From NCBI GenBank assembly GCA_040902005.1, contig JBBDYA010000045.1, positions 90,757-154,756 of the forward strand: a DNA stretch of 64,000 bases, written 5' to 3'. Shown in pieces: positions 1 through 64,000 of this stretch. Source of the stretch: Gemmatimonadaceae bacterium. GTDB taxonomy: Bacteria; Gemmatimonadota; Gemmatimonadetes; Gemmatimonadales; Gemmatimonadaceae. How positions within the stretch are numbered: position 1 is the stretch's first letter; every line of letters begins with the position of its first letter. The position numbers were made by a program, and so were the translations under genes. The notes below the pieces were generated by a model that saw nothing but the letters and a program-made list of their open reading frames with translations, had not been told where the DNA came from and did not search any database.

Positions 1-43
1 GCCCCCGTTTCCATTCCGCTAACCGGTCGTCAATCGGGTTGCC

Positions 44-1159
44 ATGCGTACATCACTCCGATGCCTCTTGTCAGCGGTGGCTGCCGGTGCGTTGACGGCC
101 CTCCCGCTCTCCGCGCAGGATCCCGCGGCTCCTCCGCCGCGAACCCACACCGTGGTGCGGGGGGACAACCTCTGGGACCTGTCCGCGCGCTACCTCGGGA
201 ATCCATTCCTCTGGCCCGAGATCTACCGCCTGAACCGGGACGTTGTCGAGGACCCGCACTGGATCTATCCAGGCGAGGTCCTGAGGCTGCCGGGAGGCGA
301 GGAGATCATCGCGGAGGTGCCGGGACCGGAGCTGCCGCAGACGCCAGGGGAGCCGGAGCCATTGAGTCCGGCCGAGCAGACCGTGTTCACGAAGGTTCGT
401 CCCGCTCCTGACTCGGTGCCGACCCTCTTCGTCGCTGGACTGGCTGATCCGGTCAGAACCACGGTGCGTGCGGGTGAAGTGATCGCCGCGCCGTTTGTGG
501 ACCGGGAAGGAGGCCCGCGAGGGTTCGGACGAATCCTCAAATCGGGCGACCTGCCGGGAATCGCCCAGGCCTCCGACCGCTTCCGGTTTCAGGCCTATGA
601 CCGGATCTTCATCGCACCCCCGGTCGGCCATGTCGCGGCCGAGGGCGAGCGATATCTGGCCTACAAGCTGGGCCCCATGCTGGAAGGCCAGGGCCAGGTG
701 ATGATTCCCACGGGTATTGTGGAAGTGACGCGGTCAGCGCGGTCGGAAACGGCGGCGGTGGCGAAAGTGGTTCGCGCGTTCACCGAAGTAACGGCGAGCG
801 ACCGCCTGATCCCGCTGGACACGGCTGGCGTCGGAACGACCGACCGCCCGGTCGCGGTCGCGGATGGGCCGTCGACGACGATCAAGTGGATCTATGGCGA
901 GCCCGTGCTGCCGAGTGTTCAGAGCTTCGTCGTGCTCGGCGTGTCGTCCCGCAACGGCGTGCGCATGGGCGACGAGTTCCTGGTCTACCATCCGGCGACA
1001 GCCGCCACGGAGCGTCAGCTCGGTGATCCCGAGATTCCGATTTCCCGCATGCAGGTTGTGCGATCGACGCCATTTGGCGTGACCGCCGTCATCCTTGGCC
1101 AGGACCAGCCTGCGATCAAGCAGGGCATGAATGCGCGCGTCCTGGCGCGGATGCCGTAA
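44..1159 (+). CDS. LysM peptidoglycan-binding domain protein, secreted
   Basis: Signal peptide, then LysM motif HTVVRGDNLWDLSARYLGNPFLWPEIYRLN...PHWIYPGEVLRLP. Confidence 0.85.
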   Translation: MRTSLRCLLSAVAAGALTALPLSAQDPAAPPPRTHTVVRGDNLWDLSARYLGNPFLWPEIYRLNRDVVEDPHWIYPGEVLRLPGGEEIIAEVPGPELPQTPGEPEPLSPAEQTVFTKVRPAPDSVPTLFVAGLADPVRTTVRAGEVIAAPFVDREGGPRGFGRILKSGDLPGIAQASDRFRFQAYDRIFIAPPVGHVAAEGERYLAYKLGPMLEGQGQVMIPTGIVEVTRSARSETAAVAKVVRAFTEVTASDRLIPLDTAGVGTTDRPVAVADGPSTTIKWIYGEPVLPSVQSFVVLGVSSRNGVRMGDEFLVYHPATAATERQLGDPEIPISRMQVVRSTPFGVTAVILGQDQPAIKQGMNARVLARMP

Positions 1160-1182
1160 GGACCCGCGGCCCCCCGCACGAG

Positions 1183-1229
1183 AACGCCGACTGGCGGCGG
1201 CACGCTAACGTCAGTCGGCGTTTAGATTT
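1183..1229 (+). terminator. Probable intrinsic terminator hairpin after the LysM gene
   Basis: Inverted repeat AACGCCGACTGGCG / CGTCAGTCGGCGTT running into TTTAGATTT. Confidence 0.5.
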
Positions 1230-1266
1230 GCCCCTCGAACGCCACGTTTTGACCAGGGGTTAGAGT

Positions 1267-2238
1267 TTGGCCGAACGCGCACTCATAACTGGCGGTGCCG
1301 GTTTCATCGGCTCGCACGTCAGCGAGCTGTTTCTCGACCGCGGATGGTCGGTCGAGGTCATCGACGATCTCTCGACCGGCAAGCGCGAGAATTTGCCATC
1401 GGAGGCGTCCCTGCACGTCATGGATGTCCGCGCTGCCGACGCAGCGGGGGTGGTCGAGAGCGGCGCGTTCGACGCGATCATTCACCTGGCTGGGCAGATG
1501 GACGTGCGACGCAGCGTGGCGGACCCGGTGTTCGACGCCAGCGTGAACATCGTCGGCACGCTGAACCTCGTCGAGGCGCTGCGGCGGTCCGCCACCGCGG
1601 CCACCTGCCGGTTCGTGTTTTCCTCGACGGGAGGCGTGCTGTACGGCGACTTCGTGACGCCGCCCAATGTCGAGACGTTCGCCAAGGATCCGGAATCCCC
1701 CTACGCGATCTCGAAGCTGAGCGTGGAGTACTACCTCGCATACTATGCGCGCGTGCGCGGGCTGGACACGGTCGCCCTCCGGTACGGCAATGTCTACGGG
1801 CCGCGCCAGGATCCACACGGCGAGGCCGGCGTGGTCGCCATTTTCTGCGGACGGATTCTCGAGGGGCAGCCCCTGATCATTTTCGGCGACGGACTCCAGA
1901 CGCGTGATTATGTGTACGTCGGGGATGTCGCGGGGGCGACGTATCTGGCGGCGACGTCCACGCTTCCCCCGCCCCAGCGACTCGATGCGCGGGCGTTCAA
2001 CATCGGCACCGGGGTGGGCACGCCGGTCATCGGCATTGCCAACATGCTCCTGGCCGCGGCCGAGTCGGATCTCCCGGTCCAGTATGCGCCGCCGCGACCG
2101 GGGGAACAGCAGCATTCGTTCGTGAACGCCGCCAAGGCGGCCGAATTGCTCGGCTGGCACCCGGCGAAGCCTCTCGATCAGGGGCTTGTGGAGAGCTTCC
2201 GATGGTTTGAATCACGCCTGCGGTCGGTTCCGGCATGA
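1267..2238 (+). CDS. NAD-dependent epimerase/dehydratase (UDP-glucose 4-epimerase-like)
   Basis: TGGAGFIG Rossmann motif, YAISK catalytic YxxxK, RYGNVYGPRQ, QTRDYVYVGD; TTG start. Confidence 0.85.
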   Translation: MAERALITGGAGFIGSHVSELFLDRGWSVEVIDDLSTGKRENLPSEASLHVMDVRAADAAGVVESGAFDAIIHLAGQMDVRRSVADPVFDASVNIVGTLNLVEALRRSATAATCRFVFSSTGGVLYGDFVTPPNVETFAKDPESPYAISKLSVEYYLAYYARVRGLDTVALRYGNVYGPRQDPHGEAGVVAIFCGRILEGQPLIIFGDGLQTRDYVYVGDVAGATYLAATSTLPPPQRLDARAFNIGTGVGTPVIGIANMLLAAAESDLPVQYAPPRPGEQQHSFVNAAKAAELLGWHPAKPLDQGLVESFRWFESRLRSVPA

Positions 2239-2987
2239 ACGTGATCCTGGCCGCGGTGCTGCAGGTGCAGGGCGCCGTCCCGATGACGCCGATGGATCTC
2301 GTCCGGCAGTCGACGGTCGTCACGCAGTTCGTGCTCGTCGTGCTCATCGTGCTGTCGCTGATCAGCTGGACGGTGATCTTCGCGGTGTGGATCAACCTCG
2401 CGATCGCCAATCGCCGCGCCAGCCGCTTCAGTCTCGACTTCGATCGGGTGCGCCGGCTGGACGAGGCGAATGCGCTCGCGCGCCGATCGGGGAAGAACGC
2501 GCTCGCCAGAATCTTTCTGCTCGCTTCGCACTTCATCGTGGAAGTCCGTGGCGCCGCCCTCCGGATCAAGGAAACCGTCACGGCGGAGACGGGTACGACC
2601 CCCAACTCGACGTTGACGGGATCGCAACTGGAGGCATTGCACCTGCTGCTCGATGCGCAGTCGGACGAGGAGCGTGATCGGCTGGGGAAGCACATCCCGT
2701 GGCTCGCGACCATCGCGTCCGTCAGTCCGCTGCTGGGGCTGTTGGGCACGGTGCTGGGCGTGATCCAGGCGTTCATCGGAATCGCCACCAAAGGGTCGGG
2801 CAACCTGGCGGCGGTCGCCCCTGGCGTCGCGGAGGCGCTGATCGCAACGGCGGCGTCGCTCGCAGTCGCCATCCCCGCCACCTTCGGGTACAACATCCTG
2901 GCCAGCCGCATCAACCGGTTTGCGGGAACGATGGACCGCTTCAGCGCCTCGGTCATCGCGCGCTTCGTTCGAGAAGGGCAGATCTAG
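2235..2987 (+). CDS. tolQ: TolQ (MotA/TolQ/ExbB proton channel)
   Basis: LATIASVSPLLGLLGTVLGVI and APGVAEALIATAASLAVAIPA; tol-pal context. Confidence 0.85.
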   Translation: MNVILAAVLQVQGAVPMTPMDLVRQSTVVTQFVLVVLIVLSLISWTVIFAVWINLAIANRRASRFSLDFDRVRRLDEANALARRSGKNALARIFLLASHFIVEVRGAALRIKETVTAETGTTPNSTLTGSQLEALHLLLDAQSDEERDRLGKHIPWLATIASVSPLLGLLGTVLGVIQAFIGIATKGSGNLAAVAPGVAEALIATAASLAVAIPATFGYNILASRINRFAGTMDRFSASVIARFVREGQI

Positions 2988-3401
2988 GTGTCCAGACGAC
3001 GCCGCGAGCGACTGGAACTGAATTCGGAGATCAACGTTGTGAACCTCATCGACGTGATGCTCCTGCTGCTCGTGGTGTTCATGATCACCGCCCCCATGAT
3101 GACCGGCGGTCTCGACATCCGGCTTCCGCCGGCCAACGCGCGGCCGCTCGAGACACGGAGCGGGCTGACCGTGAGCATCACGCGCGAGGGCCGGATACTG
3201 GTCGACGAGACGCCAATGTCATTCGAGGAATTCCGGACCGTGTTCCAGGCGATGGCCTCGGAGCGAGGCCAGCAGGGTCTCTACCTTCGCGCGGATGCGG
3301 GGGTGCAGTACGGTCTGGTCGTGCGGGTACTCGCAACGATGCGCGCGGCGGGCGTCGGCGATGTTGGTCTGATGACGGAACCGGAGGAGATCTCACCGTG
3401 A
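2988..3401 (+). CDS. tolR: TolR (ExbD/TolR family)
   Basis: EINVVNLIDVMLLLLVVFMITAPM and LRADAGVQYG motifs; GTG start. Confidence 0.85.
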   Translation: MSRRRRERLELNSEINVVNLIDVMLLLLVVFMITAPMMTGGLDIRLPPANARPLETRSGLTVSITREGRILVDETPMSFEEFRTVFQAMASERGQQGLYLRADAGVQYGLVVRVLATMRAAGVGDVGLMTEPEEISP

Positions 3402-4099
3402 GTGCCGGCGCTGAAGTGGCGCGGGGCATCGGCGGGTATGCGTCGTTGGGCGCCTCCGTGCTGCTCCATGCCGGTCTCATCACCGCGTTCCTTGTCATGC
3501 GCCCTGCTCCGGCCCCAGCAACGCCCGACTTCTACCGGGTGAATCTGGTGGCGGCGCCGTCGGGAGAACGAGCGGTCGGTGTAGTGACGCCCACAACCAC
3601 GCCGGTGGAGGCGACGCCGCCGGCGCCTCCGCGTCCCAAGACGGATGAGGTCGCGCCGGTCCCCACGAAGACGGCGCCCCGGGTCGCAGATCGACGGGCG
3701 ACGCCGAGCGTTTCCGAGAAGCGTGTCGCGCGCAACCTGCCCGCTCCGGTCGCGGGGGGCGGCGCCGACGGCGGCGCGGGCACCGACGTGCAGAACATCC
3801 GCATCGAGGGGATCGAGTTTCCCTTCCAGGGGTACCTCGACAACATCGTGCGTCAGATCGCGCTCCGCTTTCATCCCCCTCGCGGCCGGGCGCTCTCGGC
3901 CGAGGTGGTGTTCCTGATTCGCCGGGATGGCAGTGTGATTGGGGTGCGATTCGCCAAACGATCCGGGTCGTACACCTTCGACCTCGAGGCGCAGGGTGCT
4001 GTCGAGTCGGCGGCATCGGCATTCGGACCGCTCCCGGCGGGATTCAGGGACGACGTCCTTCCCGTCACCTTCAGCTTTGATCCCAGCCTGGCCCGGTGA
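3398..4099 (+). CDS. TolA/TonB-like energy transducer
   Basis: GTG at 3398 overlaps the tolR stop; TM helix with SVLLH motif, Pro-rich linker, TonB_C-like end (RDGSV...SGSYTFD). Confidence 0.75.
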   Translation: MSAGAEVARGIGGYASLGASVLLHAGLITAFLVMRPAPAPATPDFYRVNLVAAPSGERAVGVVTPTTTPVEATPPAPPRPKTDEVAPVPTKTAPRVADRRATPSVSEKRVARNLPAPVAGGGADGGAGTDVQNIRIEGIEFPFQGYLDNIVRQIALRFHPPRGRALSAEVVFLIRRDGSVIGVRFAKRSGSYTFDLEAQGAVESAASAFGPLPAGFRDDVLPVTFSFDPSLAR

Positions 4100-5406
4100 T
4101 GTCTCGATTTCCGATTGGAGTGGTGGTGGCCGCGTGGATGCTGGCGCTGGCTGGTGCGCTTGGCGCACAGGTGGATACCGCTCGCGGGGTGCGCATCGGT
4201 CTCCGGTATGATCCCGGGAGCAAGCCTGCCGTGGTTGTGATGCCGGTCACAGGACCGTCGGGCGACTCGATCCGGACCATCATCGAACGCGACTTCGACT
4301 ACTCGAACCGGATCACGGTGCGGACGGTAGCCCAGGACGCGTCATACTCGGCGCCGCAGGCTGGAGGCGCGACGAGGCTGAACTATCCCATCTTTGCCGC
4401 GATGGGGGCAGTGGCGGTCGTGCAGATCACCCCCACCGAGTCGGGACTGCATGTCGTGCTGCACGATGTCGGTCGCGCGGACGTGGTGAGCGTGAATGAC
4501 TTTCCCATGCCGGAGCCGGCGCTGGGACGCGACTGGCGGATGGCGCTACACGGCATCGCCGATCGTCTGGAAGAGTGGACGACCGGGCAGCGTGGCATGT
4601 CGCAGTCACGCATCGCGTTCATTCGGGGCAGTGTCATTCGCATCGTCGACAGCGACGGATACGGCGAGCATGCCATTCCGGTCGTGGGGGCCGCCATGTC
4701 ACCGGCCTGGCATCCCTCCGGTTCGATGATCGCGTACAACACGTTCGGACCGGGTTCGCGCATCGTGCTGCACGACCTCCGTACGGATCGGGTGCGGGAA
4801 TTCGGCGCGCAGCGGAACGCGACGAACCTCACGCCGGTGTTCACGCCGGACGGGCAGTCGATCGTGTACTCCCTGAGCACCGAGAATGGGGCGGATCTCT
4901 ATCTTCGGACCCTGGAAGGGGATGCGTTCCCCCGCCGCATGACGGTGGGGCGCGGATCGGAGAACGTGCAGCCATCGTTCAGCCCCGACGGCAGCCGGAT
5001 TGCATTCATGTCGGACCGCTCTGGAAACCCCCAAGTGTATATTATGGATGCCGACGGCACGAACGCCGATATCTTTACGGCGTTTGACTTTGGCGATCAG
5101 AACTACCGGGCCGGCCCGGACTGGTCTCCTGACGGTCGTCAGGTCACGTTTCAGACACGTATTGACAGCCGGTTTCAGATCTTCACCATGACCCTTCGGG
5201 ATCGGCAGCCACGGCAGCTGACCAGCGAGGGGGAGAACGAAGAGCCCTCGTGGGCGCCAGATGGTCGGCACGTCGTGTTCGTGTCGACGCGCAGTGGAAC
5301 TCGACAACTTTGGATTCTGGACACGGAGTCCGGGCGGCTTCGCCAGCTGACGCAGGTTGGCGGGTCCAGACTACCGGCATGGTCGCCGCGGTTGGTCACG
5401 CCGTAA
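4099..5406 (+). CDS. tolB: TolB beta-propeller periplasmic protein
   Basis: Signal peptide; PD40 repeats SPAWHPSG, PSFSPDG, PDWSPDG, PSWAPDG. Confidence 0.85.
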   Translation: MSRFPIGVVVAAWMLALAGALGAQVDTARGVRIGLRYDPGSKPAVVVMPVTGPSGDSIRTIIERDFDYSNRITVRTVAQDASYSAPQAGGATRLNYPIFAAMGAVAVVQITPTESGLHVVLHDVGRADVVSVNDFPMPEPALGRDWRMALHGIADRLEEWTTGQRGMSQSRIAFIRGSVIRIVDSDGYGEHAIPVVGAAMSPAWHPSGSMIAYNTFGPGSRIVLHDLRTDRVREFGAQRNATNLTPVFTPDGQSIVYSLSTENGADLYLRTLEGDAFPRRMTVGRGSENVQPSFSPDGSRIAFMSDRSGNPQVYIMDADGTNADIFTAFDFGDQNYRAGPDWSPDGRQVTFQTRIDSRFQIFTMTLRDRQPRQLTSEGENEEPSWAPDGRHVVFVSTRSGTRQLWILDTESGRLRQLTQVGGSRLPAWSPRLVTP

Positions 5407-5477
5407 TCGTGACCTCGCTCCGGCATCGCCGTCTAGCAAGAGCATCTGTGCTTCGAACCCCATAACCCCTTCGACCG

Positions 5478-6104
5478 ATGACTGTTACCAAGCGTATTGT
5501 CCCGGTGGTACTCGTGCTGTTCTCTGTGGCCGCGCTCGACGCGTGCCGCAGCGCCCCGCCGCCCCCGGTCGTACCAGCCGTTGACACCGCCGGGGAGCGT
5601 ATGGCGCGGGAAGCGGCCCTGGAGTCTCAGCGGGCCGCCGCGGCCGCGGCTGCCGCCGCCGCGCGCCAGCGAGCCGTGGATGACAGCATCGCCCGGGTCC
5701 GAGCCATGGAAGACGCGGCGCGGCGCGAATCGGAGATGCTGCGGAACACGGTGACGATGGTCATCAATTTCGACTTCAATCGCGCGACACTGCGTGACGA
5801 AGCGCGCGCGGCGCTCGACGCGAAGCTGCCGATCCTCCTCGCCAATCCGAACGTCGCGATTCGGATTTCGGGACACGCAGACGAGCGGGGGTCCTCGGAG
5901 TACAACCTGGCACTCGGCTCGCGTCGCGCAGCGACGGCCAAGCGCTATCTGGTGGAGCGGGGCGTGGCCGAGTCGCGCATTGAAACGACCAGTTTCGGTG
6001 AGGAGCGCCCGGTGTGCACCGACTCGAACGAAGGCTGCTGGATGCAGAACCGGCGCGATGAGTTCGAGATCACGGCCGGCGGCCCGATGCTGATGCGGCC
6101 GTAG
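5478..6104 (+). CDS. pal: Peptidoglycan-associated lipoprotein Pal (OmpA family)
   Basis: Lipobox LDAC; GHADERGSSEYNLALGSRRA; SFGEERP; QNRRDEF. Confidence 0.9.
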   Translation: MTVTKRIVPVVLVLFSVAALDACRSAPPPPVVPAVDTAGERMAREAALESQRAAAAAAAAAARQRAVDDSIARVRAMEDAARRESEMLRNTVTMVINFDFNRATLRDEARAALDAKLPILLANPNVAIRISGHADERGSSEYNLALGSRRAATAKRYLVERGVAESRIETTSFGEERPVCTDSNEGCWMQNRRDEFEITAGGPMLMRP

Positions 6105-6109
6105 TTCGA

Positions 6110-6862
6110 ATGAGTCGTTTGCGGTACCTGGCACCGGTGGCGGCGTTTGCCGCCACCGCGTGCTTCGCAAGCAAGGCGGATGTCGTGCTGTTGCAGGATG
6201 AGATGCGCACGCTGCGCGCCATGCAGGCCCGGGCGGACAGTGCACGGCAGGCGCAGTCTGATTCGCTGATGGTGTTGTTCGCGCGGAACAACGACTCGCT
6301 GCGCGCTTTTTCGCAGCGCTTCGGCTCCTTCCAGGCGAACGTCGGCGGCGAGCTGTTCGAGATGGGCAAGCAGCTGATCACGATTCAGGAGCTCGCCGGC
6401 ATGAGCTCCAGGCGCATCATGGAACTGCGGTCGACCATGGAGGAGCGTGGACAGACGCTCGCGCCGGCGGACACGGTGGTGGCGCCGCCTGGGCCGGCAC
6501 AGCTCTTTCAGTCGGCCTACACACAGCTCACGCGTGGCAGTTACGGCACGGCGCGGCAGGGATTCGAGGAGCTGCTGAGGCAGTACCCCGATTTCGATCA
6601 GGCGTCCATGGCCCTGCTGTACATCGGACAGTCGTATGCGCAGGAGCAGCGGATCGCGGAGGCGGATTCGGTGTATTCGCTCGTGGTCGTACGGTATCCG
6701 CGATCGCCGGATGCCGCGACGGCGCTGTACAAGTACGGCATCTCGCAGTTGAGTCAGGGCAGGACGGCGGCCGGACGGGCGGCGCTGCAGCGCGTGGTCA
6801 AGGACTTTCCCGAGAGCACGGAAGCCGAACTCGCGACGGACCGGCTGAGAACGATCCGATAA
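6110..6862 (+). CDS. cpoB: Tol-Pal system protein CpoB/YbgF (coiled coil plus TPR)
   Basis: Lipoprotein-type signal, coiled coil, C-terminal TPRs (RYPRSPDAATALYK); follows pal. Confidence 0.75.
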   Translation: MSRLRYLAPVAAFAATACFASKADVVLLQDEMRTLRAMQARADSARQAQSDSLMVLFARNNDSLRAFSQRFGSFQANVGGELFEMGKQLITIQELAGMSSRRIMELRSTMEERGQTLAPADTVVAPPGPAQLFQSAYTQLTRGSYGTARQGFEELLRQYPDFDQASMALLYIGQSYAQEQRIAEADSVYSLVVVRYPRSPDAATALYKYGISQLSQGRTAAGRAALQRVVKDFPESTEAELATDRLRTIR

Positions 6863-6936
6863 CGTATCACCCGCTGCGCGCGCCCTGCCCGCGACGTGCG
6901 GTGGTGGCGGGCTACATCGCACGACGGGGCGCACCG

Positions 6937-7716
6937 ATGGCGAGAACACCGACCGGCGAAATGCCATTCCTCGACCACCTCGAGGAGCTTCGCTGGCGTA
7001 TTGTGTGGTCGTTGGGCGCACTGCTGATCGGGTTCGCCATCGGATTCACGCTGGTGGTCAAGTTCCAATTGATCCGCGTGCTGCAGGAGCCGATCACGCC
7101 CTATCTGCCCGGGAAACTGATCTACACCAGCCCCGGGGACCCGTTCTCCATCACGGTCAGCGTGGCGCTGATAGCGGGCATCATCTTCGCGTCGCCCGTG
7201 ATCATCTATCACGTGTGGGCATTCCTCTCCCCGGCGCTCCACCGGCACGAGAAGCGCGTGGTCATTCCAGTCATCGCCGGCGCGGTGCTGCTGTTCGTTG
7301 CGGGCGTGGCGATGGCGTGGTTCTGGGTGCTGCCCATGCTCCTCGGCTTCCTGATGACGTTTCAGGTGGACTCGCTCGATGCCATGATCTCGGCGCCCGG
7401 CTATTTCGGATTCGTCATCGGGTTGGCCCTCACGTTCGGCGCGGCGTTCGAGCTGCCGGTGCTGATCCTGGCACTCGCGGCGTTAGGACTCGTCACGCCC
7501 CGGTTCCTGTCGCGGTTCCGGCCGTACGCACTGGTACTCGCGTTCGCGCTCAGCGCGTTCGTCACCCCCGGGGACGTGCTGCTGGCCAGCGTCGCCCTGA
7601 CCGCGCCGCTGTATCTTCTCTACGAACTCAGTATCCTGCTGACGCTGCTGGTGTTCAGGAAGCGTTACGCCAACAGCATTGCGGGTGACCGCGCGCCCGC
7701 GGGTGAGGCGGCGTGA
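6937..7716 (+). CDS. tatC: Twin-arginine translocase subunit TatC
   Basis: EMPFLDHLEELRWRI, WAFLSPAL, FELPV, PLYLLYELSI. Confidence 0.92.
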   Translation: MARTPTGEMPFLDHLEELRWRIVWSLGALLIGFAIGFTLVVKFQLIRVLQEPITPYLPGKLIYTSPGDPFSITVSVALIAGIIFASPVIIYHVWAFLSPALHRHEKRVVIPVIAGAVLLFVAGVAMAWFWVLPMLLGFLMTFQVDSLDAMISAPGYFGFVIGLALTFGAAFELPVLILALAALGLVTPRFLSRFRPYALVLAFALSAFVTPGDVLLASVALTAPLYLLYELSILLTLLVFRKRYANSIAGDRAPAGEAA

Positions 7717-10676
7717 TCCGCCGACGCGCGTTGCGGGTGCTGTTGCTGGCCGGCCTGGCTCCGGCCGGACTGGCTGCGCAGGTCAAGCCCGTGCCCGCAC
7801 CGGACACGACAGCAAGGGCTCGAGTGGCCCAACCACCCGGGGCGGGGATGCAGCGCGCCGCGCCGACGGGGATTCCGGGTGACACGACGGTCCGCGATAG
7901 TCTTGCCTGGTTGCCGCTCGATTCCGTGATGAGCGCGCTGCTTGCCAGGCCCGGCTACTCCGTGACGCGGTACGAGGGCGCGGTTGTCACCTTCGACGCA
8001 CTGAACGCCGCCTTCGCGCTGGCCGCAAGCGCCGCGCAGCGCGCGCAGGTGCAGCGGGAAGGACAGCTCGTCACCACGGATTCGGTCATTGTCTATCGTG
8101 ACCGCGTCGACAGTGTGCAGGTTGCCGGAAACTTCCAGATCATGCCGGGCGAAGGACAGCCGGCGATCGCCGGCTCGGGCACCGCGGCCTACAGTCTTGC
8201 CGACCGCGAGGGCGTGCTGACAAACGCGCGGGTGACGGTGGAGGAGTCGGGCGAACGCTGGTTCATCCAATCGGACATCGGGAAGACCGCGCTGGGCGAC
8301 AGCACGCGCGGCATTGCGTCACGGTTCTACGGGCGCGGCGGTTCGCTTACCAGCTGCGAGGACTCGATCCCCGACTACCACTTTCGCCTGCGCGAGATCA
8401 AGCGCACGGATGGCACCCTCGTCGCACGCCCCGCAGTCATGTATGTGGCCGACATCCCGGTGCTCTGGCTCCCCTTTGTGTTCCAGGACATCCGTCCGGG
8501 GCGCCGCAGCGGGGTGCTGCCACCGCGGTTCGGCGCGTCGGACATCGTGCGGAACAACCCGTCCTATCGGCGCCACGTCGAGAATGTGGGATACTATTGG
8601 GCGCTGAGCGACTACATGGATGCCACCACCTGGGCCGACTGGCGCAGCGGCGCGGGCGGCGACTCGCTTGATCCGGGGTGGTACCGCCTCAACGCGGAGT
8701 GGAAGTACACCTGGTCCTCCCGATTCCTCGACGGGCGTCTCGCCTCGTCGTACCAGCAGCAGAAGGACGGGGCCAACAACATGGCGGTGTCGTGGGACCA
8801 CCGGCAGCGCCTCGGTCGCGAACGCAATCTCACGGCCAGCATCAATTACGTCACCAGCACGCAGCTCCAACGCCAGAACGCGTTCAATCCAGCGCAAGCG
8901 ATGGCCACGATCCGGTCCTCGTTCACCTACGCCGACAAGATCGGCCCCGCCTCGCTGAACCTCGGCGGGACGCGCACCCAGTACCCCGGCCGCGAAACGA
9001 TCGAACAGTCACTGCCAACGCTTTCGATCAACACCGCGCCACTCGATCTGGCCTCGTGGCTCGTGTGGACACCGTCATTTTCGTTCAGCGAGACCTCCAC
9101 GCTGCACATCGATCAGCCGAGCACGTTCATGACGCGCGTTCGGCCGGGGACCAACGGGCAGGTCCTCGATACGCTGGATCGCAACAGGTACGCGCGGAGC
9201 ATCCAGGTCGGCTCGCCCATCGAGCTCTTCGGACTCAACCTGGCGAACAGCATTCGCATCACGGATACGTATCTCGACTATCCGGAGCTGAAGACGTTTT
9301 ATCTCGAGGCCGATTCCGCGCGTCGGGAGACTCGGGTCTTCGCGGAGACGTTCAAGACGGAAGTGGATTGGAATCCCTCGTTCTCCCTGCCGCCACTCTT
9401 TCAGAATCGGTACAAGCTGACGCCGAGTGTCAGCCTGGTAAACGTGGCGGGGGGGCCATTCTGGGTTCGCAGCGACCTGAGTGGCGGTGCGTGGGTGCAT
9501 CAGAACAAGCGGCTGGTGTATGGCCTGTCCGCGTCCCCCACGGTCTACGGGCTGTGGCCGGGCTTTGGCCCCTTTCAGCGCATACGCCATGCGGTGAGTC
9601 CGACGATTTCCTTCAACTTCGCGCCGGCGGCCGAGATCAATCGCGAGTACCTGGCCGCCATGGGACGCTCCTATCAGGTAGACCGCGGCGCGCTGCGGCA
9701 GAGCGCGATATCGCTGGGAATGTCCCAGGTGTTCGAGGCCAAGGTCGGGGGAGTGCTGGATTCAGCCGCGACTCCCGACGGACAGAAGCTCAAGCTGCTG
9801 AGCGCGCAATTCACGCCGCTGTCCTACGACTTCGAGCGCGCGCGCGTAGCGGGAAGGAGCCTCGCGGGATTGACCACGGAGAACCTCGGCCTGCGGGCGA
9901 CATCCGACCTGCTTCCCGGCTTCGATCTCTCCATGGACTACTCCCTCTTTCAGGGGAGCACGCAGACCGATACGGCCGACTTCAAGCCATTCCTGACGCG
10001 CGTTTCGTCCACCTTCCGCATCAGTCAGCGGGAGAACCCTTTCTCGGTCATCACTCGGCTGTTCGGCCGCGCCGTCCCGGATCAGAGCCCCAATCCGCTG
10101 GCTGGCGACCCGGCGGCTGGCGAACAGGAACAGGCACTGGCGCGCGAACTGGCGGCGCAACCGGTGGCGGGGCAGGCGGCCCGCGGCGCGCAGTTCGTGG
10201 TTCCGCCGGTCCGAGGGTGGGAGGCGAGCTTCACCTTCAGCACGTCGAAGACACGGCCGCCGCGCGGCGGGACGGTGATCGAGTTCGATCCGCGCATTCG
10301 CTGCGAGCCATACCGGACCCTTGATCAGTTCGCGTACGAAGCGTGCTTGCGCGCGCCGACGAACGAGGCGGCCATCCAGCCCACCACTGGCGGCGCTCCG
10401 TTCCTGCTGATGCCCGCCCAGACCTCCCTGGCAGGCAATTTCAACTTCGAGCTGACGCAGAAGTGGGCCGCCGCGTGGCAGACGAGCTACGATTTCGAGT
10501 TGCACCAGTTTGCCCAGCACGTGGTATCGCTCCAGCGGGACATGCACGACTTTCGGGCCGTGTTCGCGTTCACGAAGTCGCCGAACGGGAATTTCGCGTT
10601 CAACTTCTTCATCGCCCTCAAGCCACAGCCGGATCTCAAGTTCGACTACAGCCGCGCGACGGTTCGGGGTCAGTAG
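7713..10676 (+). CDS. Putative LPS-assembly outer membrane protein (LptD-like)
   Basis: Signal peptide; LTSCEDSIPDYHF, PVLWLPF, RRSGVLPP and C-terminal RDMHDF; large beta-rich body. Confidence 0.7.
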   Translation: MIRRRALRVLLLAGLAPAGLAAQVKPVPAPDTTARARVAQPPGAGMQRAAPTGIPGDTTVRDSLAWLPLDSVMSALLARPGYSVTRYEGAVVTFDALNAAFALAASAAQRAQVQREGQLVTTDSVIVYRDRVDSVQVAGNFQIMPGEGQPAIAGSGTAAYSLADREGVLTNARVTVEESGERWFIQSDIGKTALGDSTRGIASRFYGRGGSLTSCEDSIPDYHFRLREIKRTDGTLVARPAVMYVADIPVLWLPFVFQDIRPGRRSGVLPPRFGASDIVRNNPSYRRHVENVGYYWALSDYMDATTWADWRSGAGGDSLDPGWYRLNAEWKYTWSSRFLDGRLASSYQQQKDGANNMAVSWDHRQRLGRERNLTASINYVTSTQLQRQNAFNPAQAMATIRSSFTYADKIGPASLNLGGTRTQYPGRETIEQSLPTLSINTAPLDLASWLVWTPSFSFSETSTLHIDQPSTFMTRVRPGTNGQVLDTLDRNRYARSIQVGSPIELFGLNLANSIRITDTYLDYPELKTFYLEADSARRETRVFAETFKTEVDWNPSFSLPPLFQNRYKLTPSVSLVNVAGGPFWVRSDLSGGAWVHQNKRLVYGLSASPTVYGLWPGFGPFQRIRHAVSPTISFNFAPAAEINREYLAAMGRSYQVDRGALRQSAISLGMSQVFEAKVGGVLDSAATPDGQKLKLLSAQFTPLSYDFERARVAGRSLAGLTTENLGLRATSDLLPGFDLSMDYSLFQGSTQTDTADFKPFLTRVSSTFRISQRENPFSVITRLFGRAVPDQSPNPLAGDPAAGEQEQALARELAAQPVAGQAARGAQFVVPPVRGWEASFTFSTSKTRPPRGGTVIEFDPRIRCEPYRTLDQFAYEACLRAPTNEAAIQPTTGGAPFLLMPAQTSLAGNFNFELTQKWAAAWQTSYDFELHQFAQHVVSLQRDMHDFRAVFAFTKSPNGNFAFNFFIALKPQPDLKFDYSRATVRGQ

Positions 10677-10719
10677 GGGCGACACGCAGTCCGTGCGTCG
10701 CGAACGTTCATGACCGGCC

Positions 10720-10748
10720 TTGAATTGTCATGATGGGCCCGAGACATT
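10720..10748 (+). promoter_or_regulatory. Putative sigma70 promoter for hutH, leaderless geometry
   Basis: TTGAAT-17 nt-GACATT, 7 nt before ATG 10756. Confidence 0.4.
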
Positions 10749-10755
10749 CCGCCCC

Positions 10756-12258
10756 ATGACAACGCCGGTGGAGCTGGACGGGAACGCGCTGACGATCGAG
10801 GACGTGTTCGCGGTGGCCGTTCAGGGCGCCAAGGTGTCGCTGTCGCCAGCGGCACGCGAGCGCGCGATGGAGCGGCGGCGGGTCGTGGAGTCGCTCGTTG
10901 CCCGCAACGAGGTGGCCTACGGCGTCACTACCGGATTCGGCCGGCTGTCCAACGTCGTGATCCCGCCGGACCGGCTGGCGGAGCTCCAGATCAATCTGGT
11001 CCGCAGCCACGCGGCGGGGATCGGTCAGGCGCTGCCCGTGCATGAAGTGCGCGCGATGATGCTGCTGCGGGCCAACGTGATCGCGAAGGGATTCACGGGG
11101 GCCCGCCCGGCGCTCGCCGAGTTGCTCATCGGCATGCTCAACGCGGGCCTGCACCCCAGCATTCCGGAACAGGGGAGCGTGGGCGCCAGCGGAGATCTCG
11201 CGCCGCTCGCGCATCTCGCGCTGTCGCTCATCGGCGAGGGGGAGTTGCATCATGGCGACCGCACGGGCTCCGCAGCCGACGTGCTGCGCGCGCACTCCCT
11301 CGCGCCGGTGACGCTTGGCCCCAAGGAAGGGATCGTGCTGATCAATGGCACGCAGGCGCACACGGCCACCGCCGCGCTCGCCGTCGTGGACGCGCATCGA
11401 CTGTGGAAGACGGCGCATCTCGCGGGGGCGATGTCGCTGGAGGCGCTCATGGGCACGCCGGTGGCGTTCGACGAGCGCATTCACGCCGTTCGCGGCCAGC
11501 TTGGCCAGGCCGCGTCAGCGGCCGTGCTGCGCGAGCTGCTGGCGGAGAGCGAAATCCGCGAGTCGCACCGCACGAACGACCCGCGGGTGCAGGATCCCTA
11601 CTCGTTGCGCTGCATGCCGCAGGTCCATGGCCCCGTGCTGGACGCGCTCGATTTCGTGGCGTCCATCGTGTCGCGCGAGTTGAACGCCGCCACGGACAAT
11701 CCGCTGGTGTTCGAGGACGGCACGCTGTTGAGCGGAGGCAACTTCCACGGTCAGGCGGTCGGGATGGCCCTCGATTTCCTCGCCATCGCGCTCACCACCC
11801 TTGCCACGATTTCGGAGCGGCGCATCGACCGGCTGGTGAACCCGGATCTCAACGAAGGGCTGCCGCCGTTTCTCTCGACGGACGCTGGCGTGAATTCCGG
11901 CTACATGATGGCGCAGGTGTCCGCCGCGGCGCTCGCGAGCGAGTGCAAGGTGCTCTCCCATCCCGCCACGGTGGATACGATTCCCACGGACGGAAACAAG
12001 GAGGACGTCGTCCCGATGTCGATGGGCGCCGCCTGGAAGCTCCGGCGCGTGGTCCACAACGTGCGCCACGTGCTGGCGATCGAGCTGATGTGTGCGGCGC
12101 AGGGGATCGACTTTCGCGCGCCCCTGAGGCCGGGCAGGGGCGTGGCGCGTGGGCATGCCGCTGTGCGCGCGCTGGTTCCGCCACTGGAACGCGACCGCGT
12201 GTTGTCCGGGGACATCGCCTGTCTTGCGGACGCGATCGCACTCGGACGGTTCAGCTGA
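10756..12258 (+). CDS. hutH: Histidine ammonia-lyase
   Basis: MIO motif [42 protein letters not shown]. Confidence 0.95.
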
Positions 12259-12263
12259 ACGCC

Positions 12264-13940
12264 ATGACCGCCACGATGACGGGCGCGGGCGCGCGCCCCG
12301 TGCGCGCCCCGCGGGGCGCATCACTCTCCTGCAAGGGGTGGCAGCAGGAGGCCGCGCTCCGGATGCTCATGAACAATCTCGACCCGGACGTGGCGGAGCG
12401 CCCCGACGACCTCGTGGTCTACGGCGGAACCGGGCGCGCTGCCCGGAGCTGGGAGGCGTTCGACGCCATCGTGGCGTCGCTGCGGGTGCTCGACGCGGAC
12501 GAAACGCTGCTGGTGCAGAGCGGGAAACCGGTGGGCGTGTTTCCGACGCATGCGTCCGCGCCGCGGGTGTTGATCGCGAACAGCAACCTGGTCGGGCGCT
12601 GGGCCACGTGGGACCACTTCCGGGAACTCGAGCGCGCCGGCCTCATGATGTACGGGCAGATGACCGCCGGTTCGTGGATCTACATCGGCTCCCAGGGCAT
12701 TCTCCAGGGCACATACGAGACGTTCGGAGCCGTCGCGCGCCGGGACTTCGACGGCTCGCTGGCCGGTCGCACGGTGCTCACGGCCGGACTGGGAGGCATG
12801 GGTGGCGCGCAACCGCTCGCGGCCACCATGAATGGCGCCGCGTTCCTCGGCATCGACGTGGACGAATCGCGCATCGACAAGCGACTCGCGACGGGATACT
12901 GTGACCGGAAAACGCAGAGCGTCGCCGAAGCGCTGGGCTGGTTGCGTGAAGCGGCGGACGCACGGCGGGCGCTGTCCATCGGCCTGGTGGGCAACGCCGC
13001 CGAGGTGCTGCCGGACCTGGTGCGTCGCGGCTTCACCCCGGACGTGCTCACCGACCAGACGAGCGCGCACGACACGTTACACGGATACGTCCCGGAGGGG
13101 TTGTCGCTGGCCGCCGCCGCCGAGCTGCGCCGGCGTGACCCGGCAGCGTACGAGCGGCGCGCCAACGCGTCGATCGTGCGCCACGTGAAGGCCATGCTCG
13201 ACATGCGCCATCGCGGCGCGGTGACGTTCGACTACGGCAACAACATCCGGACCGTGGCGTTCGACCACGGTGAGCCGAACGCGTTCGACATTCCCGGGTT
13301 CATCCCGGAGTACATCCGCCCGCTGTTCTGTGAGGGGAAGGGACCGTTCCGCTGGGTGGCGTTGTCGGGCGACCCGGCGGATCTCGCACGCACCGATGCA
13401 CTCGTGCTCGAGCTGTTTCCCGACGACGACCACCTGCGGCGGTGGATCGGGCTGGCGCAGCAGCGGATTCATTTCCAGGGGCTGCCAGCGCGCATCTGCT
13501 GGCTGGGACAGGGGGAGCGCGCGCGGTTCGGCGTGGCGCTCAACGATCTGGTGGCACGGGGGGAGCTGTCGGCGCCGATCGTGATCGGGCGGGATCACCT
13601 CGACACGGGGAGCGTCGCGTCGCCGTTTCGCGAAACCGAAAAGATGATGGACGGCAGCGACGCGGTCGCGGACTGGCCGATCCTCAACGCGATGCTCAAT
13701 GTTGCCAGCGGAGCGTCGTGGGTGTCCTTTCATCACGGCGGCGGCGTCGGCATCGGCAACTCGCTGCATGCGGGACAGGTGATCGTCGCCGACGGCACGC
13801 CGGAGATGCGCGTGCGCCTGGAGCGCGTGCTCACCAATGACCCGGGGATTGGCGTGGCGCGGCATGCCGACGCCGGGTATCAGGCCGCGAAGGACACGGC
13901 GCGCCGCGCCGGCATCAAGCTGCCGATGGAGATGGTGTAG
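12264..13940 (+). CDS. hutU: Urocanate hydratase
   Basis: [42 protein letters not shown]; real start ATG 12264 inside ORF 11403..13940. Confidence 0.95.
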
Positions 13941-13949
13941 ACTCCGCTG

Positions 13950-14921
13950 ATGCTCTCCGCCCGCTTCAAGCCGTACCACATTCCGCTGTTCATTGCGAAG
14001 TACGCCTGGCTCACCACGCGGCGCATGCCCGTGCTGGTGCACTTCGAGGTGACCATGCGGTGCAACGCGCGATGCGACTTCTGCGATTACTGGAAGACGG
14101 ATCCCTCCGCGCGGGCGCAGGAACTGGAGAGCTACGCGGACGCCGCGCGGTTCTTCAATCCGATGCTCGTCACGTTCACGGGCGGCGAGCCGCTCCTGCG
14201 CCGCGACCTCGAGACGCTCGTGAGCGCAGTGAACCGGGCGGTGCGGCTCAAGTACATCCTCGTGCTCACGCACGGCGGGATGCTGTCGCCCGAGCGGGCG
14301 CAGTCGCTCTGGAGCGCCGGCGTGAATCAGTTCAACATCTCGCTCGACTACCTGGATGCGCGCCATGACCGTGCGCGCGGCATTCCGGGCCTGTCGCAAC
14401 GCATCTTTGCGTCGGTGCACGCCATGCGGGCCGCCGGGATCGACAGTATCCGCTTCAACACGGTCATCAAGCGCGATAACCTCGACCAGATCATGCCCAT
14501 CGTGCGGTGCGCGATGGAGCTGGGGTGCGGCGTGAATCTCAGCGTGTACACCGACGCGAAGAACGGCAATCGCGCGCTCCTGATCACGGACGACGAGGGG
14601 CGGCAGGTGAGCGCGCTCGTGGCGGAATTGCTGGCCTTCAAGCGCCGGCGGCGCGGCATCATCACGAATTCGGATTATTACCTCGAGCAACTGCCGCGCT
14701 ACGTGCGCGGCGAGATGACGGAGCCGTGCCAATCGGGCATTCGCACCGTGCACCTGAACCCCGGCGGGCACGTCAAGCGGTGTCCCGATTTCCCGACCGA
14801 TTTTCACTGGCGGGACTTCAAGCGGTACGCCCCCATCGCCTGCAACGCGTGCTACTACGCGTGTCGGGGCGAAGCGCAGGCGCCACTCCAGTGGTCACGG
14901 GTGTCCGATGTCTTCGCGTGA
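13950..14921 (+). CDS. Radical SAM protein with C-terminal Cys cluster (SPASM/twitch-like), function unknown
   Basis: CNARCDFC (CxxxCxxC), TGGEPLL, NISLD; C-terminal PCQSG...KRCP...CNACYYAC. Confidence 0.85.
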   Translation: MLSARFKPYHIPLFIAKYAWLTTRRMPVLVHFEVTMRCNARCDFCDYWKTDPSARAQELESYADAARFFNPMLVTFTGGEPLLRRDLETLVSAVNRAVRLKYILVLTHGGMLSPERAQSLWSAGVNQFNISLDYLDARHDRARGIPGLSQRIFASVHAMRAAGIDSIRFNTVIKRDNLDQIMPIVRCAMELGCGVNLSVYTDAKNGNRALLITDDEGRQVSALVAELLAFKRRRRGIITNSDYYLEQLPRYVRGEMTEPCQSGIRTVHLNPGGHVKRCPDFPTDFHWRDFKRYAPIACNACYYACRGEAQAPLQWSRVSDVFA

Positions 14922-16185
14922 CCTGCTGTTCGTCAACGCGCGCCAGGTGGTCACGTGCGCCGGCGCGGCGCGAGCGCGCCGGGGCGCCGAGATGTCCGAC
15001 CTGGAGGTGCTCGAAAACGCGGCGGTGTTGACCAGGGGCGAAACGATCGTGGCGGTGGGCCTCCGGCGTGACGTTGAGGAGCGCGCGATGAGTGCCGAGC
15101 GTGTCGACTGCGGTGGCGGCGTCCTCGCGCCCGCCCTGGTGGATTCGCACACCCACGCCGTGTTCGGCGCGCCGCGGGCGAACGAGCACGAGATGCGCGC
15201 GGCCGGCATGGATTACATGGCGATCGCGCGCGCAGGCGGAGGCATACACTCGTCGGTGCGCGACGTGCGCGCGCGTGGGGAAGATGAGCTGGTGCGCCTG
15301 GCCCGCGCCCGGGTACGGCGGCTCGCGTCCTATGGGGTCGGCACCATCGAAGTGAAATCCGGGTACGGACTCTCGCTCGAGGACGAGCTGAAGCTGCTGC
15401 GCGTGATCCGCCAGCTGTCGTCCGACGTTCCCGCGCGGCTCGTGCCCACGTTCCTCGGCGCCCACGAGATACCGCTGGAGTATCGCGAGTCATCGGCGCG
15501 GCGGAGCGAGTACATCGCGCTCGTCATCCACGAGATGATTCCCGCCGTAGCACGGGAGCAACTCGCCACCTTCGCCGACGTCTTCTGCGAGACGGGCGTC
15601 TACACGCCGGCGGAGAGCCGCGAGATCCTGCTTGCGGCTCGTGCCGCGGGGCTGCGGCTCAAGCTCCACGCCGACGAGCTCACCTCCAGCGGTGGGGCGG
15701 AACTGGCAGCGGAGCTTGGTGCGGCGTCGGCGGATCACCTCGCGGCGATATCCGACCAGGGCATCGCGGCACTGGCGCGCGCAAACACCGTGGCCACTCT
15801 GCTGCCCTCGACGATGCTGTTTCTCGGCAAGAGCGGGCAGGCCCCCGCGCGCCGCATGATCGAGCGGGGCCTCCCGATCGCGCTCGCGACCGACTTCAAC
15901 CCGGGGACGTCGCCGACGTCGAGCCTTCCGCTCGTGATGACTCTGGGGGTGAGCCAGCTGCGCCTGAGCGCCGCGGAGGCGTTCATCGCGGCGACCGTGA
16001 ATGGCGCCGCGGCACTCGGGATGGCAGACCGCATCGGGCAGATCGCGCCGGGGTTCTCCGCGGACTTTGCGCTCTTCGACATCGGTGACTATCGCGAATT
16101 GCCATACTGGTTTGGGGCGCGCGTCTGTCGCGCGCTGTGGACGCGGGGCAAAGCTTGTGACGTCCATGACTTAGACGTAACTTAA
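14908..16185 (+). CDS. hutI: Imidazolonepropionase
   Basis: DSHTHAVF, EVKSGYGL, DVFCE, LHADEL, ATDFNPGTSP. Confidence 0.95.
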   Translation: MSSRDLLFVNARQVVTCAGAARARRGAEMSDLEVLENAAVLTRGETIVAVGLRRDVEERAMSAERVDCGGGVLAPALVDSHTHAVFGAPRANEHEMRAAGMDYMAIARAGGGIHSSVRDVRARGEDELVRLARARVRRLASYGVGTIEVKSGYGLSLEDELKLLRVIRQLSSDVPARLVPTFLGAHEIPLEYRESSARRSEYIALVIHEMIPAVAREQLATFADVFCETGVYTPAESREILLAARAAGLRLKLHADELTSSGGAELAAELGAASADHLAAISDQGIAALARANTVATLLPSTMLFLGKSGQAPARRMIERGLPIALATDFNPGTSPTSSLPLVMTLGVSQLRLSAAEAFIAATVNGAAALGMADRIGQIAPGFSADFALFDIGDYRELPYWFGARVCRALWTRGKACDVHDLDVT

Positions 16186-16248
16186 GCGCTCGTTTTTCCG
16201 CCCGTCGCAGACGTTCCGCGCCACCTTCAGACGCCGATTCGGACGCTG

Positions 16249-18618
16249 ATGTCCAAGATCGCCACACTCAAAAAGAAGGCCGCAGACCTCGAGAAGAAGT
16301 CGCCGGACAAGGCCGTCACGGTCTACATCGAGCTGCTGGCGGAAATGGAGAAGAGCCCGACCGAGATGGACGTCGCGCTCTTCAATCGCGTGGGCGATCT
16401 CATGGTCAAGCAGGGGAGCGTCGCCGACGCCGTGGATTACTACGAGAAAGCCGTGGACCACTACGTGGATGGCGGGTTCTTCAACAACGCCATTGCCCTG
16501 TGCAACAAGATTCTGCGCAGTTCGCCCGGGCGCGCGACCGTGTACTACAAGCTCGGCAAGATCAGCGCGCACAAGGGATTCAAGGCCGATGCCAAGCAGA
16601 ACTTTCTCGAGTACGCCGACCGGATGCAGAAGTCCGGCAAGCTGGACGAAGCATTCCGCGCGCTCGCTGAATTCGCCGATCTCTGTCCCGACCAGACTGA
16701 CATCCGGTTGATGCTCGCCGATCAGCTGACGAAGGCGGGGAAGAACGACGAAGCGATCGAGCAGCTGCAGGTGCTGCACGAGCAACTGGATGCCGAGGGC
16801 GCGACGGCGGAGGCCGCCGCCGCCGCCGAACGCCTGCACGCCATCGATCCGGATGTTGAGCCGCGAACGGGGGGCGCGGGCCGTGGGTCGCCTGGCAGCG
16901 GCGGCGACGATCTCATCTTCCTCGATCTGAGCGATTCGCCCGCGGCGCAATCACTCCGGCGCAGTGTGGCAAAGCGACAGACGCTCAGCTTGAAGGTGCA
17001 AGTGGACAAGGCGTCGCCGAAGCCCAAGCCCACGCCGCCGCCGCCCCCGGTGGTCAAGGCGCCGGTCACGGTCGAGCCCCCCCCCTCACCCCGCGTGCCC
17101 GAGCCGGCTCCGCTGATCGAGCCTCCCGCCGCTGACCCGCTGGAGGTGAACGCGTCGGTCGACAGCGGCTCCTTGCTCGGCCTCGAGTCCACGTCGTTCG
17201 GGGATTCCTCCGGCACGCTGGACATCAGCGGCGGGCTGGAGATCGAGTCCACATCGTTGCTGGACACACCCGCGGACGCGTCCCCCGAGCCGCCGTCGGT
17301 CGACGACACGTCCGAGGGCGCCACGCTGGACTTCATCATGCCTGGCGATGACGACGTGCCGGGCCGAGGCGACCTGCAACAGGCAGCCGCGTCCGCTGCC
17401 TCCGACCTTCCGCTCATCGAGGAGTCAGTCGACCTGTCCTTTGGCACCTCGGAGCCGGTTGCCGCGGCACCATCGGCGGACCTCGAGTTCGTTGATACGG
17501 CGCTGGATGACATCGCGGCGGCACCGCAACCGGTGCCACCTACCGCGCGCCCGTCCACGCTCATGGCGGCGAAGTCGGTCGAGTTGTTGCAGGCCGTCGT
17601 GGATGGCGATCAAGATGATTGGGGCGCGCATCGCGAACTGGCCGAGGCGCTGCTCGAGACCGGAAACCGCGAGGGCGGCGTGCGCGAACTCGAGATCGCC
17701 ATGCTCGGGTTCGAGCGATCGAGCGACCTCCACTCGGCGATGTCGGTCGCCGACGAGATCGTCCGCGTCGATCCGTCGTCGGTCAAGCATCACCAGAAGC
17801 GGGTGGAGTATGCCTATCGGTCGAACGATCGTCCGCAGCTGGTCGAGGCATATCTGGCGCTCGCTGACGCGCTCTTCCGAAACGGCCAGATCGACAAGTC
17901 GCGGAGCATCTACCAGCGCGTGCTGGAGCTCGCGCCGGGCGACGTGCGCGCCGAGGCGGCGCTCAGCACAATGCCGGCACCGGAGCCCGCCGCGTCAGTC
18001 GTCGATCGCAAGCCGACCGGCTCCAAGCGCCTGGACACGCCCGCGAAGGCGTCCGCGCCCATCGGGAAGCCGACGCCAGTCGGTGACGACTCGTTCGTGA
18101 ATCTCGGGGACTGGCTGCGCGAAGATGAGGGGCCGAAGGACACGCGCATGATCGTGGCCGAGGAGGAGCCGACGGGCAACGAGGAGGCTGACTTCGCGGA
18201 CATGCTCAAGAAGTTCAAGCAGGGAGTGGCCGAGAATGTCGAGGCGGAAGACTACCAGAGCCACTACGATCTGGGCGTCGCGTTCAAGGAGATGGGATTG
18301 GTCGACGAGGCGATCGCCGAATTCCAGAAGGCCCTGCGTGGGCCGACGAATCGTGTGCGCACGTACGAGGCCATCGGCCAGTGCTTCATCGACAAGGAAC
18401 AGCACCAGATGGCGGCAACGATCCTGGGTCGGGCCCTGAGCGAGAAGGGCATCGGCGACGATCAGCTGATTGGCGTCCTGTACCTCCTGGGCCGCGCCAA
18501 CGAGGGGGTGGGCAAGGTGGACGAAGCCCTCGAGTACTATCAGCGGGTGTTTGTGGTGGACATCCAGTTCCACGACGTCGGCGACCGTCTGAACGCCCTG
18601 GAAAAGGCGGCGCGATGA
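16249..18618 (+). CDS. Large TPR protein with acidic Pro-rich linker (SgmX/FimV-like architecture)
   Basis: N-terminal TPRs, low-complexity middle, C-terminal SHYDLGVAFKEMGLVDEAIAEFQKA TPRs. Confidence 0.7.
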   Translation: MSKIATLKKKAADLEKKSPDKAVTVYIELLAEMEKSPTEMDVALFNRVGDLMVKQGSVADAVDYYEKAVDHYVDGGFFNNAIALCNKILRSSPGRATVYYKLGKISAHKGFKADAKQNFLEYADRMQKSGKLDEAFRALAEFADLCPDQTDIRLMLADQLTKAGKNDEAIEQLQVLHEQLDAEGATAEAAAAAERLHAIDPDVEPRTGGAGRGSPGSGGDDLIFLDLSDSPAAQSLRRSVAKRQTLSLKVQVDKASPKPKPTPPPPPVVKAPVTVEPPPSPRVPEPAPLIEPPAADPLEVNASVDSGSLLGLESTSFGDSSGTLDISGGLEIESTSLLDTPADASPEPPSVDDTSEGATLDFIMPGDDDVPGRGDLQQAAASAASDLPLIEESVDLSFGTSEPVAAAPSADLEFVDTALDDIAAAPQPVPPTARPSTLMAAKSVELLQAVVDGDQDDWGAHRELAEALLETGNREGGVRELEIAMLGFERSSDLHSAMSVADEIVRVDPSSVKHHQKRVEYAYRSNDRPQLVEAYLALADALFRNGQIDKSRSIYQRVLELAPGDVRAEAALSTMPAPEPAASVVDRKPTGSKRLDTPAKASAPIGKPTPVGDDSFVNLGDWLREDEGPKDTRMIVAEEEPTGNEEADFADMLKKFKQGVAENVEAEDYQSHYDLGVAFKEMGLVDEAIAEFQKALRGPTNRVRTYEAIGQCFIDKEQHQMAATILGRALSEKGIGDDQLIGVLYLLGRANEGVGKVDEALEYYQRVFVVDIQFHDVGDRLNALEKAAR

Positions 18619-19625
18619 GCGGAGCAGTGGCCTCCGCCCGCCGCACCGCGGATCGCGACGTGACCCTCGCCGGCATTCAGGCGCCGGTGCGTGAGCGACT
18701 CGACCGCGTCCAGCCCGAGTTGCATCGGATCGTCACGCACGAGGTACCGATGATCGAGCAGGTGAGCGGCCACCTGCTGCAGATGCGTGGCAAGATGTTC
18801 CGTCCCACGCTTACGCTGCTGGCGAGCGACGTGGAGGGGCAGGGGCAGAATGCGGCAGTCACCCTGTCGGCGTCGATCGAACTGCTGCATCTGGCCACGC
18901 TGGTGCACGATGACTCGGTGGATCACTCCGTGTTGCGGCGCGGGCTCCCGACGGTGAACGCGATGTTCAGCCATCAGGTGTCCGTCATCATGGGAGATTT
19001 TCTCTACTCCCGCGCGCTCCGCGCAATGGTCGAGTTGAACAGTCTGGAAGTGATGCGGATCCTCACGGAGGTGTCCAACGAGCTGGCGGTCGGTGAGATG
19101 CGGCAGCTGGCCGCGATCGATGTACTGGATTTCGACGAGGCGGGCTATGTCTCCCTGATTCGTTCCAAGACCGGGTCGCTGCTGTCCGCTTCCTGTGAGA
19201 CCGGCGCCCTGTTCGGAGCCATTCAGCATCGCGCGGCGCTTGCCCGCTATGGCGAGCGTTTGGGCCTCGCGTTTCAGATCGTGGACGACCTGCTGGACTA
19301 CACGGCGGACCAGAGCGTGACGGGCAAGCCCTCCGGACTCGATCTGAAGGAGCACAAGGTCACCCTGCCGCTGATCATGGCGTTGCCGCGGCTGAGTGCC
19401 GCCGCGCGGTCCCGGGTGGACGCCCTGTTTGCGGAGGAGCCGTCGGATGCGATGGTGGCGGAGGTCGTCGGGATTGTGACGGAGGCCGGCGGGCTGGAGC
19501 GGGCCCGGCGTCGGGGAGCGCAGTTCGCCGAAGAGGCGGCCGAGGCGTTGTCGAGCCTGCCCGACAGTCCCGTGCGTGCCGCGTTGCGGGATGCAATCGT
19601 CTACGTCATGGACCGGCGGTCCTGA
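18615..19625 (+). CDS. Polyprenyl diphosphate synthase (IspB/HepT-like)
   Basis: GKMFRP, ATLVHDDSVD (FARM), FQIVDDLLD (SARM); ATG 18615 overlaps the upstream stop. Confidence 0.9.
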   Translation: MSGAVASARRTADRDVTLAGIQAPVRERLDRVQPELHRIVTHEVPMIEQVSGHLLQMRGKMFRPTLTLLASDVEGQGQNAAVTLSASIELLHLATLVHDDSVDHSVLRRGLPTVNAMFSHQVSVIMGDFLYSRALRAMVELNSLEVMRILTEVSNELAVGEMRQLAAIDVLDFDEAGYVSLIRSKTGSLLSASCETGALFGAIQHRAALARYGERLGLAFQIVDDLLDYTADQSVTGKPSGLDLKEHKVTLPLIMALPRLSAAARSRVDALFAEEPSDAMVAEVVGIVTEAGGLERARRRGAQFAEEAAEALSSLPDSPVRAALRDAIVYVMDRRS

Positions 19626-19906
19626 TGCCTCCGCGCGGATCAGCCAAGCACCGTCCGGGATTTCACGCCGCTGTCCTGGCGATCGGTTTCGTGGCCGGTG
19701 GCGTACTCACGCAGGTCGCGCGTAGGTTTCTGCCAGCGGGCGCAGTGAAGGAGTTTCTGACGACGGGTCTTACCCCATCGGTTGGCCCGCTGACGATCGA
19801 TCTGCTCATTCTCAAGTTTTCGCTTGGCCCCGTACTGTTCGACGTATCGCTGCTCAGCCTGGTCGGCGTGCTGGTCGCCTATCTCATCGCCCGATCGCTT
19901 TTCTAG
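19625..19906 (+). CDS. Small membrane protein (DUF4321-like)
   Basis: Hydrophobic 93 aa protein with PLTIDLLILKFSLG; overlaps the upstream stop. Confidence 0.6.
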   Translation: MPPRGSAKHRPGFHAAVLAIGFVAGGVLTQVARRFLPAGAVKEFLTTGLTPSVGPLTIDLLILKFSLGPVLFDVSLLSLVGVLVAYLIARSLF

Positions 19907-19914
19907 GAGTGCAT

Positions 19915-20169
19915 ATGCTGGGAAACATTGGACCGATGGAACTGTTCATCATTCTCGTGATCGTGCTGGTGGTGTTCGGCGCGAAGCGCGTTCCCGAGAT
20001 TGGCGCCTCGATCGGCAAGGGTATTCGCGAGTTCAAGCGGAACATCGGTGACATGGATCGGCAGATCCGCGAGCCGGATCGGGACGCCCGGGTGGACCGG
20101 TTGAACACCGGCGAGCCGGCCCGACGCGAGGAAGACACGACGTCCGAGCCGAAGCGGCTGATCCGCTGA
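19915..20169 (+). CDS. tatA: Twin-arginine translocase TatA/TatE
   Basis: IGPMELFIILVIVLVVFGAKRVPEIGASIGKGIREFK; AGGAG RBS at 19905-19909. Confidence 0.92.
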   Translation: MLGNIGPMELFIILVIVLVVFGAKRVPEIGASIGKGIREFKRNIGDMDRQIREPDRDARVDRLNTGEPARREEDTTSEPKRLIR

Positions 20170-20189
20170 ACGACGAGGGCCTTCGTCGT
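20170..20189. terminator. Short hairpin between convergent tatA and the SurA/PpiD-like gene
   Basis: ACGACGA-GGGCCT-TCGTCGT inverted repeat; no clear U-tract. Confidence 0.3.
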
Positions 20190-20207
20190 CACAGCACTGA
20201 CGGTCGC

Positions 20208-22034
20208 TCAGGTCGTGAGCCGCCGGATCGCCGCGTTGATCTTCACCCGGTGGTCCTCGATTTTCGCGGTGCCGCGAAGGTCCGACAGAAAGAGCTGCAC
20301 CCGCTGCTGCCTGAGTTGCTGAAGGCGCTGTTGCCGGAACGCGTCGCGCTGACTCTCGTAGGCGGCCCGGCTCGCGTTGACACGCCGATCGACTCGAACC
20401 ACGCGCACCGCGCTCTCGTCGCGGATCGGGGCGCTGACGGCGCCCACGGCGAGACCGAACGCCGCCCCCATGGCCCTCGAGTACTGTCCGAGTCCGGGAA
20501 CAAACGACGTTCTCGTGAAGGCCGGGCTCCTGGTGACCGTGAGGTTGCCGGCGGCGGCAGCGGATTCGAGACCGATGGCAGCCGCCCCGCGCGCGACCAG
20601 GTCGGCAACGGACATCAACTGGTCCAGTGAGCGCTCGAGCGCGATTGCCTGCCGGATCTCGGCTTCCGCGCGCGCCAGCGGCAGCGTGCCGCCGGGCACG
20701 ATGGAATCCAGCCTGGCGATCCAGTAGCCGTTCTCATCGTCAAACAACTCGCTGATTTCACCGGGGCGGGCACCACCGAACGCCCAGGCGCCGACGCTCG
20801 GAACGATCACCCCATTCAGCCTCGCCGGTTGATTCTCGATGACATCGGTTCGGCTGGCTCGCAGGTGCAGCTGGACGGCCGCCGTATCGAACCGGGTACC
20901 GTCCTCGAGTCCGGCCGCGATTCGCGCGAGTTCGTCAGCCTGACGGTCCGTGGCCGTGGCAGCAGAGTCGCTCTGATGCGGCCGCAGCAGGATGTGGCGG
21001 AGTGCGATTGTGTCACCCTTCCGCTCGTCCACGCGGATCAGGTGGTACCCGAATGCGGTCAACACCGGCTCGGACAGCACGCCCGGCCGCAGCCGGAACG
21101 CTGCGTCCTCGAATTCCGGGACGAATCGTCCCCGGACCCCGCGTCCGAGGTAACCGCCGTCGGCGCCAGACACCGTATCCACTGATTCGCGACGGGCCAC
21201 GTCCTCGAACGACGACCCCGTCCGAATCTCCTCGCGCAAGGCGAGCAGTTGCGTGCGCGTCGCCGCACTATCTGCCGGACCGATCACGCGCGGGATGTGC
21301 AGCACCGACAACCAGGCCTGGCCCGGTCGCTCGTATCGCGACGTGTTTGCCTCGAAGTAGGCCTGCACTTCGCTCGCTGGAATCGCGCCGGCCACCGCCG
21401 GGTCGGGCCGGGCAGTCCACGAGACGTAGCTCACTTGCGCCGTATCGTGCTCGTCCCGATACGAGCGCCAGAGATCCGCATCGGTGATGTATACCCCATC
21501 CGCGATCTGCTCGAAGAGCTTTTCCCGCGGAATCTCGCTGCGATAGTAGCTCTCGAGCGCGAGGAGAATCCCCTGCTGCCTCGCCTGTGGGCTGGCGAGC
21601 AGGCGCTGATACTTCACGGGATCGAACTGCCCCTCGGTCTGCAACTCGGGCGCGTTGTACATGAACGGGGGAGGGGCATAGCGGGCGAATTCGCGCAGTT
21701 CATCGTCCGTGACCGTGATTCCGCGCCTGCGGTACTCCTGCTGCAGCAGCACCTGCATGATCATTTCGTCGAGGGTCTGGTTCTCGACCTGCCGCACTTC
21801 GTCCTGCGTCAGGGCCCGACCCGTCTGTTGCTGGTTTTGCAACGCCTGGGAGACGCGCTGCTGCCAGTCGGAATACAGGAGGTCACGACCATTCACCTCC
21901 GCGACGGCGGTGGTCGGCGTGATCTGGGAGCTTCCTATGAGGCCGGATGAATCGACCAGCAGGAAGCCACCCACAAAGGCGATGATGATGAACAGCCAGA
22001 TGTACTTGGCCGCGCTCCGCATCTGATACAGCAC
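20208..22034 (-). CDS. SurA/PpiD-family peptidyl-prolyl isomerase
   Basis: N-terminal TM anchor, SurA N domain, parvulin motif FEDVARRES...GGYLG...FVPEFEDAAF...FGYHLI; GGAG RBS. Confidence 0.85.
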   Translation of the reverse strand: MLYQMRSAAKYIWLFIIIAFVGGFLLVDSSGLIGSSQITPTTAVAEVNGRDLLYSDWQQRVSQALQNQQQTGRALTQDEVRQVENQTLDEMIMQVLLQQEYRRRGITVTDDELREFARYAPPPFMYNAPELQTEGQFDPVKYQRLLASPQARQQGILLALESYYRSEIPREKLFEQIADGVYITDADLWRSYRDEHDTAQVSYVSWTARPDPAVAGAIPASEVQAYFEANTSRYERPGQAWLSVLHIPRVIGPADSAATRTQLLALREEIRTGSSFEDVARRESVDTVSGADGGYLGRGVRGRFVPEFEDAAFRLRPGVLSEPVLTAFGYHLIRVDERKGDTIALRHILLRPHQSDSAATATDRQADELARIAAGLEDGTRFDTAAVQLHLRASRTDVIENQPARLNGVIVPSVGAWAFGGARPGEISELFDDENGYWIARLDSIVPGGTLPLARAEAEIRQAIALERSLDQLMSVADLVARGAAAIGLESAAAAGNLTVTRSPAFTRTSFVPGLGQYSRAMGAAFGLAVGAVSAPIRDESAVRVVRVDRRVNASRAAYESQRDAFRQQRLQQLRQQRVQLFLSDLRGTAKIEDHRVKINAAIRRLTT

Positions 22035-22136
22035 GGGGCGTTACTCCTCGGAGGGGTGGTGCAAAAAAGGCGATGGACGAACATCAAAAGCTATCCGGCA
22101 ACAGCAGCTAAAATCAAGTCGCGACGTGACTTCTGA

Positions 22137-22166
22137 TTGACTGCCCGCGTCTGCGGGATGTATCTT
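22137..22166 (+). promoter_or_regulatory. Putative sigma70 promoter for the 22208 operon
   Basis: TTGACT-18 nt-TATCTT in a divergent intergenic region. Confidence 0.5.
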
Positions 22167-22207
22167 CAGGATCCCTTCGCCTCGCTCGCGCTCTCACAAA
22201 ATCGCCC

Positions 22208-24238
22208 ATGGCGAGCTCTGCCCGCATCGACGAACTCCGCAAGAAATTCGAGGAAAACCCGCGGCGCTATTTCGCTCCGTTGGCGAACGAGTACCGCAAG
22301 GCGGGGGAAGTCGACCAGGCCATCACGATCTGCCGCGAGTACCTGCCGCAGCAGCCGGGCCACATGAGTGGTCACATCGTGTACGGCCAGGCGCTGTACG
22401 AGTCGCGCCAGTTCGAGGAAGCGAAGGCCGTGTTTGAGACGGCGCTCTCCCTCGATCCCGAGAATCTCATCGCGCTGCGCCACCTCGGTGACATCGCGCT
22501 GATACTTGGTGATTCGGGCGGTGCACGCGCCTGGTACCGGCGTGTGCTCGAGGCGGATCCGCGCAACGAGGAGATTCAGGCGCAGCTCGCCTCCCTCGAC
22601 CAGGCGGCGTCGCAAGCGCCGACTCCGGCGGTGGGCGCCGGCGCTCTCGGTGCCGCCGCGTCCGCGACGGGGGGACGGACGCCTTCATCGGCCGCAACGG
22701 TTGTGCTCAAGGCAGTACCCAGGCCGGGCGCGGCGCCTGCCGCTCCCGCCGCCCGTCCCCAGCCGCCAACAACAGCCACGAGTCCCACGGCGGAGATTGT
22801 CGTGGACGCGATCGTCCCTCCCCAGCCTGAATCCCTGCTGGTGCAGGGGCTCGATCTCGGCGTTCCTGCAGAACCCTCGACACCGGCGCTTGAGGGCCTC
22901 CAGGCCACGGCCGCAGCGGGCGCCGATGCACCACCAATGAACTCGTTCAGTCTCGACGGGTTGGAAACCACGTCGTTCGCTGCTGAAACTCCGAGCGATG
23001 CGCCGTCCCCGGTCGCGGCACCGCCGCCGGACCTCGACTTCGGCGCGGCGGCGGCGGCGCCAGCCTCGTCGGAGCGGCAGGATCCGCCAGCGCCGATGCC
23101 TCTCATGGATTTCGGGACCCCCGACCCTGTACCGGTGGCGTCGGACGATCCCGCACCCCTGGATCTCGAGCTGGGTTCGCTCGATGCCCCGCCCCCCCCA
23201 GTGGTCCCGTCCAGCCCCTCGGCTACGGCTTCCGCGGAGCCCTCGACGGTGCCGGAGTTGGATCTCGACATTCCAGCCCCCCCTCCGCCGCCACCGATGG
23301 AGATCGATCTGTCACCACCCTCGGGTCTGGCGATGGAACTCGACCTGCCGGGGGCTGGGGCATTGTCACAGGCGCAGCTGACTCCGTTGCCGGAACTCGA
23401 GATTTCGGGGGCTCCGTTTGTCGCGCCGGCTGACGAGTTGGAAGTCGTCACCCCGGCCACGCCCGCGGATGTGTTCGCGGAGGTGTCCGCGCCGCAGTCA
23501 GAGGCGCGGGACGCCGACCCGTTCCTGACGCAAACGATGGCGGAGTTGTACCTCCAGCAGGGGCATCGCGAGGAGGCGCTGCGCGTGTACCGCGCGCTGT
23601 CGGCAGAGCGTCCGGATGATGCCGAGCTGCGGGACAAGGTGGAGCGGCTGGAACGGCCAGAACCGCCGCCGCCGACCGCTGGGCAGGAGATAGCGCCGGC
23701 CGCGACTCGCCAGGTCGAGCGCGGAGGGCCCACGATCCGGGACGTGCTGCACCGCATCGCCCTCCGCCGCCCTGGGTATCGGGCAGAGGCGCCCCAGTCC
23801 GGATCGAATGGCAACGCCGTCGCCCCGATCGCCGCGGCGTCCCGGCTGCCGAATCGCATGGGGGGAGATGCGCTGGCTCCGGCCTTCGGCTTCACCTATC
23901 CGGGAGAATCCGACGAACGCGCCGCAGTGGCCCTGGCACTGGCGTTTTCTTCGAACGGCGCCGGGAACAGCGCCGATGAGGCATCATCCACGTCCGGCGC
24001 GCCGGCGCGAACTGCGCCGAACGAATTGACGCTGGACAGCGTGTTTGGCGCCCAGCCGCCCGCTCCCGCCGCACAGAGCTTCTCGTTCGACCAGTTCTTC
24101 TCGCGTCGGGCGTCCGCGGAACACGCGGTGGGCATGGGCGAGGGGGGGGGGGGAGGGGCCATCGAGCCGGGCGCCGCGGAATCACAGGCGGACGCCACCC
24201 AGTTCACGCAGTGGCTCGAGGGGCTGAAACGGCGGTGA
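22208..24238 (+). CDS. TPR protein with long Pro/Ala/Asp-rich linker
   Basis: N-terminal TPRs (FAPLANEYRKAG...DPENLIALRHLGDI), internal TQTMAELYLQQG TPR, C-terminal FTQWLEGLK. Confidence 0.7.
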   Translation: MASSARIDELRKKFEENPRRYFAPLANEYRKAGEVDQAITICREYLPQQPGHMSGHIVYGQALYESRQFEEAKAVFETALSLDPENLIALRHLGDIALILGDSGGARAWYRRVLEADPRNEEIQAQLASLDQAASQAPTPAVGAGALGAAASATGGRTPSSAATVVLKAVPRPGAAPAAPAARPQPPTTATSPTAEIVVDAIVPPQPESLLVQGLDLGVPAEPSTPALEGLQATAAAGADAPPMNSFSLDGLETTSFAAETPSDAPSPVAAPPPDLDFGAAAAAPASSERQDPPAPMPLMDFGTPDPVPVASDDPAPLDLELGSLDAPPPPVVPSSPSATASAEPSTVPELDLDIPAPPPPPPMEIDLSPPSGLAMELDLPGAGALSQAQLTPLPELEISGAPFVAPADELEVVTPATPADVFAEVSAPQSEARDADPFLTQTMAELYLQQGHREEALRVYRALSAERPDDAELRDKVERLERPEPPPPTAGQEIAPAATRQVERGGPTIRDVLHRIALRRPGYRAEAPQSGSNGNAVAPIAAASRLPNRMGGDALAPAFGFTYPGESDERAAVALALAFSSNGAGNSADEASSTSGAPARTAPNELTLDSVFGAQPPAPAAQSFSFDQFFSRRASAEHAVGMGEGGGGGAIEPGAAESQADATQFTQWLEGLKRR

Positions 24239-24675
24239 AAATCGCCGTGCTCAACGGTCCAAACCTGAATCTGCTCGGGCTTCGGGAGCCATCGGTATAC
24301 GGCACGGAGACGCTGGCCGACATCGAGCGGCGTCTCGCGGTGGTCGCGCGGGAGCTTCGCGTCGACCTCGAGTGCTCGCAGCACAACGGCGAGGGCGAGC
24401 TGATCGACCGGATTCACGCACTGCGGGGGACGGCGCAGGGAGCGTTGGTCAACGCCGGCGCGTACTCCCACTCGAGTCTCGCCCTGCGCGACGCTCTGGT
24501 CGGTATCTCGCTGCCATTCATCGAAGTGCACCTCACGAACGTGTTCGCGCGCGAGCGGGAGCGGCGTCGCTCCATGCTGGCGAGTGCCGCGGTGGGCGTC
24601 GTCTCCGGGCTGGGCGCCTTCGGCTACGAGTTGGCGCTCCGCGGGCTTGTGGCGCACCTCGCGGCGCGTGGTTGA
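24235..24675 (+). CDS. aroQ: Type II 3-dehydroquinate dehydratase
   Basis: LNGPNLNLLGLREPSVYG, NAGAYSHSSLALRDA, EVHLTN; GTG 24235. Confidence 0.95.
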   Translation: MKIAVLNGPNLNLLGLREPSVYGTETLADIERRLAVVARELRVDLECSQHNGEGELIDRIHALRGTAQGALVNAGAYSHSSLALRDALVGISLPFIEVHLTNVFARERERRRSMLASAAVGVVSGLGAFGYELALRGLVAHLAARG

Positions 24676-25756
24676 CCAGCGGCCGCGCAGAATCGCGGCG
24701 CTGGTCGACGGGTTGACGGGAGCGCACCTCGACGGCCTGCTGGTCACCGGGGCCGCCAATGTGCGGTATCTCAGCGGTTTCTCGGGCTCGAGTGCGATGC
24801 TGCTGGTGACGCCGCGGGAAACGCTGCTCATCACGGATTTCCGGTATCAGACGCAGGCGGCGGACGAGATCGGCGACCTTGCCCGGATCGTGATCGAACC
24901 ACAGAGCCTGTGGAATGGCCTCTGGCAGCACCTCGGACAGCGTGCGCATCTCGCCGTGGTGGGGTTCGAGTCGGCGCACCTGGTGCATCGGGATTTTCAG
25001 CGTCTGCTGGAAGCGGGTTCACGCTGCCAGTGGCGACCGACGATGGACCTGGTCGAGGCCCTGCGCGAGCGGAAGGACGTCGGCGAGCTGGCCTTGATTG
25101 GCGAGGCGGTCGCGGCGGCGGAGCGCGCGCTGAGGCTGGCGCTGGAACAGACACGCGCGGGGATGAGCGAGCTCGAGGTGGCGGGGGTGCTGGAATCCGC
25201 ACTGCGGCAATCCGGAAGTGATGGCTTTCCCTTTCCGTCCATCGTGGCGTCGGGGCCCAATGCCGCGCTGCCACACGCGCATCCAACGAGCCGGGAGCTG
25301 AGGGCTGGAGACTTTCTTCTGCTCGACTTTGGTGCGCGCGTGGGCGGGTATTGTTCGGACATTACGCGGACGTTCGTCGTTGGGCGCGCGTCGGAAGAGC
25401 AGCGCGAGTTCTATGGCGTGGTGCGCGCGGCCAACGAGCGCGCGATTGCGGCGGTGCGGCCCGGGATGAGTGGGCGGGATGCCGACGGGGTGGCGCGGGG
25501 CTACATTGAGGACCGCGGGTTCGGGGATCTGTTCGGGCACAGCCTGGGGCATGGGATCGGGCTGGAGGTGCACGAGGCGCCCCGGCTGGCCAGGACGGCG
25601 GAGGGCCCGCTCGTGCAGGGCGCAGTCGTGACGGTGGAACCTGGTCTCTACCGGCCGGGGTGGGGCGGAGTGCGAATCGAAGATGACGTGCATCTGGGCG
25701 CCGACGGCGCAGAGGTGCTCACGCGCTTTACGCGAGAGCTGATCGAAATCGGCTGA
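24668..25756 (+). CDS. Xaa-Pro aminopeptidase (M24B)
   Basis: YCSDITRT, HSLGHGIGLEVHE, TVEPGLY, GVRIEDD. Confidence 0.9.
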   Translation: MVDQRPRRIAALVDGLTGAHLDGLLVTGAANVRYLSGFSGSSAMLLVTPRETLLITDFRYQTQAADEIGDLARIVIEPQSLWNGLWQHLGQRAHLAVVGFESAHLVHRDFQRLLEAGSRCQWRPTMDLVEALRERKDVGELALIGEAVAAAERALRLALEQTRAGMSELEVAGVLESALRQSGSDGFPFPSIVASGPNAALPHAHPTSRELRAGDFLLLDFGARVGGYCSDITRTFVVGRASEEQREFYGVVRAANERAIAAVRPGMSGRDADGVARGYIEDRGFGDLFGHSLGHGIGLEVHEAPRLARTAEGPLVQGAVVTVEPGLYRPGWGGVRIEDDVHLGADGAEVLTRFTRELIEIG

Positions 25757-25791
25757 CGCGCGTCGCGGCGCTGGTACACGCAACGGGGCCT

Positions 25792-26301
25792 ATGATCGAC
25801 CTACGCTACGTGAAGAAGCTGATCGAGATGATCGACGAGTCCTCGGTGGACTCGGTGGAGATCTTGACAGAGAAGGGCGTCAAGATCCGGATCGCGAAGA
25901 GTCCCACGCAGCGGGGCGGGGTGGCGATGGGCGCGCCCATGCATCTCGCCGCCATGATGCACGCCAGCATGGCAGACTCCCGGGCGCCAGCGCTCGCGGG
26001 CTCGCCACCTCCGGCCCCCGAGGCGGTCGCGCCCGCGCGGGCGGAGCCAGCGACCTCGCTCCTGGAGGTGAAGTCCCCCATGGTCGGCACGTATTACACC
26101 GCGCCTGAGCCGGGTGCCAAACCGTACGTCTCGGTGGGGGACCGCGTCACCAAGGGCAAGACGCTGTGCATCATCGAAGCGATGAAGATCATGAACGAGA
26201 TCGAGTCCGAATACACCGGCGTCGTGAAAGACGTGCTGGCGCAGGACGCACAGCCGGTGGAGTACGGACAGGTCCTTTTCCGGATCGATCCCAATGGTTG
26301 A
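25792..26301 (+). CDS. accB: Acetyl-CoA carboxylase biotin carboxyl carrier protein
   Basis: SPMVGTYY, biotinylation site IEAMKIMNEI, VEYGQVLF. Confidence 0.95.
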   Translation: MIDLRYVKKLIEMIDESSVDSVEILTEKGVKIRIAKSPTQRGGVAMGAPMHLAAMMHASMADSRAPALAGSPPPAPEAVAPARAEPATSLLEVKSPMVGTYYTAPEPGAKPYVSVGDRVTKGKTLCIIEAMKIMNEIESEYTGVVKDVLAQDAQPVEYGQVLFRIDPNG

Positions 26302-27472
26302 CGCCAGCGCCGCGCCCGTTGGCGGGACACCACCCGAGGCGGGGACCGCCGGAGCATCGTTCAACTTCAAGGCGGTGCTCCAGCAGCTCGTGCAGATGGG
26401 CGCGTCCGACCTGCACCTCAAGGTCGGCCGCCCTCCGACCGTGCGTCTCAACGGCGACCTGATCGCGCTCGACCTGCCCACGCTCAAGCCCGAAGACCTG
26501 AAGACGCTGGCCGAGCAGCTGATGAACCCGAAGCAGGTGAAGCAGTTCACCGAAGAGAAGGAGTGCGACTTCGCCATCGGGGTGCCGGGGATCGGACGTT
26601 TTCGCGTGAATCTCTACCAGCAGCGCGGCTCGCTGTGCTACGCGATGCGGGCGATTCCGTACAACACGCAGCGGATCGAGGAGTTGGCGCTCCCGAAGGT
26701 GCTCGAGGAGATTGCCCTGAAGCCGCGCGGCCTGATCCTCGTGACAGGCGTGACGGGGTCCGGGAAGTCCACGGCACTCGCGGCGATGATCCAGCACATC
26801 AACGACCAGCACAAGGCCAACATCATCACGATCGAGGATCCGATCGAATTCCTGCACCGGGACATCAACTGCCACATCAACCAGCGCGAAGTCGGCACCG
26901 ATACGGCGACGTTCGCGCAGGCACTGCGGCGGGTGCTCCGCCAGGATCCCGACGTCATTCTCATCGGGGAGATCCGGGATCTCGAAACGCTGGACGCGGC
27001 GCTCAAGGCGGCGGATACGGGACACCTCGTCTTCTCGACGCTGCACACGATGGATGCGACGCAGACCATCCAGCGCGTGCTGTCGTTCTATCCGCCGCAC
27101 CAGCAGGCGGAGGTGCGCTTTTCGCTCGCCAACGCGCTGCAAGCGGTGGTCTCATTGCGGCTGGTGCCGCGGGCGGACAAGCCCGGCCGGGTGCCGGCGT
27201 GTGAAGTTCTCATCAACACGGCGGCCGTGCGGGATCAGATCCGCGACATGCAGTCGTCTCTGAACATTCCGGACCTCATCAAGGAGGGCACGGTACAGTA
27301 CGGCATGCAGTCCTTCGACCAGTCCCTGATGCAGTGGTACAAGCAGGGCGTGATCTCGTACGAAAGCGCGATGTTCTACGCCACGAGCCCCGCGGAGTTC
27401 GCGCTGCGCATCCAGGGCGTCGCGGGAACGAGCGACACGAGCTGGAACTCGTTCGAACAGGCCAAACGCTGA
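26294..27472 (+). CDS. Type IV pilus retraction ATPase (PilT/PilU family)
   Basis: ASDLHL, Walker [51 protein letters not shown]. Confidence 0.92.
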
Positions 27473-27491
27473 CGCCTCCCGTCGCACCCGC

Positions 27492-28856
27492 ATGTTCAAG
27501 AAAGTCCTGATTGCCAACCGCGGCGAGATCGCGCTTCGCGTGATTCGCGCGTGCCGCGAACTTGGCATCCAGACGGTTGCCGTGTATTCAGAAGCGGATC
27601 GGGAGTCGCTGCACGTGCGCTTCGCGGACGACGACGTCTGCATCGGCCCGCCGCCCAGTCGCGATTCATACCTGCGGATTCCCCGGTTGATTGCCGCGGC
27701 AGAGATCACCGGCGCGGACGCCATCCATCCCGGCTATGGCTTTCTTGCCGAGAACGCCGAATTCGCGGAGATCTGCACCGCCAGCAACGTGACCTTCATC
27801 GGGCCCACGGCGCACCAGATTCGCGTGATGGGCGACAAGGCGGCCGCGCGGCGCGCCATGACAGAGGTCGGCGTGCCGATCGTGCCGGGAAGTCCCGGGC
27901 CCGTCGACGATCCCGAGCAGGCGCTGGTGTTCGCCCGATCCATCGGATTCCCGGTCATCATCAAGGCGGCGGCCGGTGGTGGGGGCAAGGGGATGCGGGT
28001 GGCGCGCGACGCTGACGACTTCGGGCGCTCGTTCCAGCTGGCCCGTTCCGAGGCCCTTTCGGCCTTTGGCAACGGGGACGTGTATGTCGAGAAGTACCTC
28101 GAGCGGCCGCGCCATATCGAGTTCCAGATCCTGGGCGACCAGTTCGGCAACGTCATTCACCTCGGCGAGCGCGATTGTTCCGTGCAGCGACGCCACCAGA
28201 AGCTGATCGAAGAGGCGCCCAGTCCAGCCGTCACGCCGGCGCTCCGCGAAGCCATGGGCAACGCCGCGGTGGCGGGCGCGAAGGCCATCAACTACGTAGG
28301 TGCGGGCACGATCGAGATGCTGCTCGACACGGACGGCTCCTTCTATTTCATGGAGATGAATACCCGCATCCAGGTCGAGCACCCCGTCACGGAGATGCTG
28401 ACCGGCGTGGACCTCGTGAAGGAGCAGATCCGCGTGGCGGCGGGGGAAAAGCTGTCGGTCATGGAGCTGCCGCCCCTGCGTGGGCACGTCATCGAGTGCC
28501 GCGTGAATGCCGAGGACCCGTACCGCAACTTCCAGCCGTCGCCGGGGAAGATCACCACGTTTCACCCGCCCGGCGGGCCGGGCGTTCGCATCGATTCCCA
28601 CGTGTATGCGGGCTATACCGTCCCTCCCTATTACGATTCGCTCATCGCAAAGCTCATCGTGCAGGGGCGCGACCGCGCGGAGGCGCTCATCCGTATGCGC
28701 GTCGCGCTCGAATCCTTCGTGGTCGAAGGGGTGACGACGACCATTCCGTTCCTTGCGCGGGTCATGCAGAATGACCGCTTCGCCCGCGGCGATGTAGACA
28801 CCAAATTCCTCGAACGCGAGCCCGAACTCTTTCGGGATCTGCGGGAGGCTGTCTGA
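27492..28856 (+). CDS. accC: Acetyl-CoA carboxylase biotin carboxylase
   Basis: [50 protein letters not shown]. Confidence 0.96.
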
Positions 28857-29602
28857 TGCGTGTGGACGTGTTCTTCCTGCCGCAGGAAGTGACACCGGCG
28901 GATGTCGCCAGCCGACTCGTCGCCGTGGTGGACGTGCTGCGCGCGTCCACGAGCATTGCCGTCGCCCTTGCCAACGGCGCCCGGGCCGTCATCCCGCTGG
29001 CGAGCTCGGAGGACGTGGCCGCCCGCGCGAAATCCCTGGAGCGCAGCGAAGTGCGGCTCGCCGGCGAACGCCGCATGAAGCCGGTGCCCGGATTCGACCT
29101 CGGCAACTCCCCTCTGGAGTTCACGAAGGAGGCGGTGGAGGGCAAAACGGTCGTCATGAGCACCACCAACGGCACGGGGACCATTCTCGCCATCCAGGGG
29201 GCGCGTGACGTGGTGATCGCGTCGTACGTCAACTTCTCGGCGGTGCTGTCCATGCTGCGCTCCGCGCTCCGCGGCGGGACGGACGTCGCGATCGTCTGTG
29301 CCGGCCAGGAGCGCCGGTTCGCCCTCGAGGACGCTGCCTGTGCCGGGCTGTTCGTTCAACACCTCACCAGCAAGCACACCAAGGCCGAGATCAATGATGC
29401 CGCGCAATCGGCCATTCTCATCGACAAGAAGTTCGGCACGAACTACAAGCGCCTGCTCAAGGCCTCGGCGCACGGCGTCGCGCTCGCTGACGCGGGATAC
29501 GCCGCCGATCTCGATGCGTGCGCCGATCTCGATTCCCATCCTGTCGTTCCCGTCTACCAGGACCGGCAGATCACCAGGCTTGGCCCGGATCGCGCGCGCT
29601 GA
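28856..29602 (+). CDS. 2-phosphosulfolactate phosphatase (ComB) family protein
   Basis: VDVLRASTS, LAGER, FDLGNSP, STTNGT, FALEDAACAG. Confidence 0.88.
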   Translation: MRVDVFFLPQEVTPADVASRLVAVVDVLRASTSIAVALANGARAVIPLASSEDVAARAKSLERSEVRLAGERRMKPVPGFDLGNSPLEFTKEAVEGKTVVMSTTNGTGTILAIQGARDVVIASYVNFSAVLSMLRSALRGGTDVAIVCAGQERRFALEDAACAGLFVQHLTSKHTKAEINDAAQSAILIDKKFGTNYKRLLKASAHGVALADAGYAADLDACADLDSHPVVPVYQDRQITRLGPDRAR

Positions 29603-29617
29603 GGCGGGCAGTGACGC

Positions 29618-31951
29618 GTGAGTAATCCGCAGCTCAGGCGCGAGCTGAGCGGCATCGCGCTCCTCCTGTTTGCCGTCTTCCTGGGCGGGGCCCTGGGTGT
29701 GGTGGGTGTCGCGGAATTGCGCGGCGGCGTGAACATCCGCGAGAATGTCGGTCCGGTCGGCTACTACCTCGCCTATCCGCTCGTGTGGCTGGTGGGCTGG
29801 CCGGCGGCATTGATGGCACCGTTGGCCCCCGCCGTGCACGCGCTGCGCGTGTTTGGACGTCTCGAATCGGCCACTGATCGCAAGTGGATGATGTTCTTCG
29901 CGGGTGTGGTGACGCTCGTGCCGATCGCCGTGGCGCTGGCGGCGAATCCGTCGCCGGGAGAGGAGTCCCGCGCTGCTGGGCTCTGGGGATCGTTCGTCGC
30001 GTACTACTGGCGTGGTTGGTTCGGCGGTTTCGGCGCGTGGCTTGCCTGGGTGTCCGCCGCGTCGGCGCTGATGGTCGCGACCCTCGCCTGGAATCCTCTT
30101 CGCGCGCTGGTGGGACGCGCCGCGGCGCCGGCCGCTGCGGTGGAGGAAACTGCACCGCGTAAGCGCGGGAAAAAGGTGGCGCTGCCCGACGCCGTGGCTG
30201 CCGCGCTCGCGCTCGAGCCGCCTCCGGAGGAAATGCCCTCCATCATGGACGCGGCGCCGTTCCCGATGGGCGCCGAGGTCGCGCCTGATGCCAGGAAGTC
30301 CCGGAAGCGGAAACCGAAGGACGAGGTTGCCGACGGCGATCGCGCAGCGGAGCCCGTGATCGCCGCGCTCGTCAGCACGCCTGACGTCATGGGCGATGAG
30401 CTGCCCGGGCCGGAATTGCTGACCAACCTGCCGGAGCGTGACCGTGCCAGCGGGGATCAGGCGCTCGATGCCATGGGCGTGAAGCTCATGGACGCGTTGC
30501 GCACGTTCCGGATTGAAGGATTGCTCGTGGGCCGCACGACGGGCCCCGCGGTCACGCAGTTCGAGATCGAGCCGGCCCCCGGCGTCAAGGTACGGCAGAT
30601 CGCGAACCTCTCGAACGACCTGGCACTCGCGATGCGCGCGGCGAGCATCCGGATCGTCGCGCCGATTCCGGGACGCGGTGCGGTCGGGGTGGAGGTGCCG
30701 AACCCCGATCCGGAAATGGTGGCGTTCCGGGAATTGATCGAGACCAAGGAATTCCGGAGCGCCCGCGCGGCGCTACCGATTGCCATTGGCAAGGACCTCG
30801 AAGGCAAGCCGGTCATATCGGACCTGGCCAAAATGCCGCACCTGCTCATCGCGGGCGCCACGGGGTCCGGCAAATCGGTATGCGTCAACACCATCGTCAC
30901 CAGCCTCATCTACCGCCACACGCCGCGCACCCTGCGGCTGCTCATGGTGGACCCGAAGATGGTCGAGCTGTCCGTGTACAACACCCTGCCGCACCTGCGG
31001 CACAAGGTGGTCACGGACAATCGCGACGCCGCGGCCGTGCTCAAATGGGCGGTGCTGGAGATGCAGGATCGCTACGAACTGCTGGCCGCGAACGCCTGCC
31101 GTAACATCCAGGACTTCAATCGTCGCGTGCAGGACAGCGCGCCGCTCAAACTGCAGAAGAACAGGGAGGTCGCGTTCGAGGATCTGGCGTACCGGGGCGG
31201 CATCCTGCCGTACATTGTCGTGGTCATCGACGAGATGGCCGACCTGATGATGACGGTGCAGGGCGAAGTCGAAACGCCGATCGCGATGCTGGCGCAGAAG
31301 GCGCGCGCCATCGGCATCCATCTCATTCTGGCCACGCAGCGCCCCAGCGTGAACGTCATCACGGGGCTGATCAAGGCGAACTTTCCCAGCCGCATCGCGT
31401 TTCGGGTCGCGTCGCAAGTGGACAGCCGGACGATCATCGACGGCGCGGGCGCGGAGAGCCTGCTGGGGAACGGCGACATGCTGTTCATTCCGCCGGGCAA
31501 GTCGGAGCCGGCACGCATGCAGGGTGCGTTCATTTCGAGCGAGGACACCGAGCGGCTCATGGCGTGGTACGATGAGCGCCGTGCCGCGAAACGAGCCGCG
31601 TTCGCCGCCCAGGGACTCATGCTCGAGGAGGCGTCGGACACCGAGGACGACATCATCGCCAAGGTGCGTGAGCGGGAGGCGCTGGACGCCAGTATCGCCG
31701 ACGGCGGCGATCCAGCGGAAGCAGGCGAACGCGACAAGCTGTTCCGCGAGGCCGCGGAAACCGTCATCCAGCACCAGCAGGGCTCGACGTCACTGCTCCA
31801 GCGGCGCCTCAAGGTGGGGTACGGCCGGGCGGCCCGGATCATCGACCAGCTGCACTCGGCCGGGGTGCTCGGCCCCCCCGACGGGTCCAAGCCGCGCGAT
31901 GTCCTGGTGGGCCTGGAGGATCTCGACCGCATCTGCGGTCCGCGCGCGTGA
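29618..31951 (+). CDS. ftsK: DNA translocase FtsK
   Basis: N-terminal TMs; MPHLLIAGATGSGKSV; DEMADLMM; LATQRPSV; gamma domain LQRRLKVGYGRAARIID. Confidence 0.95.
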   Translation: MSNPQLRRELSGIALLLFAVFLGGALGVVGVAELRGGVNIRENVGPVGYYLAYPLVWLVGWPAALMAPLAPAVHALRVFGRLESATDRKWMMFFAGVVTLVPIAVALAANPSPGEESRAAGLWGSFVAYYWRGWFGGFGAWLAWVSAASALMVATLAWNPLRALVGRAAAPAAAVEETAPRKRGKKVALPDAVAAALALEPPPEEMPSIMDAAPFPMGAEVAPDARKSRKRKPKDEVADGDRAAEPVIAALVSTPDVMGDELPGPELLTNLPERDRASGDQALDAMGVKLMDALRTFRIEGLLVGRTTGPAVTQFEIEPAPGVKVRQIANLSNDLALAMRAASIRIVAPIPGRGAVGVEVPNPDPEMVAFRELIETKEFRSARAALPIAIGKDLEGKPVISDLAKMPHLLIAGATGSGKSVCVNTIVTSLIYRHTPRTLRLLMVDPKMVELSVYNTLPHLRHKVVTDNRDAAAVLKWAVLEMQDRYELLAANACRNIQDFNRRVQDSAPLKLQKNREVAFEDLAYRGGILPYIVVVIDEMADLMMTVQGEVETPIAMLAQKARAIGIHLILATQRPSVNVITGLIKANFPSRIAFRVASQVDSRTIIDGAGAESLLGNGDMLFIPPGKSEPARMQGAFISSEDTERLMAWYDERRAAKRAAFAAQGLMLEEASDTEDDIIAKVREREALDASIADGGDPAEAGERDKLFREAAETVIQHQQGSTSLLQRRLKVGYGRAARIIDQLHSAGVLGPPDGSKPRDVLVGLEDLDRICGPRA

Positions 31952-32724
31952 CCGCGCGGCGCACGTCTGCGCTGCTGGGCGGCATGCTCGTCGCAGCCGC
32001 ATCGATGAGCGGTCGGGCACAAGACGCGCCGCAAGCGCGCACGCTGGCCATGGACAGCGCGCGGATCCAGCCTGTGTACCGCACGTACGACATGATTATC
32101 CATCGCGCCGACTCGGCCACGGTGATCGGGCAGAGCGTGGTGGCGCTGATGCCGGCCTCCCATGCAGGCGCGGACGCGTGGCGGCTGGTGGAAACACGCT
32201 CCGGAGCGGTACGCGCTGCGGACTCGCTCTGGTTCGCTCTGGACGGCAGGCCGCTGTCCTGGTCGTCCACGGTGGGGCCCGCCCAACTCACCGCGCAGTT
32301 CGTTGGGGACTCGATCTTTGGCGCGGCGACCGCCGGCCGGGCGCGAAACGACATCGTCATGGAAGGCCATCCCGACCTGCTCGTCACCGGTGCCTTTACC
32401 TCCGTAATGCTCGGATGGTTGCCGTTGAGCGAGAGTTGGAGCGATTCGGTCACCGTGCTCGAGATCGACCTGGCGAAGGCCAGCGTCATTCCCGCCGAAA
32501 TGATCGTGGCTGCGATGGAGGAACTTCTGGTGGACGCCGTCACACCACGCCCCGCCTGGGTCGTCGCGTTGCGCACGGCGCAGAGACAGTCGCTCTTCTG
32601 GGTGGACCGCGAAACGGGGGTGGTGCTCCGGATACAAGAGAATCTGCCCTCCCACATCGGCACCATGCTCGAGTACCGGATTCATCCCATCCCCCGGCTG
32701 CGCCTCCCGCGCTATTGGCCCTGA
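31948..32724 (+). CDS. Secreted hypothetical protein
   Basis: Signal peptide, beta-strand-rich; overlaps both neighbours. Confidence 0.6.
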   Translation: MTARRTSALLGGMLVAAASMSGRAQDAPQARTLAMDSARIQPVYRTYDMIIHRADSATVIGQSVVALMPASHAGADAWRLVETRSGAVRAADSLWFALDGRPLSWSSTVGPAQLTAQFVGDSIFGAATAGRARNDIVMEGHPDLLVTGAFTSVMLGWLPLSESWSDSVTVLEIDLAKASVIPAEMIVAAMEELLVDAVTPRPAWVVALRTAQRQSLFWVDRETGVVLRIQENLPSHIGTMLEYRIHPIPRLRLPRYWP

Positions 32725-33479
32725 TGGGCAATCCTCTCCTGGACCCGAACGCACGCCTGGTGGTCGCCCATCGCGGCAACGCGGTGCGCGCGCCCGAGAA
32801 TACCATCGACGCGTTGCGGGAAGCGGTTGACCTTGGCGCCGATGCCCTCGAGTTCGACGTCAGAATGACACGCGACGGCGTGCCTGTACTCCTCCACGAT
32901 GCCGAACTCGATCGGACGACGGACCGGCGCGGTCGATTGTCCGACTGGTCCCTGGCGGACGTGCAGGAGCTGAACGCGGGCGCGCGATTCCCCCATCGTG
33001 CCGGCGCGCCCGCCCGCATACCGTCTCTGGAGGAAGTGCTTGACACGTTTCGCGACCTTCCGCTCATCATCGAGGTGAAGGAGCTGGCGGCGGTGGACGC
33101 CACGGAGCGCCTTATCAGGCGGTTTGGCGCACAGGAGCACGTCGTAGTTGGATCACTGGAGGCGGATGTTTCCGCCCGCTTCTACCGGTCCGGTCTCGCC
33201 TGCTGCGCGAGCGTGACGGACGCAATGCGATTACTGCCCGTGGCGCTCCTGGGGTGGACACCGTCGCGACCGGCGTTCCAGGTACTCTCGCTGACGCCGC
33301 GATACTACGGCGCTCCCGTGCCGATCGCGCGCATGGTGGCCGCTGCCCGGCGGGCGGGCATTGCCACCCACGTGTGGACGGTCAACGACCCGGCGGAGGC
33401 GTTGCGCCTCTGGGAGGCAGGCGTGGCCGGCATTCTCACCGACGATCCACAGGCAATACTAGGCGCTAGGCGGCGATGA
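32724..33479 (+). CDS. Glycerophosphodiester phosphodiesterase
   Basis: VAHRG, APENT, LEFDV, LLHD, WTVND, GILTD; ATG 32724. Confidence 0.9.
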   Translation: MGNPLLDPNARLVVAHRGNAVRAPENTIDALREAVDLGADALEFDVRMTRDGVPVLLHDAELDRTTDRRGRLSDWSLADVQELNAGARFPHRAGAPARIPSLEEVLDTFRDLPLIIEVKELAAVDATERLIRRFGAQEHVVVGSLEADVSARFYRSGLACCASVTDAMRLLPVALLGWTPSRPAFQVLSLTPRYYGAPVPIARMVAAARRAGIATHVWTVNDPAEALRLWEAGVAGILTDDPQAILGARRR

Positions 33480-33521
33480 ATTGGTGACGGAGCAGGGGCG
33501 CTCCGGCGCTACACTGCCCCC

Positions 33522-33896
33522 ATGTCAGCGGCCAGGCAGGCATTTGGTGAGCTTGGAGAGCGTATCGCGGAACGGTGGCTCCGGCGGCGAGGCTGGAGGG
33601 TAGTCCAGCGCCGGTTTCGGAATGGGCGCCGGGACATCGATTTGGTGGTCGAGCGGGATTGCACCGTCGCCTTCGTCGAGGTCAAAGCTCGGAAAGGCAC
33701 GGAATTCGGAGGTCCGGTTCAGGCTGTTAACTGGCGCAAACGCAAAGAGTTACAGCGTTCAGCCATGGTCTGGATCGACCGCCACGGTCGGAAGGCGGAC
33801 TCTTACAGGTTCGATGTGGTCGGCGTGCTGCTCAATGGCGCCGAAGTTTGGGTCTGCCACGTCGAAAACGCCTTTGACCTCGCAAATTCCGCTTGA
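33522..33896 (+). CDS. yraN: YraN family (UPF0102) putative nuclease
   Basis: GELGERIA, DIDLV, FVEVKAR, YRFDVV. Confidence 0.88.
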   Translation: MSAARQAFGELGERIAERWLRRRGWRVVQRRFRNGRRDIDLVVERDCTVAFVEVKARKGTEFGGPVQAVNWRKRKELQRSAMVWIDRHGRKADSYRFDVVGVLLNGAEVWVCHVENAFDLANSA

Positions 33897-34010
33897 TTAA
33901 TCTCGCGCGCTTCGTATTTTCTTCGGGTACCGGATTGCGGGCTATGCGCGGTGCGTCTAGCCAGCCAGGCCATCAGGGCGGACCTTTCACAAACAGGGTG
34001 GGCGACGACC

Positions 34011-35051
34011 ATGGCTGTTTCATCCATTATGGACGACAAGAAGAAAGCGCTGAACCTGGCCATCGCGCAGATCGAGAAGAGTTGCGGCAAGGGCTCGATC
34101 ATGCGACTCGGTGCGGACAACAAGGTTCGCGTCGAGGCGATCCCCACGGGTGCGATCAATCTCGATGCGGCGATCGGCGTGGGCGGCATTCCGCGCGGAC
34201 GCGTCACCGAGATTTACGGGCCCGAGTCCAGCGGGAAGACGACGCTGACGCTCCATGTCGTTGCCAATGCGCAGCGACAGGGCGGCGTGGCCGCCTTCAT
34301 CGACGCCGAGCATGCGCTGGACATCGAATACGCGCGCAAGCTGGGCGTGGACGTGGACGCGCTGCTGATCTCCCAGCCGGATACCGGGGAGCAGGCGCTC
34401 GAGATCTGCGAGATCCTCGTGCGCTCGGGCGCGGTTGACGTTGTCGTGATCGATTCGGTCGCCGCGCTCGTGCCCAAGGCGGAGATCGAAGGCGACATGG
34501 GCGACAGCCACGTGGGCCTTCAGGCGCGGCTGATGAGTCAGGCGCTCCGCAAGCTCACGGGCGCCATCGCGCGGTCCCGGACGTCGGTGGTCTTCATCAA
34601 CCAGTTGCGCGAGAAGATCGGCGTCATGTTCGGGAATCCCGAAACGACGACCGGTGGCAAGGCGCTGAAGTTCTACGCGTCACTGCGACTCGACATCCGG
34701 CGCATCGGCCCGGTCAAGGACAAGGAGGAGGTGGTGGGCTCGCACGTCCGCGTGAAGGTGGTGAAGAACAAGGTGGCGGCTCCGTTCCGCCAGGCCGAGT
34801 TCGACATCATGTATGCGGAGGGCATCAGCCACACGTCGCTCCTGGTCGATATCGGCGCCGAGGCGAACATCATCGAGAAGTCGGGTGCGTGGTACAGCTA
34901 CAACGGACAGAAGATCGGGCAGGGGCGTGAGAATGCGAAGCTGTACCTCAAGGACAATCCGGCACTGCTGGCGGAGATCGAGGAGCGGGTGAAGGGCATT
35001 CTCGGGATGACGGCCAAACCGGAGGTCGAGGAAGTCGCCGAGGAGGAATAG
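34011..35051 (+). CDS. recA: Recombinase A
   Basis: [43 protein letters not shown]. Confidence 0.98.
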
Positions 35052-35072
35052 CGATTGAAGAACGCCTGTTCC

Positions 35073-35151
35073 AAGCCGGGGAGAGGCACTCTGGACATGA
35101 TGGGACCCGGAAACTCCCATGATGTACAGAGCGTCGCTCCCCGGCTTTTTT
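35073..35151 (+). terminator. Long stem-loop plus U-tract between recA and recX
   Basis: AAGCCGGGGAG..CTCTG.ACAT.ATGGGA / TCCCAT.ATGT.CAGAG..CTCCCCGGCTT then TTTT. Confidence 0.7.
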
Positions 35152-35166
35152 CGTCCTGAGCCGCCG

Positions 35167-35661
35167 ATGTCCAGACTCGAGTCCACCCCATACGATCAGG
35201 CCTTGCACCTGCTCGCGTTCCGCGCCCGCTCCGAGGCCGAGCTTCGCCATCGGCTGATGCAGATGGCGCGGGGTTCAGGCGGGGACGCAGCGGCGGTGGA
35301 GGACGCGATCCTCCGCCTGCGCGAGCAGAAGGTGCTGGACGACGAGGACTTTGCGCGGCAGTTCGCCCGGCACAAGCTGGCGGGCGCACGCGCCTCGCGC
35401 CGCCGGATTGTGCAGGAACTGGCGCGCAAGGGCATCCCGCGTGACGTCGCAGACCGGGCCATCGCTGACGTGACCGAGAACGAGGCCGTGGATCCGGCGG
35501 CTGCCGCGCACCGTGCGGCGGCGAAGAAATGGAAGTCGCTGTCGTCCCTCGACGAGCCAACCCGACGGCGTCGGGTGTACGCGTTCCTCGCGCGCCGCGG
35601 ATTCGATGCCGACGAGATCCGAGCGGTGCTGGCAGAATTGGGCGTGGAGACCGACACGTAG
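35167..35661 (+). CDS. recX: Regulatory protein RecX
   Basis: ALHLLAFRARSEAELR, LDDEDFA, ELARKGI, FLARRGF; follows recA. Confidence 0.9.
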   Translation: MSRLESTPYDQALHLLAFRARSEAELRHRLMQMARGSGGDAAAVEDAILRLREQKVLDDEDFARQFARHKLAGARASRRRIVQELARKGIPRDVADRAIADVTENEAVDPAAAAHRAAAKKWKSLSSLDEPTRRRRVYAFLARRGFDADEIRAVLAELGVETDT

Positions 35662-35666
35662 GCGCG

Positions 35667-35695
35667 TTGGGGAAAGCGCGGCCCGTCCGTATATT
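35667..35695 (+). promoter_or_regulatory. Putative leaderless promoter of alaS
   Basis: TTGGGG-17 nt-TATATT, 7 nt before ATG 35703; no SD. Confidence 0.5.
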
Positions 35696-35702
35696 GCCGC
35701 AT

Positions 35703-38488
<2,786 letters not shown>

Positions 38489-38492
<4 letters not shown>

Positions 38493-38815
38493 CGGTCGCT
38501 GACTGGATCGCCAGCCGCTCGCCGCAGGTGCCAGAGGCCCTTCGCCTCAGGATCATGACGGCCCTGGGCGACGCGTCGGACGATTCGCAGGAGCGCACCG
38601 CGGACGCCTGTTTTGCCGCCGCGACCCGACTGCTGGAGGGCCTTCTTGGCGAACGCCGCTTCGACCGCAGTGGAGCCATCGATCTGCTCACGGTGGACGC
38701 GCTGGTGACCTATGCCTGCGATCATGCCAGTGCATGCCGGAGCGCGTCGGAACTCGCGGCGTTTGTCAGACAGGGGCGTGGGACGATCAGTCACCTCGCG
38801 ACCGCCCGTGTCTGA
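38489..38815 (+). CDS. Hypothetical protein
   Basis: 108 aa helical ORF overlapping the alaS stop and gmhA start; motif AIDLLTVDALVTYA. Confidence 0.6.
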
Positions 38816-39371
38816 CCGATTCGGCACGCCTCTCCGCGAGCTGGCGGACGTGGCGCAGCGAGCCGTCGCGGAGCTCGGTCCCGATCTCGAGCGCGCCTTC
38901 ACGATGGTCCGCGACACAGTCCAGCGCGGCGGCACCCTGTTTTTTTGCGGGAACGGCGGAAGCGCCGCGGACGCACAGCACATCGCCACCGAATACGTCG
39001 TGCGCTACCGGAGGAAGCGCCGCGCCTGCGCCGCAATCGCGCTGACGACGGACACGTCGCTGCTCACTGCCGCGGGAAACGATCTCGGCTTCGAGGAGGT
39101 GTTCGCGCGTCAGGTAGAAGCGCTCTGCAAGCCGGGGGACCTGCTCGTGATTCACACGACGAGCGGTAATTCCGCGAATCTGGTGCGGGCGGCCGAAGCG
39201 GCCCGCGACAAGCACGTGGACGTGCTGGCGATGAGTGCGCGCGATGGGGGCAGGCTGCTGGCACTCGCCACTCATACGGTGGTCATCCCCACCGATCGCA
39301 CGGACAGGGCACAGGAACTTCAGCTGTGCATCCAGCACGCCATCTGCGACGCCGTGGAGCAGGAGCTGTGA
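38808..39371 (+). CDS. gmhA: Phosphoheptose isomerase GmhA (SIS domain)
   Basis: CGNGGSAADAQH, TAAGNDLGFEEVFARQ, TSGNS; GTG 38808. Confidence 0.85.
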   Translation: MSDRFGTPLRELADVAQRAVAELGPDLERAFTMVRDTVQRGGTLFFCGNGGSAADAQHIATEYVVRYRRKRRACAAIALTTDTSLLTAAGNDLGFEEVFARQVEALCKPGDLLVIHTTSGNSANLVRAAEAARDKHVDVLAMSARDGGRLLALATHTVVIPTDRTDRAQELQLCIQHAICDAVEQEL

Positions 39372-40123
39372 AGTCGCTCGCCGGCAAGCGCGCGCTGGTG
39401 ACGGGCGGGTCCCGCGGCATCGGTGCCGCGACCGCGCTTCTCCTCGCGGAGTGGGGCGCACACGTGGCGGTTGGGTATCGTTCTCGGCGCGACGACGCCG
39501 AGGCGGTCGCCGAGCAGGCTCGCGCGTGTGGCGTCACCTCTGCGGCGATCGCCGCGGACATTTCCGCGGCGGAGGGCGCGGATGCGCTCGTCCGAACGGC
39601 CGTCGCCCGCCTCGGCGGGCTGGATCTGTTTGTCGGCAACTCAGGCATCTGGATCGTCGACGAGGTGCCGGTGGCGGAAATGACAGACGACCAGTGGCAT
39701 CGCACGCTGCGGCAGAACCTGGACTCGATGTTCTTCACGGCCCGGGCGGCGTCCCGCGTGATCTCGGACCATGGCCGGATGGTGCTTGTGGCCAGCACCG
39801 CCGGGCAGCGCGGCGAGGCGAACCATGCGGATTACGCCGCGTCCAAGGGCGCGATGATCGCGTTCGTGAAATCGATGTGCGTCGAGTTGGCCGGGCGTGA
39901 CGTCACCGTGAACGGTGTCGCGCCCGGCTGGGTCGATACGGAGATGGCGGCATTGCCCTATCGAGATGGCGGGCGCGAACGCATTGCCCGGACTATTCCG
40001 CTCGGCCGGGTTGCCGACCCGATGGACATAGCCGGCCCGATTGCGTTTCTCTGCTCGGATCTCGCCAGGCACATCACCGGCGAGATCGTGAATGTGAACG
40101 GCGGTAGCGTGCTCTGCGGATGA
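39368..40123 (+). CDS. SDR family oxidoreductase (FabG-like)
   Basis: TGGSRGIG, YAASK, VAPGWVDT, ITGEIVNVNGG. Confidence 0.88.
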   Translation: MKSLAGKRALVTGGSRGIGAATALLLAEWGAHVAVGYRSRRDDAEAVAEQARACGVTSAAIAADISAAEGADALVRTAVARLGGLDLFVGNSGIWIVDEVPVAEMTDDQWHRTLRQNLDSMFFTARAASRVISDHGRMVLVASTAGQRGEANHADYAASKGAMIAFVKSMCVELAGRDVTVNGVAPGWVDTEMAALPYRDGGRERIARTIPLGRVADPMDIAGPIAFLCSDLARHITGEIVNVNGGSVLCG

Positions 40124-41079
40124 TCGTTCTCATCTTCACCGGTGGGACGATCTCGATGCGCCACGATGCCTCCGCTGGCGGCGCCGTCCCGGCGCTCGCG
40201 GGGCGCGACATACTCGCGCTGGTGCCGCAGTTGAATGAGATCGCGGTCCTCGAGGTGGACGAGTTCGGTGCCTTTCCCGGTCCGCACATGAGCATCGAGC
40301 GCATGTGGGACCTGCGCAACCGGATCGCGCATCATGTCACGCGTCCGGAAGTTCGCGGCATCGTGATCACGCATGGGACGGACTCGCTCGAGGAGTCCGC
40401 CTACTTGTGCGCCCGAACACTCGCCACCGACAAGCCGATCGTGTTCACGGGTGCGATGCGCACCGCCAGCGACATCGGATGGGATGGCCCGGCGAACATC
40501 GGCGCGGCCGTCCGGGTTGCGGCGAGCGATGATGCGCGCGGCTTCGGGGTACTCGTGGTCATGAGCGATCGCATCTATGCGGGGCTCGACGTGACGAAGG
40601 CGCACACGCACCTGCTGGATGCGTTCGAGAGCCCGGGGCTCGGCCCCCTCGGCGTGGTGGATGATGGACGTGTCGTCTTCCGTCGCGCGATGCCATCCCC
40701 GAGCGACCGGTCGGACGCCCTCCGGCTCGGGGGGCCGGTCGACATCGTCTACGCGTATGCGGGCGCCGATGCCCGGCTGCTGGACGCCGCGCGAGTGGAG
40801 GGGCAGGGCGTCGTGGTGGCGGCGATGGGTCGCGGAAATGTGCCGCCCGCCATGGTGCCGGGTATCGAGCGCTGGCTCGCGGCCGACAAGCCCGTCGTTC
40901 TGGCCTCTCGGGCGCCACGCGGGCGCGTGGGACATACTTACGGCTACTACGGTGGCGGGCGGCGGCTGTACGACCTGGGCGTCATCTTCGCCGGCAGCAG
41001 GCGCCCGCAGCAGGCGCGCATCGATCTCCTGCTGGCGCTCGGGTCGGGCGCGGACCTTCGCGACGTTTTCGAGCCGTAA
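40120..41079 (+). CDS. L-asparaginase
   Basis: FTGGTISM, THGTDSLEE, TGAMR, DGPAN. Confidence 0.9.
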   Translation: MIVLIFTGGTISMRHDASAGGAVPALAGRDILALVPQLNEIAVLEVDEFGAFPGPHMSIERMWDLRNRIAHHVTRPEVRGIVITHGTDSLEESAYLCARTLATDKPIVFTGAMRTASDIGWDGPANIGAAVRVAASDDARGFGVLVVMSDRIYAGLDVTKAHTHLLDAFESPGLGPLGVVDDGRVVFRRAMPSPSDRSDALRLGGPVDIVYAYAGADARLLDAARVEGQGVVVAAMGRGNVPPAMVPGIERWLAADKPVVLASRAPRGRVGHTYGYYGGGRRLYDLGVIFAGSRRPQQARIDLLLALGSGADLRDVFEP

Positions 41080-41094
41080 GGGCTTGGTGCGGAG

Positions 41095-41493
41095 TCAGTT
41101 GGGGAGCGCCCGGCGATCCCATTGCTGGAAGCAGCGCCAATCGAATTCGTGGGCGGCGCGCCTCTGGTCGGGAAAGCCGAAATAGTCCACGTACCCTTCG
41201 CTCTCGGCGCGCCAGCGGCAATCCCAGACGAAGTCGAAGACATGCGGGCCGGTGCTGGTGTGCACCTCGACCGATCCCCTGAAGTCGGAGCAGCCGGACG
41301 AACCCCTGATCACCACATGCTGGATCCCGAGACCCGATTCCTGATTCAGGAGCTGTGTCAACAGCCGACGCACTTTGATCGGCGGAACGTAGTTTTCGAC
41401 CTTCAGCAGCTCGGTATGACTGCCAGCCAGGAACGACGCGACAGCAGTCTTGAAGTCGGGGGTGGCGCGGGAGCTTTGCAGCAGAGTGTCCAT
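41095..41493 (-). CDS. Hypothetical protein (Cys/Trp/aromatic-rich)
   Basis: 132 aa ORF filling the gap; SGCSDF, WDCRWRA, DYFGFPDQ, WRCF. Confidence 0.65.
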   Translation of the reverse strand: MDTLLQSSRATPDFKTAVASFLAGSHTELLKVENYVPPIKVRRLLTQLLNQESGLGIQHVVIRGSSGCSDFRGSVEVHTSTGPHVFDFVWDCRWRAESEGYVDYFGFPDQRRAAHEFDWRCFQQWDRRALPN

Positions 41494-41590
41494 GTGTTCA
41501 GGAAGGCCGTGAAGTCAGGTGAGCTGAAATAGCTGAAGTCATTGCAGGTCAACGCAATATCGCGAGTAATCAACGCGGCTGGAAGCCCGG

Positions 41591-42937
41591 ATGCAGACCT
41601 CAAACAACTCGCAGCAGCTGCGTCCGCCACAGGGCGTGATCGAGATCATTCGTGATCTCGAAGGGGCTGGATTCGAGGCATGGTGCGTGGGCGGTGCGGT
41701 CCGAGACGCACTCATGGGGCACGCGCACCTTGATTGGGACATCGCTACGAGCGCCACGCCAGACCAGGTCCGGACACTCTTTGGTCGTCGGAGAACGATC
41801 CCGGTCGGGATCGAGTTCGGGACGGTTGGGGTTCTGGATGCGTCGCAGGTGATGCACGAGGTCACGACGTTCCGGCGCGACGTGCGCACGGATGGACGTC
41901 ACGCCGAGGTCGAGTTCGGCGCTTCCCTGGACGAGGACCTGGCCCGACGCGACTTCACCATCAATGCGATCGCCTTCTCTCCCAGCCGCCAGCAGATCCA
42001 CGACCCGTTCGATGGACGGGGGGACATCGCGGCAGGCGTCATTCGCGCCGTGGGGGCGCCTGGTGATCGGATGCGCGAGGATCGGCTGCGTGCGTTGCGA
42101 GGAATTCGATTCGCCTCCCGGTTCGGCTTCGCCATCGAGCCGGCCACCTGGGAGGCCATCTGCCAGAGCGCGCCGTACCTGACCCGTCTTTCGGCGGAGC
42201 GGGTAAAGCAGGAGCTCGAGAAGACGATGGATCAGGTCGCACGCCCGTCCGGAGCAATCGCGCGTTGGCGGGAGAGCGGGGCACTGGCGGTATTGGTGCC
42301 GGAGCTGGAGGGGTTGTCCGCGGAGGCCAGGCACGCGCTGGACTGCGCGGCGCAGCCGGCGCTGGCGAGGCGCCCCGGTCGCCGGCTCACGCGCTTCGCG
42401 ATTCTCTTCAGTGATTCCTCATCGGCGTCGGCGCTGCAGGCCGCCATGCGGCTGCGCTTCTCGAAGCACGATGCACAGTGGATCGCGGCGCTCGTGGAGC
42501 GTTGGAACACACTGCGCCTGGAGCTGACGGCGGCGCTGTCCGCGGGGGCGCCAGAGCCGGCGCGCGTGCGAGGATGGATAGCGGCCGTGGGCCGCACGCA
42601 CCTGTCGGCTTTCTTCCGGTTGGCCTCGGCCCGCTGGGCAGCGAGCCAGACGGCACCGGGTGGGGGAGGGGGGGGGGGCGCATTGAACGACGGACCGGCG
42701 GCCCACGCCGTGCAAAGGCTCTATCGGCGCTGCGTCAGTGCGGCGCTCAGCGAGCCGGTGGATCTCCGCGACCTGGCCATTGACGGAGACGATCTCCGCC
42801 AAGTGGGGATCGCACCGGGACCGGGGCTAGGTAAGATTCTCACGGTATTGCTTGCGAGGGTGCTCGAGGACCCGGCGCGGAACAGCCGCGAGTGGCTGTT
42901 GGGGGAGGCACAGCGGCTCAAGACGCCCGCTGACTGA
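41591..42937 (+). CDS. cca: CCA tRNA nucleotidyltransferase (class II)
   Basis: VGGAVRD, DWDIAT, DLARRDFTINA, EDRLRALRGIRF, SAERV, PGPGLGKIL. Confidence 0.85.
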   Translation: MQTSNNSQQLRPPQGVIEIIRDLEGAGFEAWCVGGAVRDALMGHAHLDWDIATSATPDQVRTLFGRRRTIPVGIEFGTVGVLDASQVMHEVTTFRRDVRTDGRHAEVEFGASLDEDLARRDFTINAIAFSPSRQQIHDPFDGRGDIAAGVIRAVGAPGDRMREDRLRALRGIRFASRFGFAIEPATWEAICQSAPYLTRLSAERVKQELEKTMDQVARPSGAIARWRESGALAVLVPELEGLSAEARHALDCAAQPALARRPGRRLTRFAILFSDSSSASALQAAMRLRFSKHDAQWIAALVERWNTLRLELTAALSAGAPEPARVRGWIAAVGRTHLSAFFRLASARWAASQTAPGGGGGGGALNDGPAAHAVQRLYRRCVSAALSEPVDLRDLAIDGDDLRQVGIAPGPGLGKILTVLLARVLEDPARNSREWLLGEAQRLKTPAD

Positions 42938-42967
42938 AGTCGGGATACGGAGGAACGAGAACCGCTC

Positions 42968-43492
42968 ATGTTATTTCGGGGCAGGCAGGCCGAAGTGTCC
43001 ATCTGGCACCGCTTTCGGGCGAGCGCCGACGTCTTCACATTCGGTTCGGACGACGGCGTTTTCGTGGCGCATGTCGTTGCCAATGCCGAGCGCGTCGTGG
43101 ACCTCTTTCACTCGCTCACCGAACAGTTGCCGCCCGCCGTGGACGTCACGCTCGAGGATCATCGATCCGGGCGGACGTGGAAGGGCGAGGGGCTGCCCCG
43201 GGACGATGTGCGTGAGCAGATCGCACGGCTCAAGGTGCTGCTGGCGCGGTACGGGGGTGCGGAGTTTTCGGTGTTCACGTCGGACGACCAGCTGACGCTG
43301 AACCCGTACCTGGAATTGTTCATCTACGCCCGAACGGACCGCTGGTGCTACGTGTTGGAGGGGCGTGGTTTCGAGCAGGGCGCGGTACGCCCGAAGAGCT
43401 GGAAGCAGCAACGCGCGCAGTTCCCCGCGGCTGCGGAACTCGTCAACGCCATTCAAACCGCGGTGGAGCGACTCGGCCTGCAGCGCGCGTGA
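42968..43492 (+). CDS. Hypothetical protein
   Basis: 174 aa ORF whose stop overlaps the ZIP gene start. Confidence 0.65.
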   Translation: MLFRGRQAEVSIWHRFRASADVFTFGSDDGVFVAHVVANAERVVDLFHSLTEQLPPAVDVTLEDHRSGRTWKGEGLPRDDVREQIARLKVLLARYGGAEFSVFTSDDQLTLNPYLELFIYARTDRWCYVLEGRGFEQGAVRPKSWKQQRAQFPAAAELVNAIQTAVERLGLQRA

Positions 43493-44199
43493 CCAGACTG
43501 GAAGTGGTCTACGGCCTCTCGGCGGCGGCCGCGAACATCATCGGCGCCGTGGCGGTGACGTCGGGCCGACGCTGGAGCGTGCATGCCCTCGATCGCACGC
43601 TCGCGTTTACTGCCGGCTTTCTGCTCTCAGTGGCGTTCGTCGAGCTGATCCCCGAGGCGATCGCGCGGGGCGGTCGCACGGCCGCCGCAACGGCACTCCT
43701 CGCGTACCTTGCGGTCCACCTCACGCAGCACACCATCGGCCGCCACTTCCATTTCGGCGAGGAAACGCACGCGGTGACGCCGATGGTGAGCCGGAGCGCG
43801 CTGGTGGGCCTCCTGCTGCACACGTTTGTCGATGGTGTCGCGGTGGCGAGCGGACTGTTGGTGAGTGAAACGGTGGGTGCGCTGATATTCGTCGGTGTCC
43901 TGCTCCACAAGTTTCCGGAGGGGCTGGCCATCTCGAGCCTGTTCCTGGCGGCGGGCGCGCGGAACCGGACGGCCATCGCCGCGGCGGGCGCGCTTGGCGT
44001 CGCGACGCTGCTGGGCGTCGCGCTCACCGGTCAGTTCGCACCGCTGCAGGAGCAGGGGCTCGCCATTTCCGCGGGCGTGACCATCTACGTCGGCGCCTCG
44101 AACCTCGTCCCCGAGCTGCAGGCGCGCGGCGGGTGGGGAACGCCGATCAGCTTCATGGCTGGTTGCGGGGCGTTTTTTGCCGCCGCCGCACTGCTGTAG
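43489..44199 (+). CDS. ZIP family metal transporter
   Basis: LHTFVDG, LHKFPEG, HFHFGEETH loop, multiple TMs; GTG 43489. Confidence 0.88.
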   Translation: MTRLEVVYGLSAAAANIIGAVAVTSGRRWSVHALDRTLAFTAGFLLSVAFVELIPEAIARGGRTAAATALLAYLAVHLTQHTIGRHFHFGEETHAVTPMVSRSALVGLLLHTFVDGVAVASGLLVSETVGALIFVGVLLHKFPEGLAISSLFLAAGARNRTAIAAAGALGVATLLGVALTGQFAPLQEQGLAISAGVTIYVGASNLVPELQARGGWGTPISFMAGCGAFFAAAALL

Positions 44200-44209
44200 C
44201 GAGGGCGAG

Positions 44210-45559
44210 ATGGCGCGACCACCCTCGGGACAACCCACGCTGTTCAACGATGCGATCGACCGTGCGCAGCCGCTGGCGTCGCGGATGCGTCCGCGCACCC
44301 TCGACGAATTCGTTGGGCAGGAGCCTCTGCTGGCGCCCGGGAAGCCGTTGCGTGAGGCGATCGAGAGCGGCACGATCGGCTCCGTCATCCTGTGGGGCCC
44401 GCCGGGTACGGGCAAGACCACCCTCGGGCGGCTGATCGCGGCCTACACGGAGCGGCAGTTCGTGCCGTTTTCGTCCGTCACCGAGGGCGTCCCGCGGATC
44501 AGGGAAATCGTCGCGGAAGCGAAGGAGCGGCTCGCGCTCGGTCGGGGGACGATCCTCTTTGCCGACGAGATCCACCGCCTCAACAAGGCGCAGCAGGACG
44601 CCTTTCTTCCGCACGTCGAAGCGGGAACGATCACCCTGGTGGGCGCCACGACGGAGAACCCGTCCTTCGAGATCAATGGCGCGCTGCTGTCGCGCGTGCG
44701 GGTGTTTGTGCTGCAGCCGCTGGCGCCCGGACACATTCGAACGCTGCTCGAGCGGGCGCTGTCCCTGGAGGAGCGAGGCATTGGCGAGCTGCAAGTTCGC
44801 GCGGATCCGCAGGCACTGGATTGCATCGCCGAGGAGGCGGACGGCGATGCTCGTCGGGCACTCACGGTACTCCAGGCCGCCGCGGAGCACGTGGGACGCG
44901 CCGGCCATCTCACCGAGGCGCAGGCGCGCGACGCCATGCAGCTGCGGTTCGCGCGCTTCGACAAGTGGGGCGAGGAGACGTACAACATGCTCTCCGCCTT
45001 TCACAAAAGCCTCCGCGGGAGCGATCCGCACGGGGCGCTCTACTGGATGGCTCGGTTTCTCGAGGGCGGCGGCGATCCCATGGTGTTGTTCCGTCGCGCT
45101 CTCGCGATGGCCGCGGAGGACGTTGGCCTCGCCGATCCGCAGGCGCTGCAGATGGCCGTCGCGGCCCGCAACGCCTTTCACATGCTGGGTGCCCCGGAAG
45201 GGTACCTTCCGCTCGCGCAGATGGTCATCTATCTGGCGACGGCGCCGAAGTCCAACAGTGCGAAAGTTGCCTTGGGCGAGGCGATGCGGGCCGCGATGGA
45301 AACGCCGGCCGAGGGCGTGCCCATGCACATCCGGAACGCGCCGACCAGCCTCATGAAGGAACTGGGGTATCACTCGGGGTATCAGTACGCGCATGACGCG
45401 CCCGAGGCATACATCCCGCAGGAGTATCTTCCCGACCGACTGCGTGGGCGCACGTTCTACACTCCCGGTCCATTCGGGTTCGAGAAGGAGATCGCGAAGC
45501 GGCTCGCGTGGTGGGACGAGGTGAAGCGCCGCAACGACGACGAGAGGAATGACACATGA
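44210..45559 (+). CDS. rarA: Replication-associated recombination protein A (RarA/MgsA)
   Basis: PLASRMRP, WGPPGTGKTT, DEIHRLNKAQQD, ATTENPSF, AEDVGLADP. Confidence 0.93.
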   Translation: MARPPSGQPTLFNDAIDRAQPLASRMRPRTLDEFVGQEPLLAPGKPLREAIESGTIGSVILWGPPGTGKTTLGRLIAAYTERQFVPFSSVTEGVPRIREIVAEAKERLALGRGTILFADEIHRLNKAQQDAFLPHVEAGTITLVGATTENPSFEINGALLSRVRVFVLQPLAPGHIRTLLERALSLEERGIGELQVRADPQALDCIAEEADGDARRALTVLQAAAEHVGRAGHLTEAQARDAMQLRFARFDKWGEETYNMLSAFHKSLRGSDPHGALYWMARFLEGGGDPMVLFRRALAMAAEDVGLADPQALQMAVAARNAFHMLGAPEGYLPLAQMVIYLATAPKSNSAKVALGEAMRAAMETPAEGVPMHIRNAPTSLMKELGYHSGYQYAHDAPEAYIPQEYLPDRLRGRTFYTPGPFGFEKEIAKRLAWWDEVKRRNDDERNDT

Positions 45560-46011
45560 AGACAGTGGCAGTAATGGCGTTGGCGCTCGGCGCCGCGGCG
45601 TGCTCGGCGCTCGGGCGGCAGGCGTTCCAGAATCCGGTCGTCAACCTCCGCAACGTGGCGGTGCAGGGGCTCGGCCTGTCTGGTGGCCAACTCGAGGTGC
45701 AGCTGAGCGTCTACAATCCGAACAACTATCGACTGGACGCGTCCCGACTGACCTACCGGGTATTCGTGGGTGACACGCTCGGGCTGGCCAGTGGTGCGGT
45801 GGACACCCGCACGACGGTGCAGGCCGAGGATTCCACGATCGTGGTGATTCCCGTGTCCTTCACCTACGCGGGACTCAGCGCCGCGGCGCGCCAGATCCTG
45901 CTGACTGGCAGTGTGACCTACCGCGTGGCGGGGGACGTGACGGTGGGCTCCGTCGTGGGCAACTTTACGGTGCCCTATTCCGCGACGGGCCGATTCAACA
46001 CGGTGCGGTAG
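45556..46011 (+). CDS. LEA type 2 (WHy domain) lipoprotein
   Basis: Lipobox AAAC; LSVYNPN motif; beta-rich. Confidence 0.8.
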   Translation: MKTVAVMALALGAAACSALGRQAFQNPVVNLRNVAVQGLGLSGGQLEVQLSVYNPNNYRLDASRLTYRVFVGDTLGLASGAVDTRTTVQAEDSTIVVIPVSFTYAGLSAAARQILLTGSVTYRVAGDVTVGSVVGNFTVPYSATGRFNTVR

Positions 46012-46055
46012 CCGGAGGCAACATCTCGAAGGCACCGATTCAGGTTCAGCAACCG

Positions 46056-47336
46056 GTGGACCGCGCGCTCCTCGTGGGCGCGCCGCTCAAACGCGCGCGT
46101 GCGCGCGCGGATCTGCGCGAGCACCTCGACGAGCTCGCGCGACTGGTGGACACCGCGGGCGCCGTCATCGTGGGCGAGCTAACGCAACAGCTCGACCGTC
46201 CGCATGCCGCGACGTATCTCGGCGCTGGCAAGATCGATGAATTGCGGCAGATGGTCATCGACACGCAGGCCACCATCGTCGTGTTCGACGACGAACTCTC
46301 GCCCTCGCAGGCGAAGAACATCGAGGACTCCATCGGGCAGCGGGTCGTCGACCGCGCGGAGTTGATTCTGGACATCTTCGCCACGCGGGCCCGCTCGGCA
46401 GAAGCGAAGGTGCAGGTCGAGTTGGCGCAACTGGAGTACATGCTCCCGCGCCTGACGCGCATGTGGACCCACCTCGAGAAGTTTCGCGGCGGTATCGGCG
46501 TCCGGGGTCCCGGCGAAACACAGCTGGAGACGGACCGCCGGCTGATCAGCCATCGCATCAAGCTTCTGCGTGCGAAGCTGCGCGAGGTCACAAAAGGGCG
46601 CGCCGTGCAGCGGCAGGGACGCCGTGGCGAGTTCAAGGCGTCCCTTGTCGGCTACACGAACGCGGGCAAGTCGTCGCTGCTGCGCTCGCTCGCGAACGCG
46701 CAGGACATCTTCGTGGAAGACCGGCTGTTCGCGACACTGGATCCGCTGACGCGGGAAGTGAAGCTCGACGACCACGCGAAGGCACTCGTGACCGACACGG
46801 TTGGCTTCATTCGCAAGCTCCCCCACCACCTGGTCGCGTCGTTTCGTGCGACGCTGGAGGAGGCGCGTGAGGCAGACCTGCTGCTGCACGTGATCGACGC
46901 GTCGCACGCCATGTGGGAGGAGCAGCGCGGCGTAGTGGAGGACGTGCTGAAGAGCCTGGAGCTTCACGAGCGTCCGGCACTCCTGGTCTTCAACAAGGTG
47001 GACCTGCTGGACGAGCAGGAGCTCCTGGCGTTGCAGGAGCGCATGGCATCCGACGGGCAGGAGGCGGTCTTCGTGTCCGCCGTGAGCCCGGACGGCACCC
47101 TGCCGCTTCGCCGCGCCCTTCAGGGCGCCATGCGGGTTCGGCGCCCGCTCGCGGAGATCAACCTGTCGCCCGCCGACGGGAAGATGCTCGCCGAGATTCA
47201 TCAGTACGGCGAGGTGCTTGATCAGCGCACCATCGGAGAGCGGCTCGTCCTGCGCGCACGGATCGGCGAGAAGCTCGCGGGTCGACTGCGCCGGGCTGGC
47301 GCCATCGTCGACCGAGAGAATACCGCCGGGTCATGA
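46056..47336 (+). CDS. hflX: GTPase HflX (start may lie upstream at ATC 46023)
   Basis: GPGETQLETDRR, GYTNAGKSS, LFATLDP, DTVGFI, NKVD. Confidence 0.95.
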   Translation: MDRALLVGAPLKRARARADLREHLDELARLVDTAGAVIVGELTQQLDRPHAATYLGAGKIDELRQMVIDTQATIVVFDDELSPSQAKNIEDSIGQRVVDRAELILDIFATRARSAEAKVQVELAQLEYMLPRLTRMWTHLEKFRGGIGVRGPGETQLETDRRLISHRIKLLRAKLREVTKGRAVQRQGRRGEFKASLVGYTNAGKSSLLRSLANAQDIFVEDRLFATLDPLTREVKLDDHAKALVTDTVGFIRKLPHHLVASFRATLEEAREADLLLHVIDASHAMWEEQRGVVEDVLKSLELHERPALLVFNKVDLLDEQELLALQERMASDGQEAVFVSAVSPDGTLPLRRALQGAMRVRRPLAEINLSPADGKMLAEIHQYGEVLDQRTIGERLVLRARIGEKLAGRLRRAGAIVDRENTAGS

Positions 47337-48343
47337 TCGCCGTCGTCACCGGCGGCAGTGGCTTCATCGGCCGGAATCTGATCCGGCGCCTGCTCGCGGA
47401 CGGGCATCGGGTGCGGTGTCTCGTGCGTCCATCCGGGGGCGATCCGCCAGCCGACGTGGCGCGATATCTCGTTGCGCTGGACGATCCACGCGCGCTCGCG
47501 CGATGTCCCGCATTCGAGGGGGCGGACGTCGTCTTTCATCTCGCGGGCGCCACGAGGGCTGTCCGGTTCAGGGACTTTGCCACCGCCAACGTGGGGCCCA
47601 CCCGGCAGCTGCTTGGCGCGCTGGCGCATCGGGGCCTCGGGCCACGGTTTGTATTCGTGTCGTCACAGGCGGCAGCGGGTCCTGCCACCACCGCGGACCG
47701 ACCCGTGGTCGAGACGGATGAACCGCGTCCCATCGAGCCCTACGGCGCGAGCAAGCTCGAAGCCGAACGCGTGGTGCAGGCGCACTCGGATCGCGTGCCG
47801 GTCACGATTCTCAGGCCGTCAGCGGTGTTCGGCCCGCACGATCGCGATTTTCTCATGCTCTTCCGCATGGCTGTTCGCGGGATGATCCTGTACCCGGGCG
47901 TCGCGACGCACTGGCTGTCCCTCGTTCACGTGGATGACGTGGTGGACGCGCTTCTCGCGGTGGCCGTCCAGGACCGTGCCGTTGGGCGCACGTACTTCAT
48001 CACCGCGCCGGATGCGATTCGCTGGCGCGCGTTGGGAGAGCAGGTCGGGTTGGTGACGGGGCGCGCGGTTCGCCATGTCGATCTGCCGGCCCCGGTGGTG
48101 TTTGCCGCCGCGACCGTTGGCGACTGGTTCGGGCGCCTGACGCGTTCGACGCCGATCGCCACCCGGAGCAAGGCCGCGCTGTCGCGAGCGCCGTACTGGG
48201 TGTGTTCCGCGGCACGCGCGGGGGAGGAGCTTGGCGTTCGTGCCTCGCGTTCACTCCCTGACGCGCTGGCGGACACGTACCTTTGGTATCGCCAACACGG
48301 ATGGTTGCGCGGCCCGCGACGAGGCAGCGCGATCCCCGCCTGA
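47333..48343 (+). CDS. NAD-dependent epimerase/dehydratase (extended SDR); candidate ceramide or 3-keto-sphingoid reductase
   Basis: TGGSGFIG, VSSQAAAGP, YGASK, RPSAVFGPHD; precedes the FAAL-ACP-AOS gene. Confidence 0.8.
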   Translation: MIAVVTGGSGFIGRNLIRRLLADGHRVRCLVRPSGGDPPADVARYLVALDDPRALARCPAFEGADVVFHLAGATRAVRFRDFATANVGPTRQLLGALAHRGLGPRFVFVSSQAAAGPATTADRPVVETDEPRPIEPYGASKLEAERVVQAHSDRVPVTILRPSAVFGPHDRDFLMLFRMAVRGMILYPGVATHWLSLVHVDDVVDALLAVAVQDRAVGRTYFITAPDAIRWRALGEQVGLVTGRAVRHVDLPAPVVFAAATVGDWFGRLTRSTPIATRSKAALSRAPYWVCSAARAGEELGVRASRSLPDALADTYLWYRQHGWLRGPRRGSAIPA

Positions 48344-48353
48344 ACGATCCACG

Positions 48354-51300
48354 ATGTCCGCTCACTTTACATCTCCGACGCCACCAGCCCTCGCGGCTTC
48401 CCTCGACGATGATCGGCTGGTCGAGAGCTGTGAGACCCTGGTGGACCTGCTTCGCCGCCGTGCCGAGCAAGGCGGGGAGCGCGTGGTGTACCGTTTTCTC
48501 CCTGGCGACAACAAGCCGGAGCAGCGGATCACGTATAAGGAGCTGGATCGACGCGCGACGGCTCTCGCGTCGGCCATTCGCCAGCATGCGAAGCCAGGAG
48601 AGCGCGCGCTAATCCTCGTGCCGTCCGGGCTGGACTACATCGCCACGTATTTCGCGTGCCTCTACGCCGGCGTGGTCGCCGTGCCGGCGTACCCTCCCAA
48701 TCCGCGGCGTCCGGATCCGCGGATTCCCGGCATCGTGGCCGACTGTGAGCCGGTCGTTGCACTGACCACCGCCGCCCTGCTGGATCGACTGGAGCATTGG
48801 CGAGGAGGGGACGAGCGCCTCGGCGCGCTGCGCTGGCTTGCAGCCGACGCGCCCGTCGATCCATCGATTGCGCCCGTCGAGCATCAGGCGGGAGCGCACG
48901 ACGTCGCCATGCTGCAGTACACGTCCGGCTCGACCGCCGCGCCGAAGGGGGTGGTGCTCACGCACGCCAATCTGCTGCACAACCTTTCGTTGATTCGGGC
49001 AGCGTTCAACGTCCGGCACGGGTCCGATGACGTGGGTGTGTTCTGGTTGCCGCCGTATCACGACATGGGGCTGATCGGCGGCATCCTCCAGCCTTGCTAC
49101 GTGGGCCGCGGTGCCGTGCTGATGGCGTCCGCGACGTTTCTCCAGCGGCCGCTGTCGTGGCTGGAGGCCATGTCGAAGTATCGTGCGACGACGAGCGCCG
49201 CCCCGAACTTTGCGTTCGACATGTGCGTGGAACGCATCAAGCCCGAGGACATGCGCGGACTCGACCTGTCCGCGTGGCACACGGTCTTTGACGGTGCGGA
49301 GCCAATTCGAGCGGACACGATCGAGCGGTTCTCGAAAGCGTTCGCCGACGTCGGCTTCCGAAGCGAAGCGTTCTTTCCCTGTTACGGCCTCGCGGAGGCC
49401 ACGCTGTTCGTGTCGGGCGGCCCCTGGGGCCACGGCCCGTACACGCTCGATGTCTCGCGGTCGGAGCTCGAGCACACCCGCGCGCGCCCAGCCATGGCCG
49501 GGGACCGGCTGCGCCTGGTCTCATCGGGCGCGGCGGCTACCGGCCAGATGGTGCGCATCGTGAATCCGGACACGCTGGAGCCGCTGGACGATCGGCGGGT
49601 GGGTGAGATCTGGTGCAGCGGTCGAAGCGTGGCCGGCGGGTATTGGCGCAATCCTGCCGAGTCGACGCGCACCTTCGGGGCGACCCTTCCTGGTGATGGC
49701 GGGCGCTACCTGCGCACGGGCGACCTCGGTTTTCTGGACGACGGCCAGTTATTCGTTACCGGACGCCTCAAGGATCTCATCGTCCTTGCCGGACGAAACT
49801 ATTACCCACAGGACATCGAGCTGGCCGCCGAGCGCAGCCACCCCAGTCTGCGGCCCGGCCATGCGGCCGCATTTCCGCTGGACGGCCCGACTCGCGAGTT
49901 GCTCGCGGTCGCGCTCGAGGTCACGCGGCATCATCGCGAGAGCGACAACGAGGCGGTATTTGCGGCCGTCCGTCGCGCGCTTGCGGGCCGCGCTGGCATT
50001 CTACCCGATGTCATTCTGCTGATCAGGCAGAACGGCATTCCGCGGACCTCGAGCGGCAAGGTGCAGCGCCGGGCGGCTCGCGCCATGCAGATCGAGAACA
50101 CGCTGGATGTGCTCGCCCGGTCCGACGAAACGCTCGACGACATTGCGTTCGCGGTGTCCGACGGCGGCGATGTGAGCGCGGCGCCGCTGGAGGCGTGGCT
50201 GCGTCGCTGGGTCGCCGACGAGCTGCAGATCGACGTCCGCAGCGTGGATCCAACCGCGTCGGTGCGGGACTACGGCCTGGATTCCGTGGCGGCCGTTCGC
50301 CTGGTCACGGAGCTGGAGCAGGTCCTTGGCCACCGCGTTGACGTCGCGCTGCTCTGGCGCGAGCCCTCGATCCGATCATTGTCGAAGGCGCTCGAATCTC
50401 GCGGGGCCGTGCTCTCGGCGAGCGAGGAAGACGAGCGCGCCGCTCGACGGAGCGACGAGCGACTGGTGTCACCACTCGCGGCGTCCGAGTTTCCGGAATA
50501 TCGCCTGCTGCAAGCCAGGTTCGAGGAGCTGGACCGGCACGGCCTGGAGAACCCGTATTTCCGGGTGCACGACGGCGTGACGGGGAGCGCCGCGCGCATC
50601 GGCGGACGGGACGTCGTGAATTTCGCGAACTACAACTATCTCGGCCTGTCGGGCGACGAACGCGTGAACGTGGCCGCGGTCGAGGCAATCCGGCGCTACG
50701 GCACCTCGGTATCCGCGAGCCGTGTCGTCTCCGGCGAACGATCGGTCCACCAGGAGCTCGAGCAGGAGCTGGCCGGTTTCATCGGCGTGGAGGATTGCGT
50801 TCTCTTCATCGGTGGCGTGACCGCGAACGTGTCGACCATCGCGCACCTGGTTGGCGCCGGAGACGTGGTGCTCTGTGACGAACTGTTGCACAACAGCGCG
50901 ATGCAGGGGGCGCTGTTCTCCGGAGCGCACCGTCTGGCCTTTCCGCACAACGACGCGGCGGCGGCGGATCGTCTCCTCGGCGAAGTGAGGGCGAAGTACC
51001 GACGGGCGCTGATCGTCATCGAAGGTGTCTACAGCGCGGACGGCGACATTCCGGACCTGGCGAGCTTCGTCGCCCTGAAGCGCCGGCATGAAGCCTGGCT
51101 GATGGTGGACGAAGCGCACTCGATCGGCGTCCTCGGCGCGACCGGGCGCGGGCTCGCGGAACATGCCGGCGTGTCAACGCGAAGCGTGGACCTGTGGATG
51201 GGGACCCTGTCGAAGTCGCTCGCCAGCGTGGGAGGGTACATCGGCGCCCGCCGGGAAATCATCCAGTACCTGAAGTACACGGCTCCGGGCTTCGTCTTCA

Positions 51301-51668
51301 GCGTCGGCATGGCACCCGCGAGTGCGGCCGCGGCGCTCGAAGCACTGCGTATCCTGCGGCGGGAGCCGCAGCGTGTGCAGGCGCTGCAGGCCAATGCGGC
51401 GCTGTTCCTCGAGCTGGCGAAGGGACACGGGTTGAACACCGGATCGAGCGCGAACACACCGATCATTCCGGTCATCACCGGCGACTCGCTGCAGGCGGTA
51501 CGCCTCTCGCAGCAACTGCTGGAGCACGGGATCAACGTGCAGCCAATGGTGGCGCCGTCAGTGAGCGAGTCGGGCGCCCGCCTGCGCTTTTTCGTCGCTT
51601 CCACGCATTCCCCCGATGACATCCAGCGGACGGTGGAATTGACGGCGTCTCTGGTCCGGCGTTCGTAA
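48354..51668 (+). CDS. Fatty acyl-AMP ligase - ACP - PLP alpha-oxoamine synthase (SPT-like) fusion
   Basis: FAAL: LQYTSGSTAAPKGV, WLPPYHDMGLIG, CYGLAEATL, YLRTGDLGF, PRTSSGK. ACP: YGLDSV (Ser codon 50283). AOS: NYNYLGL, EGVYSADGD, DEAHSIG, GTLSKS (Lys codon 51213), RLRFF. Confidence 0.9.
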   Translation: MSAHFTSPTPPALAASLDDDRLVESCETLVDLLRRRAEQGGERVVYRFLPGDNKPEQRITYKELDRRATALASAIRQHAKPGERALILVPSGLDYIATYFACLYAGVVAVPAYPPNPRRPDPRIPGIVADCEPVVALTTAALLDRLEHWRGGDERLGALRWLAADAPVDPSIAPVEHQAGAHDVAMLQYTSGSTAAPKGVVLTHANLLHNLSLIRAAFNVRHGSDDVGVFWLPPYHDMGLIGGILQPCYVGRGAVLMASATFLQRPLSWLEAMSKYRATTSAAPNFAFDMCVERIKPEDMRGLDLSAWHTVFDGAEPIRADTIERFSKAFADVGFRSEAFFPCYGLAEATLFVSGGPWGHGPYTLDVSRSELEHTRARPAMAGDRLRLVSSGAAATGQMVRIVNPDTLEPLDDRRVGEIWCSGRSVAGGYWRNPAESTRTFGATLPGDGGRYLRTGDLGFLDDGQLFVTGRLKDLIVLAGRNYYPQDIELAAERSHPSLRPGHAAAFPLDGPTRELLAVALEVTRHHRESDNEAVFAAVRRALAGRAGILPDVILLIRQNGIPRTSSGKVQRRAARAMQIENTLDVLARSDETLDDIAFAVSDGGDVSAAPLEAWLRRWVADELQIDVRSVDPTASVRDYGLDSVAAVRLVTELEQVLGHRVDVALLWREPSIRSLSKALESRGAVLSASEEDERAARRSDERLVSPLAASEFPEYRLLQARFEELDRHGLENPYFRVHDGVTGSAARIGGRDVVNFANYNYLGLSGDERVNVAAVEAIRRYGTSVSASRVVSGERSVHQELEQELAGFIGVEDCVLFIGGVTANVSTIAHLVGAGDVVLCDELLHNSAMQGALFSGAHRLAFPHNDAAAADRLLGEVRAKYRRALIVIEGVYSADGDIPDLASFVALKRRHEAWLMVDEAHSIGVLGATGRGLAEHAGVSTRSVDLWMGTLSKSLASVGGYIGARREIIQYLKYTAPGFVFSVGMAPASAAAALEALRILRREPQRVQALQANAALFLELAKGHGLNTGSSANTPIIPVITGDSLQAVRLSQQLLEHGINVQPMVAPSVSESGARLRFFVASTHSPDDIQRTVELTASLVRRS

Positions 51669-51683
51669 CCGCGCGGCCGGGGA

Positions 51684-52358
51684 ATGCCGTACGGCTACGT
51701 GGGAACGTGTCTCGGAACCGTGGCAGCGTCATCGGGCGCCGTCGCGGAACTCTGGTACGCGCGCGTGGGTGAGCATGAAGCCCAGCTCGATCTGTACAGC
51801 CGCGACTATCTCTCCGAGGACGAGCAGCGGCGGCAGCGGAGGTATCGGGGACGTGGGGCTGCCGAGCGCTACGTAGTGACGCGCTCGCTCGTGCGGGGCG
51901 TATTGTCGGAGCGGCTCGGCGTGCCACCCCGCGAAGTGCCGGTCAATCGCACGGACACGGGCAAGCCGGTCATCAGCGGCGGCGTGCACTTCAACGTGAG
52001 CCACTCCGGAGACCTGATTCTGCTCGCCCTGAGCGTCGAGCGCGCGATCGGTGTCGACGTGGAGCGGCGACGCGACATCGCCCGCGTGGAGGCGCTGGTC
52101 CGGCGGTGGCTGTCGGAGACGGAGCGCACCGCGGTAGTACGGCTCGGCGCGATGGGCGCGTCACCCTCCGACGCCTTCCTCCGCGTCTGGAGCCTGAAGG
52201 AGGCGCGGCTGAAGGCGTTGGGGGTCGGCATCGCCGGACAGTCAGGGGCCGACGAGCTGCTCGCCGGCGTCGAAGTGAGTCCGCTGGACGACCTGCTGGC
52301 GTCGATCGCGACGGACGGTGACGATCAGGGCTATGTGGGCGCTGTAGCGTTCGCGTGA
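51684..52358 (+). CDS. Sfp-type 4'-phosphopantetheinyl transferase (start uncertain)
   Basis: GKP, FNVSHSG, IGVDVE, WSLKEARLKALG. Confidence 0.88.
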   Translation: MPYGYVGTCLGTVAASSGAVAELWYARVGEHEAQLDLYSRDYLSEDEQRRQRRYRGRGAAERYVVTRSLVRGVLSERLGVPPREVPVNRTDTGKPVISGGVHFNVSHSGDLILLALSVERAIGVDVERRRDIARVEALVRRWLSETERTAVVRLGAMGASPSDAFLRVWSLKEARLKALGVGIAGQSGADELLAGVEVSPLDDLLASIATDGDDQGYVGAVAFA

Positions 52359-53176
52359 GCGCGGCGGGTGAGGCGCATGCCGATCACGGCGACCGCCCCC
52401 CCCGCGAGCGCTCCAGCGATCACGTCTACCGCGTAGTGAAAGCCGCCATAGATCGCGCCGGCGGCCAGGGCCGTCGTGAGTCCCGCCAGCCACCAGCCGC
52501 GCGCCCCGAAGTAGCGCACCGCGAGAATGGATTGCGTCACCGCGACCGCCACGTGCGACGAGGGAAAGGCCGTGCCCTTGGAGGAGCGCGCTTCGAGCAG
52601 CCAGAGCGTGAACGCCCGCAGCGGTCCTGGCGCCATCCCGTGCGATTCGGACCACACGTACCGCGGCCCGGCGACGGGGAGGAGCAGGTAGCAGGCAAAA
52701 CACGTCACGAATGCGAGCATCAGCACGAACACGGCGTCGTGGAACTCCGCGATGCGACGCCGGAGCCACAGCAGCACGGGGACTGAAAAAACGATGGCGT
52801 AGTAACTCAGGTAGGCGCCATGCAGCATTTCGCTGACCGGCCTCCAGGGCATCTGGATCGCCCACGCCCGCGCCGGCTGGCCGCCGAACAGCGCCTGCTC
52901 CCATGCCATGACGCGCGCGTCGAAGAACCCGTCGTGCCCTACGGCCCGGATGAGCATGGGCATCTCGGAATACAGCAGCAGCAGCGCGAGCATCGGCGAC
53001 CACTGTCGAAGCCACGTGGGAGCCCGTTGCCACCACGTGGCCGCGACGATCGCGGCCAGCAGCGCGAAGTGAACGAGTATGCCGACGCCAGAGACGCGAT
53101 CGCGTCCGGCCAGGAGGAGGGTGCCGGTGACGGCGAGATAGCACACCAGGAGCGCGCCAGCCCATATTGCCCGCAT
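52331..53176 (-). CDS. PAP2-family membrane protein, Aur1/inositol phosphorylceramide synthase-like
   Basis: Multiple TMs, PVAGPRY, AFPSSHV, GFHYAVD; ATG at 53176. Confidence 0.8.
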   Translation of the reverse strand: MRAIWAGALLVCYLAVTGTLLLAGRDRVSGVGILVHFALLAAIVAATWWQRAPTWLRQWSPMLALLLLYSEMPMLIRAVGHDGFFDARVMAWEQALFGGQPARAWAIQMPWRPVSEMLHGAYLSYYAIVFSVPVLLWLRRRIAEFHDAVFVLMLAFVTCFACYLLLPVAGPRYVWSESHGMAPGPLRAFTLWLLEARSSKGTAFPSSHVAVAVTQSILAVRYFGARGWWLAGLTTALAAGAIYGGFHYAVDVIAGALAGGAVAVIGMRLTRRAHANATAPT

Positions 53177-54323
53177 GTCGCTTGAGATCGTCCCCGTGGA
53201 GCGTGGCCGTGACCGCTCCGCTTTCATAGATGTGGCGTGGCACATACCGGAAGCCACGCGGCATCCCCGGTGGGTGCCGCCGCTGCGAATGATGGTGCGT
53301 GACCTGCTCGACACCAAGGGGAATCCCTTCTACCGAAACGCCGATCGGGCGCTGTTCATCGCGCGCCGCGACGGCCGCCCGGTGGGGCGCATCGCCGCCA
53401 TCGAGAACCGCGCCCACAACCGAGCCCACTCCGACCGGACCGGGTTCTTCGGCTTCTTCGAGTGCGTCGATGATGCTGCGGCCGCGAGCGCCCTGTTCGA
53501 CGCCGCGGAGCGATGGTTGGCGGCACGGGGGCTGACGGCGATGCGGGGCCCCATGAGTCCGTCGACGAACCACGAGTGCGGCCTGCTGGTCGAGGGTGTC
53601 GACGAGCACCCGATGTTTCTCACACCGTGGAATCCTGCGTATTACGAAAGGCTCATCCTGGGGGCCGGTTTCACCACCATCCGTGATTTACTCGGCTACT
53701 GGCTACCGTATGGCGAGCCGGGCTTCCAGCTTGCGCCGAGAATCGAAGCAATGGCCTTACGGGCAAAGGCCAGGGCGAACCTCGCATTTCGCGACATGGA
53801 GGCCGCCCGATTCTGGCAGGATGTGGAGCTGGTCTGGGAGATCTACAATTCCGCATGGGAGCGGAACTGGGGGTTTGTGCCCATGACGCGCGACGAATTC
53901 CTGCACATGGCCAGGTCGCTCAAGCCACTTCTGGTACCCCGGTTTGCCTTTCTCGCGGAAGTGGACGGCGTTCCCGCCGGGTTCATGCTCTCGGCTCCCG
54001 ATTTCAATCGCGCCATCAGACGCATCGGGAACGGGCGGCTGTTGCCGTTCGGGTTCGTTCGGCTGTTGCGCGAACGATCGCGCGCGCGCACGGGACGCGT
54101 TATCGCGTTCGGCATCCGGGAACAGTTCCGCAACCAGAGTGTGCTGCCGGTATTCATGCATGAGGCGGCGAGACGCGCCATCGCCTACGGGTCTCCCGGC
54201 TCGGAGGCGTCCTGGATCCTGGAGGACAACGTGGGCATGCGGCAGGGCATCGAGGCGTTCGGCGGTCGCGTGTATCGTCGCTGGCGGATCTTCGAGCGCC
54301 AGATCGCGCCCCGCCCCGCGTGA
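53175..54323 (+). CDS. GNAT-fold acyltransferase, bacterial ceramide synthase (bCerS/YghO)-like
   Basis: WVPPL, GRIAA, GFFGFFEC, RGPMSPSTNHECGLLVEG, WNPAYY, YNSAWERNWGFVP, SWILEDN. Confidence 0.75.
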   Translation: MSLEIVPVERGRDRSAFIDVAWHIPEATRHPRWVPPLRMMVRDLLDTKGNPFYRNADRALFIARRDGRPVGRIAAIENRAHNRAHSDRTGFFGFFECVDDAAAASALFDAAERWLAARGLTAMRGPMSPSTNHECGLLVEGVDEHPMFLTPWNPAYYERLILGAGFTTIRDLLGYWLPYGEPGFQLAPRIEAMALRAKARANLAFRDMEAARFWQDVELVWEIYNSAWERNWGFVPMTRDEFLHMARSLKPLLVPRFAFLAEVDGVPAGFMLSAPDFNRAIRRIGNGRLLPFGFVRLLRERSRARTGRVIAFGIREQFRNQSVLPVFMHEAARRAIAYGSPGSEASWILEDNVGMRQGIEAFGGRVYRRWRIFERQIAPRPA

Positions 54324-54324
54324 C

Positions 54325-55446
54325 GTGAGCGCGCGACGCATCGCGATCGTCAGCGACTGGTTCGCGCCCCGACGCGGCGGAATCGAAGCGCAGCTGGCGC
54401 AGCTCGCGCAGCGCCTGGGCGCGCGCGGACATGCGGTGGACGTGTTCACCTCCACGCCTGGCGCGCGCGAGGGCGAGGGGTACCGGGTTCGGCCGGCCGA
54501 TGTCTGGACGCTGCCGGCGCTGCATCTCGCGGCGTCGCCGCGGCTCGTGCAGCGCCTGCGCCGCCAGCTGGACCAGGGGTACGACGTCGTGCACGCGCAC
54601 GTGAGCGTGGTGTCGCCACTGGGATACGCTGGGGCGATTGCTGCGCGGTCGCTCGGACTCCCAACGGTCCTGACCTTTCACTCGGTGCTGCACGCCAAGG
54701 CCCACGTGTTGCGGGCCGCGAGCGCCGTGCTCGATCTCCCGGCGAGCGCCATCGTGTGGACGGCTGTCAGCCGGCTCGTCGCGTTACAGGCGAAAAAGGC
54801 GATGGGCGTGCCCGTGCTCGAGTTGCCGAACGGCATCGAGCTGGCCGAGTGGCGCACCCTCCCCGGCGCGAGGACGCTGGAGACGCCGGTCACGATCGTG
54901 TCCGCGATGCGACTTCACCGAAAGAAGAGACCGAGGCAGCTGGTGGCGGCGTTCGCCCGCGCGGCCAAGCATGCGCGGCGACCGGCTCGTCTGCTCATCG
55001 TCGGCGATGGACCGGAACGCTCCGCGCTCGACCACGACATTCGCGCGCTCGGACTGAACGATGGTCCATCCCGCGTTGAGCTCCACGGCTGGGTGAACCC
55101 GAACGGATTGCGGGCCATGTACGGGGGAGCCCACGCGTTCGCGCTGGCGTCCCGGAACGAATCGTTCGGGATCGCGGCCCTCGAGGCGCGGGCCGCGGGC
55201 CTGCCAGTCATCGCGATGCGCCAGTCCGGGAGCAGCGAGTTTCTCGAGGACGGAACGGACGCGCTGCTGTGCGATGACGACGCGGACCTGTCACGCGCCC
55301 TGACCGAGGTGATTCGGGATGGCGCGCTCCGCGGGTGCCTGGGGCAACGGATTCCCGGCCTCGAGCGGTACGACTGGAGCGCCGTCCTGAACGGCCACGA
55401 GGCCGCCTACCAGCTGGCTACGACGCGCGCAACCGCCGTGGCATGA
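54325..55446 (+). CDS. GT4 glycosyltransferase (PIG-A/PimA-like)
   Basis: DWFAPRRGGIE, VVHAH, TFHS, PNGI, ESFGIAALEARAAGLPV (EX7E); GTG 54325. Confidence 0.85.
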   Translation: MSARRIAIVSDWFAPRRGGIEAQLAQLAQRLGARGHAVDVFTSTPGAREGEGYRVRPADVWTLPALHLAASPRLVQRLRRQLDQGYDVVHAHVSVVSPLGYAGAIAARSLGLPTVLTFHSVLHAKAHVLRAASAVLDLPASAIVWTAVSRLVALQAKKAMGVPVLELPNGIELAEWRTLPGARTLETPVTIVSAMRLHRKKRPRQLVAAFARAAKHARRPARLLIVGDGPERSALDHDIRALGLNDGPSRVELHGWVNPNGLRAMYGGAHAFALASRNESFGIAALEARAAGLPVIAMRQSGSSEFLEDGTDALLCDDDADLSRALTEVIRDGALRGCLGQRIPGLERYDWSAVLNGHEAAYQLATTRATAVA

Positions 55447-56401
55447 GTTGGCGAAGCGTGAGCAGCGCGTAGCCGGTGCCGATGGAGGGCAGCAGGAAGC
55501 AGAGATGCTGGACGACCGCCAGCCCCAGCGCGGTTTCCGCAGGTGTGCCCACGAAGCGGTACACCGCGAACACGGTCGCCTCGTAGATCCCGAGGTTGGC
55601 GGGCGCGATCGGGACCAGCGTCGACAGGGCGAGCGCGGCGACGATCAGGACGGCGGTGGAGAGCGAGGGTTCAACTCCGAACGCTGCCTGCACGGCCAGC
55701 ACGGCTGCCACCTCTGCGGCCTTCTTGAGGAGCGTCAGGACGGCGACCTGCCAAAGGCGGCGCGGCTCGCGCAGCGCATCCAGGTGCTGTCCCCACGCCG
55801 CGAGCGCGCCGAGGAGGCGGCGAGTGGTCGTGGGCATCGCGAGCAATCGCTCCCGGATCGCACTCCAATGGTGTGCGAGCGGAACGAGAAGGGCGAGCGA
55901 CGCGACCAGCACCAGCAGCAGGAGCACGAAACCCTTGCGCAGCCAGATCGGGATGGGCGCGATGGCGACCGCGAGCGAAAGCACCGACAGCTTCGCGAAT
56001 GCCACGAGCAGCTGATCCATCGCAAGCACCGAGAGCGCCGCGCCGCGCGAGAGCCCGGCCCGTGCAATCAGCAGCGCTACCGCGGACGCCTCCCCCGCGA
56101 GAAAAGGCACCGAGTTCAACACGCTCGCGGTCACGGCGACTACCTCGAACATCCGCGCGTACAGTATGCGCGCGGTTCCTGGCACCAGGATCCGCCATTC
56201 GAGCGCCCAGAGTGGCAGGATGGCGAAGTTGACCGCCAGGGCAAGGACGAGCCACATGGGCTTCACTCGTTGCAGCTCGGCTACGGCGCGATCCAGCGGC
56301 AGCGTTCGCAGCACCTGGACGAGTGCGAGTGTCAACGCGAGCCACAGAATCGGGAGCAGCCACGCCGTGACGGTCGACCGGCGGACGGCGGCGATCGTCA
56401 T
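55418..56401 (-). CDS. Lysylphosphatidylglycerol synthase TM-region (flippase-like) membrane protein
   Basis: Multiple TMs, NSVPFLAGE, PIAPANLGIYEA; ATG 56401 overlaps the deacetylase stop. Confidence 0.75.
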   Translation of the reverse strand: MTIAAVRRSTVTAWLLPILWLALTLALVQVLRTLPLDRAVAELQRVKPMWLVLALAVNFAILPLWALEWRILVPGTARILYARMFEVVAVTASVLNSVPFLAGEASAVALLIARAGLSRGAALSVLAMDQLLVAFAKLSVLSLAVAIAPIPIWLRKGFVLLLLVLVASLALLVPLAHHWSAIRERLLAMPTTTRRLLGALAAWGQHLDALREPRRLWQVAVLTLLKKAAEVAAVLAVQAAFGVEPSLSTAVLIVAALALSTLVPIAPANLGIYEATVFAVYRFVGTPAETALGLAVVQHLCFLLPSIGTGYALLTLRQLMPRRLRAS

Positions 56402-57138
56402 GCGGCCGCCAGTTGGGCACCGAGGCGGTCCATGCGAACAAACGTCGCGCCGCGGCGCTGAAAGAGATCGATGACTTCGCGCACGGCGCGCAGTGCCGGC
56501 TCGCCCGTGCGGAATCGACAGTCGAGACGCAGTCGCTCCCGCGTCAGGTCCACGAACTCCCATGGGTGCACGAACAGCACGACCGGCGAAGCGAGCGACA
56601 GCAGCCAGCGGTCGCGCAGCCAGCGCGGAAGGCGCAGCACAGAGGACGTCATCGATGCGGGGATGCGCGTCAGCGGGGTGCGCGCGGGCGGGCCGTAGTA
56701 CTCCGCCTTGTACCTGGCCTGTGACGAGTCGACGAGATATCCCTCCTCCACCAGCAGTGGCAGACAGGCGGTCGGCAAGCGCAGGTTGGGCGCGCGGAAG
56801 GACGTCACCGGCGCTCCGAACGCCCTCAACGCCGCCGTTGCCGCGCGCAGGTCCAGTTGTGCGTCCGCGGGAGGCATCCGGTCGAAGCGCTGATGCGTGT
56901 GTCCATGACATCCCAGCTCGTGCCCGCGAGCGATCACGTCACGGATACGCGCGGGAAAGCGCTCCGCCACCTGACCGGTGCAGAAACAAGTCGCGACGAC
57001 GCCCGCCTCATCGATCGCATCCAGCACCCTCGGCAAACCCTCCTCGATCCCGCGATATTGCGTCGCGAGATACGGCGGACAGTCGGGCTCCACGTCCACG
57101 CCGAGCGAAACGGCCAGCTTTCCGGGGAATGTGTTCAT
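56398..57138 (-). CDS. Polysaccharide deacetylase (CE4/NodB family)
   Basis: VDVE, HELGCHGHTH, FRAP, VDSS, FVHPWEF. Confidence 0.85.
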   Translation of the reverse strand: MNTFPGKLAVSLGVDVEPDCPPYLATQYRGIEEGLPRVLDAIDEAGVVATCFCTGQVAERFPARIRDVIARGHELGCHGHTHQRFDRMPPADAQLDLRAATAALRAFGAPVTSFRAPNLRLPTACLPLLVEEGYLVDSSQARYKAEYYGPPARTPLTRIPASMTSSVLRLPRWLRDRWLLSLASPVVLFVHPWEFVDLTRERLRLDCRFRTGEPALRAVREVIDLFQRRGATFVRMDRLGAQLAAA

Positions 57139-58763
57139 TGGCGCGTGCACTGAATCAAATTAGGCCGTTGGTGGCCGGGATGCTGATCGCCTTCGCGGAT
57201 GAGGCGCGCGCGCAGCCCGCCGCGACGGTGCCTGCGTCGAGCGCGATCTATCACTGGCTGGAATCCGTGACTGCCTGGTACCCGTCGCGTGATGTTCCCC
57301 TTGGCGTGCGACCGCTGTCGCGGACTCAGGTGGTGCGCATCGTGGCGCGGTTGCGCCGGGAGGTAGAGGCCGACAACGCGGGGAATCCTGGCCGGCGCGC
57401 CTTGGCGCTGCGGCAGCTTGCGGCGATCGATTCCGCGCTGGACGCCGAACCGGATGGCGCAGCCATCACGGGCCGCCTCTCGCTCGCCATGGAATTCTTC
57501 GGATCGAACGCGCGGCTCGACACCATCAAGTCCAACGGACTGGGGAGCATCGACGCCGTGTCGCACCCGTTCGGAGACCTGCGGCAGGGCTGGCCGAGTG
57601 AGCGTGGCGCCATTGTCAGCGTCGCTCCCACAGCCGCGCTCGGCCTGGGCCATCGGCTGGCGATCGTCGTTCAGCCGCGCGCATCGGTCTTTTCGCCGCC
57701 CGCTTCCAATGCCAGCGCTGAACTCGTGACGCAACGCGCCTATGTGCGGGGCGTCGTGCGGAACGTCGCGCTCAGGGCCGGTGCCGACGAGGTACTCTGG
57801 GGACAATCGTCGCGCGGAGCCCTCTTCATCGCCGGCAACGCCATGCCGCTCATGGCCATCACGGTCGGAACGGACGCGCCAGTGGTCCTGCCATGGCTGT
57901 TTCGCCTGGCGGGCCCGGTCAGCATCACAGGGATGGTCGCCGACCTCGGACGCGCCCAGGATCCGCCGCACACCAAGCTGGCCGGTTGGCACGTTGCCAT
58001 GCAGCCCTGGGCGCGATTCGAGCTCGGTGTGTCCGTGCTTGCGCAACAGGGTGGTCGGGGTGGGCCCGAGGCCAGCCTGGTCGATCGCGTGCTCGATCTG
58101 TTCCCACTGATCGACGCGCTCGACCCGCGACGCGGGGATTACCAGTTCTCCAACAAGCTGGCTGGCGGCAATCTCCGGCTTCGCTTTCCCGAGCTCTCCG
58201 GCCTGGACCTCCACTACGAACTGCTCATGGACGATTTCGACCTCCGTCGCTTCGAGAGCACGGTCGTGGATGATTTCAGTCACCTCGTGGGACTTCGGCT
58301 GCCGCTGCTCGTAGGGAGTGGACAGCTCGTGCTCCATGGCGAAGTGCACAACATGGGGCTGCGCCTCTACGAACATGCCCAGTTCCGCTCGGGCGTCACG
58401 TTCCGTGACCGGCTGATCGGGAGCCCCCTCGGACCCAACGCGAAAGGGGCCTATCTCTCCGTGAGGTGGCAGCCCTCTCCGCGAACGGAGTGGGAGGTGA
58501 CGCTCGCGGACGAGTCGCGTGATCCGAGCCTGTATACAGCCACCGCGTCCGGTGCGTTCGACGAGGGATTTGTGTTCATCCGGCAGACCGACGATCCGCG
58601 CCATCGCCGCCGGCGCGTCACGTCCGCGCTGTCCCGCAACGTGCCTGGCGGAGCCGTGCGAATGGCCGGCGGATACAACCACGCCTGGCGGAGCGGTGAG
58701 CCTCCACGGGGAGCGTGGCTGGGGCAGGTGTCCTTCACGACGCGGGGACCGCCGAGCTTCTGA
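57138..58763 (+). CDS. Capsule assembly Wzi-family outer membrane protein (start uncertain: 57129, 57138 or 57180)
   Basis: Signal-like N-terminus, RPLSR, WGQSSRGALFIAGNAMP, SNKLAG, YEH...IGSPLGPNA. Confidence 0.65.
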   Translation: MARALNQIRPLVAGMLIAFADEARAQPAATVPASSAIYHWLESVTAWYPSRDVPLGVRPLSRTQVVRIVARLRREVEADNAGNPGRRALALRQLAAIDSALDAEPDGAAITGRLSLAMEFFGSNARLDTIKSNGLGSIDAVSHPFGDLRQGWPSERGAIVSVAPTAALGLGHRLAIVVQPRASVFSPPASNASAELVTQRAYVRGVVRNVALRAGADEVLWGQSSRGALFIAGNAMPLMAITVGTDAPVVLPWLFRLAGPVSITGMVADLGRAQDPPHTKLAGWHVAMQPWARFELGVSVLAQQGGRGGPEASLVDRVLDLFPLIDALDPRRGDYQFSNKLAGGNLRLRFPELSGLDLHYELLMDDFDLRRFESTVVDDFSHLVGLRLPLLVGSGQLVLHGEVHNMGLRLYEHAQFRSGVTFRDRLIGSPLGPNAKGAYLSVRWQPSPRTEWEVTLADESRDPSLYTATASGAFDEGFVFIRQTDDPRHRRRRVTSALSRNVPGGAVRMAGGYNHAWRSGEPPRGAWLGQVSFTTRGPPSF

Positions 58764-58766
58764 CAA

Positions 58767-58840
58767 TGGTCCCGGTGGGACTCGAACCCACGACCCGACG
58801 ATTATGAGTCGCCTGCTCTAACCGGCTGAGCTACGGGACC
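58767..58840 (-). tRNA. tRNA with CAT anticodon, most likely tRNA-Ile2 (lysidine); CCA not encoded
   Basis: Reverse complement GGTCCCGTAGCTCAGCCGGTTAGAGCAGGCGACT-CAT-AATCGTCGGGTCGTGGGTTCGAGTCCCACCGGGACCA; anticodon arm resembles known Ile2 tRNAs. Confidence 0.9.
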
Positions 58841-58852
58841 GCGACCTTCAAT

Positions 58853-59896
58853 CTATGCTTTGCGACCGCGCGTCGCGCCGCGCTTTCCAGACGACGCAGG
58901 AACGGCCGGCGTTGCGAAATGGTCGTACGCGTCGAGCACCTCGGCTGGCGAGACGGTCGCTGCCCCCAGCTTTCCGACCTCGACCCCCGCCGCGTAGTTG
59001 GCGATGACCGCCGCCTCCTCGGCGGTGCCGCCGGCGCCGAGCACCGTCGCCAGGTAGGCGGTGACCGTATCACCGGCACCGACGACGTCGTAGACCTCCC
59101 GAGCCACCGTGGAGACCGATTTCAACCCGCCCCCGCGTGAGGCGAGCACCATTCCGCGTTCCCCGAGCGTCAGGAGCAGGTGCGCCACGCCGAGACGCTC
59201 CATCGCGGCGGGAATCGCTTCGGGGTGCTCGAGATCGACGGCCGCACCGAGCGCCGATTCCAGTTCCCGGCGGTTCGGCTTGAACACCGTGGCGCCCCGG
59301 TAGGTGAAGAAATGGCGGTACTTCGGGTCGACGATGACGGGAATCTTCCGGGCGCGCGCCACCTCGATGGCGTTCGTGATCACTGAGGGAACGAGCACAC
59401 CCTTGTTGTAATCCTCGAGAATCAGGGCTTGCGCGTCGGTCAGTGCACTGGCGATCGCCTCGCTGATTCGTGCGGCGTCCGAGGCCCCGAGATCGGCATC
59501 CTCTTCATCGTCGATGCGCACGAGCTGCTGGGACCGCGCCAGCACGCGTGTCTTCCGGGTCGTTGGCCGCGGGACAGTGAGAAGCCCCTCCGCGGACACG
59601 CCGCTCGCCAGCAGCATCTCCCGGATCTGCTGCCCGGAGGCATCGCTTCCGACCGCGCAGACCATCCGGCATCGGGCGCCAGCGGCGACAACGTTCTGCG
59701 CGACGTTCGCGGCGCCGCCCAGCGCGAAGCGTCGCTCCCGTACCCGCACGACTGGCACCGGGGCCTCGGGCGAAATGCGCTCGACATCGCCCACGAGATA
59801 TTCGTCGAGCATGGCGTCGCCCACCGCCACGACGCAAACATCCAGGGCCAGGCCCAACAGCTCCTCCAGGCGAGCTCGACTGATAGATAAGGGCAT
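58853..59896 (-). CDS. rfaE1: D-glycero-beta-D-manno-heptose-7-phosphate kinase (RfaE1, HldE kinase domain only)
   Basis: GDAMLDEY, RISPEAPVPV, GGAANVA, DYNKG, VDPK, DVVGAGDTV. Confidence 0.9.
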   Translation of the reverse strand: MPLSISRARLEELLGLALDVCVVAVGDAMLDEYLVGDVERISPEAPVPVVRVRERRFALGGAANVAQNVVAAGARCRMVCAVGSDASGQQIREMLLASGVSAEGLLTVPRPTTRKTRVLARSQQLVRIDDEEDADLGASDAARISEAIASALTDAQALILEDYNKGVLVPSVITNAIEVARARKIPVIVDPKYRHFFTYRGATVFKPNRRELESALGAAVDLEHPEAIPAAMERLGVAHLLLTLGERGMVLASRGGGLKSVSTVAREVYDVVGAGDTVTAYLATVLGAGGTAEEAAVIANYAAGVEVGKLGAATVSPAEVLDAYDHFATPAVPASSGKRGATRGRKA

Positions 59897-59996
59897 GGGG
59901 CAAGATAAGCCCCCGGCACACGCCTTGCCTCCACCGGACTCGGCAAGGTGCGCACGCAAATGCGCGTATCTCGTCACGTCACCTCGCTCAACTCCC

Positions 59997-60812
59997 TTGT
60001 CAGAACTGATTCTCCGCCTGAACGCGCGGGCCAAAAGCGCCGTGCAGACGCTTCAGGAATATTTCGAACTGGCCTGGAATGCGGTCCGATTCATCTTTGC
60101 GCGCCCGTTCTACGCACAGGACGTGGTTCAGCAGATGGACGAGATCGGTGTGAAATCCCTGGGCATCGTCCTCCTGACCGGGCTGTTCACGGGGATGGTG
60201 CTGGCTCTCCAATCCAGCATTCAGCTGCAGACGTTCGGCGCCACGATGTACATCGGCCGGCTTGTGGCTGGATCGATGATCCGGGAACTGGGGCCAGTAC
60301 TCGCTGGACTGATGGTCGCCGGCCGCGTGGGGTCCGGGATCGCGGCGCAGTTGGGGTCGATGAAGGTGACGGAGCAGATCGATGCCCTCAACACGCTGGG
60401 GACCGACCCGATCAAGAAGCTGGTGACGCCCCGCCTGATCGCGGCGCTCATCATGCTCCCCGTGCTCACGATCATCAACGACATGGTCGGGATATTCGGT
60501 GGCAATCTCATTGCGACGCTGATGCTCGGGCTGCCGACATCGCTGTACTGGCGCACCGTATGGGAACAGATCATCTCTGGCGGATTCGTCTTCGGCTTCA
60601 TCCCGAACGATTTCGTGCAGGGGCTGCTGAAGCCCCTCATGTTCGGGGCGATCATTGCCATCACCGCGTGCTTTTTCGGTTTGCGCACGACCGGGGGCAC
60701 CGAGGGCGTTGGCCAGTCCACGACCAAGGCGGTCGTGACGTCGAGCATTCTGATTCTGGTGAGCGACTACTTCCTCACGCAGATCCTCCTCTCCGTTCTG
60801 CACGCGCCATGA
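59997..60812 (+). CDS. mlaE: MlaE family ABC transporter permease (start uncertain: TTG 59997 or GTG 60042)
   Basis: RELGPVL, AGRVGSGIAAQLGSMKVTEQIDAL, GGTEGVGQSTTKAVV. Confidence 0.88.
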   Translation: MSELILRLNARAKSAVQTLQEYFELAWNAVRFIFARPFYAQDVVQQMDEIGVKSLGIVLLTGLFTGMVLALQSSIQLQTFGATMYIGRLVAGSMIRELGPVLAGLMVAGRVGSGIAAQLGSMKVTEQIDALNTLGTDPIKKLVTPRLIAALIMLPVLTIINDMVGIFGGNLIATLMLGLPTSLYWRTVWEQIISGGFVFGFIPNDFVQGLLKPLMFGAIIAITACFFGLRTTGGTEGVGQSTTKAVVTSSILILVSDYFLTQILLSVLHAP

Positions 60813-61666
60813 CGCAGGAACTTCGCCGCAAGGGCGAGCGCAAATCAGGCCATGTGCGCGAGGCCATCCGCCAGGAGCTGGCGACGGACAGCGCGGCGAT
60901 GCCAGCCGAGGACGCTGTCGAAGCGGGTGCGCGGCCCCCCGTGATCGAAATGCAGGACGTCAGCCTCGCGTTCGATGTGCCCATCCTCGAGGACATCTCG
61001 TTCAAGGCACACGAGGGTGAGACCATCGTCATCGTCGGTGAATCCGGCACGGGGAAATCCACCGCGCTCAAGCTGATGCTGCGCCTGTTGGTGCCGCAGA
61101 AGGGACGCGTGCTCGTGGATGGCGAGGACATCACGGATCTGTCATTCGAGGAAGCGCTCGTGGTGCGACAGAAAATGGGGATGGTGTTTCAGGGCGCCGC
61201 GCTGTTCGACTCGCTCACGGTCTTCGAGAACATCGCCTATCCGCTTCGCGAACACACGCGCATGTCGGACGACGAGATCGAGCAGCGGGTTCGCGAGAAG
61301 CTGGCGTTCGTGGATCTCGAGGCGGACGAGGTGATGGACAAGCTCCCGTCCGAGCTGTCGGGCGGCATGCGCAAACGGGTCGGGATCGCCCGTGGGATGG
61401 CCAACGATCCCGAGGTGATGCTGTACGACGAACCCACGTCGGGACTGGATCCGCTCACGACGGGCACGATTACGCGGCTCATCCTGAAGCTCCAGCGGGA
61501 GCTCAAGGTCACCAGCATCGTCGTGTCCCACGACATCCGTTCGGCGTTCCGGATGGCCACCAAGATCGCGCTGCTGCACGACCATCGCATCTCCTTTTTC
61601 GGCACGCCGGAGGAAATGTCGGCCGCCGAGGATCCGTACATCCATGACTTTCTCGGTGGACTCTGA
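60809..61666 (+). CDS. mlaF: MlaF family ABC transporter ATP-binding protein
   Basis: GESGTGKST, FQGAALFDSL, LSGGMRKRVGIAR, LYDEPTSGLDP, VSHD. Confidence 0.88.
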   Translation: MTQELRRKGERKSGHVREAIRQELATDSAAMPAEDAVEAGARPPVIEMQDVSLAFDVPILEDISFKAHEGETIVIVGESGTGKSTALKLMLRLLVPQKGRVLVDGEDITDLSFEEALVVRQKMGMVFQGAALFDSLTVFENIAYPLREHTRMSDDEIEQRVREKLAFVDLEADEVMDKLPSELSGGMRKRVGIARGMANDPEVMLYDEPTSGLDPLTTGTITRLILKLQRELKVTSIVVSHDIRSAFRMATKIALLHDHRISFFGTPEEMSAAEDPYIHDFLGGL

Positions 61667-62653
61667 ATGAAACGCTCACCGATGATCACGTGGGACCAAT
61701 TGCGGGTCGCGGGCGTCATTCTGGCGGCCGTAGCGATACTCGCGTTCGCCGGATACAAGCTGGGCCAGGCGGCGAACCTCTTCAGCAAGCGATACGAGCT
61801 GGTGGTGTTTCTTCCGTCAGCCAACGGGCTGCGCCAGGGCGGGTCCGTGACCGTAGCGGGGCAGCTCGTGGGCACGGTCAAGGAAATCGAGTTCCTGCCG
61901 GTGGACTACGACACCACGCGCAACCTGCGCGTCGTCGCGCTGGTGGACGTGGCGGTGCGGGAGCAGATCCGTCGCGACTCTGAGGCCCGGCTGCGTACCA
62001 TGGGTCTCTTGGGTGACAAAGTGCTCGACATCGCTCCGGGAACGCCGCGACATCCGGTGCTGGAGCCCGGGGACACCATTCGCGTAGCCGCCTCGCTCGA
62101 CTACGATGCGGTACTCGCGAAGGCGGGCAGCGCCGTGGACGACGTGGTGGCGCTTACGAAGGATCTTCGGGTCATCACGAGCCGGCTGGCGTCCGGGCAG
62201 GGCACGATCGGCCAGATGCTGACCAATCGCGCGATGTACGATGAGCTCACGGGCACGATTGTGCGGGCAAACGCGCTCTTCGCCGGGTTACAGAACCCGA
62301 ATGGCACCTTTGGGCGCATCCTGAACGATCCCGCGCTGTACGACAACCTGACGAGCACCGTGGCGGCCCTCGATAGCACGCTTCGCGCGGTGGGATCGGA
62401 GCAGGGAAGTCTGGGCCGGCTGCTGCGGGATACGACGCTGTATACCAACCTCGTGGGGATCGCTCAGGGCGCGGACTCGCTGATGACGATGCTCGCGAGC
62501 GACCAGGGGTTCGTGGGCAAGCTCCTGCATGACCAGACGCTGTACGACCAGCTGAACAAGCTGGCGTCGGACCTCGGCGCCGTGCTGGACGATGTGCGGC
62601 GCGATCCGCGCCGATACACCAGGGGAGCGATCTGCGTCCTTCCGTGCAAATAG
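61667..62653 (+). CDS. mlaD: MlaD/MCE family lipid-binding protein
   Basis: TM anchor, GLRQGGSVTVAG, GLLGDKVLDI, repeated G(T/S)xGxLLxDxxLY-like helices. Confidence 0.85.
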   Translation: MKRSPMITWDQLRVAGVILAAVAILAFAGYKLGQAANLFSKRYELVVFLPSANGLRQGGSVTVAGQLVGTVKEIEFLPVDYDTTRNLRVVALVDVAVREQIRRDSEARLRTMGLLGDKVLDIAPGTPRHPVLEPGDTIRVAASLDYDAVLAKAGSAVDDVVALTKDLRVITSRLASGQGTIGQMLTNRAMYDELTGTIVRANALFAGLQNPNGTFGRILNDPALYDNLTSTVAALDSTLRAVGSEQGSLGRLLRDTTLYTNLVGIAQGADSLMTMLASDQGFVGKLLHDQTLYDQLNKLASDLGAVLDDVRRDPRRYTRGAICVLPCK

Positions 62654-62684
62654 TCGGAGGCCTCGAGGCCGTCACAGCTTTGCA

Positions 62685-62713
62685 TTGCAAAGTACTTGTC
62701 AGTGCCATATATT
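62685..62713 (+). promoter_or_regulatory. sigma70 promoter upstream of tRNA-Val
   Basis: TTGCAA-17 nt-TATATT in an AT-richer gap. Confidence 0.65.
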
Positions 62714-62828
62714 GGCGACGTCGATCGATGGCACACCGGCCACGCCCGATTCACTGGACCAGTGCGCGCACGCTTGCTATGTTATTGGGCCGACACGCAT
62801 TAGCGGATGTTTCGCAAACGTGTGATCC

Positions 62829-62902
62829 GGTCGCGTAGCTCAGCTGGTTAGAGCGCTGGTTTCACATACCAGAGGTCCGGGGTTCGAGTCCCTGCGCGAC
62901 CA
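62829..62902 (+). tRNA. tRNA-Val(CAC); CCA not encoded
   Basis: GGTCGCG/CGCGACC acceptor stem, CTGGT-TT-CAC-AT-ACCAG anticodon arm, GGTTCGAGTCC T-arm. Confidence 0.93.
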
Positions 62903-62974
62903 CTTGCCCTCACCCACCCGTCCTCTGCAGGCGGGTATCCGGTCCAGCCGGAGCGTACCCAGGCACGAGAGGAT

Positions 62975-64000
62975 ATGAAGGTTTTTCGCATGTTGCCGCA
63001 CATCGCGGCGGCGCTGCTCAGCTTTGCCGTTTCCCTGCCGGGCCAGCAGCCGTCACAGCGGCCCTCGCCGGGACAGGCGCGCGTGCTCATGCAGGCGCGC
63101 CCCGAAATTGTTGAACAGCTTCGCCAGCGGCTGCTGACGAGTGGCATGACGCGTGAACAGGTCCGTGCGCGACTGCGAGCAGAAGGCTATCCGGAGGACC
63201 TGCTGGATCCGTATCTGCCCGGCGCCACGGGTGCGGCAGTTGCGCCGGATTCCGCCTTGTATTCCGCGATGCAGGAACTCGGGTTGGCGGACAGCGCCGA
63301 CGTGGCCACGATTCGCGCGCTCCAATCCGATACCCTGTCTCCCAGCGCGCGTGATTCGATCATGCGCGCAGGGGGGATGCTTTCGCGCGCGGACAGTCTG
63401 GCGCTGTTTTCGCGATCGCGACGAGCGATACGGACCGACGTGGCCGATTCGCTCGCCCGTCTCGATAGTGGCTTCAACATTTTCGGCCTCGAGATCTTCC
63501 GCACTGGCGCGACCCGCCTGGAGCCGTCATTCATGGGGCCCGTGGACGACAACTACCGGCTCGGCCCTGGCGACCGACTCGTGCTGATCCTCACGGGTGA
63601 CGTCGAAGGCTCGCACATGCTGGACGTGACCCGCGAAGGCTTCGTCGTGATTCCGCAGGTGGGACAGTTGTACGTGTCGAACCTCACGCTGGGACAGCTC
63701 AACGACGTCCTCTATGCGCGCCTGGGGCGCGTGTATTCCGGTGTGCGGCGTGGCGCGGGTGCCACGACGCGTTTTTCCGTGAGTGTTTCGCGCTTGCGCA
63801 CGAACCAGATCTACGTGCTCGGCGAGGTCGAGCGTCCGGGAACGTACATGGTCTCGAGCGCTGGCACCGCGCTGACGTCGCTGTACGCGGCGGGCGGGCC
63901 AACGGCCAACGGCTCGCTGCGCGACGTTCAGATCAAGCGCGGCGGACGCGTCGTCACCACGGTGGATCTGTACGACTATCTGCTACGCGGTGATGCCTCG
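62975..64000 (+). CDS. Polysaccharide export protein with SLBB domains (Wza/KpsD-like), truncated by the window edge
   Basis: Own translation from ATG 62975 (GAGAGGA RBS): signal peptide, GPVDDNYRLGPGDRLVLILTGDV, VIPQVG, VLGEVERPGTY, LYAAGGP; no stop seen before the edge, which explains its absence from the ORF track. Confidence 0.85.
   Translation, partial: MKVFRMLPHIAAALLSFAVSLPGQQPSQRPSPGQARVLMQARPEIVEQLRQRLLTSGMTREQVRARLRAEGYPEDLLDPYLPGATGAAVAPDSALYSAMQELGLADSADVATIRALQSDTLSPSARDSIMRAGGMLSRADSLALFSRSRRAIRTDVADSLARLDSGFNIFGLEIFRTGATRLEPSFMGPVDDNYRLGPGDRLVLILTGDVEGSHMLDVTREGFVVIPQVGQLYVSNLTLGQLNDVLYARLGRVYSGVRRGAGATTRFSVSVSRLRTNQIYVLGEVERPGTYMVSSAGTALTSLYAAGGPTANGSLRDVQIKRGGRVVTTVDLYDYLLRGDAS

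Follow-up and report, generated by a model that had tools for sequence, protein, structure and literature searches.

A Gemmatimonadaceae gene cluster with a predicted FAAL-ACP-oxoamine synthase fusion for ceramide-type sphingolipid synthesis

Among the described pathways nearest to the locus reported here is one found in Caulobacter crescentus and E. coli B, in which AasR, AcpR and Spt are accompanied by Epi (CerR) and Aca (bCerS/YghO) (PMC9386255, PMC11087976; we take the roles of the E. coli B genes from the former). Five functions are matched in our cluster, with relatives of the E. coli B proteins AasR (35% identity), Spt (34%), Epi (30%) and YghO (34%) and with an ACP domain. Common to both systems is the activation of a free fatty acid on a dedicated carrier, which is predicted for the cluster. 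Unlike in Caulobacter and E. coli B, the ligase, carrier and synthase form a single polypeptide, whose FAAL and alpha-oxoamine synthase (AOS) parts are not orthologous to AasR and Spt. The cluster also has its own PPTase, and Aur1-like and amino-sugar genes adjoin it.

Other relatives match parts of the locus. In Pseudomonas fluorescens MYb115 the SgaAB(C) system includes SgaB, a proven serine-selective serine palmitoyltransferase that makes 3-KDS and prefers serine over alanine and glycine (PMC12134224). Its AOS is of the same clade as that of the cluster (52% identity, via an SgaB-like proxy), but its acyl donor comes from an iterative PKS, whereas the cluster has FAAL and ACP domains fused to the AOS; in place of SgaC and capsule-type genes the cluster has bCerS and a CerR-type SDR. 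The PI-dihydroceramide synthase BT_1522 of Bacteroides thetaiotaomicron (PMC9246714) is a PAP2_3 protein with a His-His-Asp triad, as is the PAP2 protein of the cluster, a likeness drawn by family; unlike BT_1522, the latter is linked to ceramide-core genes rather than inositol genes. A GT4, a deacetylase and a flippase-like protein are combined in HexSDF of C. difficile and in GpgSDF, the GlcN-PG system of P. aeruginosa (PMC12713373), as they are in the cluster, but here the three genes lie on opposite strands and are tied to a ceramide cluster, and the GT4 is far under the GpgS model cut-off. Finally, other Gemmatimonadales carry a stand-alone spt-GNAT-SDR-PAP2 operon, on which we found no paper. 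Its Spt is canonical and Bacteroidota-like (536 bits on NF047600, cut-off 640), and its GNAT, SDR and PAP2 proteins are about 40%, 35-39% and 37-42% identical to those of the cluster. Unlike the cluster, these spt loci gave no FAAL, ACP or PPTase match.

The cluster lies in a 64,000-nucleotide stretch of Gemmatimonadaceae DNA, referred to here as the window. The nine contiguous genes and the families named for them in the original prediction are borne out, as all nine ORFs are intact and a domain search returned the same Pfam families; the refinement is that three genes are on the minus strand. Gene orientation runs + + + - + + - - +, and since the PAP2, flippase-like and CE4 genes are the reversed ones, the block is contiguous yet not one operon. 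The segment 47333-54323 includes genes on both strands. GC3 is 0.78-0.85 in the nine ORFs, similar to the flanks. A recent foreign island is unsupported, because GC and GC3 match the flanks and the site is kept within the genus. The SDR start overlaps the hflX stop (ATGA), and at the other end a tRNA(CAT) gene (58767..58840, minus strand), found at the same site in relatives, forms the cluster boundary.

The second gene encodes the FAAL-ACP-AOS fusion (48354..51668, plus strand; 1104 aa, with AMP-binding, PP-binding and Aminotran_1_2 matches), a predicted 3-ketosphinganine synthase. The best PDB match of the FAAL domain (48426..50114, plus strand) is the 'polyketide synthase' FAAL 7r7f (E 5.5e-153), and in our tree the domain falls outside the AasR clade, with PKS/NRPS loaders. 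On NF006624 it scores 372 bits against a cut-off of 600, where E. coli AasR scores 870; this score and the tree placement reject AasR orthology. The ACP domain (50196..50393, plus strand; PF00550, aa 615-680) has its phosphopantetheine site at Ser644, in the motif GLDSV.

The AOS domain (50469..51668, plus strand) is SgaB-type, not canonical Spt. Alignments show an intact PLP site, with His846, Asp919, His922, Lys954 and Arg1078 all present, and the domain is 52% identical to a Pseudomonas SgaB-like protein, compared with 32-36% to Spt, Kbl and BioF. In the tree it lies in an SgaB-type, PKS-linked clade (support 100/100) beside five Spt rows, and this clade falls with Spt, away from Kbl and BioF (96/93 for that split). 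This careful tree has 21 rows, with no HemA row, drawn from a 54-row set that was run only as a quick tree. SgaB is represented by the proxy WP_120266766.1, by eye close to the printed PfSgaB sequence, and PfSgaB itself was compared with the AOS domain by eye and via the proxy alone. All three Spt models score the domain below their cut-offs (NF047600, 319 of 640 bits; NF047599, 300 of 500; NF047603, 205 of 670), with the same behaviour seen for the proxy, and these scores and the tree reject canonical-Spt orthology. Condensation with serine is predicted from PfSgaB, in the literature consulted the one member with demonstrated serine use of a wide SgaB-type clade that includes PKS-fused enzymes. 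According to PMC8895605, KDS was not made by a cyanobacterial AOS that is Spt-like and has the conserved residues.

The top NCBIfam model for the domain is BioF (343 bits, below the cut-off of 426), and JGI names its relatives 8-amino-7-oxononanoate synthase, which could be taken to mean that the AOS is a BioF of biotin synthesis, or a Kbl, in a chance assembly of genes. We consider this extremely improbable. The tree sets the AOS apart from both enzymes, in line with the original prediction, no BioB or BioD match was found in the genome (93% complete), Kbl is a separate gene elsewhere in it, and the synteny of the cluster is conserved. A less radical departure would keep the same pathway logic but have the AOS use alanine, glycine or cysteate, in which case the product would be a 1-deoxy-ceramide or resemble a sulfonolipid. 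1-Deoxysphingolipids are known in bacteria (PMC11334938), the domain lies outside the canonical Spt clade, and where SgaB-type proteins have an SGH motif, this domain has GGV. We nevertheless think such a substrate unlikely, given that the GTSVSASR loop is identical to that printed for the strongly serine-preferring PfSgaB and that an Aur1-like gene accompanies 24 of the 35 Gemmatimonadota loci. Aur1-like transferases require a C1 hydroxyl on the acceptor.

The company that both ends of the fusion keep raises another alternative. FAAL and AOS each group with PKS/NRPS parts, and the AOS clade includes a FAAL plus ACP-KS-AT-ACP-AOS arrangement (L089). The fusion could then, in the manner of RedL, make a released secondary metabolite, an acyl aminoketone or pyrrole precursor, tailored by the products of other genes. 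This appears quite improbable to us, as the neighbours are membrane-lipid enzymes, a domain search of the fusion ORF found no KS or AT domain, and the fusion and canonical Spt are exactly complementary among bCerS carriers.

This complementarity is seen within the family, where 13 of 92 genomes have bCerS, nine with canonical Spt, four with the fused type and none with both, while the remaining 79 are without bCerS, canonical Spt and the fused type; these counts come from related, incomplete genomes, thresholds that we set and at most nine candidates scored per genome. Canonical Spt was not found in any of the 10 fusion-bearing genomes searched, nor in G000. The pattern points to substitution, with the fusion standing in for canonical Spt. 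One genome, G165, shares the bCerS subclade of the cluster (SH-aLRT 100) and has a GT4 and a divergent PAP2, but its Spt is canonical. All 10 same-genus genomes carry the fusion at the same hflX-rfaE site, in frameshifted pieces in G008, as are its housekeeping neighbours, and with the locus cut by contig ends in G006 and G010; chance would not explain such conservation. Across the Gemmatimonadota bCerS adjoins the AOS in 27 of 35 loci, the eight misses being contigs that end within 1.6 kb, compared with only 2 of 45 loci outside the phylum. In L086, L093 and L158, too, the gene next to an SgaB-type AOS is a bCerS homologue.

For YghO, Epi, AasR and Spt of E. coli B alike, the best match in the genome sits in the cluster. 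The GNAT (53175..54323, plus strand), proposed earlier as a bCerS candidate, has kept that status, since YghO matches this protein (34% identity across 383 aa, E 7e-70) and no other in the genome; the bCerS identity runs via YghO, itself a named homologue of Caulobacter CC_1154. Its Acetyltransf_1 match is weak (21 bits), and its tandem-GNAT fold comes from a predicted model and Foldseek, which returned generic tandem GNATs alone (8-16% identity). PDB sequence searches found no close solved relative of the GNAT or the PAP2 protein, and the GNAT tree leaves descent from the order's spt operon unsettled. This protein is likely an N-acyltransferase of the YghO/bCerS family. The CATATT at 53163..53168 (plus strand), 6 nt before the GNAT ATG, is invariant in all 11 aligned genus sequences, including G005, which has no PAP2 match. 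PAP2 and GNAT are divergent genes whose start codons overlap in the CATG at 53174-53177. A sigma-70 scan found no full promoter; CATATT is a possible -10 box of a leaderless transcript.

The extended SDR (47333..48343, plus strand; Pfam Epimerase E 3.5e-38) is CerR/Epi-like and a likely 3-keto reductase. It is the best Epi match in the genome (30%, E 4e-35), has the motifs TGGSGFIG and YGASK, and in a quick tree grouped with Epi and some spt-operon SDRs (SH-aLRT 95), with five spt-operon SDRs outside this group. The protein is without a hydrophobic segment, which says nothing on export; Caulobacter CerR is reported to be periplasmic. The Sfp-type phosphopantetheinyl transferase (51684..52358, plus strand; ACPS and AASDHPPT_N) likely primes the ACP; of the 35 Gemmatimonadota loci, 28 have this gene beside the fusion. 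The idea of a Caulobacter-type ceramide pathway survives in part. Relatives of the core are present, and the ceramide-core reading came through at the two points where the sequences could have spoken against it, the AOS and the GNAT; Spt and AasR orthology fell, the AOS being SgaB-type and the FAAL not an AasR orthologue. As a practical aside, E. coli BL21 is a poor expression host for the Gemmatimonadaceae genes, since it already has a five-gene ceramide-pathway cluster.

The Aur1/IPC-synthase-like PAP2_3 membrane protein (52331..53176, minus strand, start codon uncertain; PF14378 E 5.8e-17) is likely a head-group phosphotransferase. Its triad of His208, His247 and Asp251 is invariant in 11 of 11 aligned sequences, and a PAP2 homologue is also present after canonical spt operons. 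In the genome, MIPS neighbours a gene resembling a CDP-alcohol phosphotransferase, but as a specific sign of an inositol head group MIPS is uninformative, being present in 38 of 41 order genomes, and so the head-group donor is not fixed. The GT4 glycosyltransferase (54325..55446, plus strand, from the domain search) has PimA as best PDB match, tied with BshA-type proteins in a profile search, and 7 of 11 GT4 members have a weak PIGA match. Its deacetylase partner suggests that the donor is likely UDP-HexNAc. This partner is a CE4-type protein (Polysacc_deac_1, PF01522; 56398..57138, minus strand, with an ATG at 57138 and the ORF open to a GTG at 57150), and between them lies an LPG_synthase_TM flippase-like membrane protein (55418..56401, minus strand; PF03706 E 8.7e-29, TIGR00374 above cut-off) with about 8 hydrophobic segments. 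The last gene encodes a Wzi-like outer-membrane protein (Caps_assemb_Wzi; 57129..58763, plus strand, start uncertain; PF14052 E 1.5e-33). Six of the 10 genus genomes have Wzi at the locus, and it is present in 15 of the 35 Gemmatimonadota loci, a set that contains many short ones; its tie to the cluster is loose.

To call the cluster complete was an overstatement, given this scatter of Wzi and given that the GT4/flippase/CE4 trio was not found in G003 and G005 (88-89% complete). The Aur1-like enzyme and the trio are optional, with an acceptor that is only proposed. One possibility, compatible with our main reading, is that the ceramide core is right and the trio makes a ceramide-independent amino-sugar glycerolipid (GlcN-PG or GlcN-PI) in the manner of GpgSDF and HexSDF. 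That the trio was not found in these two genomes, nor in G172 and G178, would fit, as would G165, where the CE4 and flippase genes are about 28 kb from spt-bcerS. A single shared product would also face a difficulty of topology, in that GT4 and CE4 are without a hydrophobic segment whereas Aur1-type active sites face outward. The same three families make GlcN-PG in P. aeruginosa, according to PMC12713373. Against this, the GT4 scores 42 bits on the GlcN-PG synthase model NF053787 (GpgS; cut-off 480), the trio stays beside the ceramide core in three different gene orders, and just 4 of the 201 order genomes, each with the cluster's bCerS subclade, have an orthologue of the CE4. We regard the glycerolipid as possible but doubtful. 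It is also unlikely, in our view, that a one-protein, PKS-derived serine palmitoyltransferase, phosphoinositol transfer by the Aur1-like enzyme and the addition and de-N-acetylation of GlcNAc would together yield a glucosaminyl-inositol-phosphoceramide, which would be a bacterial equivalent of the eukaryotic GPI/GIPC core. This idea draws on PimA as the nearest solved GT4 relative, the PIGA matches, the inositol genes and the confinement of the deacetylase to one bCerS subclade.

We consider it quite probable that the cluster makes a ceramide-type membrane sphingolipid, with the fusion doing the job of the stand-alone serine palmitoyltransferase of most relatives; a phospho-aminosugar head group may cap the product. 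All reactions, substrates and products are inferred from genes, families, motifs, trees and distribution. The PPTase would prime Ser644 of the ACP, which the FAAL would load with an adenylated free fatty acid. The SgaB-type PLP domain would join the loaded acyl chain and L-serine to give 3-ketosphinganine, the YghO/bCerS GNAT would attach the N-acyl chain, and the CerR-like SDR would reduce the ketone; which of the last two steps comes first is a matter of dispute for Caulobacter. The Aur1-like protein would probably transfer a phospho-head group from a glycerophospholipid to ceramide, and the optional trio would probably add HexNAc and then de-N-acetylate it. That ceramide replaces LPS outright is unsupported, as lpxC is present in the genome.

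Two bacterial sphingolipid routes that have so far been described separately, a PKS-linked SgaB-type synthase and the bCerS/CerR enzymes, appear to be joined here. In literature listings on a FAAL-AOS sphingolipid fusion, and on SgaB, RkpG or WcbT with sphingolipid, we found no description of this arrangement. We also found no paper on a Gemmatimonadota ceramide pathway, although a Nature Chemical Biology 2022 survey and a Black Sea supplement may already name the phylum among the predicted producers. If our reading is true, surveys that count the canonical Spt clade alone can miss ceramide makers. The fusion would be a simple test case for making 3-ketosphinganine from a fatty acid and serine without CoA. 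Ceramide synthesis is predicted across much of the Gemmatimonadales, with bCerS in 120 of the 201 genomes sampled.

All nine open reading frames named in the original prediction are present at 47333..58763 of the window, with the families assigned to them: an SDR (+), the FAAL-ACP-AOS fusion (+; 48354..51668, 1104 aa), a PPTase (+), a PAP2 protein (-), a GNAT protein (+), a GT4 (+), a flippase-like protein (-; the frame at 55418-56911 is a minus-strand translation), a CE4 (-) and a Wzi protein (+). The block is flanked by hflX and tRNA(CAT) and shares the GC and GC3 of its flanks. Named close relatives belong to the Gemmatimonadaceae. A single transcript for these nine contiguous genes is ruled out by their mixed strands. 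The divergent PAP2 and GNAT genes have no intergenic space between them, and at 53163-53177 of the window the motif CATATT, 6-7 nt upstream of the GNAT start, is invariant in 11/11 genus sequences. It may be the -10 box of a promoter that is leaderless or bidirectional.

The E. coli BL21 genes ECD_02850-54 are reported to be homologues of five Caulobacter ceramide genes (PMC9386255). For each of YghO, Epi, AasR and Spt the best match in the whole genome falls in this block. The GNAT protein is 34% identical to YghO across 383 aa, a link to the ceramide synthase bCerS that is made through YghO and is thus one step removed from Caulobacter bCerS; its structure model is a tandem GNAT (pLDDT 87). 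The other pairwise identities are 30% (SDR and Epi), 35% (FAAL and AasR) and 34% (AOS and Spt). The claim that all core ceramide functions have a candidate here is partly supported; two of the candidates, the AOS and the FAAL, are not of the canonical Spt and AasR types.

The AOS falls below all three Spt cut-offs, and we reject it as a canonical Spt. BioF is its top-scoring model; a grouping with BioF or Kbl, which would have spoken against a ceramide role, is not seen in our careful tree of 21 rows, where the AOS lies apart from both (96/93). There it sits in a 100/100 clade with PKS-linked enzymes, beside the Spts (a quick tree had 54 rows). Among named proteins the nearest to the AOS, at 47-55% identity, are enzymes fused to a PKS or encoded next to one. 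The PLP-site residues of the AOS are intact. The Pseudomonas member of the clade is located behind a type I PKS and, by eye, closely resembles the printed PfSgaB sequence (PMC12134224 supplement Fig. S6). PfSgaB is reported to make 3-ketodihydrosphinganine and to use serine almost exclusively in preference to alanine and glycine (PMC12134224). Counting against a serine-derived ceramide, besides the BioF score, this SgaB-type clade has one assayed member, and a cyanobacterial Spt-like AOS is reported to have failed to make KDS (PMC8895605). The FAAL is likewise not AasR-type, as it clusters with PKS/NRPS loading domains. By these two placements the fusion, which resembles AasR-AcpR-Spt in architecture, belongs to neither the AasR nor the Spt family.

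The distribution of these genes provides evidence, at the level of sequence, that the fused SgaB-type AOS substitutes for canonical Spt. We called bCerS, canonical Spt and SgaB-type AOS at thresholds that we set ourselves (1e-30, 1e-95 and 1e-120), scoring at most nine candidates per genome, in one draw of 201 Gemmatimonadales genomes, whose relatedness makes the counts non-independent. Among the 92 genomes of the host's family, bCerS is found in 13, canonical Spt in nine and SgaB-type AOS in four; the nine and the four do not overlap, and sum to exactly the 13 bCerS carriers. In a second family bCerS and canonical Spt are each found in 91/92 genomes, and in a third in 15/16 and 14/16, with no match to SgaB-type AOS in either (92 and 16 genomes). 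The genes of these two families are arranged as spt-GNAT-SDR(-PAP2) operons (stand-alone examples are loci L033-L035 and L135-L142), and some genomes of the third (L143-L145) have further YghO-family paralogues that are more distantly related (29-37%); paralogues of one type lie near a CE4-containing gene. Over the whole draw, canonical Spt is found in 114/201 genomes and bCerS in 120/201, most of the host's family having neither. Canonical Spt was absent from 10/10 fusion-bearing relatives searched, a set outside which genome G006 falls; their best Spt matches reach 35-41%, against at least 57% for true Spt. Genome G165 (L130) combines a canonical Spt with a GT4, a divergent PAP2 and a bCerS that falls in the fusion subclade (SH-aLRT 100); the CE4 and flippase of this genome are ~28 kb away.

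The fusion is found in 10/10 same-genus genomes, 1/14 other genomes of the family and 0/16 from two other families. In G008 frameshifts split the fusion into pieces, and the housekeeping genes next to it are broken up likewise. The unpublished genome G017 is counted in this survey and in the MIPS tally below, and nowhere else. The ten same-genus loci host the GNAT (10/10), the PPTase (10/10), the SDR (nine; G006 is cut), PAP2 (nine), the GT4, flippase and CE4 (seven; G010 is cut, with its CE4 on another contig) and Wzi (six); the GT4, flippase and CE4 were not found in G003 and G005. In a wider scan of species genomes, of which we retained the best 80 of 129 loci, bCerS adjoins the AOS in 27/35 Gemmatimonadota loci, and in the remaining eight a contig end lies within 1.6 kb of the AOS; among the other loci 2/45 have a bCerS neighbour. 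A second genome group has Wzi-GT4-flippase-CE4 relocated upstream of the SDR; a third gene order is seen in G014. As three different orders retain the GT4-flippase-CE4 trio beside the core, the trio travels with it.

Some loci also carry additional sequences. In 4/10 genus genomes (L022:8568-9221, L027, L028 and L031) the fusion and the PPTase are separated by an inserted ORF of 206-217 aa, which has no Pfam match and whose N-terminus is twin-arginine-like. In G014 (L029:10239-11471) the gene after the fusion, at the place taken by the PPTase in the window, encodes an FAD-dependent oxidoreductase (Pfam DAO). The G065 fusion (L131:5600-10546) is 1649 aa, with ~500 additional residues between FAAL and ACP that, judged by eye, resemble an acyl-CoA dehydrogenase. 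This insert could desaturate the acyl chain, giving an unsaturated long-chain base.

Related arrangements occur elsewhere. Planctomycete-type FAAL-AOS fusions (~1135-1180 aa) form a separate FAAL subclade (L079, L083, L087, L098, L104 and L126), and no bCerS was found in these loci; in the planctomycete genomes checked, all fusion carriers, a bCerS homologue is found outside the fetched loci (5/5). An Opitutaceae genome, Falsiroseomonas and another Gemmatimonadota family (L086, L093 and L158) each have a stand-alone SgaB-type AOS with a bCerS homologue as its neighbour. FAAL-ACP-AOS gene runs on plasmids of Diaphorobacter and Pseudomonas veronii (L151 and L153), the latter with yghO, illustrate that ceramide-type clusters can be plasmid-borne.

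As for the head group, the PAP2 protein (PAP2_3) has a His-His-Asp triad that is invariant in 11/11 aligned sequences, and the Aur1 homologue BT_1522 of B. thetaiotaomicron is reported to be required for PI-dihydroceramide (PMC9246714). At C45:50845-52940 of the genome, outside the window, myo-inositol-phosphate synthase (MIPS) adjoins an ORF which we take from its motif to be CDP-alcohol phosphotransferase-like. MIPS is found in 38/41 relatives. This frequency suggests that inositol lipids occur throughout the order, and it means that the presence of MIPS does not fix the PAP2 donor. The trio has the same GT4, deacetylase and flippase make-up as GpgSDF, which is reported to make GlcN-PG, and as HexSDF (PMC12713373). 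The GlcN-PG synthase model led us to reject the GT4 as a GpgS orthologue; among solved structures, PimA and BshA-type enzymes tie as its best relatives, and seven of 11 GT4 members have weak matches to PIGA. A CE4 orthologue is found in 4/201 order genomes, all four with a bCerS of the fusion subclade; two fusion genomes of this draw have none. A link between the trio and ceramide is plausible.

We infer every reaction of the following pathway. Once the ACP is primed, the FAAL would load a free fatty acid, the acyl chain would be condensed with serine, and N-acylation and reduction would yield dihydroceramide. Whether N-acylation precedes reduction is disputed, and a periplasmic location of CerR has been reported for Caulobacter (PMC11087976). 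A phospho-head group and a cationic amino sugar may be added. Judging from its genes, the cluster probably makes a serine-derived ceramide.

A pathway of this kind is already known. In the literature that we searched, with the PMC11334938 phylum list and a 2022 bCerS survey outside its scope, no paper was found on Gemmatimonadota sphingolipids or on a FAAL-ACP-AOS fusion. The lineage may already have been predicted in print, as Spt-like genes are reported as predicted in 38 phyla (PMC11334938). What is new is the SgaB-type synthase within a bCerS/CerR pathway, the evidence that this synthase substitutes for Spt, and the lineage.
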